In this document: positions 1-56,701 of the stretch, piece by piece
How positions within the stretch are numbered: position 1 is the first letter of the stretch
Layout of the letters: each line of letters starts with the position of its first letter
NCBI GenBank assembly: GCA_964592785.1
Contig: CAZQHU010000006.1
Span: 1 to 56,701 of the forward strand
Source of the DNA: an uncultured Gammaproteobacteria bacterium
GTDB lineage: Bacteria > Patescibacteriota > Patescibacteriia > Magasanikbacterales > UBA922
Reading direction: 5' to 3'
DNA length: 56,701 nt
Position numbers and translations under genes: made by a program
The notes under the pieces: generated by a model
What the model saw: only the letters and a program-made list of their open reading frames with translations
Told to the model about the DNA's origin: nothing
Databases searched by the model: none

Positions 1-908
<908 letters not shown>

Positions 909-960
909 CTACGAAAACACACAATTGTGCTTTCGTTATTTATACTTACTTTTTTTACTT

Positions 961-982
961 GATGTCTTAAATTGTCAAAGTT
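961..982 (-). promoter_or_regulatory. boxA-like rRNA antitermination motif
   Basis: Minus strand reads AACTTTGACAATTTAAG about 55 nt upstream of 23S, resembling rrn boxA (CTTTAACAATTT / CTTTGAAAAC). Confidence 0.45.
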
Positions 983-1221
983 CTGTCCAAAATCTCTTGC
1001 CACAGGTAAACTATAATTTTTATAAATTACCTGCGACCGAAGATTTGAGTTAAAAAAAGACCGCTTCCAAGCGGTCAATTTGACAAAAAAATTTGTCGGC
1101 CTAAGCGCTTGGATTAACTGAGTATAATTTGCTAGAAGTAAACATTGTGGTTTATCTAATTTTATATACCCAGAGGTCCAAGGATATTAGGACATGGTGC
1201 AATCATTTCAGATGCCTGACA

Positions 1222-1250
1222 ATTTTACTATATAAGAAAAACCCTGTCAA
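1222..1250 (-). promoter_or_regulatory. sigma70 promoter upstream of 23S
   Basis: TTGACA (1250-1245), 17 nt, TAAAAT (1227-1222). Confidence 0.75.
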
Positions 1251-1301
1251 GAGGGTCTTCTGTGGATATATAGGGGATAAAAATCACCAAGAAACCAGAG
1301 T

Positions 1302-1574
1302 TCATCTAGCAAAAATTACTACACAATTTCCTACCCCTTCCGCAACATCCTCCACCAAGGGATGTTTTTTTAAATAATCCAGTACTTCCTTTCGCAACTT
1401 CCCTGTGCCAAAACCATAAATTATTCGTACCATGGTTGCTTTTTCTTGATAATTTTTATAAAGAAAAGACTCCAAATTTGCCAGCGCTTCCTCAACATAA
1501 AAACCATGCAAATCCAACTCTGGCATCATCGCGCCCAATTCAACTGCAAAAATTTTGGCTTCTTTGTCGTTCAT
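1302..1574 (-). CDS. Stand-alone Smr-domain protein
   Basis: ELDLHG motif and RIIYGFGTGKLR (Smr consensus IIHGxG); 90 aa. Confidence 0.85.
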   Translation of the reverse strand: MNDKEAKIFAVELGAMMPELDLHGFYVEEALANLESFLYKNYQEKATMVRIIYGFGTGKLRKEVLDYLKKHPLVEDVAEGVGNCVVIFAR

Positions 1575-1777
1575 AATCTACTATTTACTTTTAAAATCAT
1601 TATCCTTATAATAAATACATTAAAATAGTTTCTGAATGGCATTTATTACTTAAATAATATCATAAATAAACTAAATAATTAACTAGTTCGGATATAACTT
1701 GTTGTCTGAAATAGCAAAAAATCTTTTTAAGAATTAATTTTGGATTTTTTTATTTTGGATGCAAAAATTTTAAAAAT

Positions 1778-2389
1778 ATGGGCAACGAATTAACAAGTGC
1801 GCTTGTGCTGGGTCTAATCGGTGGGGTAATTCCGGGACCGGTTTTAACGGCCACATTTACCGAAATTTTACAGTCCGGTATTCCAAAAAGTATGCGGATA
1901 ATTTTATGGGCGATGTTTACTGAAACCGTCGTTGCCCTAATAAGTTTATTGGCACTTTCATCAATGAATTTTTCTGAGAGCTTTTTTCAAGGTCTTTCGA
2001 TAATCGGCGCCGCCATCCTAATTTGGATTTCGACTTCGATATGGAAAGTCCACAAAATTGATAATGAGGAAAAAGTCCATTTCAGTCTTGGAAAAATATC
2101 AGCGATGATAATGGCGAATGGGGTGTTGTGGACTTTCTGGATTACCGTATGTGTGCCAAAAGCGATATTACTTAGTGAAAAGGTGGCTTTTGGCAACTAT
2201 CTTTTTCTACTACTCGTCGAAATCGGATGGCTAATCTCAACTGTCATGGTTGCGGTGGTATTTTCACGATTCAGAAAAATTCTTTCTAATCCAAAGGTTG
2301 TGCCAATTATTTTTAAAATTTTTGCTCTGACATTCATGTATTTCGCTGTCGATATGGTTTATCGTAGCATCAAGTTTTTCCTGACCTAA
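1778..2389 (+). CDS. LysE-family translocator (cassette 1)
   Basis: N-terminal GLIGGVIPGP motif, about six hydrophobic helices, 203 aa. Confidence 0.8.
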   Translation: MGNELTSALVLGLIGGVIPGPVLTATFTEILQSGIPKSMRIILWAMFTETVVALISLLALSSMNFSESFFQGLSIIGAAILIWISTSIWKVHKIDNEEKVHFSLGKISAMIMANGVLWTFWITVCVPKAILLSEKVAFGNYLFLLLVEIGWLISTVMVAVVFSRFRKILSNPKVVPIIFKIFALTFMYFAVDMVYRSIKFFLT

Positions 2390-2441
2390 AAAAATAAAAA
2401 AATCCAAAATTAATAATAAAGAGGAAAGATTTTTCGCTACA

Positions 2442-2595
2442 TCAGACAACACCGAATATGAGGTTCAAAAAATTTGCGTCATTTAATAATCAGCGGAGTG
2501 CAAATTTTTCTCAACCCAAATTTTTGCCCTTTTTCTCTATTGATATATAATAGGGAGGCGGGCAAAAACTTCTCATATTCGGATACGTTATGTGA
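2442..2595 (+). repeat. attC-like site 1
   Basis: TCAGACAAC-ACC-GAATATGAG ... CTCATATTC-GG-ATAC-GTTATGTGA, with two internal hairpins (AAAAATTTGC/GCAAATTTTT and TTTTTGCCC/GGGCAAAAA). Confidence 0.7.
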
Positions 2596-2646
2596 AATAT
2601 TTTTATTTCTACCAATAAATACAATAATAAAGAATAATTTTATTTT

Positions 2647-3162
2647 ATGCCGATAGACCAAAACACAACAGTCCAAGTCATAACCACTACTCAAATTATT
2701 GGCATAGGTGGAGTCTCAGCGATAGCTGGAAGTTTTTTTACACTGGCAGGCATAGGTTTAAAATCATTTTTTGAAGCAAAAGAAAACAAAAAAACAAGAT
2801 TGTTTGAAGCCAGAAAAAATGCTTACTCAAAATTAATAGGTCATTTAAACAATTCTTTTGCAAAATATGAATTTACGGTAGCAAATTATGACCCAGAAAC
2901 AATTTTAAAATCCCTTACAGCATATTCTATTAATTTAGATTATGAGTTTGCCGAGGCATTACTTTTTAGTAGCAATAAAGTAATGCTAAAAATAGAAGAA
3001 TACAGAAAAAAAATATATAGTTTAAAAAGTGCTGTTTTAGCAGATGCACATGAACAAAAATTACAAGTAACTTTTCACAAAAGAGTAGAAGAATCCCAAC
3101 AAACTCATAATGTTGCAAAAGAATTAATCAAAATGATGCGCGAAGAATTGGAAATAAAATAA
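2647..3162 (+). CDS. Hypothetical protein with N-terminal TM helix and helical C-terminus (cassette 2)
   Basis: 171-aa ORF; hydrophobic IIGIGGVSAIAGSFFTLAGIGL; very AT-rich. Confidence 0.7.
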   Translation: MPIDQNTTVQVITTTQIIGIGGVSAIAGSFFTLAGIGLKSFFEAKENKKTRLFEARKNAYSKLIGHLNNSFAKYEFTVANYDPETILKSLTAYSINLDYEFAEALLFSSNKVMLKIEEYRKKIYSLKSAVLADAHEQKLQVTFHKRVEESQQTHNVAKELIKMMREELEIK

Positions 3163-3209
3163 AATTATAAATTGATCAAATTAAATTTATTAATAGAAAT
3201 AAAAATACA

Positions 3210-3827
3210 TCACATAACACGGTATATCTGGCTACACTTTAAAAAATATTTGTAATTTATTTAATAAAAATATATGACAAAAAAATTTCTTCCAATCTTA
3301 CTACTATTTCCATTATTACTAACTGGTTGTAGTTTAAAAACAAACGAGGTAGAAAATGATACCAAGGCGTTTTCGTTAAAACAAGAATGTTTTAAATACA
3401 AAGAAGGCATACAAAAAGAATTTGATAATTTCAACACAAAACAACAACCCCAAGAAAGAGCTGACAATGATGGTTCTACTAGAAAATGTTATGAAAACAA
3501 GGAATTGAAAGAAATTTTTTATAGTAATAAACTCAATTCATGTGCACAAGTAGAAGTCCAAAAAACTTATTGCAACACACCTGATATGAAGTCTTATGGG
3601 GTTTCTTATGAGTACAACATACTTTCTAATGTTCTTACTGGAGAAACACTAGAATATATAAAAACAATTTCTCGTGGGGAAGGTTTTGAAACCCCACAAA
3701 GAACAAAAGAAATAATTGATAGCTATAGATAAATTACAAATATTTTTAGTTCCGCCCATATTTCGCGCACACAAGATAATAATTTAAGGAGTGCGCGAAA
3801 CATCAGATATACACGAACGTTCAGTGA
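3210..3827 (+). repeat. attC-like site 2, split by an inserted gene
   Basis: Left arm TCACATAAC-ACG-GTATATCTG (3210-3230); right arm CAGATATAC-A-CG-AAC-GTTCAGTGA (3804-3827). Confidence 0.6.
3274..3732 (+). CDS. Putative lipoprotein (inside attC-like site 2)
   Basis: Signal peptide with lipobox LLLTG-C; 152 aa with several Cys. Confidence 0.75.
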   Translation: MTKKFLPILLLFPLLLTGCSLKTNEVENDTKAFSLKQECFKYKEGIQKEFDNFNTKQQPQERADNDGSTRKCYENKELKEIFYSNKLNSCAQVEVQKTYCNTPDMKSYGVSYEYNILSNVLTGETLEYIKTISRGEGFETPQRTKEIIDSYR

Positions 3828-3842
3828 CATACCCAAAAAACC

Positions 3843-3870
3843 AAAAATACTCTCTGATGAGAGTATTTTT
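3843..3870 (-). terminator. Intrinsic terminator downstream of tRNA-Leu
   Basis: AAAAATACTCTC-TGAT-GAGAGTATTTTT. Confidence 0.7.
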
Positions 3871-3876
3871 ATTATG

Positions 3877-3958
3877 TGCTGGCGGAGAGACTCGAACTCT
3901 CAATCCTTGCGGAACGTGCTCCTAAGGCACGCGTGTATACCAATTCCACCACGCCAGC
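3877..3958 (-). tRNA. tRNA-Leu(TAG)
   Basis: GCTGGCG acceptor, anticodon arm CGTGC-CT TAG GA-GCACG, long variable arm, TTCGA T-loop; CCA not encoded. Confidence 0.96.
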
Positions 3959-3979
3959 ATATTTAATTGTACTTATTTT

Positions 3980-4060
3980 AAGCAAGCGTGTATACCCGCC
4001 CGCCATCACAAGCATGAGCTTGCTCAGGCGTTGCGGGCGGGCCAATTTCGCCACCGCGGC
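3980..4060 (-). pseudogene. tRNA-Leu-like 5' half with a 47-nt palindrome in the D-loop
   Basis: GCCGCGGTGGCGAAATTGG[insert 4041-3995]TATACACGCTTGCTT, then AT-rich sequence; no 3' half seen in the window. Confidence 0.6.
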
Positions 4061-4195
4061 TTTTAACTGCGATATTAAACCACAAACTAGAAAAAAAATC
4101 AACCCGCCGATGAGGCGGGTTTGACTTTATAAACTTTACCTGCCCGCTCGTACCTCGCATGGTAGGCGGGTGGACTTTTTACTTTTTGAACTCAA

Positions 4196-6478
4196 TTACC
4201 GATCCCTCTTAAAAAATCCACCGCGTTTTCTGTCACCACCGCGATCATTGCCACGACCACCTCGATCAAAACTACGTCCGCCACCATCACGAACAAAAGG
4301 TGCTGGAGGCACATAGCCTTCTGGCTTAGGTTTAAGAGCCTTGATAGAAAGATTAATACGTCCCAAGTTATCTATTTCCTTTACTTGTACTTTTACTTTA
4401 TCACCAAGATTCAAGATATCACCTGGTCGGCCGACACGATTCCAATCAATCTCGCTCACATGGACTAGTCCATCTTGACCAGGAAGAATCTGCACAAAAG
4501 CGCCAAAATCTTCCAAACGAACAACTTCACCTTCATAAATTTCTCCGGCAGTTACTTCGTGAGTAATATCATTGATAATCTTGATAGCTTTCTTCATCGC
4601 CTCGGCATCTACAGAAGTGACCAGCACTCGGCCATCTTGTTCAATATCAATGGAAACTCCTGTTTCCTCGGTAATCTTTTTGATAGTCTTGCCACCCGGG
4701 CCAATAAGGTCGCCGATCTTCTCTGGATCGATGCGCACTGTTTCAATACGTGGGGCATAAGGAGAAAGTTCCTTTCTCGGTTCAGCAATCACACTGGACA
4801 TTTTTTTCAAAATTTCCAATCTAGCATCTTTGGAACGCTTAAAAGTTTCTTCCACAATTTCCCAAGTCAGTCCATGAGTCTTGGTATCCATTTGAATAGC
4901 AGTCACCCCATCCGCAGTACCAGTAATTTTGAAGTCCATACCGCCAACTCCATCTTCCACATCTTGTAAATCAGTCAAAACTTTCCAATTTTTTATATTG
5001 TATTTTTCATCCATTTCAGAAGCCAAACCCATGGCAATACCAGCTACCGGTTTTTTGATTGGTACACCAGCTGCCATAAGTGACAAGGAAGAACCACAAG
5101 TAGAAGCCATAGAAGATGAACCATTTGAACCCAAAACTTCAGAAACCACCCGAATGGCATAGGGAAAATTTTCTTCTTCTGGTAAAACGGGTTCCAACGC
5201 TCTCTCGGCCAAAGCTCCATGACCGATCGCTCGTCTACCCAGTCCTCCAATGCGACCAGTTTCGCCGTAGCTATATGGAGCATCGTTATAATGATGCATA
5301 TAACGTTTGGTTCCTTCTTCTTCCATACTATCCAAGGTTTGCACATCTCCAGGAGCACCCAGAGTGACAATCGACAAAACTTGGGTATCGCCTCTCATAA
5401 ACATTCCTGAACCATGAACACGGGGCAAAAGATCAACTTCTACTTCCAAATTACGAATTTCATCGAGTTTACGACCATCCAATCTTTGATTTTTATCCAA
5501 AATTCTCTTGGTTATCTGCTCACAAACATATTCTTTCACTCTATCCAAAGCTGGTTTTTGCAAATCTTCTTCAAAACCCTGTTCGGTAAGAAGATCAACC
5601 AGACCATGTTTGATTTCGTCCACCATTTCCACTCTCTCAGTGCGAGAAATTTTTACAGAATTAAAAATCTTACTATCAGCCAAACTAGCAATATAATCTT
5701 TAGCAGTTTGTTTAGCTTGTTCAGCAGTTTTTTCTTTATCCTGAGCATCAGCCGAAGGATTCTCTCCCTCTTTGACCAATGAAATTTTTTCTTTGCCAAC
5801 TTCTGCTTGAATCTTATTAATAAAATCAATCACTGGTTGTAATTCTTGACAACCCCATTTCATAGCTTCCACTACTTTATTTTCAGATACTTCCCTAACA
5901 GCGGCCTCGGTCATAACCAATTTATCTGGTGTACCAGCCACTACTAAATCCAAAACATTTCCTTCCACTTGACTGTTCCCAAGATTCAAAATAAATTCCC
6001 CTTTTTCATCCAAACTAACCCGAGCGGCCGCGATCGGACCATCCCAAGGAATCGATGAAACTGCCAAAGCACAACTAGCACCAATAAGACCAACAATAGC
6101 TGGATCATTTTCACCATCAAAAGCCAAAGTGGTGACCACCACCTGCACTTCATTTCTAGTGCGGTCATCAAAAAGTGGACGAATCGCCCGATCAATAAGC
6201 CGTCCCGATAGGACCGCATCATCACTCGGTCGTCCTTCTCGTTTCACAAAACGTGAACCTTTAATTCTGCCGGCAGCATACATTTTTTCTTCAAAATCCA
6301 CAGTTAATGGAAAATAATCCAAACCTACTTTTTCTTCACTACTCTTGGTCACATTGACCATTACCACTGTCTCGCCATATTGAGCAGTACAAGATACAGT
6401 GGACAACAAAGCCAATCTGCCCATTTCTATTGAGAGTTCCCTGCCGCCCCAATTGAGCGACCATTTCTTAATGTTCAT
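4196..6478 (-). CDS. pnp: Polyribonucleotide nucleotidyltransferase (PNPase)
   Basis: FFPLTVD-like, RRAIGHG, SNGSSSMAS and GDMDFK-like motifs, KH and S1 domains, RGG-rich tail. Start trimmed to MNIKK at 6478. Confidence 0.98.
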   Translation of the reverse strand: MNIKKWSLNWGGRELSIEMGRLALLSTVSCTAQYGETVVMVNVTKSSEEKVGLDYFPLTVDFEEKMYAAGRIKGSRFVKREGRPSDDAVLSGRLIDRAIRPLFDDRTRNEVQVVVTTLAFDGENDPAIVGLIGASCALAVSSIPWDGPIAAARVSLDEKGEFILNLGNSQVEGNVLDLVVAGTPDKLVMTEAAVREVSENKVVEAMKWGCQELQPVIDFINKIQAEVGKEKISLVKEGENPSADAQDKEKTAEQAKQTAKDYIASLADSKIFNSVKISRTERVEMVDEIKHGLVDLLTEQGFEEDLQKPALDRVKEYVCEQITKRILDKNQRLDGRKLDEIRNLEVEVDLLPRVHGSGMFMRGDTQVLSIVTLGAPGDVQTLDSMEEEGTKRYMHHYNDAPYSYGETGRIGGLGRRAIGHGALAERALEPVLPEEENFPYAIRVVSEVLGSNGSSSMASTCGSSLSLMAAGVPIKKPVAGIAMGLASEMDEKYNIKNWKVLTDLQDVEDGVGGMDFKITGTADGVTAIQMDTKTHGLTWEIVEETFKRSKDARLEILKKMSSVIAEPRKELSPYAPRIETVRIDPEKIGDLIGPGGKTIKKITEETGVSIDIEQDGRVLVTSVDAEAMKKAIKIINDITHEVTAGEIYEGEVVRLEDFGAFVQILPGQDGLVHVSEIDWNRVGRPGDILNLGDKVKVQVKEIDNLGRINLSIKALKPKPEGYVPPAPFVRDGGGRSFDRGGRGNDRGGDRKRGGFFKRDR

Positions 6479-6588
6479 AAATTTTTCCTTTCTGAAGATG
6501 ATCTGAAAGAGATAGATCCCCAAATATTATTTAGGACCTAGATTTTTCCAGACCATGCTTCTTAATTTTAATTATTTTTTAAATAAAA

Positions 6589-7107
6589 TCATTTTCTCTT
6601 ACCAAAATTTTCTGTCATTAAATATCTATCTTTATTTTTACTAAGATCGAGAAAATCATCAGCCTCATCAATAGTAAAATGCGAAGCGGTTTCGCCAAAG
6701 GCCACTATCTCCACTTGCTTGCCACTGCTCTTTTGTAAATATTCTACTAAAGGCAAATAATCACCATCACCGGAAACAATGACAATGGCATCCAAACTAG
6801 AAGCCAAACGAATAGCATCAACTGTTAGCCCCACATCCCAATCGGCTTTTTTCATGCCAGTGGAAAAAACTTGCAAATCTTTCTCCCGAGTTTCAATACC
6901 CAAATTGTACAAAGCATCAAAAAATGGTTTTTCATCTTTACTCTCCGTACTCACCACATAGGCAATCACTCGAATCTTTTTACGGCCAGCTACCGCATCT
7001 TCTACAATATTGCCAAAATTAACCTTGCGACCATGTAAATTTTTGGCGCTATAATATAAATTTTGTACATCAATAAACACCCCTACGCGTTGTTCGGGGT
7101 GTTTCAA
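6589..7107 (-). CDS. NYN-domain (LabA/DUF88, PIN-like) protein
   Basis: FIDVQN, KADWDVGLTVD and SGDGDYLPL motifs. Probable TTG start at 7107, just after the rpsO stop. Confidence 0.9.
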   Translation of the reverse strand: MKHPEQRVGVFIDVQNLYYSAKNLHGRKVNFGNIVEDAVAGRKKIRVIAYVVSTESKDEKPFFDALYNLGIETREKDLQVFSTGMKKADWDVGLTVDAIRLASSLDAIVIVSGDGDYLPLVEYLQKSSGKQVEIVAFGETASHFTIDEADDFLDLSKNKDRYLMTENFGKRK

Positions 7108-7114
7108 AGGATTT

Positions 7115-7468
7115 TTAGTTTTGATCTTCTTGAACAGCATCGGCATCAACTTCATCCAGCTCTTCCTCTGGCAAAGCGGCATCCACTTTGTTAAGGGTTT
7201 TAACTGGTTTTAATTTTAATTTTTTAACCAATTCCTCGTAAGAAGCAGCATTATCTTTTTGCAAATAACGCAATAATCTGCGTCTTTCACCTACTTTGCG
7301 GAGTAAACCACGGCGAGAGGAATGATCTTTGGCATGCATTTTCAAGTGCTCTGACAACTCCTCAATTTCAGCAGTGAGAATAGCAATCTGCACCTCACTT
7401 GAACCAGTGTCGCCCTCATGAGTCTGAAATTTTTTAATAATTTTTTGTTTTTTGGCTTTATCCAACAT
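7115..7468 (-). CDS. rpsO: 30S ribosomal protein S15 with acidic C-terminal extension
   Basis: [13 protein letters not shown] and [10 protein letters not shown] motifs; 117 aa. Confidence 0.98.
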
Positions 7469-7549
7469 ACATTATTTATATTATGGGCCGAAAACGGGTA
7501 TGGGGCCATTTTGGTCCTGTATTTAAACCCTCAAATAGAGAGTAAGAGC

Positions 7550-7577
7550 ATTATACCAGAAAACCTGGACTTGTCAA
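7550..7577 (-). promoter_or_regulatory. rpsO operon promoter
   Basis: TTGACA, 16 nt, TATAAT with an extended -10 TG. Confidence 0.65.
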
Positions 7578-7712
7578 TAGGAGGCTGGAGCCAGCTAAAT
7601 CATAACCAAAATAAAAACCATCCTGTTTTCTCCTGAATAATCCCCAATAATTTTGGAAATTAGTCAGGCGACAGGATGGTTCTTATCCATCAAGGCGCCC
7701 TTGAAATTGGAA

Positions 7713-8051
7713 CTAGTCGTCCCTCTTTCTTCGCTCGGTCAAATCCGAAGCGATGTAAGGATACGGACACGTTTCCCAGCGACGGAGAAAGTTTCTCAAT
7801 TCGTAAAAAATCCCATCTCGAAGAACTTCGAGCTCCTCCCCCTCGATCGTCCGCTGGGTCGTAGATTCCTGGACCAAAACCAGATCAACAGGCACCACCA
7901 CGAACATGCGATGGCGACTATGACCCTGTTCAGCCAGGCAATCACACACATCACCCTCTTCTGGGCCAGAACGCCTGGTGTACTCCACCCGATACATTTT
8001 TCCTTGAACTCGCACTTCATGAACCAGTGTACCCTCATAAATCGTAGGCAT
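7713..8051 (-). CDS. GC-rich orphan hypothetical protein
   Basis: ATG at 8051 (MPTIYEG, 112 aa) after a purine-rich RBS. Own promoter TTGACT-17-TAAACT at 8106-8078. Confidence 0.6.
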   Translation of the reverse strand: MPTIYEGTLVHEVRVQGKMYRVEYTRRSGPEEGDVCDCLAEQGHSRHRMFVVVPVDLVLVQESTTQRTIEGEELEVLRDGIFYELRNFLRRWETCPYPYIASDLTERRKRDD

Positions 8052-8171
8052 GATCCTACCCCCCAAAAGACTTATTAAGTTTAGCCCACCCCACTCCAAA
8101 AGTCAATCTGTTTTTCAATTTGATAATTTACTACTAAATGATATAATTCGTATATATTTAACTTAAATCTT

Positions 8172-8621
8172 ATGATTTATATTGGTGCTGACTACATGGG
8201 CTTCAAGCTCAAAAAACAACTAATTACTTACCTCAAAACCCAGCTCAAATTAAAAGTTGAGGATCTGGGCGCCAAAACCAAAAAAGAAGGTGATGACGCT
8301 ATAGATTATTCTACGAAAGTTGCCCGAGCGGTCGCCAAAAACAAAAATCATCGTGGAATTCTCATTTGTTATAGTGGTCATGGCATGTGCATTACTGCCA
8401 ACAAAATCAAAGGCGCACGCGCCTCGATTGGCTATAATATTGAAGGGGCGGAATTGATGAGATTGCACGATGATGCCAATATCCTCTGCTTGGCCAGTCA
8501 CCGGCTCACACTGGAACATGCTTCGGCTATTGTCAAAAAATTTTTAGAAACTGAATTTATCCCTATAGACAGGCGTGTACGTCGTCTAAAAAAACTGGAA
8601 AAATTGGAAAATAAAAAATAA
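8172..8621 (+). CDS. rpiB: Ribose-5-phosphate isomerase B
   Basis: IGADYMG, GILICYSGHGMCITANKIKGARA and DANILCL motifs (RpiB/LacA family). Confidence 0.92.
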   Translation: MIYIGADYMGFKLKKQLITYLKTQLKLKVEDLGAKTKKEGDDAIDYSTKVARAVAKNKNHRGILICYSGHGMCITANKIKGARASIGYNIEGAELMRLHDDANILCLASHRLTLEHASAIVKKFLETEFIPIDRRVRRLKKLEKLENKK

Positions 8622-8625
8622 TTTT

Positions 8626-9297
8626 ATGCAAATCATTCCTTCAATTTTTGTTACTTCTGAAGCAGAATTTATAAAACAAATAAATGCTGTACAAAATATT
8701 GTTAAGCAAATACAATTGGATATTGCTGATGGAGAATTTGTACCCGCTCAAACTTGGGCTGAACCAGAAATTGTAGAACAAAATTGTAATATCAATGTAG
8801 AACTACATCTCATGGTAAAAGATGCTTGGCTAGAACTAAACAAATGGACTGCTGTAGAAAACATCAGTCGAGTCCTCATACACTTGGAATCAAAAAATCC
8901 TGAAAAGGCGCTGGCCTTTGCCAGGGACAATGATTGGCAAGTCGGACTGGTCTTGAATCCGGAAACCAAATTGTCTGACTTGGAAAAATACTTGGACAAG
9001 ATAGACAGTGTGATGTTTATGGGTGTAAATCCTGGACGACAAGGTCAAAAATTAATACCAGAAGTTCTCGAAAAAATAAAAGAATTTACTTCCCTAAACC
9101 CCACTATATTTACCGAGCTTGATGGCGGTGTCAGTTTAGAATACTTGCCTGAAATAGTCAGGAGTGATATCAAGGCCATTTGCCCAGGCAGTGCTGTTTT
9201 TGGTAATGAAAAAACCCCGGAAGAAAATATCAAAAGTATGCAAGAAATTATTAACAGGTTGACCTCAGACAAGAAACAAGATACAATTTCCAAATAA
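8626..9297 (+). CDS. rpe: Ribulose-phosphate 3-epimerase
   Basis: IIPSI, LDIADGEFVP, ELHLMV, FMGVNPG and LDGGV motifs. Confidence 0.92.
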   Translation: MQIIPSIFVTSEAEFIKQINAVQNIVKQIQLDIADGEFVPAQTWAEPEIVEQNCNINVELHLMVKDAWLELNKWTAVENISRVLIHLESKNPEKALAFARDNDWQVGLVLNPETKLSDLEKYLDKIDSVMFMGVNPGRQGQKLIPEVLEKIKEFTSLNPTIFTELDGGVSLEYLPEIVRSDIKAICPGSAVFGNEKTPEENIKSMQEIINRLTSDKKQDTISK

Positions 9298-9343
9298 TTT
9301 CAGGTCCCAAATTACATCTTGTTTCTTGTTATTTATAATAAAT

Positions 9344-10309
9344 ATGAATTCAACTAAACTATTAGACTTAGTCATCATCGGCGCAGCCGCTGCTGGCTCC
9401 TCAGCCGCAGTCTACGCCGCCAGAAGAAATTTAAATTTTGTTATTGTCAGTAAAGACACTGGCGGAGAAGTCGCTCTCTCTGGAGAAGTAAACAATTGGC
9501 CCGGTGCTATTGCCACTACAGGTTTTCAATTGGCTCAAGATTTTACCAACCATGTAAAATCTTATAATGTGCCTATGGATATTGGTTTTGAAGTAACCAA
9601 AATCCTGCCTGAAAAAAATTATTTTTGGGTTGAGGCCAAAAACATTAGCGGAGAAGAAAAAAAATATCAAACCAAAACAGTGATCGTAGCCAGTGGTATT
9701 CACCCACGACATTTGGGACTGCCAGGGGAAGAAAATTTGCGTGGCAAAGGCGTCACTTATTGCACTGTTTGTGACGGACCTCTCTACCGTGGCAAAGTGA
9801 CTGCCACTATTGGTGCCGGCAATGCCGCTTTGGAGTCTGCTCTCATGATGAGTGGCATCGCCAAAAAGGTTTATCTAGTCACTCGCTACCCCGATAACCT
9901 GGAAAATAAAGGTGGTTTCCCCAAAGGCGAAGATATTTTGATAGAAAAAGTAAAAAATAATCCCAATATTGAAATAATTTATAATGCTGAAACCAAAGAA
10001 TTCATTGTAGATAATTTTTTGACCGGACTTAAATACCTGGATCAAACTAACAATCAAGAAAAAATTATAGAAGTCCAAGGAGCTATGGTGCACATTGGTA
10101 ATAAACCAAACTCTAGTTTTGTTGAAGTCAAAAAAGATCCAATGGGACAAATCGAAGTTGATCAAAAATGCCGAACTTCTATACCAGGAATCTTCGCGGC
10201 TGGCGATGTCACCAGTATTCCCTATAAACAAATTGTTATTTCTGCCGGACAAGGTGTCACCGCCGCTCTCTCTGCAATTGAACACCTCAACAAGTGGAAA
10301 GAAGAATAA
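9344..10309 (+). CDS. trxB: Thioredoxin reductase-like FAD oxidoreductase
   Basis: GKGVTYCTVCDG (CxxC), GAGNAALE and TSIPGIFAAGDV motifs. Confidence 0.9.
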   Translation: MNSTKLLDLVIIGAAAAGSSAAVYAARRNLNFVIVSKDTGGEVALSGEVNNWPGAIATTGFQLAQDFTNHVKSYNVPMDIGFEVTKILPEKNYFWVEAKNISGEEKKYQTKTVIVASGIHPRHLGLPGEENLRGKGVTYCTVCDGPLYRGKVTATIGAGNAALESALMMSGIAKKVYLVTRYPDNLENKGGFPKGEDILIEKVKNNPNIEIIYNAETKEFIVDNFLTGLKYLDQTNNQEKIIEVQGAMVHIGNKPNSSFVEVKKDPMGQIEVDQKCRTSIPGIFAAGDVTSIPYKQIVISAGQGVTAALSAIEHLNKWKEE

Positions 10310-10325
10310 AATAATTTAAATATAA

Positions 10326-10357
10326 AATAACCTTGGCTTCAACCAAGGTTATTTTTT
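10326..10357 (+). terminator. Intrinsic terminator after trxB
   Basis: AATAACCTTGG/CCAAGGTTATT stem followed by a T-run. Confidence 0.7.
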
Positions 10358-10410
10358 AATCTTGACAAAAAATAAAAAACCTGGTAAACAGAAAGTATAG
10401 GAGGTGAATC

Positions 10411-10800
10411 ATGAATCTTCAAGAGCAGGCCAGGCGCCAGGACAAACTTACCAACAAGTACGCGGCGAGGCTCATTTCTTTTGTGCTTCTCGGCTGGGGA
10501 ACTCTGCTCTTTTGGGCATACTCCCATTTCCATCTCTCGATGGAGGAACTACTCCTAACCATCGCCATCCCTGGATCACTCAACATGATCTCGCTCTTCC
10601 TCATCTACATCTGGGTCGACAAGGGCCGAAAGGAGATGGAGAGACGCTGGGATCAAGAATTCAAACGTCTAGAAGACAAGTTGGATATTGAGGTTCTGAT
10701 CCTCAAGGAGATGCAGAAGAACGAAACCTTGAGACAGGCCTTCCAATCTCCCACCATCCCCACACTGTCACCTCAGAAGGCGGAAGAATTGCCTTCCTAG
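10411..10800 (+). CDS. GC-rich orphan membrane protein (2 TM + coiled coil)
   Basis: 129 aa; RBS GGAGGTG; promoter TTGACA-17-TAAACA at 10362-10390. Confidence 0.75.
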   Translation: MNLQEQARRQDKLTNKYAARLISFVLLGWGTLLFWAYSHFHLSMEELLLTIAIPGSLNMISLFLIYIWVDKGRKEMERRWDQEFKRLEDKLDIEVLILKEMQKNETLRQAFQSPTIPTLSPQKAEELPS

Positions 10801-10894
10801 TTTCGAACGAGCGGATGGTCATGATCTCTTAGGCCACTCCGACTCGCCAGGTTCGCAAAAAATTGCTAACCGGGCGAGAGTGGTCTAAAAAAAT

Positions 10895-10925
10895 AAAAAC
10901 TTCCCGAGCAATCGGAAGTTTTTTG
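10895..10925 (+). terminator. Intrinsic terminator
   Basis: AAAAACTTCC/GGAAGTTTTT stem. Confidence 0.65.
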
Positions 10926-10966
10926 TTTTATGTTATAAGCCCGGTGTTTCATGATATAATACTTAC

Positions 10967-12577
10967 ATGCCTAAAACCTTCCAAAAATACTTATTTTTAT
11001 TCTTGCTCTTCGGACTTTTTGCCACGCAATTCTTTTTTATTTCTCCTCAAGGAGAATTCCCCTTAAATGATGATTGGGTACACACTGATACCATCCTGCA
11101 TTGGGCCAAGACAAATGAATTTAGACTAATGCCTTTTGCCGGACCAACTTTTTATATTCCCATTCTCTACGGCACTGCTATCACCAAAATTTTTGGATTT
11201 TCTTTCACTCTATTGCGGGTCTCTACTCTTATCCTGGCGATAATTCTACTTTTTACTTTTTACTTTCTACTCAACCGCCTCTCCAACAAACCCACCCTTG
11301 CTTTCATTGGCACCTTGCTACTCTGGTCCAATCCCATTTTTTATAATCTCTCCTTTACTTTCATGACCGACATACCGGCTTTATTTTTTTTGGTCATCTC
11401 TATATATTTTTATTACTCTGGATTTGAAAAAGAAAATAATAAATATTTATTTTGGGGTACTATTTTTGGTTTATTTTCAGCTTTTACCAGACAAACCGGA
11501 ATTTTGATTATTATCGCCGCTCTTCTTTATATTTTATTTTATCTCCGCAATTTCAAATTCAAACAATTACTTTTGTCTTTTGGATTGCCTCTGGCTATAG
11601 CGGGGGCGATATACACTTGGCTAAATATTTATGGCTTCCTGCCTCAAAACACAGGTAGCCACAGCATAGAGGGGGTTTGGCGACTCTTGGGTCACATCAA
11701 ATGGTGGCTTTTCTACATACCAATTTATTTGGGGATCTTCACTTTGCCACTAACCTTGGGCTGGTTTTTCAAGCACCATTCGCATTGGTTTAAAAAAAAC
11801 TTTTTAATAATATTATTTACAATTAGCGGACTGACGATCTTGATTAGGCAAATCTGGCATTTACAATTTCCTTATATTGGTAATATTATTTCTTACTACG
11901 GTCTAGGTCCAATGAAAAATGTGCTTTCAGGGCAACTCGCTCCTCAAATGCCCAGCTCCAGCTGGGGAATCATTACTTTATTGGCCGCTATAGGCGCAGC
12001 TCTTATTTTTTATCTTTTAACCACACAAAAAAGACACAACCGTGAGCCAGTCGGCTTTGTTTATTTATTTGGATTTTTTTATTCAATTCCCTTATTAATT
12101 TTTGAAAGTTTTGATCGTTATTTATTGCCTTTATTTTTGATTTTAATAATTGCACTTTTACAAAATATCAAGCATGTAAAATTTTCTTATTTTAGCTCTC
12201 TAATCTTAATTGCTATCTTTGCTTACTTTTCCATCACTCAAACCAAATTTTATCTGAACTGGAACCAAACACGTTGGGAGCTTGCTACCCAAGCAACTGA
12301 ATTAACAGAAGATAAAACTGTCATTGATGGCGGTTATGAATGGGACGGCTGGAATAACTACTGGTCCACACTTGAAAATGAAAAAATTTCTTTTACAGAT
12401 CAAGAAATTCAAAGTAAATTTTGGTGGCAAAGACGCTTTTTTCCAAAAAATTCACCTCTCTATTTTGTTTCTTTTTCCACTCTACCAAATTATGAAATCC
12501 TGGAAACTATAAATCTCCCAGGGGCCAATCCCAATAACAAACTTTATTTGCTAAAACACAATTTGGCGGAAAATTAA
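10967..12577 (+). CDS. GT-C fold (ArnT/PMT-like) membrane glycosyltransferase
   Basis: PLNDDW and FMTDIP motifs, more than 10 TM helices, 536 aa. Confidence 0.8.
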   Translation: MPKTFQKYLFLFLLFGLFATQFFFISPQGEFPLNDDWVHTDTILHWAKTNEFRLMPFAGPTFYIPILYGTAITKIFGFSFTLLRVSTLILAIILLFTFYFLLNRLSNKPTLAFIGTLLLWSNPIFYNLSFTFMTDIPALFFLVISIYFYYSGFEKENNKYLFWGTIFGLFSAFTRQTGILIIIAALLYILFYLRNFKFKQLLLSFGLPLAIAGAIYTWLNIYGFLPQNTGSHSIEGVWRLLGHIKWWLFYIPIYLGIFTLPLTLGWFFKHHSHWFKKNFLIILFTISGLTILIRQIWHLQFPYIGNIISYYGLGPMKNVLSGQLAPQMPSSSWGIITLLAAIGAALIFYLLTTQKRHNREPVGFVYLFGFFYSIPLLIFESFDRYLLPLFLILIIALLQNIKHVKFSYFSSLILIAIFAYFSITQTKFYLNWNQTRWELATQATELTEDKTVIDGGYEWDGWNNYWSTLENEKISFTDQEIQSKFWWQRRFFPKNSPLYFVSFSTLPNYEILETINLPGANPNNKLYLLKHNLAEN

Positions 12578-12625
12578 CAATTTTGCTATAATAAACTTTA
12601 GTTTATATCTCTTAACTATAATTAT

Positions 12626-12934
12626 ATGCTTTTGGAAAATATTTTGCCCTTCTTGCCCCTGGGTCTGGACCAGCTAATATTTTATATTATTGGTGGGCTG
12701 GGAGCTATCATGATAGTTTATGGAATTTTTTTGGAACTAGAAAGACGCCAAGACCTGGTTTTCGCAGTCGGGTCATATTGTCTGTTTATCTATGCCCTCT
12801 ACATAGGTAGCCGTTTATTCGCTGTGGCCATGTTAGGATTTTTTGTGGCCTCAGTTGTAGAGTTCATCGAAATCTATGTCGGCCTCCATAAACACAGCCC
12901 GGAAGATTTAAAACGTTATAAAAACATGCGTTAA
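12626..12934 (+). CDS. Small hypothetical membrane protein
   Basis: 102 aa, about three TM segments; apparently co-transcribed with the kinase. Confidence 0.75.
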   Translation: MLLENILPFLPLGLDQLIFYIIGGLGAIMIVYGIFLELERRQDLVFAVGSYCLFIYALYIGSRLFAVAMLGFFVASVVEFIEIYVGLHKHSPEDLKRYKNMR

Positions 12935-12935
12935 T

Positions 12936-13913
12936 ATGTTTGATGTCATTACTATAGGCGACTGCATGCTAGATACTTTTTTGGTCATTGATCACGAAGA
13001 AGCACGCTTGCAATGCGACCTGAATAAAGAAAATTGTTTACTTTGTCTCAATTATGCTGACAAAATCCCTATCCGCGAAACCGGACAGTCTGTTGGGGGT
13101 AATGCTGCCAATCTGGCAGTTGGTTTAAAAAAACTTGGATTAAAAACCGCTATTGTTAGCGAATTGGGAGATGACATCAATGGCCACATCATCAAAAACG
13201 AGCTGGAAAAATCTTCGGTCAATACCACCAATCTAAAAATTAATGCTGGCCAAGAAACTCGTTATTCCATTATCTTGGGCTACCAAGCAGAAAGAACGGT
13301 TCTTTCCTATTACACCAAGAGAAATTATCGTTTACCCACCCTCCCTCCAAGTCGTTGGATTTATTACACTTCACTTGGCCAAGGCTTTGAAAAATTGCAA
13401 GATCAATTAACCAAGCATCTACAAAAAAATCCTCAAACTAAGTTAGCCTTAAACCCTGGTTCCTACCAATTGAAAAAAAATCTACCAAAAATAAAACAAA
13501 TTTTGCCAAAAACAAATTTGTTATTTGTAAACAAGGAGGAAGCGGCTCGCTTGGTCGGCAAAAAGAAAAAAATTACCGAATATTTTACTGCCCTGCACAA
13601 GTTGGGTATTGAAATGGTGGTTATTACCGATGGCACGAATGGTTCCTATGCCAGCAATAAACAAGAGCAATATTTTATGCCCATCTTTCCTATTCCAGCG
13701 GTAGACAAAACTGGAGCCGGGGATGCCTACGCCTCGGGTTTCCTGGCCGCCCATCTTGAAAATAAAAAAATGAATGAAGCTATGTACTGGGCTACAGCCA
13801 ATGCCGGCGGGGTAACCAGAGAGATTGGAGCAGAGCACGGTCTTTCCAATCAAGCTGGCATAGAAAAAATTCTCAAAAAATACCACAATATAAAAGCCAA
13901 AAAAATCTCCTAA
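12936..13913 (+). CDS. PfkB-family carbohydrate kinase
   Basis: GGNAANLAVGL and VDKTGAGDAYASG motifs. Confidence 0.93.
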   Translation: MFDVITIGDCMLDTFLVIDHEEARLQCDLNKENCLLCLNYADKIPIRETGQSVGGNAANLAVGLKKLGLKTAIVSELGDDINGHIIKNELEKSSVNTTNLKINAGQETRYSIILGYQAERTVLSYYTKRNYRLPTLPPSRWIYYTSLGQGFEKLQDQLTKHLQKNPQTKLALNPGSYQLKKNLPKIKQILPKTNLLFVNKEEAARLVGKKKKITEYFTALHKLGIEMVVITDGTNGSYASNKQEQYFMPIFPIPAVDKTGAGDAYASGFLAAHLENKKMNEAMYWATANAGGVTREIGAEHGLSNQAGIEKILKKYHNIKAKKIS

Positions 13914-13938
13914 TTAGGAGATTTTTTTATTTTCATAC

Positions 13939-14640
13939 TCAACCTTGATAAAGTCTTTTAGTTTGTTTCCTTTCTTCAATATAATCTTCGATATTATTCA
14001 ACTCTTGAGGATATCTATGTGGTTCCAAAAGACAAAGGCCAAACTCAAACGCCCGCACTTGAGAACGGATTTCTTCTGCCACCTGAGGATGTTCCTCTTC
14101 ATCTTCAGCCATTATCCGTAAATGTCCCAAACGTTTTTCAATATCATCAAAAATGTTTTGAAAATCGACCACCAATGCTTCATATTTTTTACGATCAGTG
14201 GTGAGCACAGCCTGTTCAGTATGATGTCTTATTTCCATGTCAATTTCCAATAAATAAGATATCAAAACACTCCGTTCCTCTGCTTCAAAAAAATTAATTG
14301 GTCCTCCCAAACGCAAATCATGGTAAGTCGCTCCATGTTGTTTAAACTCCTCATAACGACGTTTCAAACTAGGAGAGAGTTTTCCCAAAAGAAATTTTTC
14401 ACCCAATTTACCTTGGTAAATTACCAAAAACTCTTGAAAGGCTTTCCAAAAGGGCCAGATTTTTTTGCCCAGAGCGATCACTACATTTTCCACTTCTACA
14501 GGAGAAATAGTATAGTCATTTTCCAAATGTTCCAAAGCATGCTGGGCTTCTTTTTTTATTTCTTCTGGCAACAAAGGCGGTAAATGATTTACATACTGAC
14601 GAAAAAGATTTATTGTATGTTTGATAGTAGCATGTTGCAT
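13939..14640 (-). CDS. Hypothetical helical protein
   Basis: 233-aa ORF with normal codon usage; no recognised motif. Confidence 0.75.
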   Translation of the reverse strand: MQHATIKHTINLFRQYVNHLPPLLPEEIKKEAQHALEHLENDYTISPVEVENVVIALGKKIWPFWKAFQEFLVIYQGKLGEKFLLGKLSPSLKRRYEEFKQHGATYHDLRLGGPINFFEAEERSVLISYLLEIDMEIRHHTEQAVLTTDRKKYEALVVDFQNIFDDIEKRLGHLRIMAEDEEEHPQVAEEIRSQVRAFEFGLCLLEPHRYPQELNNIEDYIEERKQTKRLYQG

Positions 14641-14678
14641 ATGGTTCTATTATAACAAAAAAACGGATTTAATTAAAT

Positions 14679-15377
14679 TTATTTGCCTAAATTTAAAAAA
14701 TCTCTCCAGCGCAAATACAATTCTCGTGTCGCCTGCAAATCACCAGCACAATAACGAGCAATCTTTTTGTATTCTTCATTTTTAAACATTGGCCCCACAT
14801 CATGCCCGGTCACACCATGAGACTTGGGTGACTCTATGCCAAAAGCTTTACAATAAAAATCCAAATTAAATTTACGAGCGGCATTATAAAAAGTTAATTG
14901 TTCAAGAAGATCAATATGCTGGTCAGCACTATAACGATAAGGCATCAAATTTTTACTAGGTTTGACCCCCAGCATGGCCGAACGAAGCATGAGGACCGGA
15001 CAATCAAAGCCCCGACCATTGAAAGTAACAAATTTATTGGCATGAGCGATGGCCGACCAAAATTTTTCCAAAATTTCTTTTTCATCTCCTGACCAATACT
15101 TGATGCCATTTTCCTCCCATTCTTCAAGACCAGATGATCGCTTGTCCGCCAAAGCTTTAGCGTCGGCGGAAAAATACATGGCGCCTTTCTCGGTTTCCAC
15201 ACACAACATGCCAATCGCTACAATCTCGTTGGTTGGCGCCCAGAGAGCCATCTGTTCAATAGCCTTGGCTTTTTCTTCTTCACTTTCTGCACCTTTTAGT
15301 AAATAATACTTTTGCGCTTCATCCAAACTCTCAAAATCTTGACCAATAGTTTCAATATCAAAAATTATAGTATTCAT
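14679..15377 (-). CDS. PolB-like 3'-5' exonuclease (RNase H-like fold)
   Basis: IFDIET, TFNGRGFDCP, HIDLLE and YCAGD motifs. Start trimmed to MNTII. Confidence 0.88.
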   Translation of the reverse strand: MNTIIFDIETIGQDFESLDEAQKYYLLKGAESEEEKAKAIEQMALWAPTNEIVAIGMLCVETEKGAMYFSADAKALADKRSSGLEEWEENGIKYWSGDEKEILEKFWSAIAHANKFVTFNGRGFDCPVLMLRSAMLGVKPSKNLMPYRYSADQHIDLLEQLTFYNAARKFNLDFYCKAFGIESPKSHGVTGHDVGPMFKNEEYKKIARYCAGDLQATRELYLRWRDFLNLGK

Positions 15378-15429
15378 AATCATGAGTCTTAAAATCTTTA
15401 AAGTCCATAAAGTCAAAAGATTATATTCT

Positions 15430-15912
15430 TTATAACTTTACAAACCTTGAGACTTTCTGACTTATCTCATACATCGCAATACCTGCCGCCACAGAAACAT
15501 TCAAGCTTTCTTTTTTACCATACATCGGTATGTGCACTACTACATCACATAGCTGTAAAATCTCCTCGTCTATACCATCTACTTCATTGCCCACAACCAA
15601 GGCTAAATCTTTAGTTTCCAAATTTCTCAATTTCTCAATTTCCACACTCGTTTCTATCTTCTCTAACCCAATAATAAAAAACCTCTTCTTTTTCAAATTC
15701 AAAATCAACCTTTTCAAATCTTTTCGCTTCTCCCATGGCATCCAAGTCTCGGCTCCAAGAGAAACTTTATCTATTTGCGGACGAGGAGGACAAGGAGTAT
15801 AACCAACCAAAAAAAGCTTGGTAACCCCGCAGGCATCGGCCGTGCGAAACATCGCTCCCACATTATGACAGGAACGAATATCCGGTAAAATAAGATAAAA
15901 ATCATGTTTCAT
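15430..15912 (-). CDS. SpoU/TrmH-family RNA methyltransferase
   Basis: HNVGAMFRTADACG, GNEVDGI and IPMYGKKESLNVSVA motifs. Confidence 0.93.
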   Translation of the reverse strand: MKHDFYLILPDIRSCHNVGAMFRTADACGVTKLFLVGYTPCPPRPQIDKVSLGAETWMPWEKRKDLKRLILNLKKKRFFIIGLEKIETSVEIEKLRNLETKDLALVVGNEVDGIDEEILQLCDVVVHIPMYGKKESLNVSVAAGIAMYEISQKVSRFVKL

Positions 15913-15988
15913 AAAACATGTTTATTTTCTCATAACCAAGTCAAAAAATCAAAAAACCGTTCTGGCTGAACGGCTTTGTTTAATCTTT

Positions 15989-16114
15989 TCACGTAAAACG
16001 AGGTAGTAAAAGGAAAGTGGCTGCCAAGAGCCCACAACCTGCCAACAAGTAGAAATAAACCAAAGAATAACTATTTTTTGCTCCCCAAGAAGCAAACTGT
16101 TCTTTATTTTGCAT
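15989..16114 (-). CDS. Unannotated 41-aa single-TM protein
   Basis: MQNKEQFASWGAKNSYSLVYFYLLAGCGLLAATFLLLPRFT; promoter TTGACA-17-TATAAT (16260-16232) upstream and terminator (about 15977-15945) downstream. Confidence 0.55.
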   Translation of the reverse strand: MQNKEQFASWGAKNSYSLVYFYLLAGCGLLAATFLLLPRFT

Positions 16115-16324
16115 ATTTTTTATTTTTATTTTTACTTGCCCTTCCGAAGCTGTAGCGAAGAAGGGGTTATTTTATTGATTTGAATTAAATCGGCTACTTT
16201 GAAAGCACTTTAATTAATTCAAAACATGTGTATTATAGCACAAAATTTGCCTTTTGTCAAGTTGTGTCGTACAATATAAAAGAACGATTGATAACCCCCT
16301 TCCAAATACAACAATACAAAAACT

Positions 16325-17272
16325 ATGTCTAAAACCTTATCCAATTATTTGACTGAATTTCTTGAATACCTGGAGATCGAACGCAATCGCAGTGACAAAA
16401 CTTTACGCAATTATGATTTTTATTTAAAAAGATTTACTGGCTGGCTGGGAGGAGACAAAAACCCAGAAGCTATAGACGCAGAAAAAATTCGACAATATCG
16501 TCTCTGGCTCAATCGTCTGGTAGATAATCATGGTGAACCTCTGAAAAAAAATACTCAAAACTACCATCTTATTGCTCTGCGCTCTTTTTTGAAATATTTA
16601 GCCAAACGCGATGTCAAAACTTTGGCTTCAGAAAAAATTGAATTGATGAAAATGCCAGATCGTGATGTTTCTTTTTTGGAAGGTGGCGATCTTAGCCGAC
16701 TATTGGAAGCGCCTATAAAAGAAAATGTTGATAACCAACTTATTCGTTACCGCGACAAAGCCATCTTGGAAATGCTTTTTTCCACTGGACTACGCGTCTC
16801 TGAATTGGTTGGCCTGAAGAAAGATAATCTAAATTTGAATCGTGAAGAATTTACTGTCACTGGTAAGGGGCGCAAAGCCCGAGTAGTTTTCCTTTCCGAA
16901 CAAGCCAAATACTGGCTAAAAAAATATTTGGGAGTCCGCCAAGATCCCAATCCTTTTTTATTTATTTCTCACGATTTACGCAATAGCAAAGGTAAAAAAG
17001 AAGTGACCGATCAACCACTAACAACCCGTTCAGTGGAAAGAATCGTTCGCAAATATGCACGTAGCGCCGGTATCACCAAAGCTGTCACCCCCCACACTCT
17101 ACGCCATTCCTATGCCACTGATTTATTACAAAATGGTGCAGACATTCGAAGTGTCCAAACTATGCTGGGCCACAGCTCCATCACAACCACCCAAATTTAT
17201 ACCCATATTACTGATAAAGAATTGAGAAATATTTACAAAAAATTTCATGGGAAAAATAGAGGAAATAATTGA
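16325..17272 (+). CDS. XerC/XerD-like tyrosine recombinase
   Basis: SAM-like N-terminal domain; TGLRVSEL, GKGRKAR, HTLRHSYAT and LGHSSITTTQIY catalytic motifs. Confidence 0.93.
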   Translation: MSKTLSNYLTEFLEYLEIERNRSDKTLRNYDFYLKRFTGWLGGDKNPEAIDAEKIRQYRLWLNRLVDNHGEPLKKNTQNYHLIALRSFLKYLAKRDVKTLASEKIELMKMPDRDVSFLEGGDLSRLLEAPIKENVDNQLIRYRDKAILEMLFSTGLRVSELVGLKKDNLNLNREEFTVTGKGRKARVVFLSEQAKYWLKKYLGVRQDPNPFLFISHDLRNSKGKKEVTDQPLTTRSVERIVRKYARSAGITKAVTPHTLRHSYATDLLQNGADIRSVQTMLGHSSITTTQIYTHITDKELRNIYKKFHGKNRGNN

Positions 17273-17338
17273 CAAGGACGATATTTTATTGTAATATTTC
17301 CTCATCGCCAAATTACAAATGTTTTAAAATTTGTGCTT

Positions 17339-17410
17339 GGCCCCGTAGTTCAATGGATAGAATAGAAGCCTTCTAAGCTTTAGATCTTGGTTCGATTCCA
17401 AGCGGGGTCA
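17339..17410 (+). tRNA. tRNA-Arg(TCT)
   Basis: GGCCCCG/CGGGGTC acceptor; GAAGC-CT TCT AA-GCTTT anticodon arm; promoter TTGACA-17-TAATAT at 17269-17297. Confidence 0.96.
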
Positions 17411-17436
17411 CGAAGATAATTCTTAATATATAATCT

Positions 17437-18174
17437 ATGCTAGAAACAATCATTACCGTCGTCTTGGTGATTTTCTTGGTCAGTATTCGCCAGGTAAATC
17501 AATATCAACGCGGCGTCAAATTTCAACTTGGTAAATTCGTCAAAATCATTGAACCAGGTTGGAGAATCGTGTTACCGGTCATCCAAAGTATGACCAAAGT
17601 AGATATCCGCACCAAAGCTGTGGATGTTCCTTATCAAGAAGCTATCACCAAAGACAATGTCTCGACCAAAGTCAATGCTGTGATTTATTACAAAGTTTCA
17701 GACGCTGGAAAAGCTATTTTGGAAGTAGAAAATTTTTGGTTTGCTGTTTCTCAGCTAGCACAAACTACTATGAGAAATGTCATCGGCCAAATGGAACTAG
17801 ATGAACTTTTGGCCAATCGTGAAAACGCAGCTCAAAGAATTAAAGAAATTATTGATGGTGCCACCGACAACTGGGGTATAAAAGTGGAAAGCGTAGAATT
17901 GAAAGACATTGTCCTACCAGAAGATATGCAAAGGGTGATCGCCAAACAAGCTGAAGCTGAAAGAGAAAGAAGAGCGGTAATTATCAAATCCAGCGGTGAA
18001 GTAATCGCTGCCGAAAACCTTTCCAAAGCGGCAGCTACACTCTCCAGCGCTCCTGGGGCACTACATTTACGCACACTCAATTCTATCAATGATATTTCTT
18101 CTGACCAGTCCAATACTATAGTCTTTGCTGTACCTCTGGAAATTCTCCGAGCCTTTGAAAGGATAAATAAATAA
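17437..18174 (+). CDS. SPFH/band-7 (stomatin-like) protein
   Basis: N-terminal TM; ITKDNV, AQTTMRNVIG, WGIKVESVELKD and AEAERERRA motifs. Confidence 0.93.
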   Translation: MLETIITVVLVIFLVSIRQVNQYQRGVKFQLGKFVKIIEPGWRIVLPVIQSMTKVDIRTKAVDVPYQEAITKDNVSTKVNAVIYYKVSDAGKAILEVENFWFAVSQLAQTTMRNVIGQMELDELLANRENAAQRIKEIIDGATDNWGIKVESVELKDIVLPEDMQRVIAKQAEAERERRAVIIKSSGEVIAAENLSKAAATLSSAPGALHLRTLNSINDISSDQSNTIVFAVPLEILRAFERINK

Positions 18175-18222
18175 TAAACAAAAAAATAAAATCCTCCCAA
18201 TCATCTGTTGGGAGGTTTTTTT

Positions 18223-18299
18223 TGGGGTGAGTGACCGGAGTTGAACCGGCAACCGCTGGGACCACAACCCAGTGCTCTAACCATTGAGCTACACCCACC
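18223..18299 (-). tRNA. tRNA-His(GTG)
   Basis: G-1, anticodon arm CTGGG-TT GTG GT-CCCAG, encoded CCA. Confidence 0.96.
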
Positions 18300-18348
18300 A
18301 TATCTGTATGGTCCCAATTTTACATTTTTTTCTTACTAAAGTCAAGAC

Positions 18349-18846
18349 CTAAAACTTCAAAAAATCCGGCATGCCTGTATCACCACCCATAGGATCATTA
18401 TAAAAAGTCCGAGTATCATCCTCTATTTCAAAATTGAAATTGGCATAAAACCCGCTCGGAGCTTCGGAAATGGTGGCTTGTCTGAGATAACGAACGACAA
18501 AAATACTAATACTAAAAGCTGTGATAGTGATAGCCACACCCAAGACTGCTTGCCAAATAACTTTTTTACCCTGGGTAATTTTTTCTTCACTGCCACCAGA
18601 AAGCAAAATCAAATACCCAGCATAAACCAAATAGGCCAAGAATACTACTCCCAAGGTACCCAGGATGACCTGAATAGTGTAAGCGGCAATCAAACGAGGA
18701 TCATTGGGAGTACCGAGATCAGCTCCCTGCTCACCAGTGAGAGCCCCCAGCTGGGTATAAACATCTACTGCCAAAACCGGCAAAGACCAAATGCCTGTCA
18801 AAAGTACAAAAATGGCAATCAAAAATAATTTTTTGATTTTTGTCAT
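18349..18846 (-). CDS. VirB2/TrbC-like pilin
   Basis: Signal peptide plus two-TM core VYAGYLILLSGGSEEKITQGKK..AVLG. Confidence 0.8.
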   Translation of the reverse strand: MTKIKKLFLIAIFVLLTGIWSLPVLAVDVYTQLGALTGEQGADLGTPNDPRLIAAYTIQVILGTLGVVFLAYLVYAGYLILLSGGSEEKITQGKKVIWQAVLGVAITITAFSISIFVVRYLRQATISEAPSGFYANFNFEIEDDTRTFYNDPMGGDTGMPDFLKF

Positions 18847-18861
18847 ATAAAATTATTATTG

Positions 18862-19248
18862 TCAACGAAAAGCTGCATCTCTAAAACCCTGAACAATGAA
18901 ATAAGTGATCCCATAGGATGCCAAAATTATTATGAGCCCCACTATGGCCGGGCGAATAATACTAAGAGCTTTATTGGCTTTTTCTTCATTGCCACGAGCT
19001 GTCAAAAGCATATAACCTCCATAAACTACTAACACCAAAAAAACTATTCCTACGGTTTCTAAAATAATTTGAATAAATGAAGCTATTCTGGCCTGCAAAG
19101 GAATTTCTGAATTTATCTCAGCCACGCTACCGGCAGTGCCCACTTGTTGCATTATTTCAGATTTGGAAGCAGCTAGAGTTAAAACCGGAGACAAAAAACT
19201 CAAAAACAATGCTATTAAAATAATAATTTTGGAACTGCGCAAACTCAT
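18862..19248 (-). CDS. VirB2/TrbC-like pilin
   Basis: VYGGYMLLTARGNEEKANKA..AIVGLIIILASYGI core. Confidence 0.82.
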   Translation of the reverse strand: MSLRSSKIIILIALFLSFLSPVLTLAASKSEIMQQVGTAGSVAEINSEIPLQARIASFIQIILETVGIVFLVLVVYGGYMLLTARGNEEKANKALSIIRPAIVGLIIILASYGITYFIVQGFRDAAFR

Positions 19249-19249
19249 A

Positions 19250-19627
19250 TTATTTTATGGAACGAGCCAAGATCGCCGGCACCACAAAGCTAGTGATGCT
19301 ATAGGCAGCCAAGGTAATAATCAGGCCGACAATCGCCGCGATAATAATTTTCCTGGCCTTGTCTATCTGATCTTCTTGTCCTCGGGCGGTCATCCAGAGA
19401 TAACCCGCATAGACCATGAGGATGAGAAAAATCACTCCCACAAAAGACAAAGCCGCTTTGATAATCGTCCCCAAAGTTTCAGCCAAAGTTAGTTCATCAG
19501 CATCAGCAAAACCAGCTTTACCAGCAGTATCTCTCGCCAAATCTGAACCCAAATCAATAGCCAAAGTGGAAAGCAAAGGAGTAAACAAAATGAAAGCCAC
19601 AATCACCACGTAAAATATTTTTTTCAT
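19250..19627 (-). CDS. VirB2/TrbC-like pilin
   Basis: VYAGYLWMTARGQEDQIDKARKII core. Confidence 0.85.
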   Translation of the reverse strand: MKKIFYVVIVAFILFTPLLSTLAIDLGSDLARDTAGKAGFADADELTLAETLGTIIKAALSFVGVIFLILMVYAGYLWMTARGQEDQIDKARKIIIAAIVGLIITLAAYSITSFVVPAILARSIK

Positions 19628-19633
19628 AAAAAT

Positions 19634-19951
19634 TTATTTAAACTGTGTAGTCACAAGCACAGTGATGGCATAAGCACTAACTACGATCACGAGACCGATG
19701 ACTGCCGCGATAATAATTTTCCTGGCCTTGTCTATCTGATCTTCCTCACCCCGAGCTGTCATCCAGAGATAACCCGCATAGACCATGAGGATGAGAAAAA
19801 TCAAACCTACCAAAGTTAGAGCAGTGCTAATAACTGATCCTATTAAAACTGAAATGTCGGCATTATCCTTCACACCTGCAGCGTCAGCAGTTTTGCCCAG
19901 CTCTCGACCGGCCTGACCAATCCCGGCCTGAGCCAATAAAATTTTTGACAT
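19634..19951 (-). CDS. VirB2/TrbC-like pilin
   Basis: VYAGYLWMTARGEEDQIDKARKII core; start trimmed to MSKILL. Confidence 0.85.
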   Translation of the reverse strand: MSKILLAQAGIGQAGRELGKTADAAGVKDNADISVLIGSVISTALTLVGLIFLILMVYAGYLWMTARGEEDQIDKARKIIIAAVIGLVIVVSAYAITVLVTTQFK

Positions 19952-19971
19952 ATTTTTATAACAATTAATTT

Positions 19972-20631
19972 TTATCGGCAATAATCCTTGGCGCAATTAT
20001 CATTACCCACTTCATCATCAGTATAGCGGGAAGCATTTTCATAAAATAACCAGCAACCAGCTTCTGCTTGGTCAGTACAACCTCTTTTTTCCCGTCCTTG
20101 CAAACGACAAACATTTTCCGTATTAATATAACAAGCTTTGTTGATGGCAATATTAATATCCCCCGCGCTTTCTACCCATTCCACGCAACAACCTTTGATA
20201 ACTTCCTCTGACAAGTCTGGGGTAGTATCACTCACACTAGCAGCTTGACCTTCGACAATCCTCGTCACTACCAAATTGGTGATAGCATAGCCAGAAACAA
20301 TAATCACAAGACCAATCACTGCCATGGTGATAGTATCTCTGGAACTCTTTATTCGATCCTCCTCACCTCGAGCTGTCATCCAACGGAAACCAGCATAAAC
20401 CATGAGAATAAAAAATATTGTACCCACAAAAGACAGAGCGATCTTAATCCAAAAACCAATCATTTCTGGTACGCTCTGGGGTAGATTGGTAGTAGCTATG
20501 CCAGTCGGACCCAGAGTCTGAGTAAGCACCCCGGTCGCATCATTGATAGTCTTGGCGGCAAAAGCTGGTATCGCAAACAAAGTAAAAACTAATATTACTG
20601 ACAATAAACAAAATTTACAAAATTTCACCAT
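19972..20631 (-). CDS. Pilin with Cys-rich C-terminal domain
   Basis: YAGFRWMTARGEED core followed by a Cys-rich tail. Confidence 0.82.
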   Translation of the reverse strand: MVKFCKFCLLSVILVFTLFAIPAFAAKTINDATGVLTQTLGPTGIATTNLPQSVPEMIGFWIKIALSFVGTIFFILMVYAGFRWMTARGEEDRIKSSRDTITMAVIGLVIIVSGYAITNLVVTRIVEGQAASVSDTTPDLSEEVIKGCCVEWVESAGDINIAINKACYINTENVCRLQGREKRGCTDQAEAGCWLFYENASRYTDDEVGNDNCAKDYCR

Positions 20632-20634
20632 AAC

Positions 20635-21552
20635 TTATTCATTTTTAGGCAAGCAAGATCGACGTGAAGAACCATTGAAACAATAAAAATTACTTTCACA
20701 ATCACTATTTAGCGTACATTCAGCACATTCCAAACCACTTTCACAATATCCATTAACACAATGTCCACTTTGACACTGTGAATGGGCAGAACATTTGTCG
20801 CCATTTGTACAAATCAATCCGGTACAACCTATCAAACTTGTACTTGGTAACCCTTCTGGACAAGAAGCACCTTTTTGACATGTTCCCTTTTTACATATTG
20901 AATCAATACAGTCAGCATTACTGTCACAAGACGCATTAATATTTGACTCTAGAGGCGCAGTAGGTTCAGTTTCTCCCCCACCCAAACAACTACTAAAATA
21001 GGTTTTTTCATCATTAGATAAAATATCACTATTTGAAACACCCAAAAGACACTGACTCACACAACCATCAAAATCACTATAAAAAGCTTGAAACACCTCC
21101 ACATCCATACTAGTGCAAGCATTATCACAACACTGTTCATCAGCTATCGTTCCACTTCCACCTCCTCCAGCATTCCCACCTCCACCCCCTGTCGTGGCTG
21201 TCCCACCCACACTACTAAACACAAAGTTGGTGATAGCATAGGCCGCGAGAATGATAATCAATCCAATAACTGCAGCAATCACAGTGTCCATACCTTGTTT
21301 GGCCTGTTCTTCTTTGCCATGGGCAGTCATCCAGAGAAACCCGCCAAAAATCATCAGAGCAAAAAAAATGACGCCAATAAGCGATAGCGCCGTACCTATT
21401 ACATTACCAATAAGTGTAGGAAGTTTAAGTCCAGTATTCAAACCGGCTGTTCTAGCAGTTTCCTCCAGACCATAGGCCGCCCAAGTAGTGGTAAATAAAA
21501 CCAAAGAAAAAATCACCACCAAAAAACCAGCGAAGAAAAATTTTTTGGACAT
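20635..21552 (-). CDS. Pilin with Gly linker and large Cys-rich repeat domain
   Basis: GGFLWMTAHGKEEQ core, TTGGGGGNAGGGGSG linker, CxxxxxCxxxxC-type repeats. Confidence 0.82.
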   Translation of the reverse strand: MSKKFFFAGFLVVIFSLVLFTTTWAAYGLEETARTAGLNTGLKLPTLIGNVIGTALSLIGVIFFALMIFGGFLWMTAHGKEEQAKQGMDTVIAAVIGLIIILAAYAITNFVFSSVGGTATTGGGGGNAGGGGSGTIADEQCCDNACTSMDVEVFQAFYSDFDGCVSQCLLGVSNSDILSNDEKTYFSSCLGGGETEPTAPLESNINASCDSNADCIDSICKKGTCQKGASCPEGLPSTSLIGCTGLICTNGDKCSAHSQCQSGHCVNGYCESGLECAECTLNSDCESNFYCFNGSSRRSCLPKNE

Positions 21553-21556
21553 AAGT

Positions 21557-22010
21557 TTATAAATTTATAATTTTTAATTTTAAATTTTTAAACAATCCCT
21601 AATTTTTAATTTTTAAACTATGTGTAATCTTGCTAAAAATCAAAGACAACTCATTCGCCTCTTTCCAAATTGTTCTCAATTCCACTTTAACTTCCGGATT
21701 AACTTCAGCCAAAAGTTCTATCCAATACTTAGTTTCTTGTATTTCTTTTCTAACAATATAAATCTTATTTTTAAAATCATTCCTGGAAACTCCAGCATTT
21801 GCTTCCCTATAATTCGCTCCCACACTTGTACTAGAACGAAGTAACTGATTAATTATATTTTGATTCAAAGCATGAAACTTTAAATTTTTAATTAGAGCAA
21901 TAACTTCCTTACTAAACTTCAAAGTACGTTCTTCCAAATCGTATTGCATAATTAAAAATTTTTTAATTCAAAATTGTTTAAAAATTAATAATTAATAATT
22001 AAAAATTAAA
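21557..22010. mobile_element. Heptamer-repeat inverted-repeat element carrying a four-helix-bundle gene
   Basis: Perfect 14-bp IR AATTTTTAAACAAT (21583-21596) / ATTGTTTAAAAATT (21973-21986) embedded in (T/A)AATTTT repeats. Confidence 0.6.
21599..21949 (-). CDS. Four-helix-bundle protein (23S rRNA IVP / Avd-like family)
   Basis: DLEERTLKFS, QLLRSSTSVGANYREA and ETKYWIELL motifs; 116 aa. Confidence 0.92.
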   Translation of the reverse strand: MQYDLEERTLKFSKEVIALIKNLKFHALNQNIINQLLRSSTSVGANYREANAGVSRNDFKNKIYIVRKEIQETKYWIELLAEVNPEVKVELRTIWKEANELSLIFSKITHSLKIKN

Positions 22011-22427
22011 CTAATCACTTATCTCATTATAAACATTCCCAGTGGTTGCTTGAAATAAATTCACCATTACAAAACGAGTGATACTATAGGCAGCCAAGAT
22101 TATCACCAAACCAATAACTGCTGAAAAAAGAATTTTTCTGGCACTGGAAGCGTTTTCTTCATTACCGCCGGCAGTCATCCATTTGAAACCGGCATAGATC
22201 ACGAGCACTACGGCCACAATACCGAGGAGTCCCAAAGCTACAGAAATTATCTGGGCTACCATATAGCGCACATCCTGATCCCCGAGACCAGTAGCCGCTC
22301 CATATTCTAGACCAAGATAAGGACCCGGATCAGTAGCCTCCACCTGAGCCAAGACTGGCAGAGCCAAGGTAAATAAACTAAAAGCCAAAGCCACTACACC
22401 GACGACGAACATTATTTTTTTTGACAT
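22011..22427 (-). CDS. VirB2/TrbC-like pilin
   Basis: IYAGFKWMTAGGNEENASSARKI core. Confidence 0.85.
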   Translation of the reverse strand: MSKKIMFVVGVVALAFSLFTLALPVLAQVEATDPGPYLGLEYGAATGLGDQDVRYMVAQIISVALGLLGIVAVVLVIYAGFKWMTAGGNEENASSARKILFSAVIGLVIILAAYSITRFVMVNLFQATTGNVYNEISD

Positions 22428-22436
22428 AGCAATTTA

Positions 22437-22555
22437 ATTAAAATTTACAATTTATAATTTACAAACAATCAACAATTCATCAATTATCAATTTTTAAATA
22501 TTGAAAATTGGTTCTTGAAAATTTTTTGGAAATTGTAAATTGAGAATTAAAAACT
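22437..22555. repeat. Gene-less heptamer inverted-repeat element
   Basis: AATTTACAATTT..AATTTACAAACAAT left arm and AAATTGTAAATT right arm. Confidence 0.5.
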
Positions 22556-22654
22556 TATAAAAACTTTCTTTCCTGCCCCACTTCGCATATACGAAATAGG
22601 GCAGGACAAGAAAAGTATATTTACTGTATTCCTCTCTGCTAGCAGAAAGAAATT

Positions 22655-23170
22655 TTAAAATGTTGGAATTTGACCAGCGCCTGAACCTGTAGCTTCTGCC
22701 AAACTGCGCAAAACAAAAAGAGTGATGGCCCAAGCTGACAAAATAATTGCCAAGCCAATAATACCAGCGAAGATCAATTTACGAGCTTCGGTGGTTTTTT
22801 CTTCGTTACCGCCAGCTGTCATCCATTTGAAGCCACCAGCCAAGACGATAACCACAGCGACCACACCCAAAAGACTCAAAGCCACATTGATAATTCTACC
22901 AACTGTAGTTCTTAGATCCTGGTTTCCTAATGTACCTTCAACTCCTTCATTAAATTCTGTAAGACCAAAAGGGTCTGCTGAATCTGTGCTACCTGTAGCT
23001 GCACAAACTCCGGATGAACTACACACTTCTCCGCTACCACAAGGACTGCTAGCACTACATGGAGCTCCTATTTCTGCCAAGGCCACTGTACCAATAGCCA
23101 AACTTAGAGCCAAAGCGAACACTATTACCAAAATGGTCTTATATTGTGCTAATTTTGTAAACCAATACAT
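22655..23170 (-). CDS. Pilin with N-terminal Cys module
   Basis: CSASSPCGSGEVCSSSGVC, then GGFKWMTAGGNEEK core. Confidence 0.85.
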   Translation of the reverse strand: MYWFTKLAQYKTILVIVFALALSLAIGTVALAEIGAPCSASSPCGSGEVCSSSGVCAATGSTDSADPFGLTEFNEGVEGTLGNQDLRTTVGRIINVALSLLGVVAVVIVLAGGFKWMTAGGNEEKTTEARKLIFAGIIGLAIILSAWAITLFVLRSLAEATGSGAGQIPTF

Positions 23171-23218
23171 GTTCTCACCCCCTTTCTGTTTAAAAATAAT
23201 TTTTTATAACTAAACATT

Positions 23219-23977
23219 TTAAGGACAAGTTTCACCTGGTCTCCAGACATATTGATTTGGATCATTGACATTCACTGGCGGATCATATTGTGAAGCTATA
23301 CCCTCACAATAAGCTCGTTCTTCTTCTACACAGCTTCGATCTTGTTTTGTTGGAAACAAGCATGAACCCAAAGTTTGTAGATCCGAACAGCTTCTTCCTT
23401 CTGGATAGAATAAAGCCAAATCTTTTGAAAAACACTCTGTTTCTGTCAGTTGTTCACATTTACTGGCATCACCGTCTTGTTGATACCAACAGGTCCCGGC
23501 TTTGGTATTTGTATCATCTTTTTCTTGTGTTGTGGGAGGTGAGGAAGCTGGCGGATTTTCCATTTTATAGCCAGCGGTAACTCCTTCCAAAAGCATGTTT
23601 AGTATAGCATAACTGGAAAAAATTACAAAGAGCCCAACAATCGCCCAAAGCATAGTCTGAGTGCCTTTTTTTACTTGTTCAGCATTACCAGCCGAAGTTA
23701 GCCACATAAATCCGCCGGCCACAAAAACCCCCAGAGAGAGCGCTCCCAAAACTCCCAAAACTCCACCAATAATATCCCCGATCAAATAACGAAAATCTTT
23801 ACGAGTGTCTATTTCTTTGCCATCAACTTTTATAATATTTGACCCCAAAGGATTTTCCAATTTTACTGAAGTGGGACTAAAGGTACTACCACTTTCAGTT
23901 GAAGTGGCCGCCAAAACCGCCTGACCAAAATTTAGAGATAGTAGAATAGCGATAATAAAAAATAATATTTTTTTCAT
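23219..23977 (-). CDS. Pilin with Cys-rich C-terminal domain
   Basis: GGFMWLTSAGNAEQVKKG core plus Cys-rich tail. Confidence 0.82.
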   Translation of the reverse strand: MKKILFFIIAILLSLNFGQAVLAATSTESGSTFSPTSVKLENPLGSNIIKVDGKEIDTRKDFRYLIGDIIGGVLGVLGALSLGVFVAGGFMWLTSAGNAEQVKKGTQTMLWAIVGLFVIFSSYAILNMLLEGVTAGYKMENPPASSPPTTQEKDDTNTKAGTCWYQQDGDASKCEQLTETECFSKDLALFYPEGRSCSDLQTLGSCLFPTKQDRSCVEEERAYCEGIASQYDPPVNVNDPNQYVWRPGETCP

Positions 23978-23992
23978 ATTTATCCTGTTAAA

Positions 23993-24643
23993 TTATTTTA
24001 TCACATTGAAATCACCAGCCACATTTAGGACATCTACCAGCATAAACTTGATCACGGCATAAGCAAAAAAGCAGATCAATAAGCCCACTACTGCTGCCAC
24101 CAAAATATCTCTGCCTTTCTTCACTTTCTCGGCATTACCAAAAGAAAGAATCATGGTAAAACCGCCATAAATGAAATAACCCAAAGCAAAAGTACCCAAA
24201 ATTCCAAAAAATCCTGAAGCAAAACGAATCACCAAAACCAAAAGATCATTCACATCCCTACAAGTGCCACTAAAAGCGCAATCAGGGAGAGCCACATTCT
24301 CTGCTCCTTCAGGTCTTCGATATTGTTCGACCATGAGTGACTGGGTTGGGGTAAAACATTTTTTTTGTTCACCATTCCAAATGCAAACCTTACTACCACT
24401 AGGATTATTTGGCCCACAAAGATCACCAGAAAGTTCATTACAAATGGTAGCATCAATCTTACTCAAACATTTATTTTTATTGGCAAGCCAAAAACATTCG
24501 TTTGATGCCCCACATTCACTATCTTTTAGATTCGCACAATCCGTTTGTTCCTCGGCCTTTACCACTGGAATCTCCAAAGTAAAAAAAATGCCCAACAAAA
24601 ACAAAATCAATCCTAACGTTTTAAAAAAATTTTTTCTAAACAT
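23993..24643 (-). CDS. Pilin with N-terminal Cys-rich repeats
   Basis: Two C-x6-C-x5/7-C-W repeats, then YGGFTMILSFGNAEKVKKG core. Confidence 0.82.
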   Translation of the reverse strand: MFRKNFFKTLGLILFLLGIFFTLEIPVVKAEEQTDCANLKDSECGASNECFWLANKNKCLSKIDATICNELSGDLCGPNNPSGSKVCIWNGEQKKCFTPTQSLMVEQYRRPEGAENVALPDCAFSGTCRDVNDLLVLVIRFASGFFGILGTFALGYFIYGGFTMILSFGNAEKVKKGRDILVAAVVGLLICFFAYAVIKFMLVDVLNVAGDFNVIK

Positions 24644-24659
24644 AAGAAAAAATAAAAAA

Positions 24660-26036
24660 TTACATTGTCTGTTGAATAACTCTGCTTGTAAAATTTATCA
24701 ACTCCATATTTTTTTGCAATTCATTCTTGCGAGGATCGGTAGAAGGCAAAACATAACTATGCACCAGATCAGCCATAGCTTTTTCAGCAGTGGCTATATT
24801 TCGTCCATGATACCAATTTTCTGCTTGCAAAATATAAGCCATAAAGGGAGCTAACAAAGGATCCTCTTTTTGTTTGTTTATTTGTGAACGAAGTGGAGTC
24901 GGTCGTCTCACTGCCTTGGTATATTTTTCAATATTTTCTGCTGAGGTAATGAAATTTATAAAATCCCAAGCTTCATTTTGGTGCTTGGACTTGGCCACCA
25001 CGCTCTGTACCCAATAATTGGCAACATTGAGTGGTTTGTCCTTGTTTAGTTGCAACATTGGTATAACTTCTAGACTCAACTGTGGTGCCAAAGCCCTAAT
25101 ACGAGCATAGTCATAAGCATAGCCAAAGTAAAAAATCACTTTACCACGAGCAAACTCGGTTAGTGCATCACCCATTTTTTCATTCCAAGTATATACATCA
25201 CGATCTTCGCGAGCAAAATCTGTATAAAAACGCAAAGCCGACATCATAGGATGGTTTTCTTTAGCTTGATCCAACCCCGAAGCAAAAGTCACATAATTAC
25301 CATTCGCCACTTGTACCCCACTTTGAAGCATCAATAAAGATAAAATATCAAAAGCCCGTGAAATATTATTGCCGGTCCCCAAAGCCGCTCCGGCCTGAAT
25401 AATATTTTTATCTTTATCAAATTTTCGACCATCTTTCACAGCCGTAAGAAAATCTTCCCAAGTGGCTGGGGGTTCTGGTATGCCAGCCCGATCCAAAAGA
25501 TCTTTATTATAATAAATAGCCATTGTATCAAAAGCCAAAGGCAAACCATAAACCTTCCCCTCAAAAACCACATCATCATACACGGCGCTAACATAATTAT
25601 TCTTGATATCCAAGGCAGTAATCAGTGACACCTGAGTTTGTGTGACTACAGTTTCTTTGAAATATTGTCCTTTTACAGAAATATTGGAAACATTTATAGC
25701 TCTTGGCATTGGCGAAAGTCTAGTCTGATATTTGCGTACTTCACGATTATTAACAGAAATAATATCTGGTGCTACATCATCAGCCAAAGCATTGACAAAC
25801 AGTTCATCAAATTGGTTAATACCAACTTGACGAATATTCACACTTACATAAGGACGGATTTTCTGATACTCTGTTGCCATTTCTTTCAATTGATTTACAT
25901 CATCATAAACTGTCCAAAAATTAAGTTTGACTGGTTTGATGGCTGCTTGCTCTTGCTCAGAAAGACCTTTACAACCAATGCCGACCACACCAAGCATACC
26001 AATCATGAATAATAGCTGTAATATTTTTTTAGTCAT
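24660..26036 (-). CDS. Extracellular solute-binding lipoprotein (sugar ABC SBP-like)
   Basis: Lipobox GIG-C; YGLPLAFDTMAIYYNKDLL and PPATWEDF motifs. Confidence 0.88.
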   Translation of the reverse strand: MTKKILQLLFMIGMLGVVGIGCKGLSEQEQAAIKPVKLNFWTVYDDVNQLKEMATEYQKIRPYVSVNIRQVGINQFDELFVNALADDVAPDIISVNNREVRKYQTRLSPMPRAINVSNISVKGQYFKETVVTQTQVSLITALDIKNNYVSAVYDDVVFEGKVYGLPLAFDTMAIYYNKDLLDRAGIPEPPATWEDFLTAVKDGRKFDKDKNIIQAGAALGTGNNISRAFDILSLLMLQSGVQVANGNYVTFASGLDQAKENHPMMSALRFYTDFAREDRDVYTWNEKMGDALTEFARGKVIFYFGYAYDYARIRALAPQLSLEVIPMLQLNKDKPLNVANYWVQSVVAKSKHQNEAWDFINFITSAENIEKYTKAVRRPTPLRSQINKQKEDPLLAPFMAYILQAENWYHGRNIATAEKAMADLVHSYVLPSTDPRKNELQKNMELINFTSRVIQQTM

Positions 26037-26053
26037 ATAAATTTATATATTTA

Positions 26054-27304
26054 TCAAAATGCCTCGAACACAAAATCGACCAAACCATAACTGCCCAAGA
26101 TAACTATGATACCCAAAGCTGCCCAAAGCATTATCTGCATAGCCATCTTAGTTTTTTCAGCGCTACCGCGACCAGTCATCCAAAGAAACCCGCCATAAAT
26201 AAACATCGCCAAAGCAATACTACCTATTATTTGCATAGCAGTATTTATTATTCTACCAATCACATCAGTTATTTTACTAGTCCCGAGTGGATTTAATTTT
26301 TTAACATCCAAAGCCAAATTATAATCTAAACCACCGGCGTCACGACTGTAAACAGAGCAGTCGGTACCCAAAGGCACTGACTCACAAATATAATTATTTT
26401 CACCTTTTCTCGCTGCGTTGCATTCATTTATATTATTAAAAAAACTAGGATTACAAACTTTTTTACCATCTTTGTCTGTAGTACACAAACAAAAACCACC
26501 CGCCTCTGAACAAAATTTGGAACCAATCAAAGATCCCATATTAAAAGCATTGGGACGATTACCACCCATTACTGTTTCTTTTTTTAACAAATCAATAGAA
26601 AGATTTTGATTTTGATCACCAATTATTAAAGGACTACTACAACTAATATTAAAATGGTACCAATCACCTTCTCCACAATCTAAATAATCCCATAGAGGAA
26701 TATCATCAATATATTTAAAATAATCTGGTAAGATTTTACCACTATTATAATCATTAAAAAAATCTTCTGAATTAGTATCTTCTTTGATTCTTGGTGTGTG
26801 ACACTTGTTATCATCTGTATTTACTTTAAGTTTAGGCACACAACAAGTACCTTGTTGAAGTTTAATAATTTTTTCTTGTAACGAAGCTAATTCTGATTGG
26901 GCGATAGCATCTTCCAAACTTGGTCTAATTCCTTCGGAACCTGCACTATTCATTACCAATTGAGCAGCACCACACAACCAATCATCATAAGTACTTTGGC
27001 CACCAACTGACAAAAGGTGTTTAACAGAAGTATAACCAGACAAAGGTACACAATTTTCAGAAAGTGAAATTGTATAAGCACCCATTATGTTTTCAGGTAC
27101 ATAACCTATTTGACGTGCCACTCCTTCACAAGAAACGGTTGTGCTAATATCCCCACTTAAAAAAACACAACTATTGGATGGTGTTGCGCCCTCATAATAA
27201 ACACAACAATGTGTATCTATTGCAAAAACTTTTTCTTGAAAGAAAAACAAACTAGCGACTAAAACCAAAACCAGCATCCCAAAAATTTTATAAATATTTT
27301 TCAT
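26054..27304 (-). CDS. Large Cys-rich protein with C-terminal pilin core
   Basis: Signal peptide, many Cys, YGGFLWMTGRGSAEK core at the C-terminus; start trimmed to MKNIYK. Confidence 0.8.
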   Translation of the reverse strand: MKNIYKIFGMLVLVLVASLFFFQEKVFAIDTHCCVYYEGATPSNSCVFLSGDISTTVSCEGVARQIGYVPENIMGAYTISLSENCVPLSGYTSVKHLLSVGGQSTYDDWLCGAAQLVMNSAGSEGIRPSLEDAIAQSELASLQEKIIKLQQGTCCVPKLKVNTDDNKCHTPRIKEDTNSEDFFNDYNSGKILPDYFKYIDDIPLWDYLDCGEGDWYHFNISCSSPLIIGDQNQNLSIDLLKKETVMGGNRPNAFNMGSLIGSKFCSEAGGFCLCTTDKDGKKVCNPSFFNNINECNAARKGENNYICESVPLGTDCSVYSRDAGGLDYNLALDVKKLNPLGTSKITDVIGRIINTAMQIIGSIALAMFIYGGFLWMTGRGSAEKTKMAMQIMLWAALGIIVILGSYGLVDFVFEAF

Positions 27305-27314
27305 ATTTATCCTG

Positions 27315-28181
27315 TTAAATACTTGAATCATGATCTAAAAAATATTTGGCTGTTGCCATAAGAGCCCATTTATCACCAGTATCAAAATAACGTCCACTAT
27401 ACTCATAGGCGTAGAAATCCCGACTCTGGGCCAACGTATTGGCCGCATCCAAGAACCAAATCTCGCCGGCTCGTCCACTCTTGGTCTTGGCAAGTATTGG
27501 CCAAATATCTGGTGTCAAAACATATCTCATCCCACCAATAATCAAACCTTGTTTGGATACATCTTTCAAATCTGGTTTTTCAAAAAATTTCTGGACTAAA
27601 TAAGTTTTCCCCATTCCTCGTTCCCCATTCCTCGTTCCCCTCGAATACACATTCCCATACTTCGTCATTTCTTGTTTATTTTTTATTTTTTGTACTCCGA
27701 TCACCGGGGCCTCTACTTCTGCAAAAACTTTTAACAGCTGCTTCACAGCCGGCTCACTACTACCGGCAATAATACTATCACCATCTGACAAAACAAATGA
27801 TTCATTTCCAACTGCTTTTCTAGCCATCAGCAAAGCGTGACCATTACCCAGAGCTTCCCGCTGATAAACATAGGTAATTTTAACTTTTTTGACCAACTCC
27901 ACCAAAGGCGCTAAATAATTATATTTATTTTTTTCTTTCAAAAATTTTTCAAATTTTAAATCACGCGTAAAATGATCAATAATCGCTTTTTTTTGTGGAG
28001 AAATAACAATGATTACCTCGCGAATTCCAGAATCAGCCATTTCCTCTACTAGATACTGAATAACCGGCTTATCCAAAACCGGCAAAAGTTCTTTGGGTAT
28101 GGCTTTGGTAGCAGGCAAAAAACGCGTACCCAAACCCGCGGCCAAAATCACTGCTTTTCGCACTTTTGATGTTCCTAACAT
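27315..28181 (-). CDS. galU: UTP-glucose-1-phosphate uridylyltransferase
   Basis: VILAAGLGTRFLPATKAIPKELLPVLDKP and QREALGNGHA motifs. Confidence 0.9.
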   Translation of the reverse strand: MLGTSKVRKAVILAAGLGTRFLPATKAIPKELLPVLDKPVIQYLVEEMADSGIREVIIVISPQKKAIIDHFTRDLKFEKFLKEKNKYNYLAPLVELVKKVKITYVYQREALGNGHALLMARKAVGNESFVLSDGDSIIAGSSEPAVKQLLKVFAEVEAPVIGVQKIKNKQEMTKYGNVYSRGTRNGERGMGKTYLVQKFFEKPDLKDVSKQGLIIGGMRYVLTPDIWPILAKTKSGRAGEIWFLDAANTLAQSRDFYAYEYSGRYFDTGDKWALMATAKYFLDHDSSI

Positions 28182-28206
28182 ATGGAATATTATACCAAAT
28201 TTTTAA

Positions 28207-29625
28207 TTAGTTGACCACTTCTTCCCAACTAATAAGTTCATAAGTACTTCCAACTGGAAAACCGGGTGGAGGATAGTAACGCAAATTGGCATCATAAATA
28301 TGTTCGGTATTCACATAACCAGAAATCACATTTCCATAACCATTGATATATTTCCAACCACCTCCAGAATAAGAAATTTGTGAACCAAAAATTCTTAGAA
28401 TATCTTTTAAATTTTCATAATAAAATGGCCGATAAATACCACCAAATTGGGAAAGCATGGCCGCATCTATTTCCATTTGTTCTGGAGTTTCATAGGGCAC
28501 CACGATGTCTCCTTGGGCAAAAAGCCCAATCACATCATCACTAGCTCTAGCCCCATAGACCAAGCTATTATTAATGTAAATTTTTTTGTAAGGCTCTTGA
28601 ACTGGAAATTTACCCACTGCTATCGCCACTCGACCATCAATAGTTCCTTCCACCCAAACATCATCTTCAATAAAAATCGCTCCATTGGCTGGAATATCGT
28701 GATTCTCCATGAAAGTTTCTGTCTTGATATCATAACAATAAATATCTCCATCCCAATACCAATCTTTCCATTTGCCACTATAGCGCCAACGGCCTTCGCC
28801 ATTATAACAATCCCGGGCTGAAACTTTGTAAAGATCAAAATTGGTGCCGCTGAATACCAAATGATAACCTTCTTTACCAGAAGAAGTGAGGTGAATTCCT
28901 CCATTATCTGCCAATTGACGAATACTATCCAAATCCGTGGTCACTGAATAAAAATCAATGGCCGGAACTGGAAATTGCCAAAAACTTTTGGGTTCGCCAC
29001 TCCCCCAAATACCATTTCTGGTACTGCAATTTCCCTCTCCAGGCCCTTCACAATATTCATACCGACTTTTGGCGCTCTTGATCCAAGAATCTGTGATCCC
29101 ATCAAAACGAATACCGCCATTGCTATGCACTGTGCCTTGAACCACTGTCGTAAAACCAAAATTCATATTGGCATTGGACAAAAAAGTATAGTCGGTCATG
29201 GCGGCTGCGCCCATACGTACTCGGATAGTCCGCCGAGCATTGGGTGTACTCAAAGCCCAACCGGTTGACTCCACTGTCACTACCGTACTTCCTGATAACG
29301 GAGGTGTAATTTGTAAAGAATAATAACCAATCAAGTTTCCATCTTTGTCCTCGTATTCATGAACATAGGGGCCTGGCTCTCCTGTACCATCGGTATAGTC
29401 AGTCTGATTATGGGCCAAGTGCCAACGATAATAATTTATTCCTGCTTCGGCAATTTGAAAAGCCAAATCTCGATTATGTTTACGCAAAGAAGCTTTGTTT
29501 TCAAAAATAGCATAGCTGGCCACTCCGCTAATGATCACCATAAAAGCCACTGAACCAAAAACCAAGGCAAACATCAAAATGCTCCCACGATTTTTATTAG
29601 TCAAAAATTTTAAAGCTTTAAACAT
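28207..29625 (-). CDS. PilX-like type IV pilus assembly protein
   Basis: N-terminal RGSILMFALVF..AFQIAEAGI (PilX N-terminus), beta-rich C-terminus. Confidence 0.75.
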   Translation of the reverse strand: MFKALKFLTNKNRGSILMFALVFGSVAFMVIISGVASYAIFENKASLRKHNRDLAFQIAEAGINYYRWHLAHNQTDYTDGTGEPGPYVHEYEDKDGNLIGYYSLQITPPLSGSTVVTVESTGWALSTPNARRTIRVRMGAAAMTDYTFLSNANMNFGFTTVVQGTVHSNGGIRFDGITDSWIKSAKSRYEYCEGPGEGNCSTRNGIWGSGEPKSFWQFPVPAIDFYSVTTDLDSIRQLADNGGIHLTSSGKEGYHLVFSGTNFDLYKVSARDCYNGEGRWRYSGKWKDWYWDGDIYCYDIKTETFMENHDIPANGAIFIEDDVWVEGTIDGRVAIAVGKFPVQEPYKKIYINNSLVYGARASDDVIGLFAQGDIVVPYETPEQMEIDAAMLSQFGGIYRPFYYENLKDILRIFGSQISYSGGGWKYINGYGNVISGYVNTEHIYDANLRYYPPPGFPVGSTYELISWEEVVN

Positions 29626-29685
29626 AAATAAATAGACTAAGAAATTTTGAAACTTTTCTTGTTAATTTACTAGCTTCTCAATTTT

Positions 29686-30288
29686 TTAATTACTTTTAAG
29701 ATTTCTTATTTGCGCCACGCTCTCCACACTCAAAGCCACCGGGGTCTTATCTGGATCATCTTCCAACTCCAAAAAAACTCTTACCACTCTAACTTCAGTA
29801 ACAATGACCGGCTGAACCAAAGCTGTCTCCACCCCTGTATAGTTTTGATCATAATAAGTAAAAACTGGAAAACCTCTGGCAATATTGGTCACATTGTGAG
29901 CCAAAGTAATGATTTCCTCATTGGCAGAATTGTAAGCCAAAGGATTACCACTTGGTTTGGTAATACCCTTTTGGAAGTCAGTGCCTTGTAAAAAAAATCT
30001 CACTTTTTCTTTGTAGCCATCATCATCCATATTGGCATAAAAACGAATTTCGTTTTCACTGGCCAACTCTATGGCGTAGGCCCCGGTGGAAGAAATCTCC
30101 GCTCGTCGTAAAGCATCCATTACCTGTTGTAAAACTTTACGCCCATCATTTTGTCTTTCTAGTTGTTTCCAAACAATTCGGTTATTCCGAAATGTATCAA
30201 CCATAAGCCAACTCACCGAACCAATGATCAGAGAAAAAATCCCCAAAGCGACCAACAATTCCAACAAAGTAAAACCTTTTTTATTCAT
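29686..30288 (-). CDS. Type IV minor pilin (PilW-like)
   Basis: Class III signal peptide KKG/FTLLELLVAL. Confidence 0.88.
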   Translation of the reverse strand: MNKKGFTLLELLVALGIFSLIIGSVSWLMVDTFRNNRIVWKQLERQNDGRKVLQQVMDALRRAEISSTGAYAIELASENEIRFYANMDDDGYKEKVRFFLQGTDFQKGITKPSGNPLAYNSANEEIITLAHNVTNIARGFPVFTYYDQNYTGVETALVQPVIVTEVRVVRVFLELEDDPDKTPVALSVESVAQIRNLKSN

Positions 30289-30294
30289 ATAATT

Positions 30295-32079
30295 TTAATT
30301 GGCGACTAAATCCACACCAATAACCATGCCTCCAGCCACTGAAACCGTTTGCGAAAAAGTTTGATAACCCTCACGTGAAACTTCCAAAGTATAACTATCA
30401 GCATTGAGCGCTCCAAAATATGCTTGGCCGGGTGGAGTGCAAGAAGTAATATATGTGAAAGACAAATCTGATAAAATCGGCGTGGTGGACAAATCTTCTG
30501 TGCTTAAAAAAACTTTGTAACGTAAATAACGATTGCTATTATGAATAGAATTGATCACTAAATTATTTTGATCATAATAAGTGCCACTGGTGCCGTCTGG
30601 ACCATAATAATCCCAAACTCCAACTGTGGAAGAATTACTGGTAGCAATCTGAAAACGAACTGGTGTGGCCCCTGTAGAAGTCGGCTGAGATAATGGTTCA
30701 AAAAATAAATTGACAAAATTGGCAGAAACTCCCAAATCAAAAACCGATGATTCCAAATAACCGCTCGAAACATAATTGGCTCCCACTTGGCTCAATTTGA
30801 CATCCCCACTAGGATCATTGATTTCCAATTTTCCATCATCAGCCCAATATTTGGTATTATTTATAAATTCCAATTGCCCCGTACCACCTGACCAATCAGT
30901 TTGATTGACAAAACCCACGCCAGTAGTTTTGGTTTGATCATAACCTGAAGCCGAAAGTCTGACAGTGGCGCCAGCCAAGGGCTGACCAGTAATACTATCT
31001 TTGACTGCTACCAGTAAATAATTGGTAGTGGCTGAACCCAAAATAATCTGAACCGGTTGGTTGGTTTCTGGCAATAAATTTATTGGCAAAGCTGGGATTG
31101 ATCCTAACAAATTATAACTTAAAGGACGCAAACTATAAGAATCCCAAACTAAATTATTAAAATTATAATCGCCACTGCTATTGGTAGAAATGTTTTGATT
31201 GATCAAAAAAACATCTGGTTCAATACCAATGACTTTGGTGCCCAAAATTTGCAGACCCACATTGCCAATCGAAGAGCAAGAATTATTGATAGTGGAAATA
31301 TTCAAAGAAGAAACTCTATCTATAGAAAAACTCACAGTCACCACATCTTGGGCCGCTACTGAAGCCAAAGGTTTGGTGGGATTGGGATTGGCAAGAGTGG
31401 AAGCCAAAGTACCATCGCTCGTGTATCCTTCTTTGGTAACATCTATTTGATAAACATTGATGCCAGCTGGTAAATCAACGATTTTTAGCATGCCTTCGTT
31501 GTCTGTAGTGTCAGTGATATCAATGGTAGTACTTGGAAAAGTCGCTACCACTCGAACATTGGCGCCAACTACTGGCGCGGCATTGGCGTCAAATACTTTG
31601 ATAAACAAAGCCCCGTTGGTGGCATTGCCCTCTAAATTTTTAGGAGAAATATAAGTGGATAAACGCGCGGGAGTCCGCTGGCCACAACGAGTACAAATAA
31701 TTTCCACTTCTACCAATTTATAATCTGCCGGCGCGGTATCATTGGGTGTGCCCCCGATCGTGCCGTCAAAAGGATCATCAATATTTCTAATAGTTCTCGT
31801 GATCAAAAAATCAATGCCACTTCGCGTAGTAGTAGTGGTGCGAGACAAAATACCAGCCGGACTACCATTGATAATCCCCACTTCGGTAAAAGGTAGGTTG
31901 CGAATAATCTCAATTTCTTCATTCAAAATTCCTGTTTCAATAATATGCAGACGAGAATTAAAAACAACTTTGAAAACATATTGGGTGCCAGAATAAATCC
32001 CTATAGCAAACAAAACAAACACCGCCACGCCGATGACGACTTCCAATAAACCAAAACCTCTTTTATTATTTATTTTCAT
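30295..32079 (-). CDS. Type IV prepilin with carboxypeptidase-regulatory-like beta-sandwich domains
   Basis: KRG/FGLLEVVIG; repeated ..V.D....PL.GATV.. beta-sandwich motifs. Confidence 0.82.
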   Translation of the reverse strand: MKINNKRGFGLLEVVIGVAVFVLFAIGIYSGTQYVFKVVFNSRLHIIETGILNEEIEIIRNLPFTEVGIINGSPAGILSRTTTTTRSGIDFLITRTIRNIDDPFDGTIGGTPNDTAPADYKLVEVEIICTRCGQRTPARLSTYISPKNLEGNATNGALFIKVFDANAAPVVGANVRVVATFPSTTIDITDTTDNEGMLKIVDLPAGINVYQIDVTKEGYTSDGTLASTLANPNPTKPLASVAAQDVVTVSFSIDRVSSLNISTINNSCSSIGNVGLQILGTKVIGIEPDVFLINQNISTNSSGDYNFNNLVWDSYSLRPLSYNLLGSIPALPINLLPETNQPVQIILGSATTNYLLVAVKDSITGQPLAGATVRLSASGYDQTKTTGVGFVNQTDWSGGTGQLEFINNTKYWADDGKLEINDPSGDVKLSQVGANYVSSGYLESSVFDLGVSANFVNLFFEPLSQPTSTGATPVRFQIATSNSSTVGVWDYYGPDGTSGTYYDQNNLVINSIHNSNRYLRYKVFLSTEDLSTTPILSDLSFTYITSCTPPGQAYFGALNADSYTLEVSREGYQTFSQTVSVAGGMVIGVDLVAN

Positions 32080-32198
32080 TGGCAGTATTATACCACATTT
32101 TCCAGATCTTGACTTTTTTGAGAAAATCTATCATAATATCCGAACTTTAACTAAAACTGCTCTTCCTGTTTTCGCAGGAATGATGCTTATAAAATATT

Positions 32199-33518
32199 AT
32201 GTCCCATACATTAAAAAAACTGGATAAATCTCAAGTGGAATTAATTGTGACCATTGAACCTCAAGATTATGAAAAACACTTGCAAACTGCGGCCACCAGA
32301 CTTTCACAAAGAACTGCTATCAAGGGTTTCCGTCCTGGACATGTGCCTTTTGAAGTTTTGAAAAAAGAAGTTGGAGAAATGGCTATTTTGAATGAAGCTT
32401 TGGAACAAATCGTGCAAGAAAGTTTTTATCAAGCTGTAACCAGTGAAAAACTGGAAACCATCGGCATGCCAAAGATTGAATTGGAAAAAGTAGCCCCTGG
32501 CAACAACCTGATTTACAAAGCCACCGTGGCTCTTTTGCCAACAGTAAAATTACCAGATCTAACAAAAATTAAAATTGAGAAAAAAATCAAAACTGTGGAA
32601 GAAAAGCATGTGGACGAAGTTATTGAAAACTTGCGCAAAATGCAAGCCAAAGAAGTAATAAAAAATGATAAAAAAGCCACAGCCGAAGACAAACTGGTGA
32701 TTGACATGGACATGTTTCTGGATAAAGTCCCAGTAGAAGGTGGTCAGGCCAAAGATTATCAAGTTTATTTAAGCGAACCTCATTATATTCCAGGATTCAA
32801 TGAACAGCTTCTGGGTTTAGGCAAAGATGAAGAAAAAGAATTCTCTCTTGATTTTCCACCTACACACTATCAAAAACACTTGGCAGGAAAAAATGTGCAG
32901 ATCAAAGTCAAAGTCAAAGATGTTTATGAGAGACAACTGCCGGAAATTTCTGATGACTTAGCCAAAAATCTAGGACAAGAATCTTTGGCCAAACTGCGTG
33001 AACTGATCAATGCCAACTTGGTAAACGAAGCCACCCAAAAAGCTGAGGAACAATTGGAGATTGCTATTTTGGAAGAACTGATTGCCAAATCTGAATTTCA
33101 AGAATTACCCGAGGTTTTGCTCGACGCGGAAAAACAAAAAATCTTTTATGAATTGCGCCATGACCTGGAAAAGCATGGGGTGACTATTAAACAATATTTG
33201 GCAGACATCAAAAAAAATCAAGAAGAATTGCAAGCAGGATTTCAAGAACAGGCTCTTAAACGTGCCAAAGCTTCTCTCATTTCTCGCCAAATCGCTACAG
33301 AAAATCATATTCATATCCACGATGAAGAACTGGATAAGGAAATAAAATTCATGGAAGATATTTACAAAGAAAACAAAGAATATCTAGAAAATCTCAAACG
33401 TCCTGAAGTGCGCGAAACTATTGCCCTCACTCTGCAAAATAAAAAAGTCATGCAATGGCTCAAAGCCAAAGTTCTAGGTGAAGAAATTCCTGAGGGAATT
33501 GTTCATGAACACCATTAA
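32199..33518 (+). CDS. tig: Trigger factor
   Basis: IKGFRPGHVP signature; FKBP-like YIPGFNEQLLG and FPPTHY. Confidence 0.96.
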   Translation: MSHTLKKLDKSQVELIVTIEPQDYEKHLQTAATRLSQRTAIKGFRPGHVPFEVLKKEVGEMAILNEALEQIVQESFYQAVTSEKLETIGMPKIELEKVAPGNNLIYKATVALLPTVKLPDLTKIKIEKKIKTVEEKHVDEVIENLRKMQAKEVIKNDKKATAEDKLVIDMDMFLDKVPVEGGQAKDYQVYLSEPHYIPGFNEQLLGLGKDEEKEFSLDFPPTHYQKHLAGKNVQIKVKVKDVYERQLPEISDDLAKNLGQESLAKLRELINANLVNEATQKAEEQLEIAILEELIAKSEFQELPEVLLDAEKQKIFYELRHDLEKHGVTIKQYLADIKKNQEELQAGFQEQALKRAKASLISRQIATENHIHIHDEELDKEIKFMEDIYKENKEYLENLKRPEVRETIALTLQNKKVMQWLKAKVLGEEIPEGIVHEHH

Positions 33519-33519
33519 A

Positions 33520-33617
33520 CCTTCCCCCCCTTGTAGGGGGAGATAAAGAGGGGGTTTATTTTAGTAACACGAACCCCACCGTCCGCTCTGAGCGGACACC
33601 TCCCCTACAAGGGGAGG
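33520..33617. repeat. Bipartite GC-rich palindromic element
   Basis: CCCCCC-TTGT-AGGGGGAG..GGGGG and CCCCACC-GTCCGCT/AGCGGAC-CCTCCCC-TACA-AGGGGAGG in inverted orientation. Confidence 0.7.
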
Positions 33618-33711
33618 AACACACAAAACCCGCCAGCAAAGCGGGTTTTATTTTAATCAAAACCTGCTATAATAAACATCATATAACTTTATCAACTTTC
33701 AACTTTTACCT

Positions 33712-34491
33712 ATGACCCCAGAACTAAAAATTGCCGTGCAAATTACCCAGGCTGTAAATAAATTGTTAATGAGCAAATTTAAACGGACTGGCAATGGCCA
33801 CATCCAATTTAAAAAACACGCGGAAATTGTCACCAACGCTGATCTGGAAGCCAATAAATATATTACCACCAAACTTCTCAAGCACTTTCCTGATCATGAT
33901 ATCATTAGTGAAGAAGCCAAAAAAATTGATAACCCAGGAATCAAAACTTGGTATATTGACCCGCTGGATGGCACTACCAATTTTGCCTATGGTTTTTTGG
34001 AATTTGCCACTTGTCTTTCTTTACAAAACAAAAAAGAAATTTTGTTGGGGGTTATTGGTTTGCCACCAGCTCAAGAAGTTTATTATGCAGAAAAAAAAGC
34101 AGGAGCTTGGTGCAATGGCAAAAAAATAAAAGTTTCTTCCACAGTCGCTATGGAAAATAGTATGTTTTTGCTTTGCACAGGACATTCCCCCGTTGGCAGA
34201 GGTCGTTATCAAAAATTATTGCAAAAACTGGACATCATTAAACTACGCTTCCGCTTTTTTTCTTCAGCTGGAGTAGAGCTCAGTGCCGTGGCCTCGGGAA
34301 AAGCCGATGCTGCTATTTTGGCCGAGGTTCATCCTTGGGATGTTTTGAGTGGAGTTCTGCTTATTCGTGAAGCTGGTGGTAGAGTCACCAACTGGCAGGG
34401 AAAAGATTGGCAAATCACGGATAATAATTTGATCGCCAGTAATGGTAAAATTCATGACAAAATTGTCAGATTGACGAAGGATATTAAATAA
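33712..34491 (+). CDS. suhB: Inositol monophosphatase family protein
   Basis: ISEE, WYIDPLDGTTNF and PWDVLSG motifs. Gene symbol is family-level. Confidence 0.88.
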   Translation: MTPELKIAVQITQAVNKLLMSKFKRTGNGHIQFKKHAEIVTNADLEANKYITTKLLKHFPDHDIISEEAKKIDNPGIKTWYIDPLDGTTNFAYGFLEFATCLSLQNKKEILLGVIGLPPAQEVYYAEKKAGAWCNGKKIKVSSTVAMENSMFLLCTGHSPVGRGRYQKLLQKLDIIKLRFRFFSSAGVELSAVASGKADAAILAEVHPWDVLSGVLLIREAGGRVTNWQGKDWQITDNNLIASNGKIHDKIVRLTKDIK

Positions 34492-34492
34492 T

Positions 34493-34717
34493 ATGCCAAC
34501 CTATAAACTAAAAATTGTTCCTAATTCCAGTAGAAATGAAATTGCGGAAGAAATGGCCGATGGCACTCTCAAAGTCAGACTCAAAGCTCCACCGGTAGAT
34601 GGCGAAGCCAATAAAGAACTGGTAAAATTTCTCAGCAAAGAGTGGAAAATCCCCAAAAGTAGCATAGAAATAAAAAAAGGAAAGACCAATAAAAATAAAA
34701 TAATTGAAATAAAATAA
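34493..34717 (+). CDS. DUF167 (YggU) family protein
   Basis: KAPPVDGEANKEL motif. Confidence 0.9.
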   Translation: MPTYKLKIVPNSSRNEIAEEMADGTLKVRLKAPPVDGEANKELVKFLSKEWKIPKSSIEIKKGKTNKNKIIEIK

Positions 34718-34788
34718 AAAACTGGGAAACTAAATTGCCGCTATCAAGCGGCAATTTTAATTTTTTAATTTCCTAGTTTTCAATTATT

Positions 34789-35913
34789 TTATTGTCTAAT
34801 CGGCATCACAATATAGAGATAGTCATCTTTATTTTTTTCCTTGAATAAACAAGGAGCATCTGGACCATTCATTTTAAATTCTCCTTCCTCAGTATTCATA
34901 CTTTGTAAACCGTCCAAAACATAACGATGATTCAATAATATGGAATTTTCTTCGCCACTTACTTCCGCCTCGATTTCTGAACTGTGTTCACCAGTCTGCG
35001 TAGAAGTGGACGAGATCGCGATCGACCCTTCACCAGCATTTAGATCAAAAGAAACCGCGTTGACCCCGGTCGTGGTAAATAAACTGGCAGCTTTTATTTT
35101 ATTCACCATGGTGGTAATGGCAAAAATAGCACTAGTCTTGAAATTGGCAGGAATGATCTGAGTATAGTCAGGATATTTTCCTTCTATCAAACGACTGGTC
35201 AATTCAAAATCATCAAAACGAATGGCAATCTGATTTTCACTAATCCACAATCTTACTTGATTTTCGCCCTGTTCTTCTTTGGAAAGAGTCAATAAACGAA
35301 TCACTTCTTGAACCGTTCTTGAAGGAACTATGGCTTTGGTAGATTCATTGCCTTGTTCTACTGACAGTTTTTTTTCTGATAAACGATAAGAATCAGTAGC
35401 CGCCAAAACCAAACCCTCATAATGATCAGTAAATAAGCCAAAATAAACCCCGGACAATTCTGGACGAATTTCATTTTTGGCTGTGGCTACCACCACTTGA
35501 GACAAGGAAGTTTTAAAATTATCAACTTTCACTACATAACCAAATTTTTCTTCCACTTCGGGCACGACTGGATACTCATCAGCCGGCGCGCCTTTTATTT
35601 TGGTTGAAGAAGTGCCACACTTGATCAGTAATTCATTTTCTTGCAACTCCACCTCTACTTGCTGATCTGGTAAAAGATGAACAAAATCAGTCAAAGTTTT
35701 GGCTGGTACTGTGAAAGATCCAGTTTTTTCCACCTTGGCTCGAAGATTGGCTCGTACTGCCATTTCTAGATTGGTGGCTACCAGACGCACTCCGGTTTCT
35801 TCTACTTGAATTAAAATATTTAATAAAATCGGTAAGTTGACCTGTTTGCCGGCAGCACTACTTACCAAATCCAAGGCGTGAGCCAAATTTTCTTTTAGGC
35901 AAGTGAACTTCAT
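34789..35913 (-). CDS. dnaN: DNA polymerase III beta clamp
   Basis: ATNLE, ATDSYRL, RLIEGKYPDY and C-terminal IVMPIR motifs. Confidence 0.98.
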   Translation of the reverse strand: MKFTCLKENLAHALDLVSSAAGKQVNLPILLNILIQVEETGVRLVATNLEMAVRANLRAKVEKTGSFTVPAKTLTDFVHLLPDQQVEVELQENELLIKCGTSSTKIKGAPADEYPVVPEVEEKFGYVVKVDNFKTSLSQVVVATAKNEIRPELSGVYFGLFTDHYEGLVLAATDSYRLSEKKLSVEQGNESTKAIVPSRTVQEVIRLLTLSKEEQGENQVRLWISENQIAIRFDDFELTSRLIEGKYPDYTQIIPANFKTSAIFAITTMVNKIKAASLFTTTGVNAVSFDLNAGEGSIAISSTSTQTGEHSSEIEAEVSGEENSILLNHRYVLDGLQSMNTEEGEFKMNGPDAPCLFKEKNKDDYLYIVMPIRQ

Positions 35914-36142
35914 ATTATTTTGTCTAATTTATATTTATATAAACAGTTATAGTAATAGGTATTGTGGACAAGGTGGATAAGTTGATTTTATTATTGAGAA
36001 ATTTGTTTTTAGTGGTGTTAATATTTTTTGTTTTGGTTCTTGATAAACTGTGTTTGTTTTTGTTTAGTTTTTTTGAGTTGTGTTTTAGTTGTTGATATTT
36101 GTGTTTTTTGTTAACAAGCTTATTTGGTTTTTACACAGCTTG
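35914..36142. other. Replication origin oriC (unwinding region)
   Basis: AT cluster, TAG-TAA-TAG trios (35950-35958) and tandem DnaA boxes TGTGGACAA/GGTGGATAA (35963-35980) between dnaA and dnaN. Strand composition visibly switches from C/A-rich to G/T-rich on + here. Confidence 0.85.
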
Positions 36143-37525
36143 TCAGATGTTATTGACGTATAATCTTTCTTTTATAGCTTTGATTTCTTGCTTGAGTTTG
36201 GCATCGTTTTCTATATCAGTACCGATCTTGGTGTGGGCGTGCATGGCGGTAGTATGGTCGCGTCCGCCCAGCTCTGAACCGATCGCGGGATAGGACATCT
36301 TGAGTTCTTCGCGCATGAGAAACATGATGATCTGTCGAGGAGTGGCCAAACGTTTTTCTCGGCTCTTGCCAGTGATGTCTTCAATAGCTACATCATAAAA
36401 TTCGGAAACTGTGAAAACCAATTCTTTGGGTGTGAGTGAACGTTTCATGCTTTGAGCTTCAAAACTGGAGAGAATGGATTTGATGCTTTCTTTATTTGGT
36501 TCAATGTTTTTTAGTTGATGAAAAGCAATCAATTTATTGAGTGCGCCTTCCAGTTCACGAATATTACTTTGAACAGTGGAAGCAACTAGGTTTAATAATT
36601 CTGGACTTAAATTGAAATTGTTTTCTTGACTGCGACGGCCCAAGATCGCGATGCGAGTTTCCAAATCAGGAGCAGCGATGTCTGCGATCATCCCCCACTC
36701 AAAACGAGAACGTAAGCGATCTTCTAGAGCAGGAATAGCTTTGGGTGGCCGGTCAGAAGTGAGTACCACTTGTTTGCCTTGTTGGTGAAGTTCATTGAAA
36801 GTATGAAAAAATTCTTCTTGAGTTTGTTCTTTGCCACCAATAAACTGTATATCATCGATCAAAAGCAAATCTACATTGCGATAGCGATCTTTGAATTCTT
36901 TTCCTCGTCCTTCTTTGACCGAAGAAATAAATTCATTGGTAAATTTTTCTGAAGTAACATAAAGAATTTTGGTGAGAGGATTGTTTTCCAGCATAGCATG
37001 CCCCACTGCTTGCAGGAGATGGGTTTTGCCTAGCCCTACCCCGCCGTAAATATAGAGAGGATTATAAGCTTCGCCCGGACGATTGGTGACTGCTTGAGCT
37101 GCTGCATGGGCCAATTCATTATGTTTGCCAACAATAAAATTGGCAAAAGTGTATTTGGGATTGAGACCAAACTTCGCGCCCAAAGATTTGGCAGGCTGAG
37201 AATAAATCGGATTATTGATAGTAGAAACAGCCGGAGCTTCTTCGCTCAAGGTGCATTCTTTTTCTTCGATCATCTTCATGTTTTCAACGCGATATTCTAT
37301 TTTTTTTACCGGTTTATTGGTAACACGCTCAATAGTTTTGACAATATCTGAATTGTATTTTTTTTCCAACCAACTCTTGGTAAAAGTATTGGGAACGCAA
37401 ATAGTCACTTGTCCGCCATTATAATTGGCAATGCCGGTATTTTTAAACCAAGTTGTAAAATTAGCTTTGGAAATTTTTAGTTCGAAATCAGCCAAGACTG
37501 ACTGCCAGATCTCATAATTAGTCAT
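36143..37525 (-). CDS. dnaA: Chromosomal replication initiator DnaA
   Basis: YNPLYIYGGVGLGKTHLL, IDDIQF and GGRDHTT motifs. Confidence 0.99.
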   Translation of the reverse strand: MTNYEIWQSVLADFELKISKANFTTWFKNTGIANYNGGQVTICVPNTFTKSWLEKKYNSDIVKTIERVTNKPVKKIEYRVENMKMIEEKECTLSEEAPAVSTINNPIYSQPAKSLGAKFGLNPKYTFANFIVGKHNELAHAAAQAVTNRPGEAYNPLYIYGGVGLGKTHLLQAVGHAMLENNPLTKILYVTSEKFTNEFISSVKEGRGKEFKDRYRNVDLLLIDDIQFIGGKEQTQEEFFHTFNELHQQGKQVVLTSDRPPKAIPALEDRLRSRFEWGMIADIAAPDLETRIAILGRRSQENNFNLSPELLNLVASTVQSNIRELEGALNKLIAFHQLKNIEPNKESIKSILSSFEAQSMKRSLTPKELVFTVSEFYDVAIEDITGKSREKRLATPRQIIMFLMREELKMSYPAIGSELGGRDHTTAMHAHTKIGTDIENDAKLKQEIKAIKERLYVNNI

Positions 37526-37623
37526 AATTTGAATATTTTGTAAGTAAATAGTAAGGCAGAAGCTATTTTAGCATAAAAATAATATTTGAAAAATGGCTAA
37601 AAATAGCCAAAAAGTGAGTAAAA

Positions 37624-37652
37624 TGGGGACAAACTGTGGATTCTGTGGATAT
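37624..37652. promoter_or_regulatory. Degenerate DnaA boxes upstream of dnaA
   Basis: TGGGGACAA, TGTGGATTC, TGTGGATAT. Confidence 0.6.
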
Positions 37653-37686
37653 TTACCAATTTAGTATTAATTTTTTGTTCAATTAC

Positions 37687-37715
37687 TTGACAAATAAAAT
37701 TGGATATAATATAAT
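37687..37715 (+). promoter_or_regulatory. rpmH operon promoter
   Basis: TTGACA-17-TATAAT. Confidence 0.75.
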
Positions 37716-37738
37716 CACCTCACTTTTAATAATGAACT

Positions 37739-37915
37739 ATGCCAAAAAGAACTTATCAACCAAAAAAGAGACACAGAGCCAAATCCCATGGTTTTTTGGC
37801 TAAAATGAGCACAAAAGGCGGTCGTAGTGTATTGGCTAGACGTCGTGCCAAAGGTAGAAAAAAGCTGTCCACTAGTGATGAATTGAAAGGCAAAAGAACC
37901 AGAAAAACTCGTTAA
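37739..37915 (+). CDS. rpmH: 50S ribosomal protein L34 (not in the ORF track), with C-terminal extension
   Basis: [58 protein letters not shown], 58 aa, translated by hand. Confidence 0.97.
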
Positions 37916-37989
37916 TTTTGCTAAAATCAGCCAAAAACCTCGTTTTAGCGAGGTTTTTGTGTTATAATAGTCTTGGTTTAAGTGAGAGT

Positions 37990-38370
37990 ATGCTCCCCAG
38001 AGAAAACAGATTAACCAAAATGAAAGATTTTGAAATTCTCTTTAAAGAAGGTCGGTTTTTTAGTGCTCCTCTGCTTCAGGCCAAAGTTTGGAAAATAGAT
38101 CCAAACAAATATCCTCGTCGTAAGTATTCTTTAGAAGATTTGAAAATTGGTTTTACTGTCGGTCTCAAAATAGACAAGCGAGCTGTGGTTCGTAATCGTT
38201 TGAAACGGCAAATGCGCGAAATTGTCCGCCTGCTTTTGAAATCAGATAAATTAAAATCTGGTTTGATGCTACTTTTAATCGCTAAAAAAGAAATGATTGG
38301 CAAAGAATATGGAGAGATTGAAAAATCTGTGATTGAAGTGCTGAGGAAAAGTAATGTTTTGAATTTTTAA
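37990..38370 (+). CDS. rnpA: RNase P protein component
   Basis: MLPRENRL, KIGFTVGLKI and AVVRNRLKRQMRE (RNR motif). Confidence 0.95.
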   Translation: MLPRENRLTKMKDFEILFKEGRFFSAPLLQAKVWKIDPNKYPRRKYSLEDLKIGFTVGLKIDKRAVVRNRLKRQMREIVRLLLKSDKLKSGLMLLLIAKKEMIGKEYGEIEKSVIEVLRKSNVLNF

Positions 38371-38460
38371 TTTGAAATTTAGAATTTTTAAACAATTTTA
38401 AATAATTCAATATTTTAATATTAAAAATTGTTTTTAAATTAAAAATTAAAAATTTTAAAT
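38365..38460. repeat. Gene-less heptamer inverted-repeat element
   Basis: AATTTTTAAACAAT at 38383-38396 is identical to the left arm at 21583; right arm ATTGTTTTTAAATT at 38427-38440. Confidence 0.6.
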
Positions 38461-38461
38461 T

Positions 38462-38728
38462 GTGAAAAGTTTTTTTAAAAAATTATTATCTTTACCACGC
38501 TATCCATTATTATGGGTGATAAAGCTGTATCAGCACACAATCTCTCCAGATCATGGCTGGTTTAAGTTCTTGCATCCGCACGGTTATTGTCGCTACTATC
38601 CCACTTGTAGCGAGTATGGATACCAAGTAATAAAAAAAAGAGGAATAATTATTGGTATCTCCAAAACTATTTGGCGAATTTTGCGTTGCAATCCTTGGAG
38701 TAGGGGTGGGATAGATTTGCCCCAATAA
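38462..38728 (+). CDS. yidD: Membrane protein insertion efficiency factor
   Basis: [10 protein letters not shown] and [11 protein letters not shown] motifs; follows rpmH-rnpA. Confidence 0.95.
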
Positions 38729-38760
38729 AAATCCGCTCCGCATATTGCGGGGCGGATTTT
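38727..38760. terminator. Bidirectional terminator between yidD and mscL
   Basis: AAAATCCGCTCCGCA/TGCGGGGCGGATTTT. Confidence 0.7.
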
Positions 38761-38766
38761 CTTTCT

Positions 38767-39150
38767 TTATTTTTTTAGTGAGTCTCTAATTTCCCTAAGT
38801 AATAATATTTCTTCGCTCGGCAGGACGGGCTTTTCTTCTTCTTTTTTTCTAAATTTATTTATTTGTCTGATCACGATAAAAATAGAAAAAGAAATAATAA
38901 TAAAATCAGTAATAGTATTGATAAAAGTTCCATAATTTAGTGTCAGCGCCGGAGCAGTTTCGGTGGCGGTTTTGAGAGTTATTTTGAGATTGGTAAAATT
39001 TATTCCACCGGTCAAAAAACCGAGAGGTGGTATGATCACATCGGCTACAAAAGAGCTAACGATCTTACCAAAAGCTCCACCAATGATCACGCCAATGGCC
39101 ATATCCAGGACATTGCCTTTCATGGCAAATTTTTTAAATTCTTGAAGCAT
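38767..39150 (-). CDS. mscL: Large-conductance mechanosensitive channel
   Basis: [28 protein letters not shown] and LLREIRD motifs. Confidence 0.97.
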
Positions 39151-39244
39151 ATAATATATTCTATTTTAATAATAAATTTATTTTATCATTAGGCTAAACA
39201 AAAAACAATCCTTTAACAGTATGTAGGAGGATTGTTTTAGTTTT

Positions 39245-40303
39245 TTATTCTTCCACATTTTCTTTTTCTCCAATCTTGCCTTCTTCTTCCTCTGGAGCTT
39301 GGCCTTTTTCTACAGCTTCCCAAATCTTTTCTCGAATAGCTTTCATGAGTTTGGGATTTTCGCGCAGATATTGTTTGGCTTTTTCTCGGCCTACTCCCAG
39401 CTTTTCTTCACCATAGGTGTAGCTATTGCCGGTCTTGTTGATCACTTTGTGGGAGACGCCGGTGTCTAGCAGATCTCCGGAAACAGAGATACCTTCGTTG
39501 TACATGATGTCAAACTCGCAGGTGCGGAAAGGCGCGGCTACTTTATTTTTAACAATCTTGGCTTTTACTCTATTGCCGATAATACTTTCACCTTGTTTAA
39601 TCTGGGCGGCGCGACGGACTTCTACTCTTACAGAACAGTAAAACTTGAGAGCATTGCCACCAGGAGTGGTCTCGGGATTGCCAAAAAAGACGCCGATCTT
39701 ATGTCTTATCTGGTTGATAAAAATAACCACAGTCTTGGTCTTGCTGACAATGCCGGTGAGTTTTCGGAGAGCTTGGCTCATTAGCCGGGCTTGGAGGCCC
39801 ATGTGCTGGTCACCCATTTCTCCTTCAATTTCTGCTTTTGGCACCAGGGCGGCGACAGAGTCGATGACTATTACATCTACAGCATTACTGCGCACCAGAG
39901 TTTCTACGATTTCCAGGGCTTGTTCACCAGTGTCTGGCTGGGAAATAAGCAGATTGTCTACATCCACGCCGATTTTTCTGGCATAGTCTGGGTCTAGGGC
40001 ATGTTCTGCGTCCACAAAAGCGGCCACCCCACCTTGTTTTTGAACTTCGGCTACAATATGCTGGGCCAAAGTGGTTTTGCCAGAGGCTTCGGGTCCAAAA
40101 ATTTCAATAATTCTTCCTCGAGGCACGCCTTTGACACCGAGAGCAATATCTAGTGAAATAGAGCCGGTAGAAACTGCTTCCACATCTAGACTCTTGGCTT
40201 CGCCAAATTTCATAATAGCGCCGTCGCCATAGCGTTCTTTGATTTGGTCAATGGCCGATTGGGCGGCTTGCAAGCGTTCATTTAGTACTTCTTTTTTGGG
40301 CAT
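39245..40303 (-). CDS. recA: Recombinase RecA
   Basis: [20 protein letters not shown] and GGNALKFY motifs. Confidence 0.99.
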
Positions 40304-40311
40304 ATTTAGTT

Positions 40312-40397
40312 GTTATTCCTGCCCTCGTTTACACGAGGGTAAACTCCAGTAGGAATCTAGTTAATAAATTATGGACCCCTGCCTTCGCAGGGGTGAC
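40312..40397. repeat. Composite palindromic element upstream of recA
   Basis: GTTATTCCT..AGGAATCTA and TGGACCCCTGC-CTTC-GCAGGGGTGAC in inverted arrangement. Confidence 0.65.
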
Positions 40398-40470
40398 AGT
40401 GAAAAAAAATAAGGATTTCCCTCACTTAGAATACTGATTTTTTGGGTAACTGTCAACAGTTAATTATTAT

Positions 40471-41148
40471 TCAATTTTCTGTGGGTTTGTAAACTACATG
40501 ACGAACTATGGTGGTAGTTTTCCCGTGTTTTTTTTGAGCGACAATAGTGATGGTATTGACCCCGGCTGAAAGATAAATAGTTTCTTTGAATTGGCCTTTT
40601 TCACTGTTTTTTATTTCACGGCCATTGAGACTGACAGTGGTTTCTTTTTCAGTTTGACCGACCACCAGGGTGTAGTCATGGGGTGTAATAAAACCTTCAG
40701 TCGGAGAAAAAATTATTAGTTCTGGCGGTTCGACAATATTTTTTACTTGCCAACCCAAGTAGGTAAAAAGAAATAGAATGATGATAGCAAAAAATCCCAC
40801 CCGCAGATAAGCAGGCAGATTGCACCAGAAATTATTTTTGATAGCCACGTGTGGGTGCTTGGTGATTTTTTCTTTTTTGGTTTCTTCCAGGAGATATTGA
40901 GAGAGAAATGAATCGGGTTTGACGCCCAGACACTCCACATAACGACGGACAATATTTTTTTGGTAAACTGTGGCTTTGGGCAAATTTTCAAATTGACAGT
41001 TTTCCAGAGCTTTTAAATATTTTTTATCAATTTTGGTTTTGTCGGCCAATTCTTCCAGAGAAATATTTTTTTGTTGTCGCAGTTCACGCAGACGGATGCA
41101 GACTCGTTCTGGTGGCGGAGCCAATTTTTTACAAAAAAAAGCTGACAT
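40471..41148 (-). CDS. RodZ-like HTH + TM + Ig-like domain protein
   Basis: XRE-type HTH (LRELRQQKNISLEELADKTKI..YLKALE), central TM, beta-rich C-terminus. Confidence 0.8.
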   Translation of the reverse strand: MSAFFCKKLAPPPERVCIRLRELRQQKNISLEELADKTKIDKKYLKALENCQFENLPKATVYQKNIVRRYVECLGVKPDSFLSQYLLEETKKEKITKHPHVAIKNNFWCNLPAYLRVGFFAIIILFLFTYLGWQVKNIVEPPELIIFSPTEGFITPHDYTLVVGQTEKETTVSLNGREIKNSEKGQFKETIYLSAGVNTITIVAQKKHGKTTTIVRHVVYKPTEN

Positions 41149-41170
41149 AATTTAGGGTGATGGAAAAATT

Positions 41171-43513
41171 TTAATATTTTTCTTCTTCGTTATTTTCATC
41201 TTCTGGTGATTCTTCTACTATTTCTTCTATCTCTTGATCTACGATCACATCAGAAATTTTTTCTTCCTCTTCATTATTTTTTTCTTCTTCAAAAACATTA
41301 AATTCACCGCCCGCATTCATAGTCTCTGGTTCAGCGCTGGCCAGGATCTCTCTCGGTTTGGCGCCATCGGCCGGGCCAATGATCCCCGCAGCCTCCAGCT
41401 CATCTAGGATTCTGGCAGCTCTGGCATAGCCCACTTTGAATCTTCTTTGCAAGAAAGAAGCGCTGGCTTTGCCGGTTTTCAAAATTTCAGCTTTGGCTTC
41501 ATGAAACAGTGGGTCTTGGTCATCGCTGGCTCCACCAAAAAGATTGAGTGTGCCACCTTGGCCAGAATTTTTTTCTACAATTGATTGATCGTATTCTGCT
41601 GGTTCATCGCCTTTGAGGTATTCAGCCACATTTTTTACTTCTTCCTCAGAGACATAGGCGCCCTGGATTCTCACTGGCCGGCTAAGCTCAGCTGTCAAAA
41701 GCAACATGTCGCCTCGGCCCAAAAGTTTTTCGGCTCCCGGAGTATCCAAGATGGTACGAGAGTCAATGAGCGAAGCTACGGAAAAAGCAATGCGAGCCGG
41801 GATATTGGCTTTCATGAGGCCGGTAATAATATCCACGCTTGGTCTTTGGGTGGCGACGATCAAGTGAATGCCCACGGCGCGGGCCATTTGCGCTAGACGA
41901 ATAATGCCAGCTTCCACTTCTGAAGCAGCAGCTGCCATGAGGTCGGCCAATTCATCAATAATGAAAACCATGTGGGGTAATTTTTCCTGGGGATGTTTGG
42001 AATTGTAGGAGCTAATATCTCGGCTTTGGTCTTGCGACAGCAGTTCAAATCTTCTGTCCATTTCACCAATTGTCCATTTGAGGGCATTGACCGTTTTTTG
42101 AACATTGGTGATCACCGGAGTGAGCAAATGCGGGATGCCATTGTAAAGAGTCAGTTCTACGCGTTTGGGATCGACCATGATCATGCGCAAAGTTTCGGCA
42201 GTATTTTGATAAAGCAAACTCATGATAATGGTATTGATACAAACAGTCTTACCTGAGCCTGTGGCTCCAGCCACGAGGAGATGAGGCATTTTGGCCAAGT
42301 CAGCAAACCAAACTTTGCCGGCCACATCTTTTCCCAGGGCGATCATCAAACTATGTTGGCGGCTGTGAAATTCTTTGCTTTCCAAAAGTTCTTTGAGTGT
42401 GACCATGGCGGTTTTATAATTCGGCACTTCAATACCGACTAGAGATTTGCCTGGGATGGGCGCTTCGATTCGGATTGGGTGAGCTGCCAAGGCCAGAGAC
42501 AGATCATTATTAAGAGCAGTAATGCGGGAAAGCTTCACGCCCTTGTCTGGTTTGAGAGAATATTGTGTGACAGTCGGACCCACTCGCACTTCTCCCATTT
42601 CCACATCAATATTAAATTCATGGAGCGTATCATGGATAGTTTGGGCATTGGCAGTGATGTCGCCACTGGTTGGTTTGCTTTGTTTGGAAGTCAAAAGATT
42701 TAGTGGTGGCAGGTTTTTGATAAGCACGGGTTTGGTCCAAGGAGTGGCAAGAGGTTTTTTTTCTGTTTTTTCTTCTTCATTATCCTCATCATTTTCTGCT
42801 GACATTTTTTTGGAGAAAAATTTACGTCGATTTTCTTCTTTTTCATCTTCGCTTTCTTCAAGTTTTATAGTTTTGCCAGTAGTTTTTTCTTCTTCCTCTT
42901 CCTCCTCTTCTTCATCATAGTTACCATTGATTTGTAGTTGTTGTTGGCCATTATCTTTTACAAATAAACCAAAAAGATTGAGTACTGCTTTTCCACCCAG
43001 ACCCAAACCAGCAAAAACTTTTTTATTGAACATCACAAAAGCAGTAATGGCGGTATTGAAAATCAAAAAGATAGAAACTGCTACCATGCCGACCAAGATA
43101 ACCACTCCGGCGATTGAACCTAAATACGATTTCAATACCCAGGCAAACATGCCAAAAACACCACCACCGATTCCGTTTAGAGCCTCATTCCACATTTCTT
43201 CAGTAGCAAAGCCGATATGGAAAAGCGAAGACATGGCCAAGAAAAATAAAAAGGCGCCGATGCCATGAGTAGGATGATAATTGTATTCCACATCTTTGAA
43301 AAGAAACCAGGCCAAAATCAAGAGTACTATTGGTGTGGCATAGCGCATGGAACCAAAAAGAAAACTTAAGGCATATTGGTCCAGCATGATGCCGACTGTT
43401 CCTGCCTTGCCAAAAAAACTTAAAGTAAAAATAATTGCGGCTACCAGTAAAATAATTGCTAGAATGCCACGAGAAAGAATTGGATCATAAGAATGTTTAG
43501 GTCGGCGTCCCAT
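41171..43513 (-). CDS. ftsK: DNA translocase FtsK/SpoIIIE
   Basis: N-terminal TMs; PHLLVAGATGSGKT, IIDELADLM, QRPSVD and gamma domain LQRRFKVGYARAAR. Confidence 0.98.
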   Translation of the reverse strand: MGRRPKHSYDPILSRGILAIILLVAAIIFTLSFFGKAGTVGIMLDQYALSFLFGSMRYATPIVLLILAWFLFKDVEYNYHPTHGIGAFLFFLAMSSLFHIGFATEEMWNEALNGIGGGVFGMFAWVLKSYLGSIAGVVILVGMVAVSIFLIFNTAITAFVMFNKKVFAGLGLGGKAVLNLFGLFVKDNGQQQLQINGNYDEEEEEEEEEKTTGKTIKLEESEDEKEENRRKFFSKKMSAENDEDNEEEKTEKKPLATPWTKPVLIKNLPPLNLLTSKQSKPTSGDITANAQTIHDTLHEFNIDVEMGEVRVGPTVTQYSLKPDKGVKLSRITALNNDLSLALAAHPIRIEAPIPGKSLVGIEVPNYKTAMVTLKELLESKEFHSRQHSLMIALGKDVAGKVWFADLAKMPHLLVAGATGSGKTVCINTIIMSLLYQNTAETLRMIMVDPKRVELTLYNGIPHLLTPVITNVQKTVNALKWTIGEMDRRFELLSQDQSRDISSYNSKHPQEKLPHMVFIIDELADLMAAAASEVEAGIIRLAQMARAVGIHLIVATQRPSVDIITGLMKANIPARIAFSVASLIDSRTILDTPGAEKLLGRGDMLLLTAELSRPVRIQGAYVSEEEVKNVAEYLKGDEPAEYDQSIVEKNSGQGGTLNLFGGASDDQDPLFHEAKAEILKTGKASASFLQRRFKVGYARAARILDELEAAGIIGPADGAKPREILASAEPETMNAGGEFNVFEEEKNNEEEEKISDVIVDQEIEEIVEESPEDENNEEEKY

Positions 43514-43602
43514 AAATTTTTATTAAAGTATAAAACAGTAGTATTTTATCACAAAATTGGAAAATAAAAAAGACGGGCCGTAGCCCGTCTTTTTGCATCA
43601 AT

Positions 43603-45642
43603 TTAGAATAAACCACTTACTGTGAAAACTCCTGCAAAAATCAAGGAAACCACACTCATCAACTTGATAAGAATGTTAATACTTGGTCCAGAGGTATCCT
43701 TGAATGGATCACCCACAGTATCACCGACTACTGCGGCTTTGTGGGTAGGAGAACCTTTGCCTCCGTGTTCGCCACCTTCAATAAATTTTTTGGCATTGTC
43801 CCAAGCACCACCAGAGTTGGCCATGGAGATAGCGAGCATTACCCCAGAGACCAGAGAACCGGCCAAGAGTCCGCCCAAAGCAGCAGAACCGAGAATAAAA
43901 CCAACAGCTATTGGTACGATCACTGCCATAAGTCCTGGGGCTACCATCTCTCGGATAGCAGCTTTGGTTGAAATATCTACACATTTTTTGGTGTCGCCTT
44001 TGGCTTTACCTTCCATCAAGCCCGGGATTTCTTTGAATTGTTTTCGAACTTCATTGATCATGTCAAAAGCTGCGCGACCAACGGCAGACATGGTAAGGGC
44101 AGAAAACATAAATGGCAACATGGCGCCAATCAATAGACCAACTACCACATTGGTTTGCATAAGATCAATAGTATCCAAACCAGCAGCATGGGCATAGGCA
44201 GCAAAAAGTGCCAGAGCAGTCAAAGCTGCAGAACCAATAGCAAAACCTTTACCAATGGCAGCAGTGGTATTGCCAGCAGCATCCAAGGCATCAGTCCTTT
44301 TTCTAATATCTTCACCAAGCTTGGCCATTTCGGCAATACCGCCGGCATTGTCAGCTACTGGACCATAGGCATCGATCGCCAAAGAAATTCCCAAAGTGGA
44401 AAGCATGCCCACAGCTGAAATAGCTACACCAAAAAGTCCGGCAAAACGGTAAGCTAAGAAAATGCCTACACAAATTACAATCACTGGAAGAGCAGTAGAT
44501 AAATAACCTAGAGCTAAACCTTGGATGATATTGGTGGCAGCTCCAGTCTGTGAAGCATCAGCCAATTTTTTTACTGGTTTATAGCTTCCAGAAGTGTAAT
44601 ATTCTGTTAGCAAACCAACAATGATTCCTACCACCAATCCGGAAACTACGGCAATAAACACACCCCAATAATTTTCACTGATGAACAATTTGCTCAAGAA
44701 AAAAGCAGCAACTAAAACCAAAGCAGAAGCGCTCCACAAGCCACTTTTTAGAGCTGTATGAATATTTCCTTTTTTACCAATTTTTACCAAGAAAACTCCA
44801 AAAATGGAGGCCACGATCCCTACTGCTGATAAGACCAAAGGTAGAAAAATACCATTTAAACCATAAATGGCAAAACCCAAAATCATAGCCGAAATAATAG
44901 CTCCGACATAAGATTCAAAAAGATCAGCACCCATACCAGCCACATCACCCACATTGTCCCCAACATTATCGGCGATTACCGCTGGGTTTCGAGGATCATC
45001 TTCGGGAATACCAGCTTCAACTTTTCCAACCAAATCCGCACCCACATCAGCAGCTTTGGTATAAATTCCTCCACCAACACGAGCAAATAAGGCAATAGAA
45101 GAAGCGCCTAGACCAAAACCAGTAATAACATTTAAAATCAAATCTACAGGAAGATTTAAAAGTTTAAAAAATATGAAAAATAAAATGGAAAGTCCAAAAA
45201 GTCCCAATCCAACCACCGAAAGACCCATGACTGAACCAGAACGAAAAGCAATAATTAAAGCTTTGTTCAAAGTTTCACGGGCGGCATTGGCGGTTCGGAC
45301 ATTGGCTTTGGTGGCGATTTTCATTCCAAAAAAACCAGCCAATACACTGGATAGAGCACCATATATAAAAGAAACAGCCGTCAGGAGGCCTTCGTGAGCA
45401 GAGGTATCTTTTTTATCCAAAAAAACTACCAAGACGATTGCCAAGATAATTACAAAAATGGAAATTACCCGATATTCACGCTTCAAAAAAGCCATAGCTC
45501 CTTCTTCAATAGAATGTGAGATAGCTTTCATAGCGTCTGTACCAGGATCTTTCTTTAATACCCATCTGGCCAATCCATAAGCAACCCCCAGACTTAATAG
45601 ACTAGCAAATATTGTTAGCCCCAAAAGCGAAAATTCGCTCAT
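43603..45642 (-). CDS. hppA: Membrane-integral pyrophosphatase, K+-dependent, probably Na+-pumping
   Basis: [36 protein letters not shown] and GNTTAA motifs. Start trimmed to MSEFS. Confidence 0.95.
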
Positions 45643-45791
45643 AAAATGTTGGTTAAGAATAAGTAAAATTGCGGAATTATTATATAGGTAACTAATAAAA
45701 TTGTCAACTAAACAGCTTCGGAAAAAGTGCAAAATGTGGTATGATTGTGGTTGACTAAAGGCAAGATTTTTGCGATAATAGTGCCCTCTTT

Positions 45792-47144
45792 ATGAAGATC
45801 TGGAAGTATAAGTTTTTATTTATAATTCTAAGAATTTTGGTTTATGCCAAGCGGACTTTGGTTTGGCTTTTGCAAAAGACCTGGCAGTTTTTTGTTTCTA
45901 TCCAAGTGTTTTTTAGAAATAGTATTGGTTTTTATTTTTATAAATGGGGTTTTAAACTTAAGCAAAAAATAGGCAAAGAAAATCTTTCTTGGGGTAGTGT
46001 CTGGCGTGAGTTGATAGGCAAAAGAGGAGTTTTACAAGTATTTTTTTTATTTTTAATAGTCATGGTCATGTACCCGCACAGTCGGCTCAAAGCTTTTGAA
46101 AGCACCCATTTGCCGGGTCGTGGTACTACACTTTATCAGTTACTGGGTCCGGGAGATCAAGATTTTAGTTTGGAAGAAATCAATATGGACTACATGCCAG
46201 TGGCTGTGGATTTGCCAACTTGGCGTGAAGGCGCGGCCATCGCTCAGCCCAGTGCCGGGGCGATTTCTGTTTCTTTACCAGATGTTACCAATATTACCAT
46301 TGGCGGTAGTGCTTTGGGCAAGGTAAATATTATTCCTGGAGCATCTTTACCACAATCAGTTAGTGGTAGTAGTAGCCGAACAGAAATTATTTATCATACA
46401 GTCGAATCAGGTGATACGATCGGTGGTATAGCTGAACGTTATCAAGTGAGTGTAGTAACAATTTTGTGGGCTAATAATTTAACTGCCAATTCTTATATTC
46501 GTCCTGGTGATAAATTGAAAATTTTACCAGTTTCTGGCTTGGTTCACAAAGTTGCCAAAGGTGATACTCTTTTGAAAATTGCCAAACTTTATAAAGTAGA
46601 AACTGATAAAATTATTGAATTTAATAAATTAAAAGAAGATGGTTCAGATTTGGTGATTGGCGAAGAATTGATGATCCCTGGAGGTGCCAAACCAACTCCG
46701 GCCTATGTGGCCCCAACTCGTACTTATACTAGTTTTAGTAATGTTTCAGCTCCGCCAATTTCAGCCGAAGGCCCGGCCACCACTGGCTATCTCTGGCCAG
46801 CTGGGGTGCGGCGTATCACTCAATATTATGGTTTGCGTCATACGGGTGTGGATATTGCTGGTCCAGTTGGTACTGGGCTCTATGCTACTCGTGCCGGTAA
46901 AGTGACAGTTTCCCAATGTGGTTGGAATGGCGGCTATGGTTGTTATGTTATTATTGATCATGGCGACGGGGTTAGCAGTCTCTATGGCCATGCTTCTCGT
47001 CTCTTGGTAAGTGTGGGTGACCAAGTTGAACAAGGACAGAATATTGCTCTTATGGGTTCTACTGGGCGTTCTACAGGATCTCATTTGCATTTTGAAATTA
47101 GAATCGGCAGTAAACGAGTCAATCCATTTATCTATATTAGATAA
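45792..47144 (+). CDS. LysM + M23 peptidase protein
   Basis: Two LysM repeats; HTGVDI, YGHASR and STGSHLHFE motifs. Confidence 0.93.
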   Translation: MKIWKYKFLFIILRILVYAKRTLVWLLQKTWQFFVSIQVFFRNSIGFYFYKWGFKLKQKIGKENLSWGSVWRELIGKRGVLQVFFLFLIVMVMYPHSRLKAFESTHLPGRGTTLYQLLGPGDQDFSLEEINMDYMPVAVDLPTWREGAAIAQPSAGAISVSLPDVTNITIGGSALGKVNIIPGASLPQSVSGSSSRTEIIYHTVESGDTIGGIAERYQVSVVTILWANNLTANSYIRPGDKLKILPVSGLVHKVAKGDTLLKIAKLYKVETDKIIEFNKLKEDGSDLVIGEELMIPGGAKPTPAYVAPTRTYTSFSNVSAPPISAEGPATTGYLWPAGVRRITQYYGLRHTGVDIAGPVGTGLYATRAGKVTVSQCGWNGGYGCYVIIDHGDGVSSLYGHASRLLVSVGDQVEQGQNIALMGSTGRSTGSHLHFEIRIGSKRVNPFIYIR

Positions 47145-47155
47145 AAAATAAATAT

Positions 47156-47188
47156 AAAAAAGCACCTCGCAAAACGAGGTGTTTTTTT
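47156..47188. terminator. Bidirectional terminator
   Basis: AAAAAAGCACCTCG/CGAGGTGTTTTTTT. Confidence 0.75.
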
Positions 47189-48705
47189 TATTCTATTTTG
47201 GTGCGGTATTGTAGAGCTTCGGCCAAGTGCTCTGTTTGAATATTTTCTTGTCCCCCGAGATCGGCAATAGTTCTCGCTAGTTTCAAAATTCGGTGATAGC
47301 CACGAGCTGAAAGATGCATTTGTGTTACAGCTTGACGCAAGAGATTTACTGATTCATCAGTAAGCTGGCAAAATTCTTTTATTTCTTGACCGCGCATTTC
47401 AGAATTGCTTTGCAGATTTTTATTAGCAAAACGGCGTTGTTGAATTTGTCTAGCTTTTTCTACTCGTTCTCTAATTTTTTCAGAGCTTTCTGCCAATTCA
47501 TTTTTGTTCAATTTTTCAAATTTCACACGGGGTACTTCTACATGGAGATCGATCCTATCAATGATTGGTCCGCTAACTCTTTTTTGATAATTATTTATTT
47601 GCATTGGACTGCAAGTACAGTGGCGATCAGGATCACTGGCATAGCCACAAGGGCAAGGATTTTGACTGGCTACCAGAGTGAAACGTGCAGGAAAAGTGAT
47701 TGTTCCTTGGGCGCGAGAAATCGTGATGATTCCATCTTCCAAAGGTTGGCGTAAATTTTCCAAAACAATTCTGGGAAATTCAGGAAATTCATCTAGAAAT
47801 AAAACTCCGCGATGGGCTAGTGAAATTTCTCCTGGTCTGGGAAATTTACCACCACCAACCAAGGCCACCCCGCTGGCTGTGTGGTGTGGGGTGCGAAAGG
47901 GTCGTTCGGTTATTAAAGGTTTGTCATTTGGTAACATCCCTGCCACAGAATAAATCTTTGTTACTTCAATAGCTTCATGACGATTCATTTTGGGTAGGAT
48001 AGTTGGTAGAGTTCTTGCTAACAAAGTTTTTCCTGAACCAGGAGGGCCGGAAAGCAAAATATTGTGGGCGCCAGCCGCAGCGATTTCGAGCGCTCGTTTC
48101 ACAAATTCTTGACCTTTGACATAGGCCATGTCCATGTCAGAAATTATTTCTTCACCATTTTTTATTTCCTGTGGCTGAGCCATGTTTATTCCTTCCCCAG
48201 TATTTAAATAGACAAGGAGCTGTTGAAAATTTTCTACTGGATAAACTTCTATTTCAGAAATCAAACTGGCTTCATTGGCATTACAACTAGGTACAAAAAG
48301 TTTTTTGTAGCCATGTTGCATGGCGAAGATTGCCAATGGCAAAATTCCATTGGTATGTCGCAAAGTTCCATCCAGCGCCAGTTCCCCGACAAATAAAGAA
48401 CCAGCTAGATTTATTTCCAGTTCACTGTGAGAAAGATAAATCCCCACAGCGATCGGCAGATCAAAAGCTGAACCTTCTTTTTTTACATCAGCTGGCGCCA
48501 GATTGACGAGAATATTATGGCCACTAGGAAATTTTTCTCCAGAGTTGCGCCACATGGTTCGTATGCGATCTTTGGCTTCGCGAATCGCTGTATCTGCTAA
48601 ACCGATAATATTAAAACCTGGGAAACCTTTTCCCAGATTTACTTCAACAGTGATTGGTTCACATTCCAGACCGAGCACAGCAGCAGAATTTATTTTGGTG
48701 AACAT
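47188..48705 (-). CDS. comM: YifB/ComM Mg-chelatase-like AAA+ ATPase
   Basis: NLAPADVKKEGSAFDLPIA, GPPGSGKTLLA and LAHRGVLFLDEFPEF motifs. Confidence 0.94.
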   Translation of the reverse strand: MFTKINSAAVLGLECEPITVEVNLGKGFPGFNIIGLADTAIREAKDRIRTMWRNSGEKFPSGHNILVNLAPADVKKEGSAFDLPIAVGIYLSHSELEINLAGSLFVGELALDGTLRHTNGILPLAIFAMQHGYKKLFVPSCNANEASLISEIEVYPVENFQQLLVYLNTGEGINMAQPQEIKNGEEIISDMDMAYVKGQEFVKRALEIAAAGAHNILLSGPPGSGKTLLARTLPTILPKMNRHEAIEVTKIYSVAGMLPNDKPLITERPFRTPHHTASGVALVGGGKFPRPGEISLAHRGVLFLDEFPEFPRIVLENLRQPLEDGIITISRAQGTITFPARFTLVASQNPCPCGYASDPDRHCTCSPMQINNYQKRVSGPIIDRIDLHVEVPRVKFEKLNKNELAESSEKIRERVEKARQIQQRRFANKNLQSNSEMRGQEIKEFCQLTDESVNLLRQAVTQMHLSARGYHRILKLARTIADLGGQENIQTEHLAEALQYRTKIE

Positions 48706-48827
48706 AATATCATGAAAACATTAAAACAAAAAAACATTAAAACAATTATAACATTTTTTAGTTTTTTTCTAAAACAAAAAACAGTCTTTCGACCGCTTGT
48801 TTTTATTTTTAAATTTTAAATTAAAAA

Positions 48828-49277
48828 TTATAAATTTTTTTTATTATTTTTAAATAATAAAAGTGTTACACCCCCCACAATCATTACATCTGCCAGATTT
48901 ATAATTCCAGTTAAGACTCGTAGGTAGTCTATAGTCACTCCAAATAAGATGCGGTCAATATAATTAGACAGGGCGCCAAGTATTATCAAATTTATTGCCA
49001 AGAACTTAGAACTCTGAATTTTGAACTCCGAACTTTTTACCAACCAAAAAATTAAACCTAATAAAATGAATGGTGTTACAAAAACAATTAACCAATTTGG
49101 CACTGGTAAAGAAAAAGCAATTCCTGTGTTGGCATAATATTCCCAACCCAACCAATTTTTCCAAAGATAAAAAGCTTGTTCTGGATTTAGACGAGCAAAA
49201 TATTTTAGTATTTGATCCAAACCAAACAAAAACCCGCTTATTAAAATATAAATTATTAAGCGGGTATTTTTATTCAT
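48828..49277 (-). CDS. lspA: Lipoprotein signal peptidase
   Basis: LDQILK, NTGIAFS, GALSNYIDR and INLADVMI motifs. Confidence 0.9.
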   Translation of the reverse strand: MNKNTRLIIYILISGFLFGLDQILKYFARLNPEQAFYLWKNWLGWEYYANTGIAFSLPVPNWLIVFVTPFILLGLIFWLVKSSEFKIQSSKFLAINLIILGALSNYIDRILFGVTIDYLRVLTGIINLADVMIVGGVTLLLFKNNKKNL

Positions 49278-49323
49278 AGTTTTATCAAGACCCATAAGCT
49301 ATTAGCTACGAGCTAAAAGTTAT

Positions 49324-49716
49324 TTAGACCTCTTGTGTCAGGGTTTTTTTGCATTCTACGCAAGCGCTGGAGGTTGGCCGAGCCAGTAATCTTTTTTCAT
49401 CAATGGAATGTCCACAATATTTACAAATGCCATAATTTCCTTTTTTCATTCTATCAATAGACTGGTTGACATCGCGTAATTCTTTTTCCAAAGCTAGTTC
49501 TAGCGGTTTATTGGTTGTATAAGCAGCAACTTCCATAGCATTTTCATCTTCCTTGTCTCCGTATTCAGGAAAAGTGGCATCATAGTCATCACTATCATGA
49601 GGGTTTTTTTTGGTGAATTTTTTTAGTTCGTTTTCTAAACGATTTTTTTCTTCTAGCAAGATTTTATTTATTTTTTCTAAAAAATCTTGTCCAAAAGCAT
49701 TTTGTTTCTTGTTCAT
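49324..49716 (-). CDS. dksA: TraR/DksA C4 zinc-finger protein
   Basis: YGICKYCGHSIDEKRLLARP..CVEC; promoter TTGACA-17-TACAAT at 49792-49764. Confidence 0.88.
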   Translation of the reverse strand: MNKKQNAFGQDFLEKINKILLEEKNRLENELKKFTKKNPHDSDDYDATFPEYGDKEDENAMEVAAYTTNKPLELALEKELRDVNQSIDRMKKGNYGICKYCGHSIDEKRLLARPTSSACVECKKTLTQEV

Positions 49717-49825
49717 ATACCTATATTTTAGCAGTTTTTTTAAAAAAGGTAAATAAGGATATTATTGTAGCCGATGTTATTATTTTTGTCAACCTACTCC
49801 TAATTAAATAATGGTTTTTTTGAAA

Positions 49826-49851
49826 AAAAGCAAATCCTGCCGAAGGCAGGA
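49826..49851 (-). terminator. Intrinsic terminator with a UUCG loop
   Basis: TCCTGCC-TTCG-GCAGGA-type stem followed by a T-rich tract on the minus strand. Confidence 0.65.
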
Positions 49852-49864
49852 ATTAATGGAGTAT

Positions 49865-50268
49865 AAAAAAAGGCGGATCGCGCCCTAGGTAATTGAATGG
49901 CTGACCGCCTTTACAGATCCCAGGGACGCGCCTATCAGGCAATCCCAGGGTTGAATCTTTGATTCAAGGCCTCGGAACGCCTGACTGGCAAGCCGTCTCA
50001 CAGGGACGGATCTTCCCTTTTACCACCCATGCTGGTGTTAGCTCCAAACGCTCACGGTTTTTTAGGCACGAAGCGCATTATCAGGAGTCACCAAAGGTTT
50101 CGGACTAGCTTTTGGATTTGTGGTTTTTACTTTTATTTTTGTTTTGTAAAACCTCCTAGTCACAAATTGTGCTATTAGCAGGAGTTAGTCCGAAAAATAG
50201 AGTAGTGAAAAGGGGACATGCTCCATCCGACGAGAGTCTGATAGAACATATTCTTTTTGTAATGATCT
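49865..50268 (-). ncRNA. Putative large structured ncRNA of unknown family
   Basis: Consensus promoter TTGACA-17-TATAAT (50303-50275), about 400 nt with many nested stems, terminal stem plus U-tract, no ORF with both RBS and start. Confidence 0.6.
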
Positions 50269-50350
50269 GGGTATATTATAACACATTTATGCACTTTTGT
50301 CAATAGTTGGCTTATTTTAGCAAAAAATGGCTTATTTTAGCCATTTTATC

Positions 50351-50486
50351 TGTGGATAAATGTATAGGATAGTATATACTTTTGGGTATTTATTATTAAT
50401 TTGTATATAACAATCTATACATTTATCCCCAATTTAGCTTATTAATCCCCAGACTTATCCACAGTTTGTATAGGATAGTGTATACA
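50351..50486. promoter_or_regulatory. DnaA-box cluster interleaved with TGTATA-N8-TATACA palindromes
   Basis: TGTGGATAA 50351, TTATCCCCA 50423, TTATCCACA 50455; palindromes at 50361, 50402 and 50467. Confidence 0.65.
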
Positions 50487-50588
50487 AATTAAACTAGCAA
50501 TATTCACGGATTTTCTATGATTTGAGTAATATTGTCAAAAAAGTAGATTTTGGTATAATATTAATATAATTAATTTATATAAAATAAT

Positions 50589-50870
50589 ATGAGTGATAGA
50601 TTATCTAGATTTGTTGATAATGGGAAAAAAGTTCCTCTTAAACCTGCTCCCATTGACAATTTAAACTACCCAAAGATTCCTGGTTCAGAAGAGCCATCCT
50701 TATTTAGTTTAAAAAAACAAGCTGAATCTCTTGAGAGGCAAATTGACAGACTAAGATTTAGGGGTGAGTCTGATTCATTGGAATTCAAGGCTTTGCAAAC
50801 TGAGTTGAGTGAATTGGAAAGACAAATAAGAGAATTAGAAGAGGGCAAAGCAATTAAAATGTTTTATTAA
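50589..50870 (+). CDS. Hypothetical protein with coiled-coil C-terminus
   Basis: 93 aa; upstream TGnTATAAT; downstream hairpin at 50874-50905. Confidence 0.65.
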   Translation: MSDRLSRFVDNGKKVPLKPAPIDNLNYPKIPGSEEPSLFSLKKQAESLERQIDRLRFRGESDSLEFKALQTELSELERQIRELEEGKAIKMFY

Positions 50871-50920
50871 AAAACCCGGCTTCGCTATGCTATGCCGGGT
50901 TTTTTGTTTATTGTAAAAGT

Positions 50921-51175
50921 TTATATTTTTTTTAATGAATCTAAATCAATTTCAAAATTATTGAAAGAATTTTTTAATAATTCTTTTGTTTTTTCAATTC
51001 CCAAGTTATAAATTTCTGGTCCAATATTTTCTAAAAAGAAATCTAGAATATTTTCTGCGGCTAAGACTCCAATTTCTTCGTCTCTTTGTTCTCTAAAAAA
51101 AGAAATTATTTTTTCAATATATAGTTTTCTTTTTTCATTTGGCAAGAAGTCCCAGGTTTTTTTGGTATTATTCAT
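50921..51175 (-). CDS. DUF2164 family protein
   Basis: EEIGVLAAENILDFF..IGPEIYNLG motif. Confidence 0.85.
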   Translation of the reverse strand: MNNTKKTWDFLPNEKRKLYIEKIISFFREQRDEEIGVLAAENILDFFLENIGPEIYNLGIEKTKELLKNSFNNFEIDLDSLKKI

Positions 51176-51180
51176 AATAT

Positions 51181-52266
51181 TTAATTTGCTATGTGAAAAT
51201 AAACTGTATCACCGTCTTTAACAATATAATCTTTTCCTTCCAATCTTAACTTTCCAGAAGTTTTGATACCAGACCAACCACCAAATTCTACAAAATCTTT
51301 CCAATCACAGACATCAGCTTTGACAAAGCCTTTGATAAAATCTGTATGAATTACTCCGGCTGCATCTGGAGCCGTGGTTCCCGCTCGTACAGTCCAAGCA
51401 CGAGTCTCTGGTTCACCACTAGTCAGAAATGTCACGAGATTTAAAAGTTTATAGCCAGCCATGATCAACTTATCTAAGCCTGTTTCATTCATTCCCAATT
51501 CTTTCAAATATTCTTTTGCTTCTTCTGGGCTTAGGTCAGCCAATTCAGCTTCTAGTTTGGCAGAAATTTCAATTTGTGGAATATTTTCATCTATTCTCAG
51601 ACTTTCTGACTTTGTAGACTTTTGACTTTGAACTTCGTCTATATTCACCACATACAGCATTGGTTTCATTGTCAGCAAGTGTAAATCTTTTACAATTTCC
51701 ATTTCATCCTCAGTAAATTCCAAGTTGCTGGCGAATTTTTCTGCTTCCAGACATTTAAAAATTTTTTCCAAAACATCAATTTGGTTTTTCATTTCTTTGG
51801 CGGCTGCGCCTTTGGCATCTTTTTTGGCATTGGCAAGTTTTTTGCTTACAGTTTGCATGTCAGCCAAAATCAATTCCAAATTAATAGTGAGAGCATCATC
51901 TTTCGGGTCTACTTTATTGTTAACATGAATAACATTGCTGTCAGAAAAATTTCTTACAACCTGAACAATAGCATCTACTTCGCGAATATGTGATAAAAAT
52001 TTATTGCCGAGTCCCTGCCCTTCGCTGGCGCCCTTGACTAGTCCGGCGATATCTACAAATTGGATGGCAGTAGGAATTATTTTTTTTGATTTGCTAATTT
52101 CTGCGAGTTTTTCCAGTCTTTCGTCCGGTACCTCAACTACACCAATGTTTGGATCAATGGTACAAAAAGGAAAATTTTGAGCATTGGCTTGTTTACTGCG
52201 AGTGAGAGCATTGAAAAGTGTTGATTTGCCAACATTTGGCAGTCCGACAATTCCGATTGAAAGCAT
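51181..52266 (-). CDS. ychF: Redox-regulated ATPase YchF
   Basis: GIVGLPNVGKSTLFNAL, NFPFCTIDPN, VDIAGLVKGAS and EGKDYIVKDGD motifs. Confidence 0.98.
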   Translation of the reverse strand: MLSIGIVGLPNVGKSTLFNALTRSKQANAQNFPFCTIDPNIGVVEVPDERLEKLAEISKSKKIIPTAIQFVDIAGLVKGASEGQGLGNKFLSHIREVDAIVQVVRNFSDSNVIHVNNKVDPKDDALTINLELILADMQTVSKKLANAKKDAKGAAAKEMKNQIDVLEKIFKCLEAEKFASNLEFTEDEMEIVKDLHLLTMKPMLYVVNIDEVQSQKSTKSESLRIDENIPQIEISAKLEAELADLSPEEAKEYLKELGMNETGLDKLIMAGYKLLNLVTFLTSGEPETRAWTVRAGTTAPDAAGVIHTDFIKGFVKADVCDWKDFVEFGGWSGIKTSGKLRLEGKDYIVKDGDTVYFHIAN

Positions 52267-52267
52267 A

Positions 52268-53674
52268 TTATATTTTCAAATTAAAAATTTCCAGTTTTTC
52301 CAAGAGAACTAGGGCGCTGAAAATACCAAAAAAAATAAAAATTAAAAACATGATTATTTTTCGCCAAAGTTTGGGTTGGAAAATTTTTGGCAAACTTTTG
52401 TGGTTCAAAATAGATACGAGAGCAATATGAATAAACATGGCAAAGGCATTGATCACTGCTCCAAGAACAATGAGAGTTTTTGGTTCATAAAAATTCAGGA
52501 GAAAAAGAATAATACCAAAAGCGATTTGCAACCAGAGAAAAATATAATATATTTTGGAAAGTTCAATAGGCTTGTCAGGGGTTTTGTTTAGTTTAATAAT
52601 CGCCGCATTTTCTGCCATGATCCTACTAGTGGAGTCCATTATTCCTAGCTGTGTTTGAAAGAGCATAACAGAAACTACCAACAAAAAAAGTGTACCCACA
52701 ATAGGAGTGAGTATTTTGCCAATAGCCAGGCCTTCATTGATGACAAAATTAATTCCTTGAGCATTTCCTTCCAAACCAAAAGTCGTGGAATAAGACAGAA
52801 GCATGAGTAGGAGCATGGAAAGACTGCCAATAAACCAAAATACCATTAAATGTTCCAGGTTAATTGTTTTCCACCAAGCTTTGAAGCTAGCAATGTTTTC
52901 TGGATTGTTGATATCAAATTCTTCCCCAGTAAGTTTTATTTTTTGTTTTTCTTTACTGCGAAATAGTCCAGCGATCTTTTGAGAATAATAGCCCATGCCA
53001 TAACCTTTTTCTTTGATGTAAATTGATTGTGTTAAATTTAAATTTCCACCGGCCCCAGAATAAGCAAAAGCTCCGAGAAAAGTTGCTAAAATAATTCCCG
53101 GTGGTAAAAACCAATAACCATCACCCAGACCAATTAGGCCTTTGCCAAGATCAACCAGACCAGTTTTGGAACTCAGAAATATTGCCAGAATAAAAATAAA
53201 AGGCACCCCCAGAAGAATTATTGTTTTGGTGATTTTTTCCATCATGCCATAAACAGTTTTGCCAATACTTAAAATCAAACCAATAATTATTAACAAAGCA
53301 ATCGCCAGCCATTTAAAATTTTCTATTCCTAAAACAGTTGCCAAAACTTTGGCTGAAGCCGCAATAATTCCTGGCAAGCCAAAGCCCACAAAAGTAGAAA
53401 GAATAAACCAAAAAGTGGCCCATTTAAAAATTTTGGCAATGCCAACAAAAACACTCTCGCCTTTTACTAGAGCATAACGTTCAATCTCCATGTTCATGAA
53501 AAATTGAAAAGTGATTCCGAGTACTGCACCCCAAACAATTCCCAAACCATAATTGGAAGAAAGATATGGCCAGAGAATAACTTCCCCTGATCCCAATCCT
53601 AAAGCCAAAATTACAAAACTCGGACCAAGAATTTTTTTGATGCTAAGAGATTTCGGAAAATTTTTTGTTGTCAT
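52268..53674 (-). CDS. Nramp-like transporter
   Basis: GPSFVILALGLGSGEVILWP motif, about 11 TM helices. Confidence 0.75.
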   Translation of the reverse strand: MTTKNFPKSLSIKKILGPSFVILALGLGSGEVILWPYLSSNYGLGIVWGAVLGITFQFFMNMEIERYALVKGESVFVGIAKIFKWATFWFILSTFVGFGLPGIIAASAKVLATVLGIENFKWLAIALLIIIGLILSIGKTVYGMMEKITKTIILLGVPFIFILAIFLSSKTGLVDLGKGLIGLGDGYWFLPPGIILATFLGAFAYSGAGGNLNLTQSIYIKEKGYGMGYYSQKIAGLFRSKEKQKIKLTGEEFDINNPENIASFKAWWKTINLEHLMVFWFIGSLSMLLLMLLSYSTTFGLEGNAQGINFVINEGLAIGKILTPIVGTLFLLVVSVMLFQTQLGIMDSTSRIMAENAAIIKLNKTPDKPIELSKIYYIFLWLQIAFGIILFLLNFYEPKTLIVLGAVINAFAMFIHIALVSILNHKSLPKIFQPKLWRKIIMFLIFIFFGIFSALVLLEKLEIFNLKI

Positions 53675-53733
53675 ATTATATTTATAATTTAAGACGCAAA
53701 CATTTGCGTCTTTTAATTATATCATATAAATCT

Positions 53734-53809
53734 TGGTGGACCTTAGCGGATTTGAACCGCTGACCTCTTCCATGCCATGGAAGCGCTCTACCAGCTAAGC
53801 TAAAGGCCC
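53734..53809 (-). tRNA. tRNA-Ala(GGC)
   Basis: G3:U70 pair; CTTCC-AT GGC AT-GGAAG anticodon arm; encoded CCA. Confidence 0.96.
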
Positions 53810-54059
53810 TTTGTGTGAAAAATTATACCAGATTGTTTTTGATTTGGCAAGGTTTATCAACTGCTTTATCTTTTTGTAATAAAAAAATATGAAAAAGTTT
53901 TTGGGATAGTTTAAATTGTTGCTGTTAAAATGTTTTTTAATTTGTTTATTATGTTAAATATAAATAATTATTTTACGACACTATTATTTATTATAAAATA
54001 GCTAATATATCAAATAAATAATAAAAATAACCTGAATAATCCCCTATTTTTCATAAAAT

Positions 54060-54213
54060 TGTTCTATGAGGAACAATACTATTAAAATATAAAAAATTGT
54101 TAAAATATTAGAATAGTAATTTAGATTTTAGTTTTTGTATTTTAATGTCTCAGTGGTTTGGTAATTTTGTATACAATAATCTATACAAATTAAAAAATGT
54201 TCTATGAGGAACA
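54060..54213. other. Two identical parS-like 16-mers
   Basis: TGTTCTATGAGGAACA at 54060-54075 and 54198-54213; 13/16 match to TGTTCCACGTGGAACA. Confidence 0.5.
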
Positions 54214-54241
54214 TTTTTTATGTATAAGCTATATTATACTT

Positions 54242-54315
54242 TGGTGGACCTAGGCAGAATCGAACTGCCGTCTCAGCAATGCGAATGCTATGTTCTACCA
54301 CTGAACCATAGGCCC
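54242..54315 (-). tRNA. tRNA-Ala(CGC)
   Basis: G3:U70 pair; TAGCA-TT CGC AT-TGCTG anticodon arm; encoded CCA. Confidence 0.93.
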
Positions 54316-54358
54316 TTTTGCTTGCCGGCCGTAGTTACTATTAAATAGGAACGAAAGC

Positions 54359-54433
54359 TGGTGCCCCCAGCATGAATTGAACACACATTTTGCCCTTAGG
54401 ACGGGCCTGTTCTATCCGTTGAACTATGGGGGC
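54359..54433 (-). tRNA. tRNA-Arg(CCT)
   Basis: GCCCCCA/TGGGGGC acceptor; GCCC-GT CCT AA-GGGC anticodon arm; encoded CCA; weak T-stem. Confidence 0.88.
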
Positions 54434-54482
54434 GTTATGAGGCTATATTTTATCATTATTTTTTATTTTGGCAAGAGGATAA

Positions 54483-55235
54483 CTAATGATTTTTTAAGTT
54501 ATTCCAAATAAAATTAAACATGAATCTTTGAGCTTGGACAATTTCCATGCTTTCTACCATGACAGCCACTAATTCTTGTTTTTGAGCGATAAAAATTACT
54601 TTACGTGGCAAAATATAAACACCAGAACCAAAAGCCTCCTGATAATTTTTGGATAAAAATTTTACTTCCCTTTTCAATTCCTCATTTCTTTTTTGATGAC
54701 TCAGGCCTTTTGCATTATAGTCAACTATTAATCTGGTTTTAATGCCACGGTCAGCGCGTCTTTGTAAAAATTTATTAAAATATTTTTCGTCCATTTTAAG
54801 CCAATCGCTTTCAGCGCTTAAAATATCGTATTCTTTTAGGTTTTTTTCTTTTAAGATCATTTCGTAAATTTGTTTTATACCATCTAAACCGCGATAAAAA
54901 CGTGCCAGAGGGCGGTGCTCGGCAGATTGGTAGAGCGCCAACAAATCCCCACCCACTTCTTTTATTAATTTTTCTCGTTCACTCATTTCTTCAATTATTT
55001 TTTTGGGATTTTCAATGGTATAGTGTTTTATTCTACCTTTTTGTATTTCTGTTACTAAATTTTTTCTTTCTAAACTTTTTAGTAAGCTATAGGTTGTAGT
55101 TCTAATTACTTCAGATTTTTGTGATATTTCCTGTCCACTGGCTACTCCTAATTCCAAAAGAGCCAAATAAACTTTAGTTTCTTTTTCGTCTAGACCATAG
55201 CCAATTAGCGCTTGTTTTAATTTATCTTGATCCAT
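54483..55235 (-). CDS. TrmB-family transcriptional regulator
   Basis: YGLDEKETKVYLALLELG..EISQKSEVIRTTTYSLLKSL wHTH plus a PLD-like effector domain. Start trimmed to MDQDKL. Confidence 0.88.
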   Translation of the reverse strand: MDQDKLKQALIGYGLDEKETKVYLALLELGVASGQEISQKSEVIRTTTYSLLKSLERKNLVTEIQKGRIKHYTIENPKKIIEEMSEREKLIKEVGGDLLALYQSAEHRPLARFYRGLDGIKQIYEMILKEKNLKEYDILSAESDWLKMDEKYFNKFLQRRADRGIKTRLIVDYNAKGLSHQKRNEELKREVKFLSKNYQEAFGSGVYILPRKVIFIAQKQELVAVMVESMEIVQAQRFMFNFIWNNLKNH

Positions 55236-55252
55236 AAGTAGATAATTATATT

Positions 55253-55366
55253 TTGACGAAAATTTCGTCAATTGCTATATTATAATTTTATCATAATATA
55301 GCAATTTTGTCAATTTTATATTTTTTTGTCTTAATTATTGACATTTTATTAAAATTATCTTATAAT
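55253..55366. promoter_or_regulatory. Divergent promoters with two palindromic operators
   Basis: Minus TTGACA-17-TAAAAT (55313-55285); plus TTGACA-17-TATAAT (55338-55366); IRs at 55270-55306 and 55253-55271. Confidence 0.7.
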
Positions 55367-55403
55367 GAATTGTTCGAAATTACTCGAACTGAGGGAGGGA
55401 ATT

Positions 55404-55625
55404 ATGTTTAAACGCATTCGCACTTTCTTTTCGAAGAGAGCTTGTAAACGCAAAGAATGTGAGCAAACATTGCTTGAGTGGAGGTACAAAAATTGGCGTA
55501 GTGAAGATTGGGAAAGGTATGAATACCAACAGACACAGTACGGTGAAGAGGAAGCCTTTCAAGATCTCTCCCGCGTGATCATTGTTTTTCTTCTCATGAT
55601 CCTTATTTGTTGGCTCTTTCAATAG
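55404..55625 (+). CDS. Small orphan protein with C-terminal TM
   Basis: 73 aa; RBS GAGGAGGGG; consensus promoter. Confidence 0.7.
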   Translation: MFKRIRTFFSKRACKRKECEQTLLEWRYKNWRSEDWERYEYQQTQYGEEEAFQDLSRVIIVFLLMILICWLFQ

Positions 55626-55727
55626 CCTACCTGGCGGCGCTTTAAATTGCCAGGATTCCACAACGCGCGTGTTGTAAGAAACAAAAAAGATCTCATTGAA
55701 TTGAGACTTTTTTGTTTATAAAATTAT

Positions 55728-56126
55728 TTATAGTTTTATACCTTTACCCCTTTGTTCTTCCAAATAAATTAAATAGGTCCAATATTCCTGAACTTTGGCT
55801 AGATACTCGGTCATGGCAGTTTTTAGTTCAGTCAAATTTGGTGGGAATTTATCAACCACCTGTTCATATTCTTTTTTAGCTAACTCTAGTAAATATTGGA
55901 TACTTATGGCTTCATTTAAAGTGGGTTTTTTACCGCTAGTAGCTACAATAAGGTCAACCCCAGACTGAAGATTAGACAAGGATGTTTCCAGAGCAAGTAT
56001 TTGTGCATATTCGCCAATCAAAAATCCTTCCTCATCTTTGGGCATTTGGGCGATAAGTTCTCTAACTCTGCTTAAGTTTGGCGGAAGAGCAAATAGAGTG
56101 TCTCTTCGTGGATCTTTTTCTGACAT
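55728..56126 (-). CDS. Hypothetical helical protein
   Basis: 132-aa ORF; no recognised motif. Confidence 0.65.
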   Translation of the reverse strand: MSEKDPRRDTLFALPPNLSRVRELIAQMPKDEEGFLIGEYAQILALETSLSNLQSGVDLIVATSGKKPTLNEAISIQYLLELAKKEYEQVVDKFPPNLTELKTAMTEYLAKVQEYWTYLIYLEEQRGKGIKL

Positions 56127-56205
56127 ATTTATGGTAATAATTTTATAATAGCTTAATATTTTTTAATTTGCAAATAAAGGGGGAAAAAGGTAGAATGTAA
56201 GCACT

Positions 56206-56701
56206 ATGCAAACAACTTTACTTATAATTATTTCACTAGGTTTTATTGGCGCGGTAGTCTTGCTATATATAATGTATAAAAAATTGAGTGAAATTCAAAA
56301 ACCCAAAGAAGGTGACCAAAATTTATTTGTCATGTTACAAAACCAAATTCAAGATTTGACTCGCATGGTAGATCAAAAAGTAACAGACACGCACAAAGTG
56401 GTCATGGATAATCAATTGCATTTAAATAACACCATGCAATCACAATTTAATCAGAGTACAAAAATTATTACTGATGTTACCGAACGTCTAACTAAGCTTG
56501 ACGAAACAAATAGACAAGTAGTGGGTGTAGCCGAGCAACTGCAAGGATTAGAAAATGTTCTTAAAAATCCCAAGCATCGTGGCGTTTTGGGGGAATATTT
56601 TTTGGAAAATGTGTTGAAAAATGTGATGCCACCTGGTAGCTACGAGATGCAATACAAATTTTCCGACGGTGATATTGTCGACGCCGCGATTTTTGTCAAA
56701 G
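56206..56701 (+). CDS. rmuC: DNA recombination protein RmuC (5' partial, not in the ORF track)
   Basis: N-terminal TM, coiled coil and LKNPKHRGVLGEYFLENVL..YEMQY..DAAIF motif; runs off the window end. Confidence 0.93.
   Translation, partial: MQTTLLIIISLGFIGAVVLLYIMYKKLSEIQKPKEGDQNLFVMLQNQIQDLTRMVDQKVTDTHKVVMDNQLHLNNTMQSQFNQSTKIITDVTERLTKLDETNRQVVGVAEQLQGLENVLKNPKHRGVLGEYFLENVLKNVMPPGSYEMQYKFSDGDIVDAAIFVK

What the first reader, a model, noticed from the sequence alone, without database searches (positions are those of the whole stretch)
1701..3831. Integron-like cassette array with attC-type sites but no integrase, next to tRNA-Leu
Seen: three unrelated same-strand genes (LysE, TM protein, lipoprotein) are separated by sites with attC architecture: an AAC core, a 9-bp inner arm, a variable hairpin centre, the complementary arm with unpaired extra bases, and a GTT core. 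Each cassette's 5' core is the exact complement of its own 3' core (GTTGTCTGA/TCAGACAAC; GTTATGTGA/TCACATAAC), as expected for units that circularise. The divergent upstream gene, where intI would sit, is an Smr gene. Known: attC clusters without an integrase (CALINs) exist. Inference: a cassette-capture system in a CPR chromosome, served in trans or decayed; 1681-1709 may be attI-like.
Basis: partly seen in the sequence, partly recalled or inferred. Interest (0 to 1): 0.85.

Follow-up and report, generated by a model that had tools for sequence, protein, structure and literature searches.

The report
Integron-like gene cassette array in CPR bacterium
This stretch of a Candidatus Magasanikbacteria chromosome is a swappable gene-cassette array built like an integron, and it belongs to a widespread integron-like system of CPR bacteria, found in none of the papers searched, whose recombinase lacks the domain that defines classical integron integrases.

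Summary
Window 1685-3830 holds an attI-like site, a LysE cassette and a second cassette. The second cassette's recombination site (3207-3830) encloses the lipoprotein gene. Each site reads ACATCAnnnAAC-A-[11 bp]...[11 bp]-rAAC-GTTnnnTGAAAT. Each cassette's ends are complementary over 26-60 nt, not 9.

Conspecific strains with 98-99.7% identical flanks carry different cassettes between exactly the same two GTT triplets. The LysE cassette plus its site recurs at 100% and 93% identity in unrelated contexts.

The same sites occur in at least 47 species genomes, nearly all CPR, in co-oriented arrays of up to 11 sites in 8 kb. The inner stem shows compensatory changes.

A 267-286 aa tyrosine recombinase lies upstream of the arrays and points away from them (14/14 site-anchored loci; 61/66 model hits in recombinase-anchored loci). 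Its closest solved relative is the Vibrio integron integrase, but it lacks the IntI-specific additional domain.

The window has no such gene. Smr sits in its place, and the only tyrosine recombinase is a Xer 12.5 kb away.

Verdict: a real cassette array of a new integron variant, served in trans or recently orphaned. I found no description of it in the literature searched.

The parts
1302..1574 (-). Smr-domain gene (90 aa). It occupies the divergent position where the recombinase gene sits in related arrays. It is not part of the system elsewhere.
   Evidence: Pfam PF01713 E 2.4e-16. phmmer finds no Smr near arrays in L011-L057.
1685..1703 (+). attI-like site AGTTCGGATATAACTT|GTT, the fixed left boundary of the array. 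The crossover is at or within GTT 1701-1703.
   Evidence: The flank shared with L003-L007 ends at 1703/1713. It is similar to ATTCGGATAGAAACGA|GTT and related sites next to IntI-like genes in L013, L018, L056, L042 and L032.
1702..2587 (+). Cassette 1: 5' end TTGTCTGAAAT..., LysE ORF 1778-2389, and its own recombination site.
   Evidence: The same block is 100% identical in L001/L002 and 93% identical in L015, in other contexts. Pfam LysE.
1700..1756 (.). 5' arm of the cassette-1 inverted repeat. It pairs with 2391-2451.
   Evidence: the repeat finder I2+I3, 86-89% complementary.
2391..2451 (.). 3' arm of the cassette-1 inverted repeat.
2439..2598 (+). Site 1 (attC-like, type B). R'' ACATCAGACAAC 2439-2450; A 2451; L'' 2452-2462; two internal hairpins; L' 2572-2582; ATAC 2583-2586; R' GTTATGTGAAAT 2587-2598.
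   Evidence: Model R1 54.8 bits, E 5e-10. ssDNA fold -26 kcal/mol, z -5.2/-4.2. 77-87% identical to sites in Magasanik-, Moran- and Saccharibacteria loci.
2524..2551 (+). Promoter-like TTGCCC-16-TATAAT inside hairpin 2 of site 1, pointing into cassette 2.
   Evidence: Consensus scan, 10/12. The same boxes occur in related type-B sites. Function not shown.
2588..3819 (+). Cassette 2: 5' end TTATGTGAAAT..., ORF 2647-3162 (171 aa, membrane-like, no Pfam hit), and its site, which contains the lipoprotein gene.
2587..2625 (.). 5' arm of the cassette-2 inverted repeat. It pairs with 3180-3218.
   Evidence: the repeat finder I1, 39 nt, 85%.
3180..3218 (.). 3' arm of the cassette-2 inverted repeat.
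3207..3830 (+). Site 2 (attC-like, type A) split by an embedded gene. R'' ACATCACATAAC 3207-3218; A 3219; L'' 3220-3230; ...; CGCCCATAT motif and hairpin 3764-3797; L' 3804-3815; AAC 3816-3818; R' GTTCAGTGACAT 3819-3830.
   Evidence: Sequence. The right half is hit by R1. The same gene-in-site layout occurs in L003, L023, L046 and L051.
3242..3747 (+). Embedded unit inside hairpin 1 of site 2: 22-nt inverted repeat 3242-3263 / 3726-3747 around the lipoprotein ORF 3274-3732 (152 aa).
   Evidence: the repeat finder I4, 95%. Lipobox LLTGC visible in the translation.
3819..3830 (+). Distal boundary GTTCAGTGACAT, shared by all strain variants. Probably the original right half of attI.
   Evidence: L003 and L008 rejoin the window sequence here. 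No complementary partner exists in the window.
3876..3958 (-). tRNA-Leu(tag), a flanking gene.
   Evidence: ARAGORN, Rfam.
16325..17272 (+). The only tyrosine recombinase in the window: Xer-type, 315 aa, 30-33% identical to the IntI-like family. A candidate trans-acting enzyme, unproven.
   Evidence: Pfam PF00589 1.5e-46. NCBIfam XerC/XerD about 250 bits. tblastn and hmmsearch find nothing else. Alignment.

Best explanation
Window 1685-3830 is a gene-cassette array of an integron-like site-specific recombination system that is widespread in CPR/Patescibacteria. A cassette is one ORF followed by a structured site: R'' ACATCAnnnAAC, one A, an 11-bp L'' arm, a branched centre, the L' arm, four unpaired bases, then R' GTTnnnTGAAAT. 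Cassettes are cut and joined at G|TT of R'. Everything from TT onward therefore travels with the downstream cassette, and a cassette's 5' end is complementary to its own 3' R''. New cassettes enter at the attI-like site 1685-1703, so the original right half of that site now lies at the far end (3819-3830). In related genomes the enzyme is a 267-286 aa tyrosine recombinase encoded next to attI and pointing away from the array. Among solved structures it is closest to the Vibrio integron integrase and archaeal XerA, but it lacks the IntI-specific additional domain. In this genome that gene is not next to the array; Smr is there instead. I think the array is served in trans by a copy elsewhere in the genome or community, or was orphaned very recently. 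Shown: the site anatomy, the inner-stem covariation, exact cassette replacement between strains, reuse of one cassette in other contexts, and the polar linkage to the recombinase family. Inferred: folding of a single strand as substrate, the exact cleavage bond, the enzyme acting on this array, and any role of the long cassette-end stems and the promoter-like boxes inside the sites.
For: Cassette replacement: L003 shares flanks with the window at 98.1% and 99.7% identity, but has a different 1.5-kb array between the GTT at 1701-1703 and the GTT at 3819-3821. L004, L006 and L007 have another first cassette after the same attI. L008 has an extra GrpB cassette at the distal end. Cassette mobility: window 1702-2589 is 100% identical in L001/L002 behind unrelated sequence (...CCATCGCA|TTGTCTGA), and L001 ends at ...GGATACGTT. 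It is 93% identical in L015 in a third context. Family: a 30-nt site pattern hits 47 species genomes, nearly all CPR. Model R1 gives 116 hits in 50 loci; within each locus I checked they lie on one strand, with up to 11 hits per 8 kb. Structure: the L box is 97.9% paired, and 5 of 11 pairs show compensatory changes. Own-end rule: 23/32 against 7/48. End stems of 18-36 nt ungapped occur at 39 of 73 sites. The longest ORF is co-oriented with the site in 30/32 cassettes, and the median body is 750 bp. Recombinase linkage: 14/14 site-anchored loci have it upstream and divergent. In 80 loci fetched by the protein alone, 24/24 and 26/27 motif matches and 61/66 model hits are upstream on the opposite strand. 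Enzyme class: NCBIfam integron integrase 194-234 bits in two stretches, below the cutoff of 265. The best PDB sequence hit is IntI4 (2a3v, E 7e-43), with IntI4 residues 178-240 unmatched. The best fold hits are 2a3v chains, then XerA. attI.
Against: No recombinase of the family is in the 56.7-kb window, and no remnant of one. No circular junction of the LysE cassette was found in JGI metagenome contigs. I could not run IntegronFinder's attC model. The sites differ from canonical attC in several ways: 88-211 nt long, or more when a gene is embedded; conserved in sequence; 1 and 4 unpaired bases between the boxes; and very long cassette-end stems that integron theory does not predict. In L015 the first 8 nt of the LysE cassette differ from its own R'', which does not fit a simple G|TT exchange. 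Model R1 was built from sites found with my own pattern, so its hits in those loci are not independent. Only the recombinase-anchored loci are. No experiment exists.
Confidence: 0.8

Rival explanations
1. Orphaned relic: the array was built by such a system, but this lineage has lost the recombinase. Differences between strains predate the loss or come from homologous recombination through the conserved flanks. Nothing recombines at these sites today.
For: No IntI-like gene or remnant in the window, and Smr occupies its place. Arrays that start at attI-like sites without an adjacent recombinase also occur next to housekeeping genes in L043 and L049. No circle junction was found.
Against: At least three different arrays occur among strains whose flanks are 98-99.7% identical, each bounded exactly at the GTTs. 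The sites are intact: site 1 scores 54.8 bits, and the L boxes are fully paired. Only 56.7 kb of the genome was examined.
Confidence: 0.22
2. The sites are served by the housekeeping Xer recombinase (16325-17272) as double-stranded sites, like the dif modules of Acinetobacter plasmids, in which genes are flanked by inversely oriented Xer sites.
For: Xer is the only tyrosine recombinase in the window. Half-sites alternate in orientation around each unit. The IntI-like family is related to Xer (35% identity).
Against: By inspection of the sequence, the sites do not have two 11-bp arms around a 6-8 bp spacer. The 11-bp inner arms covary instead of keeping a fixed sequence, which points to pairing rather than sequence readout. 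Elsewhere the arrays are linked to the dedicated short recombinase; no window-type Xer (self-score 697 bits) lies near them in L011-L057. Xer in the window is 12.5 kb away with no site beside it.
Confidence: 0.08
3. The repeats are RNA features, not recombination sites: 5'UTR-3'UTR stems and intergenic structured RNAs that process or stabilise mRNAs of a variable island.
For: Cassette-specific end stems of 26-60 nt are kept by compensatory differences between cassette copies. There are promoter-like boxes inside the sites.
Against: No Rfam family matches even at E<=1. This reading does not explain replacement bounded at GTT, reuse of a cassette with its site elsewhere, or the polar linkage to a tyrosine recombinase. 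It may still hold as an added role of the end stems.
Confidence: 0.03
4. Each unit is a non-autonomous transposon (MITE-like) with terminal inverted repeats that carries one gene.
For: Every gene is flanked by its own long inverted repeat.
Against: There are no target-site duplications. Units abut one another through a shared structured site, always co-oriented at one locus, and start at one fixed site. No transposase is linked to them; a tyrosine recombinase is.
Confidence: 0.02

Closest known systems
Integrons (IntI integrase, attI, attC cassettes), especially sedentary chromosomal integrons and CALINs (attC clusters lacking an integrase)
   Same: A divergent tyrosine recombinase gene, then an attI-like site, then a co-oriented array of single-ORF cassettes (median body 750 bp). 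Sites have the R''-L''...L'-R' layout with AAC/GTT cores, and several cores match RYYYAAC/GTTRRRY, for example CCTAAC/GTTAGGC. Boundaries fit exchange at G|TT. A cassette's 5' end is complementary to its own R''. Cargo is mostly of unknown function with mixed GC (30-59%). The recombinase's nearest solved relative is VchIntIA. The window instance, with no integrase, corresponds to a CALIN that keeps its attI.
   Different: The recombinase is 267-286 aa and lacks the IntI-specific additional domain that Messier and Roy 2001 (as cited in PMC9668308) report as necessary for activity. The sites are conserved in sequence across phyla, are 88-211 nt with a three-way-junction centre, and can enclose a whole gene. 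The unpaired bases between the R and L boxes number 1 and 4; from my recollection of the VchIntIA-VCR structure, the extra bases lie on the opposite arm from canonical extrahelical bases. Cassette ends pair over 26-60 nt with a conserved 2x2 mismatch. The sites carry promoter-like boxes. The host phylum is not among those listed as integron-bearing in the 2021 review PMC8618304.
Xer recombinases with dif sites (archaeal XerA; single-Xer systems) and Xer-dependent dif modules of Acinetobacter plasmids
   Same: The recombinase family scores almost equally on the XerA model (NF040815, 218-234 bits), and XerA structures are the next-best fold matches. In dif modules too, genes are bracketed by inversely oriented sites.
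   Different: There is no 28-bp two-arm dif-like core. The sites are long imperfect palindromes with covarying stems. The arrays are polar and tied to a dedicated recombinase gene rather than to chromosome dimer resolution. The window's own Xer is a separate protein, 33% identical.

Membership tests
Integron (complete) | intI gene adjacent to the cassette array | tested here: not met
   The window has no tyrosine recombinase other than Xer at 16325-17272, and no remnant next to the array (tblastn; profile search of all ORFs). Smr occupies the position. In related loci an IntI-like gene is adjacent and divergent.
Integron (complete) | The integrase carries the IntI-specific additional domain around patch III | tested here: not met
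   The array-linked recombinases align to IntI4 (2a3v) in two stretches, with 20 residues opposite IntI4 residues 178-240. They stay below the TIGR02249 cutoff: 194-234 bits against 265. The AlphaFold model (pLDDT 86) has no extra helix between residues 178 and 196.
Integron (complete) | The integrase is nearest to IntI among tyrosine recombinases | tested here: met
   The best PDB sequence hit is IntI4, E 7e-43. The top three Foldseek hits are 2a3v chains, E 2e-18, followed by XerA. The C-terminus ends ...IKSPL(D).
Integron (complete) | attI site at the integrase-proximal end, where cassettes are inserted | tested here: met
   Window AGTTCGGATATAACTT|GTT is the fixed left boundary in all strain variants. 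It resembles the sites about 105-170 bp upstream of the recombinase start codon in L013, L018, L056, L042 and L032. Insertion activity was not tested.
attC site | Imperfect palindrome R''-L''-variable-L'-R' with conserved AAC and GTT triplets, folding as a hairpin | tested here: met
   Sequence. AAC/GTT are invariant in 22 sites and the L box is 97.9% paired with 5 covarying pairs. ssDNA folds have z -4 to -5.
attC site | Exchange at G|TT of R', so that a cassette begins with TTnnn complementary to its own R'' | tested here: met
   Variant boundaries fall at GTT on both sides. L001 has A|TTGTCTGA. Own-end rule: 23/32 against 7/48. One exception is L015.
attC site | Typical size of 57-141 bp, 5-6 nt unpaired central spacer, extrahelical bases read by IntI, and detection by the IntegronFinder attC covariance model | tested here: inconclusive
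   Sizes are 88-211 nt, or up to 1.4 kb with embedded genes. Spacers are 1 and 4 nt. The IntegronFinder model is not available here.
attC site | Recombined as a folded single (bottom) strand | not testable with these tools
   Only inferred, from stem covariation with variable sequence.
Integron cassette | One, usually promoterless, ORF per cassette, co-oriented with the array | tested here: met
   In 30 of 32 cassettes the longest ORF is forward, and one is empty. Promoterless status is uncertain because the sites carry promoter-like boxes.
CALIN | Two or more attC sites with no integron integrase nearby | tested here: met
   There are two sites (2439-2598, 3207-3830) and no integrase within the window. 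This holds only if these sites are accepted as attC.
Xer/dif and dif modules | 28-bp site with two 11-bp binding arms around a 6-8 bp central region | tested here: not met
   No such core is seen on inspection of the five half-sites. The conserved positions are ACATCAnnnAAC / GTTnnnTGAAAT and CnGnnTATnnG.
Any Rfam RNA family | Match to a curated covariance model | tested here: not met
   There are no hits in 1550-3900 at E<=1. Only rRNA and tRNAs reach gathering score in the window.

The most novel reading that the evidence does not exclude
CPR bacteria carry their own lineage of integrons. Its parts are a short IntI/XerA-like recombinase without the IntI additional domain, sequence-conserved three-way-junction attC sites that may each bring a promoter and can house a gene, and cassettes closed by long 5'/3' stems. 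The system would move genes between CPR phyla. It could be a living intermediate between Xer recombinases and classical integron integrases.
Probability: 0.55. Interest if true: 0.9.

Novelty: new variant of a known kind. Interest (0 to 1): 0.82.

Why it matters
Integrons are the classic gene-capture platforms of bacteria, but how they arose from Xer-like recombinases, and how cassettes are made, remain open questions. The additional domain of IntI is reported as necessary for attC recombination. Here a recombinase family without that domain is tied, in the canonical layout, to hundreds of cassette arrays with attC-like sites. This occurs in a phylum-level radiation that the 2021 review PMC8618304 does not list among integron hosts, and whose routes of gene exchange are poorly known. 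The family has thousands of members in public data, annotated only as XerD or 'tyrosine recombinase/integron integrase'. It offers defined substrates for testing what the additional domain is really needed for. It also points to a ready mechanism for strain-level gene turnover in ultrasmall symbiotic bacteria, and it explains why assemblies break at these loci. For this window, it means LysE, the membrane protein and the lipoprotein are accessory, exchangeable genes rather than core genome.

Tried and rejected
- Exact-protein look-ups of the TM and lipoprotein products found nothing on record.
- An exact search of JGI metagenome contigs for the circular junction of the LysE cassette found nothing. 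Assembled contigs are a poor place to find rare circles, so this is weak negative evidence.
- Rfam scans at gathering score and at E<=1 gave no family for the sites.
- Smr as a system component: rejected. It occurs only at this species' locus and near no other array.
- A degraded integrase next to the array: rejected by tblastn at E<=10 and by a profile search of all stop-to-stop ORFs.
- A dif-like reading (the XerD-arm resemblance of TTATGTGAAAT): dropped, because no matching second arm or spacer exists and the inner arms covary.
- A MITE reading: dropped for lack of target duplications and because of the polar arrays.
- A partner for the distal R' (TCACTGAAC): none in the window, so the tRNA-Leu side is flank, not a cassette.
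- A promoter in every site: only partly borne out. It is clear in type-B sites and many type-A sites, but not in the commonest type-A variant.
- The four literature searches on integron/attC/cassette terms crossed with CPR names returned only resistome or unrelated surveys, and two broader searches added nothing on CPR. Two integron reviews or papers and a 2025 paper on Patescibacteria gene exchange do not mention the system.
Full report
WHAT IS IN THE WINDOW. The window starts inside a 23S rRNA gene (1-908, minus strand). After it come an Smr-domain gene (1302-1574, minus), three plus-strand ORFs (LysE 1778-2389; a 171-aa ORF 2647-3162; a 152-aa lipoprotein-like ORF 3274-3732), tRNA-Leu (3876-3958, minus) and PNPase. 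RecA is 88% identical to Candidatus Magasanikbacteria proteins, so the host is a CPR bacterium.

The structure is richer than described. The top inverted repeats of the region each bracket one gene: 1700-1756 with 2391-2451 around LysE, 2587-2625 with 3180-3218 around the second ORF, and 3242-3263 with 3726-3747 around the lipoprotein ORF.

Between the first two genes lies a 160-nt site (2439-2598). It reads R'' ACATCAGACAAC, one A, an 11-bp arm CCGAATATGAG, two internal hairpins, the complementary arm CTCATATTCGG, four unpaired bases ATAC, then R' GTTATGTGAAAT. A second site has its left half at 3207-3230 and its right half at 3804-3830. The lipoprotein gene therefore sits inside that site, in the position of its first internal hairpin. 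The array is thus an attI-like start (1685-1703), two cassettes and one embedded gene.

THE SAME LOCUS IN OTHER STRAINS. Exact-protein look-ups of Smr and ribosomal protein S15 returned contigs of the same species from other samples.

- L003 matches the window at 98.1% on the PNPase side up to window position 3817, and at 99.7% on the Smr side up to 1703. The 2.1 kb between is replaced by a different 1.5-kb array: a cassette with a GC-rich reverse ORF, an empty 105-bp hairpin cassette, and a site enclosing another GC-rich ORF. The site grammar is the same.
- L004, L006 and L007 have yet another first cassette (a 577-aa ORF) after the identical attI-like sequence.
- L008 carries an additional GrpB cassette with a minimal 88-nt site just before the shared distal boundary GTTCAGTGACAT.

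All variants diverge and rejoin within the two GTT triplets. Cargo GC ranges from 30 to 59% in a 38% GC genome.

THE SAME CASSETTE ELSEWHERE. Window 1702-2589 is the LysE ORF plus its downstream site. It is 100% identical in two short contigs from unrelated samples, where it follows unrelated sequence (...CCATCGCA|TTGTCTGA) and where one contig ends at ...GGATACGTT. It is 93% identical in L015 in a third context. The mobile unit is therefore the gene plus its 3' site, exchanged at G|TT, as in integron cassettes. It is not the site plus a downstream gene.

THE SITE FAMILY. A 30-nt pattern derived from five sites hit 47 species-representative genomes. Nearly all are CPR lineages: Moran-, Uhr-, Magasanik-, Falkow-, Peregrini-, Peri-, Saccharibacteria and Absconditabacterales. 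A few bins carry other labels and may be mis-binned.

Two main site types exist, and one type-A sequence of about 115 nt is almost identical across phyla. In an alignment of 22 sites the AAC and GTT triplets are invariant. The 11-bp L box is 97.9% paired, and five of its pairs show compensatory changes; shifted controls pair at 14-40%.

A covariance model built from that alignment finds 116 sites in 50 loci. Within each locus I checked, the hits lie on one strand, with up to 11 sites per 8 kb. In the window it finds only the two sites described.

I also tested the own-end rule. When a cassette's 5' partner is chosen only on positions 13-26 beyond the GTT, the variable triplet next to GTT matches the cassette's own 3' R'' in 23 of 32 cassettes. 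Across a site it matches in 7 of 48. The 5' end always reads GAAAT and the 3' end ACATC, which gives a conserved 2x2 mismatch. End stems of 18-36 nt without gaps are found at 39 of 73 sites. In 30 of 32 cassettes the longest ORF is co-oriented with the site, and the median cassette body is 750 bp.

THE RECOMBINASE. In 14 of the 47 site-anchored loci a 267-286 aa tyrosine recombinase lies within the 8 kb. In all 14 it is upstream of the site in cassette orientation and transcribed away from it.

The converse test is independent of my site pattern. I fetched 80 metagenome loci by the protein alone; at least 576 relatives exist there. All 24 matches to the L-type motif, 26 of 27 matches to the R-type motif and 61 of 66 model hits lie upstream on the opposite strand. 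The five exceptions are in the most distant relatives.

The proteins keep the catalytic R-K-H-R-H-Y residues and end in ...IKSPL(D). On NCBIfam they score about equally on the integron-integrase model (194-234 bits, below its cutoff of 265, in two stretches) and on the archaeal XerA model. Their best solved relative by sequence is the Vibrio integron integrase IntI4, and only 20 residues stand opposite IntI4 residues 178-240. A confident model (pLDDT 86) has the IntI4 chains as its top three fold matches, then XerA, and shows no extra helix in that region.

So the enzyme is IntI-like but lacks the additional domain that defines IntI. That domain is also present in archaeal IntIs (PMC9668308). 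Public annotations call these proteins XerD or 'site-specific tyrosine recombinase/integron integrase'.

About 105-170 bp upstream of the recombinase start codon, the arrays begin at sites such as ATTCGGATAGAAACGA|GTT. The window's AGTTCGGATATAACTT|GTT resembles these.

THE WINDOW'S OWN SITUATION. No member or remnant of this family is in the 56.7 kb. The only tyrosine recombinase is a 315-aa Xer at 16325-17272, 30-35% identical to the family. Smr sits 127 bp from the attI-like GTT, where the recombinase gene would be, but it is not linked to arrays elsewhere. Arrays that start without an adjacent recombinase also occur in other genomes.

MECHANISM. The best-supported reading is integron-like cassette exchange. 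The recombinase pairs a folded site with attI or with another site and exchanges strands at G|TT. Cassettes leave as circles in which R'' meets its own R', and they enter at attI, which pushes the old attI right half (3819-3830) to the far end.

- Shown: the anatomy, the stem covariation, the exact replacement between strains, the cassette reuse, and the linkage to the recombinase.
- Inferred: single-strand folding as the substrate, the cleaved bond, and which enzyme serves this array.

I put 0.8 on the array being a product of this system. Within that, I put about 0.5-0.6 on present-day service in trans, against about 0.2 on a recently orphaned array.

RIVALS. Service by the housekeeping Xer on double-stranded sites cannot be excluded for this genome, but it lacks a dif-like core and any linkage elsewhere. 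A purely RNA-level role and a MITE-like nature fail to explain the replacement pattern and the recombinase linkage. An RNA role for the long end stems may still coexist with recombination.

COMPARISON AND NOVELTY. The system works like an integron and shares its layout. It fails two defining tests for canonical membership: an adjacent intI in the window, and the IntI additional domain anywhere in the family. Its sites also depart from canonical attC in length, sequence conservation, spacer geometry, embedded genes and cassette-long stems.

Patescibacteria are not among the phyla listed as integron hosts in the 2021 review (PMC8618304). Six full-text searches found no description of this system (with 53 and 76). 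I rate it a new variant of a known kind.

LIMITS. I could not run IntegronFinder. I had only 56.7 kb of the genome. Model E-values are rough. There is no experimental evidence. My literature check covers only the held library.

Noticed in passing
window 1700-1756/2391-2451 and 2587-2625/3180-3218; also 39 of 73 sites in L003-L057: Every cassette's 5' and 3' ends are complementary over 18-60 nt beyond the core, with a conserved 2x2 mismatch (5' ...GAAAT against 3' ACATC...). Canonical integron cassettes share only about 7 nt. The function is unknown: it could be the stem of an excised single-stranded circle, or a UTR-UTR stem in the mRNA.
   Followed up: partly
window 3242-3747 inside site 3207-3830; L003 6330-7040; L023, L046, L051: Whole genes sit inside the first internal hairpin of a site. 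In several loci the embedded gene is reverse-oriented and flanked by a conserved inverted repeat, GCCCTTTTTTGAAATTTTTT. This suggests a second kind of insertion point.
   Followed up: partly
window 2524-2551; related sites in L015, L018, L034, L036 and many type-A sites: There are promoter-like boxes (TTGCCC-16-TATAAT; TTGCnn-17/18-TATTAT) inside hairpin 2 of the sites, pointing into the next cassette. If functional, distal cassettes would not depend on a single promoter at attI.
   Followed up: partly
L013 3980-4150; L015, L034, L036, L038 just after the listed sites: A third, GC-rich site type has AAT/ATT instead of AAC/GTT cores. It follows tiny empty hairpin cassettes of the form GTTnnGCAAAATCGCTTCGCTCTTTTGCnnAAT.
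   Followed up: no
L011, L014, L017, L022, L026, L032, L037, L042, L054: An almost identical type-A site of about 115 nt occurs in genomes assigned to different CPR phyla and in a few non-CPR bins. This implies cross-phylum cassette flow, a common cassette source, or mis-binning.
   Followed up: no
window 1-908 (-): The 5' part of 23S rRNA spans 908 nt but covers only Rfam model positions 1-645. The roughly 260 extra nt may be an insertion of the kind common in CPR rRNA genes.
   Followed up: no
window 18349-24643 (-): About nine tandem paralogous small membrane proteins share ...FLILMVYAGYLWMTARGEE... They look like TrbC/VirB2-type pilins of a type IV secretion or conjugation system.
   Followed up: no
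window 16325-17272 (+), next to tRNA-Arg 17339-17411: A Xer-type tyrosine recombinase (315 aa) is conserved at the same place in L008. It is the only candidate in the window for a trans-acting enzyme.
   Followed up: partly
L001 1-26 and L002 1-51: In two other samples the LysE cassette abuts ...CTTCGTCTATCCATCGCA|TT. This is an attI-like sequence with A instead of G before TT. On the opposite strand an ATG spanning the junction opens a reading frame, MRWIDEVLKNIEEKSEN.
   Followed up: no
proteins P0001-P0120: Most contigs that carry the IntI-like gene are only 1-3 kb long. This suggests assemblies break at these variable, repeat-rich arrays, so the arrays are under-represented in MAGs.
   Followed up: no

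Follow-up and report, generated by a model that had tools for sequence, protein, structure and literature searches.

Long inverted repeats box the genes of an integron-like cassette array in a CPR bacterium

The 56.7-kb stretch of DNA analysed here (the window) carries a compact array in which a LysE-family exporter gene and two further ORFs, orf2 and orf3, are set among attC-like sites (Table 1). The region has a GC content of 31–34%. The array is made up of two units, cassette 1 and cassette 2, of which the second has its boundaries placed, by analogy with the first, at the crossover points of attC-like sites 1 and 2. Exact-protein look-ups for orf2 and orf3 returned no record, and a scan of the region against Rfam families (gathering threshold and E<=1) found only tRNA-Leu and 23S rRNA in or near it.

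Table 1. Features of the cassette array, in window coordinates
Feature	Position	Strand	Basis
Promoter-like TTTACT-17-TATAAT, possible array promoter	1584..1612	+	consensus scan only
attI-like half-site TTCGGATAT-AACTT-G, before first crossover G1701/T1702	1687..1701	+	likeness to conserved site
Cassette 1 left arm	1701..1757	+	repeat search and gapped pairing
Cassette 1, 886 bp: left arm, LysE ORF, right arm, attC-like site	1702..2587	+	alignment breakpoints
LysE-family exporter ORF, 203 aa	1778..2389	+	Pfam PF01810, E 1.5e-08
Cassette 1 right arm, beginning one base past the stop codon	2391..2450	+	repeat search and gapped pairing
attC-like site 1	2442..2595	+	structural scan, 0 mismatches; hairpin in predicted ssDNA folds
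Promoter-like TTGCCC-16-TATAAT, in loop of attC-like site 1, upstream of cassette 2	2524..2551	+	consensus scan only
Cassette 2 left arm	2587..2648	+	30/34 plus 15/15
Cassette 2, 1232 bp: orf2 in body, orf3 in attC-like loop	2588..3819	+	crossover points, by analogy with cassette 1
orf2, 171 aa, no family assignment	2647..3162	+	family searches
Cassette 2 right arm, covering the orf2 stop codon	3154..3218	+	repeat search and gapped pairing
attC-like site 2, ORF in loop	3210..3827	+	structural scan
orf3-boxing stem, left arm, pairing with 3726-3747 (21/22)	3242..3263	+	repeat search
orf3, 152-aa predicted lipoprotein, LLTGC lipobox	3274..3732	+	sequence; lipoprotein-family matches weak
orf3-boxing stem, right arm, overlapping the stop codon	3726..3747	+	repeat search
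Terminator-like hairpin closing the array, then tRNA-Leu(TAG) at 3876-3958 (-)	3842..3871	.	

Both cassettes are laid out in the same order. The left arm of cassette 1 starts with the core GTTGTCTGA (1701-1709) and continues through an unpaired AA (1710-1711) into a cassette-specific stem; its right arm ends with CA (2440-2441) and the inverse core TCAGACAAC (2442-2450). This inverse core is R'' of attC-like site 1, and is followed by an A, L'' CCGAATATGAG (2452-2462), a 109-nt variable loop, L' CTCATATTCGG (2572-2582), ATAC and R' GTTATGTGA (2587-2595). In turn, R' is the core that opens the left arm of cassette 2, ahead of the AA mismatch (2596-2597) and a stem running over the orf2 start codon (2647), and the right arm of cassette 2 contains CA (3208-3209) and the inverse core TCACATAAC (3210-3218). 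The second attC-like site consists of R'' (3210-3218), L'' GTATATCTG (3222-3230), the loop with orf3, L' CAGATATAC (3804-3812), the spacer ACGAAC and R' GTTCAGTGA (3819-3827). The L boxes pair 11/11 in site 1 and 9/9 in site 2.

An earlier note on this DNA had described each cassette gene as boxed by its own inverted repeat, and the blocks it listed were reproduced exactly: 23/26 bases pair in the outer block of the LysE cassette (1701-1726 with 2425-2450), 23/23 in its inner block (1734-1756 with 2391-2413) and 30/34 in cassette 2 (2587-2620 with 3185-3218). The pairings stand, but the length of 34–56 bp assigned to the arms was too short, and once gaps are allowed 1701-1757 pairs with 2391-2450 in cassette 1 and 2587-2648 with 3154-3218 in cassette 2, where an extra block (2634-2648 with 3154-3168, 15/15) spans the start and stop codons of orf2. 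The ends of each cassette pair over about 60 bases, five times the length in ordinary integrons. The two cassettes also have the mismatch in common that had been described, GAAATA on the left facing GATGTA in the reverse complement of the right. Absent from that account was orf3, which is likewise boxed (21/22, z 6.7) by a stem that, in the predicted fold, extends the rod towards the loop.

The three longest repeats found by an inverted-repeat search of positions 1000-4300 are the arms of cassettes 1 and 2. When the same AT-rich flanks were shuffled 1000 times with their dinucleotides preserved, the arms of cassette 1 scored 73 versus 20.7 +/- 3.3 (z 15.7) and those of cassette 2 scored 50 versus 22.0 +/- 3.6 (z 7.9). 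The highest shuffled score was at most 37, so the observed scores were never reached in the shuffling that had been proposed as the test of a chance origin. Among the 54 ORFs of the window, whose median score is 18, the two cassettes rank 1st and 3rd.

The LysE unit is a discrete mobile cassette with a G/TT crossover that occurs in different arrays. It recurs in five contexts across differing CPR lineages, with proteins 90–99% identical. On its left, the window and the related loci L001, L002, L003, L004 and L006 diverge exactly before TTGTCTGA; on its right, the window and L003 diverge exactly after ...GGATACG/TT. We count the mobility of the cassette unit as shown, together with the anatomy, generality and covariation described below, the dependence of the arms on the cores and the contrast with classical integrons, and the earlier reading of both window units as integron-type cassettes is supported. 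The slot in which the array lies (Smr / array / tRNA-Leu / PNPase) carries other cassettes in a related Magasanikbacteria genome; the nearest PNPase relative is only 65–69% identical, and at that distance the slot is filled by other cassettes. The circle junction ...CATATTCGGATACG/TTGTCTGAAATAGC... (G2587 joined to T1702) was found in none of the JGI metagenome contigs, which is weak evidence either way.

Comparison with homologues indicates that it is the cores, and not the gene, that the arms accompany. LysE copies that lack cores have no arms, while the gene persists at 82–92% identity. Homologues of orf2 (57–83% identical) came from a larger protein search, none being present in species-representative genomes, and lie in ordinary operons with neither core nor arms; eight of them gave arm scores of 13–21. 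They are the second genes of their operons, whereas orf2 stands alone between its arms. Classical integrons differ as well: at most 27 was scored by 12 class 1 cassettes, with 11–12 nt paired, and the 223 cassettes of a Vibrio VCR control had a median of 11 nt, with 0.9% reaching at least 30. The figure of about 7 bp previously quoted as the need of classical cassettes does not hold for these controls, in which own-end complementarity is about 11–12 nt (12 class 1 and 223 Vibrio cassettes).

The same architecture extends over a family of related cassettes. In the 21 cassettes delimited by independently detected sites, the only unbiased set, the arms had a median score of 36 and a median length of 28 nt, and 57% scored at least 30, compared with 0% of non-self arm pairings. 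This self versus non-self test bears out the previous description of the arms as cassette-specific, beginning at the core and running inward. Covariation was examined in 27 cassettes chosen for carrying repeats: 92.3% of cells pair versus 61.2% in shuffles, and 212 cells show double changes versus 68 (0/500 shuffles as high), while slid registers pair at just 36–48%. Orthologous LysE arms, in cassettes 8–10% diverged, carry concerted changes within a genome that keep the pairing. The mismatch reported for the two window cassettes proved more general than that, since every family cassette compared (27/27) has AA/CA after its 9-bp core; being invariant, it is part of the site. It also accounts for an apparent wobble bias of the bottom strand (72 versus 25), which gives G.T and A.C counts of 16 versus 17 when the mismatch is removed. 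Long arms occur in only about one-third to one-half of the family cassettes and so are not obligatory.

The arms had also been regarded as unrelated between cassettes; they are cassette-specific but not wholly private, and 'chassis' types with common motifs (GAAATAGC..., ...TTTTTGGCAATTT) are shared across the family. Near-identical arms (96–98%) flank unrelated ORFs. Between loci L034 and L059, for example, the likeness stops at the start codon and returns at the stop codon. The 3' break falls within about 3 nt of the stop codon in the four pairs examined, and the 5' break falls at the start codon or, in other pairs, 7–17 nt before it. In many cassettes the stop codon lies within the repeat, with TAAATTGCCAAAAA pairing with TTTTTGGCAATTTA. 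The attC-like sites of the family (n=60) have a median length of 125 nt (IQR 118–177 nt), and a sense ORF occupies the loop in 9/10 of those exceeding 250 nt; such loop-borne ORFs are boxed too. ORF-less hairpins bounded by GTT...AAC are more frequent in arrays (0.13 versus 0.03 per kb), and those seen are perfect palindromes without the AA/CA mismatch. Where a gene is inverted within its cassette, the polarity of the arms follows the site and not the gene. A conserved Shine-Dalgarno-like TAAGGAG lies in an unpaired bulge of many right arms.

No array-type recombinase is present in the window, in which tblastn found no integrase remnant; the only tyrosine recombinase there (16325-17272) is of the housekeeping XerC/D-like type and 29% identical to the array type. 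In a related locus (JAHFJA010000006, L004:2504-3313), a 270-aa tyrosine recombinase is encoded divergently to the array, and 403 relatives of it were found in species-representative genomes. The array-linked enzyme matches TIGR02249 at 202 bits (cut-off 265) in two stretches, shares the C-terminal RSPL and is without about 50 residues present in IntI1. Integron integrases have an additional IntI-specific domain near patch III; the array-linked enzyme lacks this insertion, and no such integrase adjoins the window array. Related loci do have an attI-type site beside the integrase together with a co-oriented, divergent array: in about 40/56 loci the array-linked integrase has, about 100 nt upstream, a conserved attI-like site, ATATnCGAAaacacTTCGnATATaaacgaGTT, with a core motif after it, and the core motif occurs within 330 nt upstream of the integrase in 48/56. 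Just half of such a site (1687-1701) is found in the window, namely the right half, the upstream half of the dyad being missing. In the related loci, 88% of array-side ORFs in the first kb are on the opposite strand to the integrase, and boxing repeats surround 17% of array-side ORFs (34% within 1 kb) versus 1.4% on the other side. Nothing relevant on integrons or arrays of cassettes in CPR/Patescibacteria came up in searches of the accessible literature, and the nearest published match is the 'Cand' subgroup of Xer-related recombinases (PMC8138268).

As in integron cassettes, each unit consists of one promoterless-looking ORF and, behind it, an imperfect hairpin site that has AAC...GTT ends. 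Units are bounded at G/TT, the first bases of a cassette are complementary to its own R'', and the same cassette can occur in different arrays. The cassettes of an array likewise share one orientation and diverge from a tyrosine recombinase, beside which an attI-type site is found. An attC site is defined as an imperfect repeat, R''(RYYYAAC)-L''...L'-R'(GTTRRRY), of 57–141 nt, in which structure is conserved. The family sites have AAC/GTT ends, paired L boxes and an asymmetric spacer, and like attC they combine variable sequence with conserved pairing over about 80–180 nt, but their R-box consensus differs (GTTNNNNGA in place of GTTRRRY). Further differences from integrons are own-end complementarity of 20–75 nt as against about 11–12 nt in class 1 and Vibrio, the invariant AA/CA mismatch on the cassette side of the core, a bulge between R and L boxes of 1–3 versus 4–6 nt, an ORF inside the loop in about 15% of sites, and a linked recombinase without the IntI-specific insertion. 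The window array, with its two complete sites, attI-like half-site and no array-type integrase in the window, resembles a CALIN (a cluster of two or more attC sites without an integron integrase nearby), except that its sites are not canonical attC; its assignment to this class depends on counting them as attC.

Other systems match in part. During CTX-phi integration a folded single-stranded hairpin, attP(+), is reportedly used by XerC/XerD, as Val and colleagues are said to have found in 2005. A Xer-type recombinase without the IntI domain and a long imperfect ssDNA hairpin that mimics a duplex site with a mismatched centre are common to both cases, the folding being predicted only in ours; however, cassette arrays, a dedicated recombinase, an attI-like site and many hairpins of conserved shape are found here, and there is neither a dif site nor a phage. 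Mobile insertion cassettes and MITEs similarly place a single passenger gene between inverted repeats with conserved tips, but the present units do not run from repeat to repeat, have no target duplications and lie in a recombinase-array context. The pdif modules of Acinetobacter plasmids are also intervals bounded by inverted half-sites, with genes in both kinds of interval and a Xer-like enzyme implied. In contrast, the complete sites here are direct hairpin repeats with variable inner boxes, and pdif modules have nothing that corresponds to the long cassette-specific stems. When the aligned sites were inspected for dif-like Xer sites, no 11-6-11 dyad was seen and the L boxes differed between sites; the arrangement of Xer/dif modules (28-bp sites with 11-bp arms and a 6-bp centre in alternating orientation) was not found.

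On balance, we favour the view that the inverted repeats are the cassette-side continuation of a folded recombination site, in an integron-like system specific to CPR bacteria. In the predicted ssDNA fold of the array strand, at -152.5 kcal/mol (z -9.6), the cassette stem is present, and the circle junction is predicted to fold as one rod; the earlier proposal that each ORF loops out on its stem agrees with these folds. Each cassette begins with the TT of a core (GTTNNNNGA), stops at the G of the following core and carries at its 3' end an attC-like hairpin of the order R''...AAC, 1–3 nt, L'', loop, L', 4–6 nt, GTT...R'. Because its 5' end is complementary over about 20–75 nt to the sequence that separates the stop codon from R'', the whole non-coding part of the cassette could zip, as a single strand or excised circle, into a long imperfect rod. 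The crossover box would lie mid-rod, the pairing broken just inside the 9-bp core by the invariant AA/CA mismatch, and the ORF or ORFs would form terminal loops.

Integron recombination uses a folded bottom strand, on which extrahelical bases set the polarity. We infer that comparable folding takes place in vivo here, in which case the long stem may clamp the core into a stable, correctly registered duplex on which a Xer-like recombinase without the IntI-specific domain would act, and the invariant mismatch and asymmetric spacer may give polarity as extrahelical bases do in attC. As long as the array is linear, the core halves that form this stem are also needed for folding the attC-like hairpins on either side, so that the stem could hinder a reaction and not help it. 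The arms probably also record the origin of cassettes by insertion of ORFs into a conserved hairpin 'chassis' at its loop. A broader proposal, that these arrays represent a distinct, widespread CPR class of platform with a short Xer/IntI-like recombinase, a rod of the entire non-coding cassette DNA as substrate in place of a small attC hairpin (a 'dumbbell' circle whose end loops are the ORFs) and new cassettes made from ORFs cut at their start and stop codons and slotted into the hairpin chassis, is put forward tentatively.

The arms may instead be mainly a historical footprint, left when an ORF was cut at its coding limits and put into the loop of a hairpin chassis, or when one flank was copied by fold-back, with no role of their own. 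This has a lesser but real chance of being correct. It would fit the near-identical arms around unrelated ORFs with breaks at or near start and stop codons, the stop codons inside the repeats, the lone position of orf2 between its arms in contrast to the operon setting of its homologues, the boxing of ORFs in attC-like loops and the enrichment of ORF-less GTT...AAC hairpins in arrays. A pure relic should decay, however, and the LysE arms change in concert, with pairing at 92% in the family; the ORF-less hairpins are not simply empty cassettes, given that they lack AA/CA; and ORF-precise insertion has no known mechanism, nor was one found here. As an account of origin, the footprint is compatible with the folded-site explanation. 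The two possibilities raised in the earlier note, an extended recombination substrate and a trace of how cassettes are made, both agree with the data, and each gains indirect support, from the arms accompanying the cores and from the breaks flanking the ORFs.

A role in RNA, in which the flanks of an ORF pair within one transcript (for example, as RNase III sites like those around rRNAs) to release, stabilise or translationally control mRNAs, appears unlikely. Each left arm has a promoter-like site before it (1584-1612, 2524-2551), which could allow transcription of the arms; terminators are predicted nowhere within the array, the arms abut start and stop codons, and TAAGGAG in the unpaired bulge is conserved. 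Yet the arms vanish without recombination cores although the gene stays, and the invariant mismatch and the core are DNA-site features common to the attI-like site. Mismatches that would be G.U-compatible in the sense strand are no commoner than A.C, so selection on an RNA stem is not indicated; moreover, the cassette 2 stem would bury the start codon, the arms around inverted genes keep the polarity of the site, and no Rfam family matches. That the boxed genes are non-autonomous transposons of the mobile insertion cassette or MITE kind, with a transposase acting in trans on terminal inverted repeats, is very improbable. The flanking repeats do resemble those of IS families, with tips that are conserved and inner parts that vary, and there is no transposase inside, but the mobile unit extends 137 nt farther than the right arm, ending at the following G/TT, and these breakpoints led us to reject a TIR transposon. 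Neither target-site duplications nor direct repeats occur at the ends, complete sites are directly oriented in arrays beside a tyrosine recombinase, and the inner L boxes vary in sequence yet pair, which is typical of structure-specific sites. Chance matching in AT-rich spacers can be practically discounted: the region is AT-rich, but the shuffles never reached the observed scores and dozens of unrelated cassettes have the same architecture.

Integrons are a main route of gene capture in bacteria, and their IntI-specific domain is thought essential for function. The array-linked recombinase is without that domain, and the family of cassette arrays is found in hundreds of species-level CPR genomes. 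Together these arrays constitute a widespread, apparently undescribed integron-like system of CPR bacteria, one that may show how cassettes are built; the making of cassettes and the reach of integrons beyond Proteobacteria are the questions they touch. The family offers natural material for asking how far attC recognition is pure structure, and the ORF-precise junctions in shared hairpin chassis make the genesis of cassettes directly testable. CPR hosts have tiny genomes and natural DNA-uptake machinery, and the LysE cassettes document recent gene flow across distant lineages of this group. If the rod and chassis reading is true, the arms would serve as the substrate of the reaction and at the same time document directly how cassettes arise, a problem unsolved for integrons generally.

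Copies of a 9-bp core motif, GTTNNNNGANATA or its complement, lie at 1701, 2450, 2587, 3218 and 3819, each one inverted relative to the copy before it; they delimit cassette 1 (1702–2587, holding LysE) and, by analogy with it, cassette 2 (2588–3819, holding orf2 and orf3). Between each right core and the following left core sits a pair of outer inverted boxes: CCGAATATGAG (2452–2462) with CTCATATTCGG (2572–2582) in site 1 (11/11), and GTATATCTG (3222–3230) with CAGATATAC (3804–3812) in site 2 (9/9). Because of this placement, 2442–2595 and 3210–3827 are laid out like integron attC sites, in the order R''...AAC, short spacer, L'', loop, L', longer spacer and GTT...R'. A conserved non-coding motif, C(A/C/G)CCCAAATT, lies in the 3' half of attC-like loops of the family, with the window form CTCAACCCAAATTTTTGCCC (2505–2520). 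The GC content of the stretch holding the three ORFs is 31–34%, versus about 40% in adjoining DNA.

Array layout and surrounding features in the window
Feature	Coordinates	Strand	Remark
23S rRNA gene, 5' part	1–908	-	window start
Smr-domain ORF	1302–1574	-	
LysE-family exporter ORF	1778–2389	+	
orf2	2647–3162	+	
orf3, predicted lipoprotein	3274–3732	+	
Terminator-like hairpin			after orf3, before tRNA-Leu(TAG)
tRNA-Leu(TAG)	3876–3958	-	
PNPase gene			next after tRNA-Leu(TAG)

Beside the array, 15 nt from within tRNA-Leu (GCACGCGTGTATACC, 3927–3941) recur 55 nt off at 3982–3996, next to a GC-rich hairpin (4000–4075); the minus strand here resembles the 5' portion of a second tRNA with an interruption in its D loop. 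ARAGORN and Rfam made no call at this tRNA-like stretch near 3982–4075, which could be the remains of a tRNA or a scar left by integration.

LysE homologues of 60–99% identity are spread over many lineages of the candidate phyla radiation (CPR), and the flanks of the window copy are also present at other loci (L001/L002, L003, L004 (JAHFJA010000006) and L006). In an alignment of these cassettes (A1), similarity breaks off on the left directly before TTGTCTGA, where five contexts have five distinct upstream sequences, and on the right directly after ...CATATTCGGATACG, followed by GTTATGTGA in the window and GTTGTGCAAAA in L003. Since similarity breaks at these points, the mobile unit is 1702–2587, comprising the ORF and its downstream hairpin site, with the same G|TT cut as in integrons. 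A transposon with terminal repeats was rejected, as the bounds of this unit differ from those of the inverted repeats. The window PNPase is closest to that of Candidatus Magasanikbacteria (65–69% identity), and in a Magasanikbacteria genome (L112) the Smr/tRNA-Leu slot contains an attI-like site and two different cassettes, one of them boxed; the window site is therefore an old cassette locus whose content turns over.

Further features of these loci were recorded. Direct repeats of the tRNA-Leu 3' end and terminator hairpin in L112 (about 8655–8700 and 9235–9275) enclose a pair that, going by its protein sequences, is HicA/HicB-like; this arrangement is the hallmark of a small tRNA-integrated island, here adjoining the cassette array. 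The Smr-domain gene (11013–11276 in L112) takes the recombinase's usual place and divergent orientation beside the attI-like site in both genomes, a position that could reflect plain synteny or a role for the nicking endonuclease. On an Uhrbacteria scaffold (L006), nt 1–58 recur at 2496–2549, after three cassettes and directly before an N run, so that the cassette order closes on itself; tandem duplication, a circular molecule with several cassettes or an artefact of scaffolding could each account for this.

The sole tyrosine recombinase of the window (16325–17272) is XerC/D-like, and the window holds no array-type recombinase, the 270-aa Xer/IntI-like enzyme encoded beside related arrays. In L004, where the gene is divergent to the array, the XerA and integron-integrase models score about equally and both below cut-off, identity is 29% to IntI1 and 29% to the window Xer, and the IntI1-type C-terminal RSPL is present while the ~50-residue IntI-specific insertion is absent. 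Relatives of 58–77% identity (n = 403) were found in species-representative genomes, nearly all of them CPR. A conserved dyad followed by a core (ATATnCGAAaacacTTCGnATATaaacgaGTTNNNNGAAAT) lies ~100 nt upstream of the recombinase gene in roughly 40 of 56 loci, and the core alone within 330 nt of it in 48 of 56; this is an attI-type site, and window 1687–1701 matches its right half only. Within the first kb of the array side, 88% of ORFs are co-oriented, pointing away from the recombinase. Recombinases 62–63% identical to the CPR array type also occur on contigs assigned to archaea (L056, an Altiarchaeales MAG that also has an attI-like dyad, and L070, a Methanosarcinaceae MAG), reflecting either cross-domain spread or mis-binning. 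In co-assembly MAG sets, many contigs with cassettes or recombinases (L003, L008, L014, L022, L030, L031 and many more) go under the labels 'uncultured Gammaproteobacteria', 'Bdellovibrionales' or 'Bacteroidales'; these labels are probably wrong, because the genes and repeats of the contigs resemble those of CPR contigs.

The ORFs of both window cassettes are boxed by long inverted repeats, or arms. The pairings in the earlier note, 1701–1726 with 2425–2450 (23/26), 1734–1756 with 2391–2413 (23/23) and 2587–2620 with 3185–3218 (30/34), proved exact to the base on recomputation, as did the mismatch common to both cassettes after the core (GAAATA in the left arm, GATGTA in the right arm once reverse-complemented), and a repeat search returned them as the three longest inverted repeats within 1000–4300. 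Gapped pairing lengthens these arms to 1701–1757 with 2391–2450 and to 2587–2648 with 3154–3218, the latter including a 15/15 block that spans the orf2 start and stop codons. An origin by chance in AT-rich spacers, for which the note had proposed a shuffling check, is rejected: against dinucleotide-preserving shuffles of the same flanks, the arms of cassettes 1 and 2 reach z = 15.7 and 7.9, and 0 of 1000 shuffles approach the observed scores. The LysE and orf2 flanks rank first and third among 54 window ORFs, and orf3 is likewise boxed (3242–3263 with 3726–3747, 21/22, z 6.7). The second-highest flank score, which low complexity may inflate, belongs to a 61-nt AT-rich inverted repeat (21562–21622/21947–22007, 77%) enclosing a 116-aa four-helix-bundle gene (21599–21949, minus strand) of a type known from 23S rRNA intervening sequences (by eye), placed between paralogous pilin-like membrane protein genes.

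Complementarity in classical cassettes exceeds the ~7 bp given in the earlier note, and the CPR arms are several times longer than any match in these controls. Twelve class 1 cassettes, drawn from three plasmids, have 5' ends complementary to their own R'' regions for at most 11–12 nt (top score 27); among 223 Vibrio superintegron cassettes, a core-anchored match was found in 174, with a median of 11 nt (10th–90th percentile 9–13), and 0.9% score at least 30 and none at least 40.

Core-bounded boxing repeats, for which the note had proposed a survey of CPR genomes, recur in CPR recombinase loci and, as claimed, run inward from the core. In the 80 loci, flank scores of at least 30 were reached by 17% of array-side ORFs, rising to 34% within 1 kb, versus 1.4% on the other side. 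The right arm typically has its start at the stop codon or within it, and the left arm ends 0–60 nt upstream of the start codon. Aligned without gaps, 27 different cassettes show pairing in 92.3% of cells versus 61.2% when shuffled and 36–48% in slid registers, with 212 versus 68 double-change cells (0 of 500 shuffles as high); at the two positions that follow the core, 27/27 have AA in the left arm and CA in the right arm. This set was selected for repeats, and unbiased support therefore comes from 21 cassettes bounded by two independently detected sites, with pairing anchored at the core: the median score is 36, the median length 28 nt (IQR 21–57), and 57% reach 30. Pairing persists among orthologous LysE cassettes by way of matching changes in the two arms, such as GGAATAATTTT in both arms of L006 versus GGATTTTTTT in other genomes, or GCT in both arms of L003. 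Arms are absent from 22 LysE copies without cores, some of which retain fragments of one arm, and eight orf2 homologues (57–83% identical) in ordinary operons have neither core nor arms (scores 13–21). A separate, conserved palindromic element (…AAAATGAAATTCACCCCTnnCCCCTCTTTCATTTT…) lies just past the stop codon in several genes, both inside and outside cassettes (L004 at 4730–4790 and 7040–7100, L039, L062, L298, L304), including orf2 homologues in ordinary operons.

The stems, described in the earlier note as private to each ORF, are cassette-specific, as no pairing of a left end with another cassette's right end reaches 30, but they are not fully private across the family, in which arm types are shared. 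These types have GAAATAGCnAAAAAT beside the core and TTTTTGGCAATTT/AAATTGCCAAAAA beside the ORF, and their right arm has a bulge that resembles TAAGGAG; one has a leader, GGTCGAATAACT, between left arm and start codon. Ten cassette pairs have similar arms (76–98%) and unrelated proteins. Between L034 and L059, nucleotide similarity ends at the start codon and returns at the stop codon; the 3' break lies within ~3 nt of the stop in four pairs examined, and in other pairs the 5' break lies 7–17 nt upstream of the start codon. Such shared chassis suggest that the arms preserve, in addition, a record of cassette formation. Short ORF-less GTT...AAC palindromes show a fourfold enrichment on the array side of the recombinase; their pairing is perfect and, because the AA/CA mismatch is missing, they are not simply empty cassettes. 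Their form is GTTNNNNCAAAAT, a GC-rich loop (GGAGCGAAGCG-like) and ATTTTGNNNNAAC (L053, L039, L006 at 2322–2358, L003, L033 and others), and a subset sits after the attI-like site and ahead of the first cassette.

Predicted folding of single-stranded DNA, a further check named in the note, yields the cassette stem and the adjacent L-box hairpin in the array strand (−152.5 kcal/mol, z −9.6). When the cassette ends are joined, as in an excised circle, a single continuous rod is predicted, consisting of the cassette-specific stem, AA/CA mismatch, 9-bp core, asymmetric bulge, L box and structured loop; in cassette 2, orf3 occupies the far end, boxed by the stem's continuation. Other sites of the family share this layout: ten of 60 exceed 250 nt and nine of these ten have a sense ORF in the loop; in L004 a cupin ORF in the site loop is boxed by a 19-nt repeat.

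The best-supported reading, with function inferred from anatomy, makes the arms an extension of the folded recombination site that reaches into the cassette. The two cassette ends would clamp the crossover core within a long duplex, and the invariant mismatch together with unequal spacers would supply asymmetry, which in attC comes from extrahelical bases. Such a duplex would suit a recombinase without the IntI-specific domain, and the proposed site resembles the long hairpin used by XerCD in CTX-phi integration. In the linear array, the stem competes with neighbouring hairpins for core halves, and it could thus keep cassettes in place instead of promoting exchange. Alternatively, the arms might act in RNA, as long-range stems of a polycistronic transcript, and promoter-like sites do lie upstream of both left arms; this role is disfavoured because the arms track cores rather than the gene, the counts show no preference for sense-strand wobble (16 versus 17), and in cassette 2 the start codon would be hidden within the stem.

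As a kind of system, integron-type cassettes are already known. In the searchable literature we found no description of a CPR-wide platform with a short Xer/IntI-like recombinase, of extended cassette-specific stems with an invariant mismatch, of ORFs within site loops or of ORF-precise chassis junctions; what comes closest is a 'Cand' subgroup of Xer-related recombinases, taken as housekeeping in the paper concerned (PMC8138268). The broader CPR family is of more importance than the two window cassettes by themselves.

What the first reader, a model, noticed from the sequence alone, without database searches (positions are those of the whole stretch)
3210..3827. A whole lipoprotein gene sits inside the loop of an attC-like site
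Seen: the arms of site 2 (3210-3230 and 3804-3827) are about 570 bp apart. Site 1 has two internal hairpins. Site 2 also has two: TTTCGCGCAC/GTGCGCGAAA (3761-3800) and a perfect 19-bp stem AAAAATATTTGTAATTTAT/ATAAATTACAAATATTTTT (3242-3260 / 3729-3747), whose loop is the entire lipoprotein ORF, with the stem overlapping its stop codon. Inference: cargo carried within the recombination site itself, or an invertible or excisable nested unit. I know of no standard integron arrangement like this.
Basis: partly seen in the sequence, partly recalled or inferred. Interest (0 to 1): 0.8.

Follow-up and report, generated by a model that had tools for sequence, protein, structure and literature searches.

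The report
Gene nested inside integron-like recombination site
A complete lipoprotein gene sits inside one hairpin arm of a folded, attC-like recombination site; the site belongs to a widespread, apparently undescribed integron-like gene-cassette system of CPR/Patescibacteria, and such nested genes recur and travel with their cassettes.

Summary
The arms at 3206-3231 and 3804-3827, a perfect 19-nt inverted repeat (22 nt with one mismatch) and a second hairpin enclose the lipoprotein ORF 3274-3732.

The site belongs to a family of 75-223-nt three-way-junction sites. The family behaves like integron attC sites:
- Sites form arrays of small, unrelated ORFs.
- A tyrosine recombinase lies upstream and divergent in 13 of 14 loci.
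- The bases after GTT of one site complement the start of the next site, as expected for crossover at G|TT.

Window 1684-3827 is a recombinase-less array of two cassettes, LysE and ORF171. Site 2 is the ORF171 cassette's site, and the lipoprotein gene replaces exactly its first hairpin (hp1).

Gene-free homologues exist, one at the syntenic locus of a related Magasanikbacteria genome. At least five other cargo genes sit in hp1 elsewhere, each closed by an 18-26-nt stem. One such cassette occurs in two different array contexts.

The recombinase lacks the IntI-specific domain, so this is integron-like rather than a canonical integron. How the gene got in is unknown.

The parts
1684..1709 (+). 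attI-like site, or the right half of a site. It reads AGTTCGGATATAACTT|GTTGTCTGA, with the cassette junction at G1701|T1702.
   Evidence: It matches the conserved TTCGCATA..AAC..GTT sequence found between the recombinase gene and the first cassette in seven related loci. GTTGTCTGA is the exact complement of the site 1 R'' box TCAGACAAC.
1702..2587 (+). Cassette 1: the LysE-family ORF (1778-2389) plus site 1. Its terminal inverted repeats are 1701-1757 and 2391-2450, including a perfect 24-nt repeat at 1733-1756 / 2391-2414.
   Evidence: Pfam LysE match, 1.5e-8. Terminal repeat of 50 identical positions starting at GTT. Perfect 24-nt repeat.
2438..2595 (+). Site 1, an attC-like three-way junction. 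It comprises R'' TCAGACAAC, an L stem CGAATATGAG / CTCATATTCG, hp1 at 2467-2510, hp2 at 2520-2568 and R' GTTATGTGA (2587-2595).
   Evidence: Covariance model R1 scores 57.4 bits, E = 1.6e-11. DNA folds have z = -4.8 and -5.35. L283 holds a nearly identical site.
2524..2551 (+). Promoter-like TTGCCC-16-TATAAT inside the hp2 loop of site 1, facing ORF171.
   Evidence: Consensus scan, 10 of 12 positions. This is a prediction only.
2588..3819 (+). Cassette 2: ORF171 (2647-3162) plus site 2 with the nested lipoprotein gene. Its terminal inverted repeats are 2587-2648 and 3154-3218.
   Evidence: The site 1 R' GTTATGTGA is the exact complement of the site 2 R'' TCACATAAC. The 39-nt repeat is 85% complementary, and the terminal repeat extends to 62-65 nt, reaching the ORF's start and stop codons.
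3206..3231 (+). Site 2 left arm: TACATCA, R'' TCACATAAC (3210-3218) and L'' CGGTATATCTG (3220-3230).
   Evidence: Matches family profile positions 1-31, E = 3e-6. R1 aligns the left arm only.
3242..3263 (+). 5' strand of the expanded hp1 stem.
   Evidence: Compensatory changes relative to L004.
3274..3732 (+). Nested cargo: a 152-aa predicted lipoprotein with no Pfam family.
   Evidence: ORF and lipobox. No Pfam hit. Three homologues at 48-70% identity.
3726..3747 (+). 3' strand of the expanded hp1 stem; it overlaps the stop codon.
3750..3827 (+). The rest of site 2. It comprises the linker TTCCGCCCATAT (3750-3761), hp2 (3761-3800), L' CAGATATAC (3804-3812), the spacer ACGAAC and R' GTTCAGTGA (3819-3827). 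The junction is at G3819|T3820.
   Evidence: Matches family profile positions 48-96, E = 0.0014, against 0 of 200 shuffles. Shares the linker and ACATCAGATAT with L173 and L005.
3842..3871 (.). Bidirectional terminator-like hairpin between the end of the array and tRNA-Leu(tag) at 3876-3958 (-).

Best explanation
Window 1684-3827 is a short array of an integron-like gene-cassette system. It has no recombinase gene of its own, and the system is common in CPR/Patescibacteria. The array consists of an attI-like junction, a LysE cassette ending in site 1, and an ORF171 cassette ending in site 2.

The sites are attC-like. Conserved AAC...GTT boxes (R''/R') flank a covarying 11-bp L stem, and inside this sit two variable hairpins (hp1, hp2) joined by a conserved linker. 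In site 2 the variable hp1 arm has been expanded to hold a complete lipoprotein gene, and the 19-22-bp inverted repeat is the hp1 stem.

Proposed working. When the strand is single-stranded, the long stem zips up first and loops out the 462-nt gene. This brings the linker, hp2 and the R/L boxes back into the geometry of a roughly 150-nt site, so a tyrosine recombinase supplied in trans can still recombine it at G|TT. The nested gene is therefore part of the recombination site and moves with the ORF171 cassette as a second passenger.

The same design, an ORF looped out by a long stem that reaches its start and stop codons, is used for ordinary cassettes of this system.

Shown: site family membership, structure and covariation, array organisation, junction signature, recombinase linkage, gene-free homologues, recurrence of nested cargo, and the presence of one such cassette in two array contexts.

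Inferred: single-strand folding as the substrate, which strand is used, the clamp role of the stem, present-day activity of this copy, and how the gene entered the loop.
For: Family.
On inspection of the sequences nearly all are true sites.
- The three-way junction covaries: 96% of cells are paired, 17 pairs change on both sides, and 0 of 500 shuffles reach this.
- Model R1 finds 204 sites in those loci, all on one strand within each locus.

Integron-type junctions.
- R' of one site is the exact complement of R'' of the next site in 5 of 7 adjacent pairs. The figure is 12% for random pairs and 14% for R'' and R' of the same site.
- The same holds by eye for the attI-to-first-cassette junction in the loci.
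- In 13 of 14 cassettes, terminal inverted repeats of 20-100 nt start at the GTT.

Recombinase.
- A PF00589 + PF13495 protein lies upstream and divergent in 13 of 14 loci.
- Its best match among solved structures is the integron integrase VchIntIA, 2a3v, E = 2.5e-44.
- Loci chosen through the recombinase alone (Ca. Vogelbacteria L327, Ca. Kerfeldbacteria L331) carry sites after each small divergent ORF.

Site 2.
- The family profile matches it in two pieces that flank exactly the hp1 segment.
- Gene-free homologues are L173 and L005 14371-14167, which lies in the same tRNA-Leu/Smr gap of a related Magasanikbacteria genome.

Recurrence.
- hp1 holds other ORFs in L217/L232/L278 (82 aa), L224 (93 aa), L240 (53 aa), L319 and L210. 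Each is closed by an 18-26-nt repeat.

Maintenance of the stem.
- L004, whose protein is 70% identical, keeps a perfect 22-nt repeat through one paired substitution (G>A with C>T) and one paired insertion.

Mobility.
- The cassette carrying the nested 82-aa gene is 92% identical between L217 and L232. Similarity ends exactly at the downstream GTT, and the flanks are unrelated on both sides.

DNA-level role.
- The reverse-oriented cargo in L319 has a sigma-70-like promoter and a terminator inside the repeat, read from the sequence. L210 has a weaker promoter-like match and a hairpin at the corresponding positions. The repeat arms therefore lie outside the cargo transcript.
Against: - No cognate recombinase lies in the 56.7-kb window. 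The only tyrosine recombinase (16325-17272) is XerC/D-like and about 33% identical to the array-linked family.
- The array-linked recombinase is about 42 residues shorter than VchIntIA in the stretch where their alignment breaks. That stretch is where IntI carries its extra domain, by my own knowledge of the IntI structure. It also scores below the curated integron-integrase cut-off, 224 against 265 bits.
- Nothing here shows recombination directly. There are no reads, no circular forms and no assay.
- The strand that folds could not be inferred: 11 against 17 G-T-type mismatches, p = 0.34.
- For the forward-oriented lipoprotein gene, no promoter is predicted inside the repeat. Both arms could therefore be transcribed, and an RNA-level role is not excluded.
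- In L001 the outer arms have decayed while a 30-nt repeat around the gene persists. The repeat may therefore also serve the gene itself.
- How the gene entered hp1 is unexplained.
- The pattern-based sample is biased towards one sub-family of sites.
Confidence: 0.75

Rival explanations
1. The inverted repeat works in RNA. The 5' and 3' untranslated ends of the lipoprotein message pair into a 22-bp duplex that sets mRNA processing (an RNase III-type site), stability or translation. Its position inside a recombination site would then be incidental.
For: - No promoter is predicted between the left arm and the start codon. The nearest promoter-like site lies in site 1, and a terminator follows site 2, so both arms may be co-transcribed.
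- The repeats reach the start and stop codons of all three ORFs.
- L001 keeps the repeat although its outer arms have decayed.
Against: - In L319, and less clearly in L210, the cargo reads the other way with its own promoter-like and terminator-like signals inside the repeat. The arms are therefore not in the cargo mRNA.
- In ordinary cassettes the equivalent long repeats run directly into the R boxes and start exactly at the crossover GTT.
- G-U-type mismatches show no bias towards the sense strand.
Confidence: 0.1
2. The repeat-flanked gene is a separate small mobile module, a MITE-like or otherwise targeted insertion comparable to the IS1111-attC elements or group IIC-attC introns of classical integrons. 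It inserted into the hp1 loop and may disable the site.
For: - Sites of one sub-family share the outer hp1 stem but hold different cargo, each with its own inner repeat: L217 against L240, and window/L004 against L224.
- The repeat GAGCCCTTTTGAAAT brackets reverse-oriented genes in hp1 of L319 and L210, and also in an ordinary cassette of L283.
Against: - The units contain no transposase, reverse transcriptase or other mobility gene.
- The window copy has no target-site duplication.
- Repeat sequences differ between cargo groups.
- The cassette with a nested gene occurs in two array contexts, which argues that the site still works.
Confidence: 0.1
3. The repeat marks an invertible segment: a phase-variable surface lipoprotein gene flipped by a site-specific invertase.
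For: Repeats of 19-22 nt about 460 nt apart around a surface-protein gene resemble known invertible segments. Nested cargo occurs in both orientations in different loci.
Against: - Within each cargo group the orientation is constant: window, L004 and L001 in one group, and L217, L232 and L278 in another.
- No invertase lies nearby.
- Repeat sequences are not shared across groups, as they would be for a dedicated invertase.
- The same long-stem design brackets ordinary cassettes.
Confidence: 0.03
4. The two arms belong to separate degenerate sites, or the arrangement is an assembly artefact.
For: The arms are 570 nt apart, far beyond usual attC lengths. The window could not be checked against reads.
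Against: - The order of left arm, hp1 stem, linker, hp2 and right arm follows the family consensus, with only hp1 replaced.
- The L stem pairs: GTATATCTG with CAGATATAC.
- Independent assemblies reproduce the architecture.
- A syntenic gene-free homologue exists.
Confidence: 0.02

Closest known systems
Integron gene cassettes and attC sites (IntI-type integrons, including sedentary chromosomal integrons such as the Vibrio array with its VCR sites)
   Same: - Co-oriented arrays of small, mostly orphan or defence-type ORFs, each followed by an imperfect palindromic site with conserved ...AAC / GTT... boxes and covarying inner stems.
- The bases after GTT belong to the next cassette, implying crossover at or near G|TT.
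- A divergent tyrosine recombinase with an attI-like site next to it.
- ORF-less cassettes occur.
- Arrays without a recombinase gene occur (CALIN-like).
   Different: - The recombinase is short (about 270 aa) and is about 42 residues shorter than VchIntIA where the IntI-specific domain lies.
- Sites have a conserved three-way junction, with conserved sequence (TACATCA, CCCAWAT, AACWTC, GAWAC) beyond the R boxes.
- The R stem continues as a 20-100-nt terminal repeat that reaches the ORF.
- Site arms can hold whole genes, giving sites of 398-855 nt. The usual attC range of about 57-141 nt is from my own knowledge.
- The hosts are CPR/Patescibacteria.
Group IIC-attC introns and IS1111-attC insertion sequences (mobile elements that insert into attC sites)
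   Same: A protein-coding gene ends up physically inside an attC-type site.
   Different: Those elements encode their own reverse transcriptase or transposase and have defined ends. Here the cargo is an ordinary lipoprotein or small orphan gene with no mobility function, and it is enclosed by a stem that continues the site's own hairpin.
Xer-type recombinases acting on folded single-stranded sites (XerCD with the CTX-phage attP; archaeal XerA)
   Same: A Xer-like tyrosine recombinase without the IntI insertion. The NCBIfam XerA/integron-integrase model is passed at 244 against a cut-off of 220 bits. The presumed substrate is a folded single strand.
   Different: Xer systems act on one dif-like site and integrate whole elements. 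They do not build arrays of cassettes with a junction signature.
attC-type sites and integron parts in phage genomes (PMC9892861, title and abstract only)
   Same: One complete family site lies in a phage-like contig, just upstream of terL (L173).
   Different: It is a single site, with no recombinase or array on the 10.8-kb contig.

Membership tests
Integron (IntI-type) | Integrase is a tyrosine recombinase carrying the IntI-specific additional domain around patch III (Messier & Roy 2001, as cited in PMC9668308). | tested here: not met
   The array-linked recombinase aligns to VchIntIA (2a3v) in two stretches. It has 26 residues where IntI has 68. TIGR02249 scores 224 bits against a cut-off of 265. 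No such gene lies in the window.
Integron (IntI-type) | Recombinase gene divergent from the cassette array, with an attI site between them. | tested here: met
   Met in related loci only. The geometry holds in 13 of 14 loci. A conserved TTCGCATA...GTT sequence, in several of them with a second upstream copy of the motif, precedes the first cassette in seven loci. It is confirmed in loci picked through the recombinase alone, L327 and L331. The window has only the attI-like junction (1684-1703), next to an Smr gene.
Integron (IntI-type) | attC sites: imperfect palindromes with R''(..AAC)-L''...L'-R'(GTT..), conserved in structure rather than in sequence. | tested here: met
   AAC/GTT are invariant. 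The L stem and both hairpins covary: 17 pairs change on both sides, and 0 of 500 shuffles reach this. The official attC model of IntegronFinder could not be run.
Integron (IntI-type) | Extrahelical bases and an unpaired central spacer that mark the recombined (bottom) strand. | tested here: inconclusive
   An asymmetric bulge (1 nt against 3-4 nt) lies between the R and L boxes, and a subset has an extra G in L'. The layout differs from canonical sites, and the folding strand could not be inferred.
Integron (IntI-type) | Crossover at G|TT, so that the distal part of R' belongs to the downstream cassette. | tested here: met
   Exact complement in 5 of 7 adjacent pairs, against 12% at random. 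All three window junctions fit. Similarity between L217 and L232 ends exactly at GTT. There are exceptions, such as the 5' junction of L217.
Integron (IntI-type) | Recombination of cassettes demonstrated: circles, excision or insertion. | not testable with these tools
   No reads or experiments. There is only comparative evidence, namely the same cassette in two contexts and different cassettes at the syntenic locus of L005.
CPR three-way-junction site family (defined here) | Left arm TACATCA-NNN-AAC-AC-L'', hp1, linker CCCAWAT, hp2, AACWTC-L'-GAWAC-GTT, in that order. | tested here: met
   Site 1 scores 57 bits with model R1. Site 2 matches the profile in two pieces around hp1.
Invertible DNA segment (inverton) | Both orientations present, and a nearby invertase. 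| tested here: not met
   Homologues show one orientation only, and no invertase is adjacent. Reads were not available.
Known RNA families (Rfam 15) | A match to any curated structured-RNA model. | tested here: not met
   Apart from tRNA-Leu, every match at E up to 10 in 2380-4200 is far below its family's gathering score, and none corresponds to the sites.

The most novel reading that the evidence does not exclude
The hairpin loops of these sites are the places where new genes are captured. ORF-less cassettes are bare folded sites, and DNA inserted into a loop becomes a new cassette gene or a nested gene. The loop may be the R-extension hairpin, hp1 or hp2. The stem persists as the long repeat that brackets the ORF. 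This would be a concrete route to cassette genesis, in an integron-like system run by a Xer-like recombinase that may predate or parallel IntI. Observations that fit are the high-GC foreign genes inside hp1 of AT-rich arrays (L319, L210), ORF-less cassettes whose R stems close loops of about 10 nt, and ordinary ORFs bracketed up to their start and stop codons.
Probability: 0.2. Interest if true: 0.9.

Novelty: new variant of a known kind. Interest (0 to 1): 0.8.

Why it matters
It matters in three ways.

1. **A new home and a new recombinase type for cassette arrays.** It puts an integron-type gene-capture platform into the CPR/Patescibacteria. Their reduced genomes are not known for integrons. 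The recombinase is annotated only as 'XerD' or 'tyrosine recombinase' and lacks the domain that defines IntI. At least 5,648 protein clusters match it at E <= 1e-40. This bears on how integron integrases arose from Xer-like ancestors.

2. **A recombination site can carry cargo inside itself.** One cassette then moves two genes, and site length stops being a usable criterion. Tools that cap attC length (about 200 nt in IntegronFinder, from my own knowledge) would miss or split these sites.

3. **A way to test how cassettes form.** The common design is an ORF looped out by a stem that is part of the site, and foreign high-GC genes sit in such loops. How genes become cassettes is a long-standing open question, and this gives it a testable form.

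Tried and rejected
- **Known RNA families.** Rfam at gathering and at E <= 10 gave nothing for the sites. I checked by eye for a hammerhead-like CUGAUGA...GAAA core on the minus strand. The motif is not conserved in site 1, so I rejected it.
- **Exact-protein look-up.** Neither cassette ORF is on record.
- **Simple motif searches.** Within the window they find only the two sites. In the PNPase-synteny loci, regular expressions found nothing convincing; the covariance model later found the two L005 sites.
- **A looser DNA pattern.** With about 14 specified bases it saturated with chance hits in viral contigs, so I tightened it.
- **Strand-of-folding test.** G-T against A-C single mismatches gave 11 against 17, p = 0.34, which is uninformative.
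- **Pfam and NCBIfam on ORF171, the lipoprotein and five other nested ORFs.** No families passed the curated cut-offs.
- **tRNA-Leu integration.** An element integrated at tRNA-Leu with att repeats would not explain the window, which has no repeat of the tRNA 3' end. Such a duplication does exist in L005, around a HicAB pair.
- **Literature.** Searches for integrons or attC in Patescibacteria, CPR, Parcubacteria and Saccharibacteria returned nothing relevant.
- **Origin of the nested gene.** I considered fusion of two cassettes; it would need two separate deletions. I also considered integrase-mediated insertion at a secondary site; the unit has no attC of its own. Neither is supported.
Full report
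**1. What is in the sequence**

Region 1500-4000 of the window is AT-rich, 31-33% G+C against about 39% elsewhere. It lies between an Smr-domain gene (1302-1574, minus strand) and tRNA-Leu(tag) (3876-3958, minus strand) followed by PNPase.

- Left arm at 3206-3231 and right arm at 3804-3827.
- A perfect 19-nt inverted repeat at 3242-3260 / 3729-3747, or 22 nt with one mismatch.
- A second hairpin at 3761-3800.
- A 152-aa ORF (3274-3732) with a lipoprotein signal, MTKKFLPILLLFPLLLTGC. Its stop codon lies in the right repeat arm.

Site 1 (2438-2595) and site 2 both fold as three-way junctions. The repeat is far beyond chance: simulated sequences reach 16 nt at most, in 0 of 500 runs more. The only other perfect repeat of at least 19 nt in the 56.7-kb window brackets the neighbouring LysE gene.

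**2. The sites belong to a large family**

The two sites share TACATCA-N-A-Y-AACAC at the 5' end and ACGTT-NN-GTGA at the 3' end, while their inner stems differ in a compensatory way.

A pattern built from these features found one true hit among viral contigs, L173.

The family consensus is: TACATCA-NNN-AAC-AC-[L'' of about 10 nt]-hp1-(T/C)CNCCCAWAT-hp2-AACWTC-[L']-GAWAC-GTT-NNNNNN.

An alignment of 35 short members gives the following figures.
- 96% of cells in the proposed structure are paired.
- 17 of 29 pairs change on both sides.
- 0 of 500 shuffles reach the observed values.
- Slid controls pair at only 29-40%.

A covariance model built from this alignment (R1) finds site 1 at 57 bits, only the left arm of site 2, and nothing else in the window. 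It finds 204 sites in the 120 loci. Within every locus all sites are on one strand, spaced roughly 0.5-2.5 kb apart.

**3. The family behaves like integron attC sites**

(a) A tyrosine recombinase (PF00589 + PF13495) is encoded in 14 of the loci. In 13 of them it lies upstream of the sites and is transcribed divergently.

(b) Between the recombinase and the first cassette is a conserved sequence, (A)GTTCGCATAA..AAC..|GTT. Several of the loci show a second copy of the motif about 45 nt upstream. This resembles an attI site.

(c) The six bases after GTT of one site are the exact complement of the bases before AAC of the next site in 5 of 7 adjacent pairs. The rate is 12% for random pairs and 14% for R'' and R' of the same site. 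The first-cassette junctions show the same. This is the signature of cassettes cut and joined at or next to G|TT.

(d) The complementarity continues after a conserved 2-nt mismatch. In 13 of 14 cassettes a terminal inverted repeat of 20-100 nt starts at the GTT. In single-gene cassettes it ends within about 20 nt of the start and stop codons.

(e) Cargo is small and varied. The recombinase was checked against profile libraries. HicA, MazG and a weak DpnI match come from precomputed Pfam marks on the recombinase-chosen loci. Methylase-like and reverse-transcriptase-like ORFs were judged by eye only.

(f) As an independent test I chose loci through the recombinase alone. In Ca. Vogelbacteria (L327) and Ca. 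Kerfeldbacteria (L331), R1 finds sites after the small divergent ORFs next to the recombinase. Two other loci showed none.

**4. The recombinase is integron-like but not IntI**

- Its best match among solved structures is the Vibrio integron integrase (2a3v, E = 2.5e-44).
- The alignment breaks into two stretches, with 26 residues facing 68 of IntI. By my own knowledge of the IntI structure, this is where IntI has its specific extra domain.
- The curated integron-integrase model is missed (224 against 265 bits), while the XerA/'integron integrase' model is passed (244 against 220).
- At least 5,648 protein clusters match at E <= 1e-40. The best 120 are 76-100% identical (nearly all 77-84%). 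Those that carry an organism name are mostly from several CPR lineages, with one labelled Actinomycetota. They are named only 'tyrosine-type recombinase/integrase' or 'XerD'.
- The window's own recombinase (16325-17272) is XerC/D-like and only about 33% identical to this family.

**5. Reading the window with this key**

- GTTGTCTGA at 1701-1709 is the exact complement of the site 1 R'' box TCAGACAAC, and it is preceded by an attI-like AGTTCGGATATAACTT. Cassette 1 is therefore 1702-2587: LysE plus site 1, with terminal repeats at 1701-1757 / 2391-2450.
- Cassette 2 is 2588-3819: ORF171 plus site 2, with terminal repeats at 2587-2648 / 3154-3218.
- The array ends at a terminator in front of tRNA-Leu.
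- In related Magasanikbacteria genomes the order S15-NYN-PNPase-tRNA-Leu-[variable gap]-Smr-(23S) is conserved, and the gap holds different genes.
- In L005 (UBA11710) the gap holds two family sites on the corresponding strand.

**6. The nested gene**

A sequence-only profile of gene-free sites matches site 2 in two pieces. Positions 1-31 match 3206-3236 and positions 48-96 match 3751-3828. None of 200 shuffles scores comparably. The piece without a match is hp1, so the gene and its repeat stand exactly where hp1 stands.

Gene-free counterparts exist.
- L173, and identical sites such as that of L236, have a 7-bp hp1 with a 4-nt loop between the same flanks.
- The first L005 site reads TAACACGGTATATCTGGCTACAC-[about 40 nt]-TTCCACCCATAT...ACATCAGATATGCCGAAACGTT. 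Its arms are almost identical to those of site 2, and it lies at the syntenic locus.

The lipoprotein has three homologues.
- L004 (70% identity) has the same left arm and a perfect 22-nt repeat. Compared with the window it shows one paired substitution and one paired insertion.
- L001 (48% identity) has a 30-nt repeat at 90%, but its outer arms are decayed.
- L003 has no repeat.

**7. Nested genes recur**

89 pattern-anchored sites could be closed with a right arm: 82 short ones (69-211 nt) and seven above 230 nt, all of which carry an ORF in hp1. Together with a stricter search and inspection, the gene-bearing sites are:

| Site | Length (nt) | Nested ORF | Closing repeat (nt) |
|---|---|---|---|
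| Window site 2 | 616 | 152 aa | 19-22 |
| L217, L232, L278 | 398 | 82 aa | 18 |
| L224 | 461 | 93 aa | 22, perfect |
| L240 | 592 | 53 aa | 20 (read by eye) |
| L319 | 710 | about 100 aa, reverse strand | 26, plus an inner 11 |
| L210 | 855 | about 140 aa, reverse strand | 24, plus an inner 11 |

- The L240 site also has a roughly 310-nt insert in hp2.
- The cargo of L319 and L210 is 57-63% G+C in loci of 38-40%. In L319 it has its own Shine-Dalgarno sequence, a near-consensus promoter and a terminator, all inside the repeat. L210 has a Shine-Dalgarno sequence and weaker promoter- and terminator-like signals.
- None of the nested ORFs has a Pfam family.
- Sites of one sub-family share the outer hp1 stem but carry different cargo: L217 against L240, and window/L004 against L224.

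**8. A gene-bearing site has been mobilised**

The 1.16-kb cassette in L217, consisting of a 230-aa ORF and a site with the nested 82-aa gene, is 92% identical to the one in L232 and L278. Similarity stops exactly at the T of the downstream GTT. Upstream it stops at the preceding site, and both flanks are unrelated.

The simplest reading is that the cassette moved, or its neighbours were exchanged, while the gene was already inside the site. One irregularity remains: the 5' junction in L217 (GTTAGGCGA) does not match the cassette's own R''. Crossover position, or later events, are therefore not always clean.

**9. How it most likely works, and what remains open**

I take the stem to be a clamp. 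It nucleates folding and restores the geometry of a short site, so that the recombinase, supplied in trans for this array, can still use it. The lipoprotein gene is then a second passenger of the ORF171 cassette.

- Expression may come from the promoter-like site in the hp2 loop of site 1, together with ORF171, ending at the terminator at 3842-3871. This is a prediction only.
- The folding strand is undetermined.
- An RNA-level role of the stem is not excluded for this forward-oriented gene. It cannot apply to the L319 cargo, and probably not to the L210 cargo.
- Templated correction of quasi-palindromes during replication could also keep the arms identical without selection. The paired changes in L004 are therefore weaker evidence of function than they look.
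- How genes enter hairpin loops is unknown.
- Ordinary cassettes look the same, with an ORF in a loop closed by a stem that is part of the site, and ORF-less cassettes have R stems closing loops of about 10 nt (L324, L211). This suggests, but does not show, that loops are capture points.

**10. Comparison and novelty**

The system works like an integron. It meets the tests for array organisation, attC-like structure, junction signature and recombinase/attI geometry. It fails the defining IntI-domain test, and recombination itself is untested.

Genes inside attC sites are known to me only as self-mobile insertions (group IIC-attC introns, IS1111-attC), not as ordinary cargo enclosed by the site's own hairpin.

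Full-text searches found no description of integrons or attC-like arrays in CPR bacteria. Absence from that library is not proof of absence.

I rate it a new variant of a known kind, with high interest.

Noticed in passing
L173 10684-10796 (-), IMG/VR contig IMGVR_UViG_3300001336_000172: A phage-like contig encoding terminase large subunit-, portal- and capsid-like ORFs (judged by eye) carries one complete family site directly upstream of terL. The predicted terL start overlaps the right arm of the site.
   Followed up: partly
L005 13235-13290 and 12655-12710: The terminator and the first ~13 nt of the 3' end of tRNA-Leu are duplicated. A HicA/HicB-like pair lies between the copies. This looks like a small islet integrated at the tRNA, next to the cassette array.
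   Followed up: no
window 3960-4170: A G+C-rich stretch with several hairpins lies between tRNA-Leu and PNPase. It includes a 15-nt near-copy of a stretch within tRNA-Leu (3982-3996 against 3927-3941). L005 and L006 have a spacer of similar length there. It has no Rfam match above threshold.
   Followed up: no
window 1733-1756 / 2391-2414 and 2634-2648 / 3154-3168: The LysE gene is bracketed by a perfect 24-nt inverted repeat. ORF171 is bracketed by a perfect 15-nt repeat that overlaps its start and stop codons. These are the inner parts of the cassettes' terminal repeats.
   Followed up: yes
L319 2075-2793 (+), L210 1802-2665 (+), L283 about 4930-5350 (+): High-GC reverse-oriented genes (57-63% G+C in loci of 38-40%) are flanked by the same repeat, GAGCCCTTTTGAAAT. 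Two lie inside hp1 of a site, and one in an ordinary cassette. L319 and L283 carry their own promoter-like and terminator-like signals; L210 has weaker ones. This may be a shared module or an operator.
   Followed up: partly
L240 site (minus strand, 592 nt): Besides a 53-aa ORF in hp1, the hp2 arm holds an insert of about 310 nt with a G+C-rich structured stretch. The second arm can therefore also be expanded.
   Followed up: no
hp1/hp2 loops of many short sites (e.g. window 2546-2560, 3776-3792; L282, L258, L262): Loops often carry a TATAAT-like box followed by AAGGAG(T). Some form credible sigma-70 promoters facing the next cassette, such as window 2524-2551. The purpose of the AAGGAG part is unexplained.
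   Followed up: partly
L324 (minus strand, just after the attI-like site); L211 (minus strand, just downstream of the site at 2550-2659): ORF-less cassettes have a second, G+C-rich type of site, whose R stem closes a loop of only about 10 nt (GTTATGACGCCA-loop-TGGCGTCATAAC). More than one site type therefore shares the same arrays.
   Followed up: partly
L005-L009, L050 and window 1302-3958: The interval between tRNA-Leu(tag) and the Smr gene next to 23S rRNA is a variable hotspot in Magasanikbacteria-like genomes, 0.7-2.4 kb with unrelated genes. Only the window and L005 show family sites there.
   Followed up: partly
P0005-P0124: The array-linked recombinase family is very large and unusually conserved: the best 120 clusters are 76-100% identical (nearly all 77-84%), and the named ones come mostly from distant CPR lineages. 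PNPase is only 50-65% identical between CPR genomes. This suggests recent horizontal spread.
   Followed up: partly

Follow-up and report, generated by a model that had tools for sequence, protein, structure and literature searches.

A small gene for a four-helix-bundle protein, lying between two pilin genes in a 56,701-nt stretch of DNA (contig CAZQHU010000006.1, positions 1 to 56,701; hereafter the window), is probably one copy of a widespread type of promoter-less, sense-oriented PF05635 cassette, a type that corresponds, in operon spacers, to the ORF-carrying intervening sequences (IVSs) of 23S rRNA. In the main Patescibacteria subfamily of these cassettes, each arm consists of four AATTTNN heptamers and the core AAACAAT, to which about another 25 nt are added that reach to or into the ends of the ORF. 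The spacer is filled by the arms all the way between the preceding stop codon and the next start. Changes in one arm go with changes in the other, and the arms diverge along with the protein; close strains differ in which cassettes they have, and cassettes are also met in unrelated surroundings. What is new here is an ORF-bearing type of IVS that lies outside rRNA and has a defined arm grammar.

The cassette and its surroundings

The cassette in question (cassette A; 21553-22010, minus strand) makes up the entire spacer between two T4SS-type pilin genes of family PF18895: a 138-aa pilin upstream (22011-22427, minus strand; stop at 22011-22013) and a 305-aa pilin with a Cys-rich C-terminus downstream (20635-21552, minus strand; ATG at 21550-21552). 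Both are members of a long same-strand array of pilin genes, and the cassette gene (21599-21949, minus strand; 116 aa, pI 9.5) is encoded on the same strand as its two neighbours. Its product matches PF05635 at 61 bits (cutoff 33.8) and TIGR02436 at 78.9 bits (cutoff 24), an assignment with which the AF2 model and Foldseek agree, so that the description of an IVP/Avd-like gene interrupting a pilin array, given earlier by a sequence-only reading of this DNA, is borne out. For the 305-aa pilin, no close orthologue was found besides identical short contigs.

The gene is framed by an inverted repeat with 61-nt arms (21562-21622 and 21947-22007) that are 77% complementary; the perfect 14-bp inverted repeat noticed in the sequence-only reading (21583-21596 and 21973-21986) is exact, and the full repeat is longer. 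The outer 35 nt of each arm are four AATTTNN heptamers plus AAACAAT. The left (upstream) arm of this minus-strand element (21973-22007) reads AATTTTT AATTATT AATTATT AATTTTT AAACAAT, with two mismatches to the pattern, and the right (downstream) arm (21562-21596), read on the plus strand, is AATTTAT AATTTTT AATTTTA AATTTTT AAACAAT, with none. The inner part of the left arm (21947-21972, minus strand) includes the ATG of the four-helix-bundle gene, that of the right arm (21597-21622, minus strand) overlaps the last seven codons and the stop of the same gene, and both are paired in the MFE and centroid folds. The left arm begins 3 nt after the stop of the 138-aa pilin gene, the right arm ends 9 nt ahead of the ATG of the 305-aa pilin gene, and the flanks are about 90% A+T. 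The 14-mer AATTTTTAAACAAT is found exactly at 21583-21596 (plus), 21973-21986 (minus) and 38383-38396 (plus), that is, three times in the window where 0.02 matches are expected; with up to two mismatches, it is found 21 times in the window as against 6.5 expected. A scan for promoters and terminators at cassette A returned matches no commoner than in shuffled sequence, with none in the left arm.

A location inside 23S rRNA is ruled out for cassette A, as the sole rRNA in the window lies at 1-908 (minus strand). This is the 5' part of a 23S rRNA gene running off the left end, in which 645 model positions are spread over 908 nt, leaving about 260 nt extra; a GC-rich palindromic stretch at about 60-170, which is not of the heptamer type, explains part of this additional length. 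A further GC-rich hairpin (22571-22606; adjacent 18-nt arms, 83% complementary) follows the 171-aa pilin gene and may be a terminator inside the pilin array. At the matching place in locus L086 (7890-7950), a different GC-rich hairpin is present.

Gene-less hairpins carrying the same arms

When the whole window was searched with the 35-nt pattern (AATTTNN)x4-AAACAAT, allowing up to three mismatches, seven matches were obtained, as against none in 100 shuffles. These are the two arms of cassette A, the paired arms of two gene-less hairpins and one solo arm. The first hairpin (hairpin B; 22435-22555, minus strand) lies 5' of the 138-aa pilin gene and has arms at 22435-22469 and 22521-22555 with two and three mismatches, respectively, which agrees with the diverged gene-less copy placed at 22437-22555 in the sequence-only reading. 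The second (38362-38461, plus strand) lies between rnpA (37918-38370) and yidD (38462-38728), and both of its arms (38362-38396 and 38427-38461, with a 30-nt spacer) match the pattern without mismatch. The earlier description of this site, in which the left 14-mer and a 12/14 right arm occupy 38383-38440, was reproduced: the partner of AATTTTTAAACAAT at 38427-38440 has two mismatches and the arms are 30 nt apart. On its left, this hairpin runs into the stop of rnpA, and on its right a single nucleotide separates it from the GTG of yidD; together with the short distances at cassette A, this supports the earlier remark that the copies abut gene starts and stops. The solo arm (48802-48836, minus strand; two mismatches) is decayed and overlaps the stop of a gene at 48828-49295 (minus strand).

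The rnpA-yidD hairpin is the strongest local hairpin in the window and shares a 17-mer with the left arm of cassette A. The 30 nt between its arms are similar to the inner-left segment of cassette A, and the hairpin therefore has the appearance of a cassette from which the ORF has been lost. About 20 gene-less hairpins with heptamer arms were counted in 450 kb of scanned loci, for example at L006 107-248, at L049 2074-2199 and, as a pair, on either side of an atpF-like gene in L041. The gene-less forms, which keep both arms, are probably ORF-less derivatives and are not empty target sites; true unoccupied sites are plain spacers of 7-17 nt, as at site A of L086 and at 26037-26053 of the window. 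The earlier idea of filled and empty forms therefore holds in so far as both the window and other genomes contain versions that have these arms but no gene; such versions are not vacant sites.

Several arrangements were seen in passing. The second hairpin of the window sits inside a conserved operon, in a region (36143-38728) where dnaA (minus strand) is followed by rpmH-rnpA-yidD (plus strand); the cumulative GC skew of the window has its minimum near 35-36 kb, which fits a replication origin nearby. In L004, L018, L033, L064 and L070, a gene-less heptamer hairpin lies directly 3' of a gene-bearing cassette, so that the elements are in tandem. L027 is a further pilin locus rich in these elements: over some 4.3 kb (89-4337), the 35-nt arm pattern is matched exactly six times, and a pilin gene there has arms on both sides.

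Cassette architecture across the family

A protein search retrieved 1,314 relatives at about 65% identity, of which those with a named source are nearly all from Patescibacteria. For a survey of the family, the flanks of 88 genes were read in 80 loci from Patescibacteria genomes; the upstream flank was aligned locally to the reverse-complemented downstream flank, giving an inverted-repeat score, and 84 cassettes were compared with 167 other genes in the same loci as controls. The median score is 43 for the cassettes and 16 for the control genes, 88% of the 84 cassettes exceed the 95th percentile of the controls, and 83% of the cassettes have z > 3 relative to dinucleotide shuffles. The flanks also show a higher lag-7 autocorrelation (0.44 for cassettes vs. 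0.31 for controls).

The arms occupy positions -56 to -8 from the ATG and +8 to +56 past the stop, and the most frequent number of heptamers outside the core is exactly four, which holds for 29 of 47 arms on the left and 24 of 33 on the right. The median gap is 3 nt from the upstream stop to the arm and 9.5 nt from the arm to the next start. In 62 of the 80 loci, the genes on both sides point the same way as the cassette, and in a single one both are opposed. Other subfamilies have other units, for example GGAAATTA and GTGAANN (both in L086), AATGACG (L078) and GTTTCCA (L026), and two examples from Bacteroidota have inverted short repeats, one of them within an RND efflux operon. The cassette architecture is therefore conserved family-wide.

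In L007 (923-1318), a divergent four-helix-bundle gene with the motif NIAEGYGR, missed by the initial tblastn search, is flanked by inverted AT-only repeats with AAAATAA units, and the architecture therefore extends to further subfamilies. Unrelated GC-rich inverted repeats, such as GTGACGTTTATCTCACGGCCGTGAGGCAAACGTCAC, flank other genes in L069 (4577-5228) and L029 (4517-5393) and represent a different repeat family of Patescibacteria.

Pairing and covariation of the arms

In a core-anchored alignment of 19 elements, 85.8% of the cells pair between the arms, and this pairing collapses when the partner arm is slid by one column. Changes on both sides are seen in 51 cells vs. 29 in shuffles, with none of 500 shuffles reaching 51. 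Every change in the core is matched by a compensating one in the other arm (as in AATCAAT/ATTGATT). The two variable heptamer positions pair in only 42-54% of elements vs. 26-35% between elements, and some elements, such as L025 (42/43), show nearly perfect pairing. On the sense strand, mismatches of the G:U type (107) and of the A:C type (96) occur in similar numbers; in view of this lack of G:U bias, pairing could matter as DNA, or the arms could be protein sites only. The symmetry of the arms is thus real, and it may reflect pairing in RNA, pairing in DNA or paired protein sites.

Both the MFE and the centroid fold pair the arms of cassette A across the ORF. The fold energies relative to shuffles (z = -1.8, -1.8 and -0.75) give weak thermodynamic support, because the stems consist of A and U only. 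Arm similarity tracks protein similarity among the cassettes (Spearman 0.36; Mantel 0/500), and paralogs within one genome or locus are 49-65% identical and have different arms.

The four-helix-bundle protein

To our knowledge, PF05635 proteins have had no accepted role since their discovery in Leptospira rRNA in 1993, although the family is large, with 11,900 clusters at 50% identity in a profile search (E ≤ 0.001). The AF2 model of the 116-aa protein (pLDDT 93.8) predicts four helices, at residues 6-21, 30-51, 56-83 and 85-114. Foldseek aligned it to 2RLD (TM 0.79-0.84), 2GSC (about 0.8) and the Avd structures 4DWL and 8UB7 (about 0.75), and a sequence search against structures retrieved 2RLD alone; the 2RLD and 2GSC entries have five chains each. 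Apart from PF05635, the only Pfam match is a sub-cutoff one to Cbl_N (18 bits vs. 25), and PADLOC defence-system profiles gave no match for the protein.

The conserved family motif GxxRxxxSxxxNxxE (Lin 2006; Zhang 2013) is present as R38-x3-S42-x3-N46-x2-E49, with the leading G replaced by N. In an alignment of 28 family members, in which the mean column identity is 62%, residues T41, S42, A45, N46, Y47, E49, A50 and N51 are invariant and V43 and G44 nearly so (at least 90%). The median pI of the family (9.4) is close to that of the cassette A protein. The dN/dS ratio is 0.055 for the cassette A protein relative to its counterpart in L084, and 0.09 and 0.095 in two further protein pairs, and the four-helix-bundle protein is therefore under strong purifying selection (dN/dS about 0.05-0.1).

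Presence, absence and age of the cassettes

Three loci (L086, L087 and L088) are orthologous to window positions 30436-21980 at 90-96% nucleotide identity, and presence/absence variation relative to L086 was found at three sites, as a comparison proposed in the sequence-only reading had anticipated. At site A, cassette A (21553-22010) stands where L086 has 7 nt (TTGAATT) from a pilin stop to the next pilin ATG. At site B, the window has gene-less hairpin B, and L086, L087 and L088 have a 129-aa four-helix-bundle gene of another subfamily; the same type of gene is present at site B of L001, and the contig of L083 ends 26 nt past the stop of the 171-aa pilin gene. At site C, the window has an unoccupied 17-nt spacer between a pilin gene and an SBP gene (26037-26053, minus strand), and L086 holds a 117-aa four-helix-bundle cassette of about 446 nt. 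L092 is in the same state as the window. The sequence-only reading had named two outcomes that would speak against it, an absence of such variation and a 14-mer frequency at the background of AT-rich DNA; variation is present at all three sites, and the 14-mer is far above background, so that neither outcome was observed.

Window and L086 differ in a further respect beside two of these sites. The pilin downstream of site A is just 65% identical and the pilin upstream of site C 74% identical, and identity is 92-93% on either side of site B. Because identity drops beside sites A and C, allelic (homologous) replacement, rather than excision or insertion, may explain both. Moreover, the target duplications suggested earlier as a check are not evident at the filled/empty junctions of the compared loci, for which global alignment was unhelpful in such AT-rich sequence, and no near-identical copies of a cassette within a genome were seen among these loci. 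These two observations thus give no sign of active transposition.

The behaviour of the pilin genes themselves was recorded in the comparison of window positions 23993-27331 with L086 3159-6496. The pilins keep their C-terminal transmembrane part and swap their N-terminal regions between strains (425 vs. 221 aa; 216 vs. 276 aa), the genes that flank the swapped pilins are 90-96% identical, and the drops in identity adjoin four-helix-bundle cassettes.

In L084, an 83% identical protein is encoded between the corresponding pilins at a dS of about 2; DNA identity of the pilins is only 65%, yet each arm there retains an exact copy of the 14-mer. Persistence at site A through such divergence looks more like that of a retained gene than that of a restless element, and cassette A is old and stable at this site. 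L054 and L063, which encode 90% identical proteins, are about 88% identical in DNA from arm to arm; their flanks are unrelated, and similarity stops at the arms. Protein pairs at 72-86% identity are likewise mostly in unrelated contexts. As judged from these alignments, the L054/L063 pair offers independent evidence for movement. The earlier proposal of a transposase-free mobile element is thus upheld in that gene and arms form one unit with no transposase, but replacement may explain two of the three polymorphic sites, and the cassette at site A is old.

Relation to known systems

The closest parallels are the IVSs in the 23S rRNA of Coxiella, Leptospira and other bacteria, which resemble cassette A in size (about 430-460 nt), in their sense-oriented PF05635 ORF and in the inverted-repeat stem around it. 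The Coxiella IVS is 428 nt long, and its inverted-repeat stem encloses a sense-oriented S23p (PF05635) ORF (PMC4990558). Just upstream of the ORF are three tandem GACAGAT heptamers whose copy number varies among strains, RNase III cleaves the stem at the first repeat, and the stem is processed even though the ORF is decaying and apparently untranslated (PMC4990558). Tandem heptamers upstream of the ORF are thus common to both, being four AATTTNN units plus core in cassette A. The 23S IVSs are also sporadically distributed, and they have long been proposed to be mobile; as cited in PMC4990558, Ralph & McClelland (1993) suggested a mobile element in which the ORF serves mobility. However, cassette A lies between protein-coding genes and not in helix 25 or 45, has heptamer arrays on both arms in a fixed 4+1 count, and encodes a protein under strong purifying selection rather than a decaying one. 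RNase III processing is described for the Coxiella IVS and, for cassette A, is a prediction by analogy. Elsewhere, PF05635 ORFs have been found in rRNA insertions of CPR bacteria (PMC11270868), and PF05635 genes have been noted between cas genes (PMC3936711).

Avd is a basic, nucleic-acid-binding pentamer that works with the reverse transcriptase of diversity-generating retroelements (DGRs), and we know of no DGR avd gene that is bracketed by inverted heptamer arrays. The cassette A protein shares with Avd (4DWL, 8UB7) the four-helix-bundle fold, at a TM of about 0.75, and basic character, but is only about 12% identical to it. No reverse transcriptase, as judged from Pfam matches, and no template or variable repeats were detected beside the gene or in the orthologous 9 kb. 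Membership of cassette A in the Avd/DGR group is ruled out, as no reverse transcriptase is nearby and its neighbours are pilins.

REP/REPIN-RAYT systems, in which the RAYT protein is a catalytically equipped Y1 transposase, are similar to cassette A in that a single gene lies between inverted copies of a short repeat and gene-less inverted doublets occur in spacers; they differ in that the cassette A protein has no recognisable nuclease or recombinase and in that the arms are tandem heptamers, not single palindromes. The 116-aa protein is not a RAYT/Y1 (HUH) transposase, as no transposase domain is among its profile matches. MITEs, too, occur between genes as small units without a gene of their own, ending in terminal inverted repeats, and exist alongside gene-bearing relatives. 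Unlike MITEs, the cassette lacks a parent element with a transposase; in the loci compared, where no target-site duplication was seen and paralogs within a genome are 49-65% identical and so not near-identical, assignment to MITEs or DNA transposons is not supported.

Tandem 7-nt units in spacers near start codons are also known from Xanthomonas, where intergenic GGGAATC heptamers include about 70 convergent pairs able to form stem-loops (PMC4692102), and from Beggiatoaceae, cyanobacteria and Bacteroidetes, where the repeat is TAACTGA (PMC4679880). These sequences are unrelated to the arms described here, and PMC4692102 and PMC4679880 draw no link to PF05635. In a full-text literature search, no publication turned up that connects PF05635 genes with heptamer arrays in their flanks.

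Possible mode of action and alternative explanations

If cassette A is an operon-spacer counterpart of the rRNA IVSs, it would be transcribed by read-through of the host operon, because the left arm has no promoter-like site and the sense bias is 62:1. The arms may then pair in the RNA to form a stem of about 55 bp, which would bring the stop of the preceding gene to within about 12 nt of the next start and so restore the state of an unoccupied spacer (7-17 nt). By analogy with rRNA IVSs, RNase III would cut the stem, and closing and cutting of the stem would make the insertion nearly harmless to the host. Read-through, arm pairing and RNase III processing are suggested by the architecture of the cassettes and by this analogy. 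The basic protein, whose solved relatives are pentameric, may recognise the five-unit arrays of its own arms; we infer such recognition from the fixed 4+1 count, the AATTT phase, the co-divergence of arms and protein and the pentameric relatives. Recognition could serve upkeep of the cassette or its spread through host enzymes, which would be needed because the cassette encodes no nuclease or recombinase, and the gene-less hairpins would be derivatives from which the ORF was lost.

Another reading, which appears unlikely, is that the protein is a resident DNA-binding regulator, with the heptamer arrays as operators that autoregulate the gene or insulate its neighbours and the strain differences due to recombination in a hypervariable pilin locus. 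The 7-nt phase of AATTT and the core are indeed conserved more than strict pairing, the mismatches have no RNA wobble bias, the arms co-diverge with the protein, the cassette has been kept in place under purifying selection in a relative with a dS of about 2, and the drops in flank identity adjoin sites A and C. However, such a regulator would have to account for the same cassette in unrelated flanks (L054 and L063), for cassettes in dozens of unrelated operons, including the Bacteroidota RND efflux operon, and in rRNA helices, and for gene-less hairpins in unrelated operons (rnpA-yidD and the flanks of the atpF-like gene in L041). Moreover, a 62:1 sense bias and spacer-filling arms are unexpected for an ordinary regulator gene with its own promoter, and the upstream side has nothing resembling a promoter.

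That only the RNA counts, with the long stem as an RNase III site or an mRNA stabiliser between cistrons and the ORF as incidental cargo, as has been suggested for S23p of Coxiella, is quite improbable given a dN/dS of 0.05-0.1, a mean column identity of 62% in 28 family members and the lack of a G:U bias; generic double-stranded RNA needs neither a fixed number of heptamers nor a conserved core. In favour of this idea, the S23p ORF of Coxiella decays and appears untranslated while its stem is still processed (PMC4990558), ORF-less hairpins persist in operon spacers, and the predicted fold has a stem closed by the arms. That the repeats arose by chance in intergenic DNA of low complexity and high A+T content, and are unrelated to the gene, is hardly conceivable: the A+T content of the flanks and the weak fold z-scores would be in keeping with it, but the three 14-mers, the seven matches to the 35-nt pattern as against none and the excess of 88% of 84 cassettes over the control genes rule it out, and L084 has kept the arms although its synonymous sites are saturated.

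Perspectives

The cassette reading favoured here, that of an operon-spacer counterpart of the ORF-bearing 23S IVSs, has a wider form, which is speculative and rather doubtful at present. Stand-alone PF05635 proteins might be sequence-specific end-binders of a large, unrecognised class of enzyme-free mobile elements, with a pentamer reading the five heptamers of each arm. Spread would then depend on host enzymes or on a reverse transcriptase acting in trans, as for Avd, and paired arms would render insertions harmless in operon spacers and rRNA helices; the rRNA IVSs, the ORF-less forms and possibly the Avd of DGRs would be offshoots of this class.

The finding connects the IVSs of rRNA with a cassette of general occurrence whose home is the operon spacer, and the match between a fixed five-unit array on each side and a pentameric protein makes the role of PF05635 directly testable. 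In addition, since PF05635 genes insert between unrelated operon genes, associations drawn from their neighbourhoods, such as that with cas loci (PMC3936711), may reflect hitch-hiking and not a function in common.
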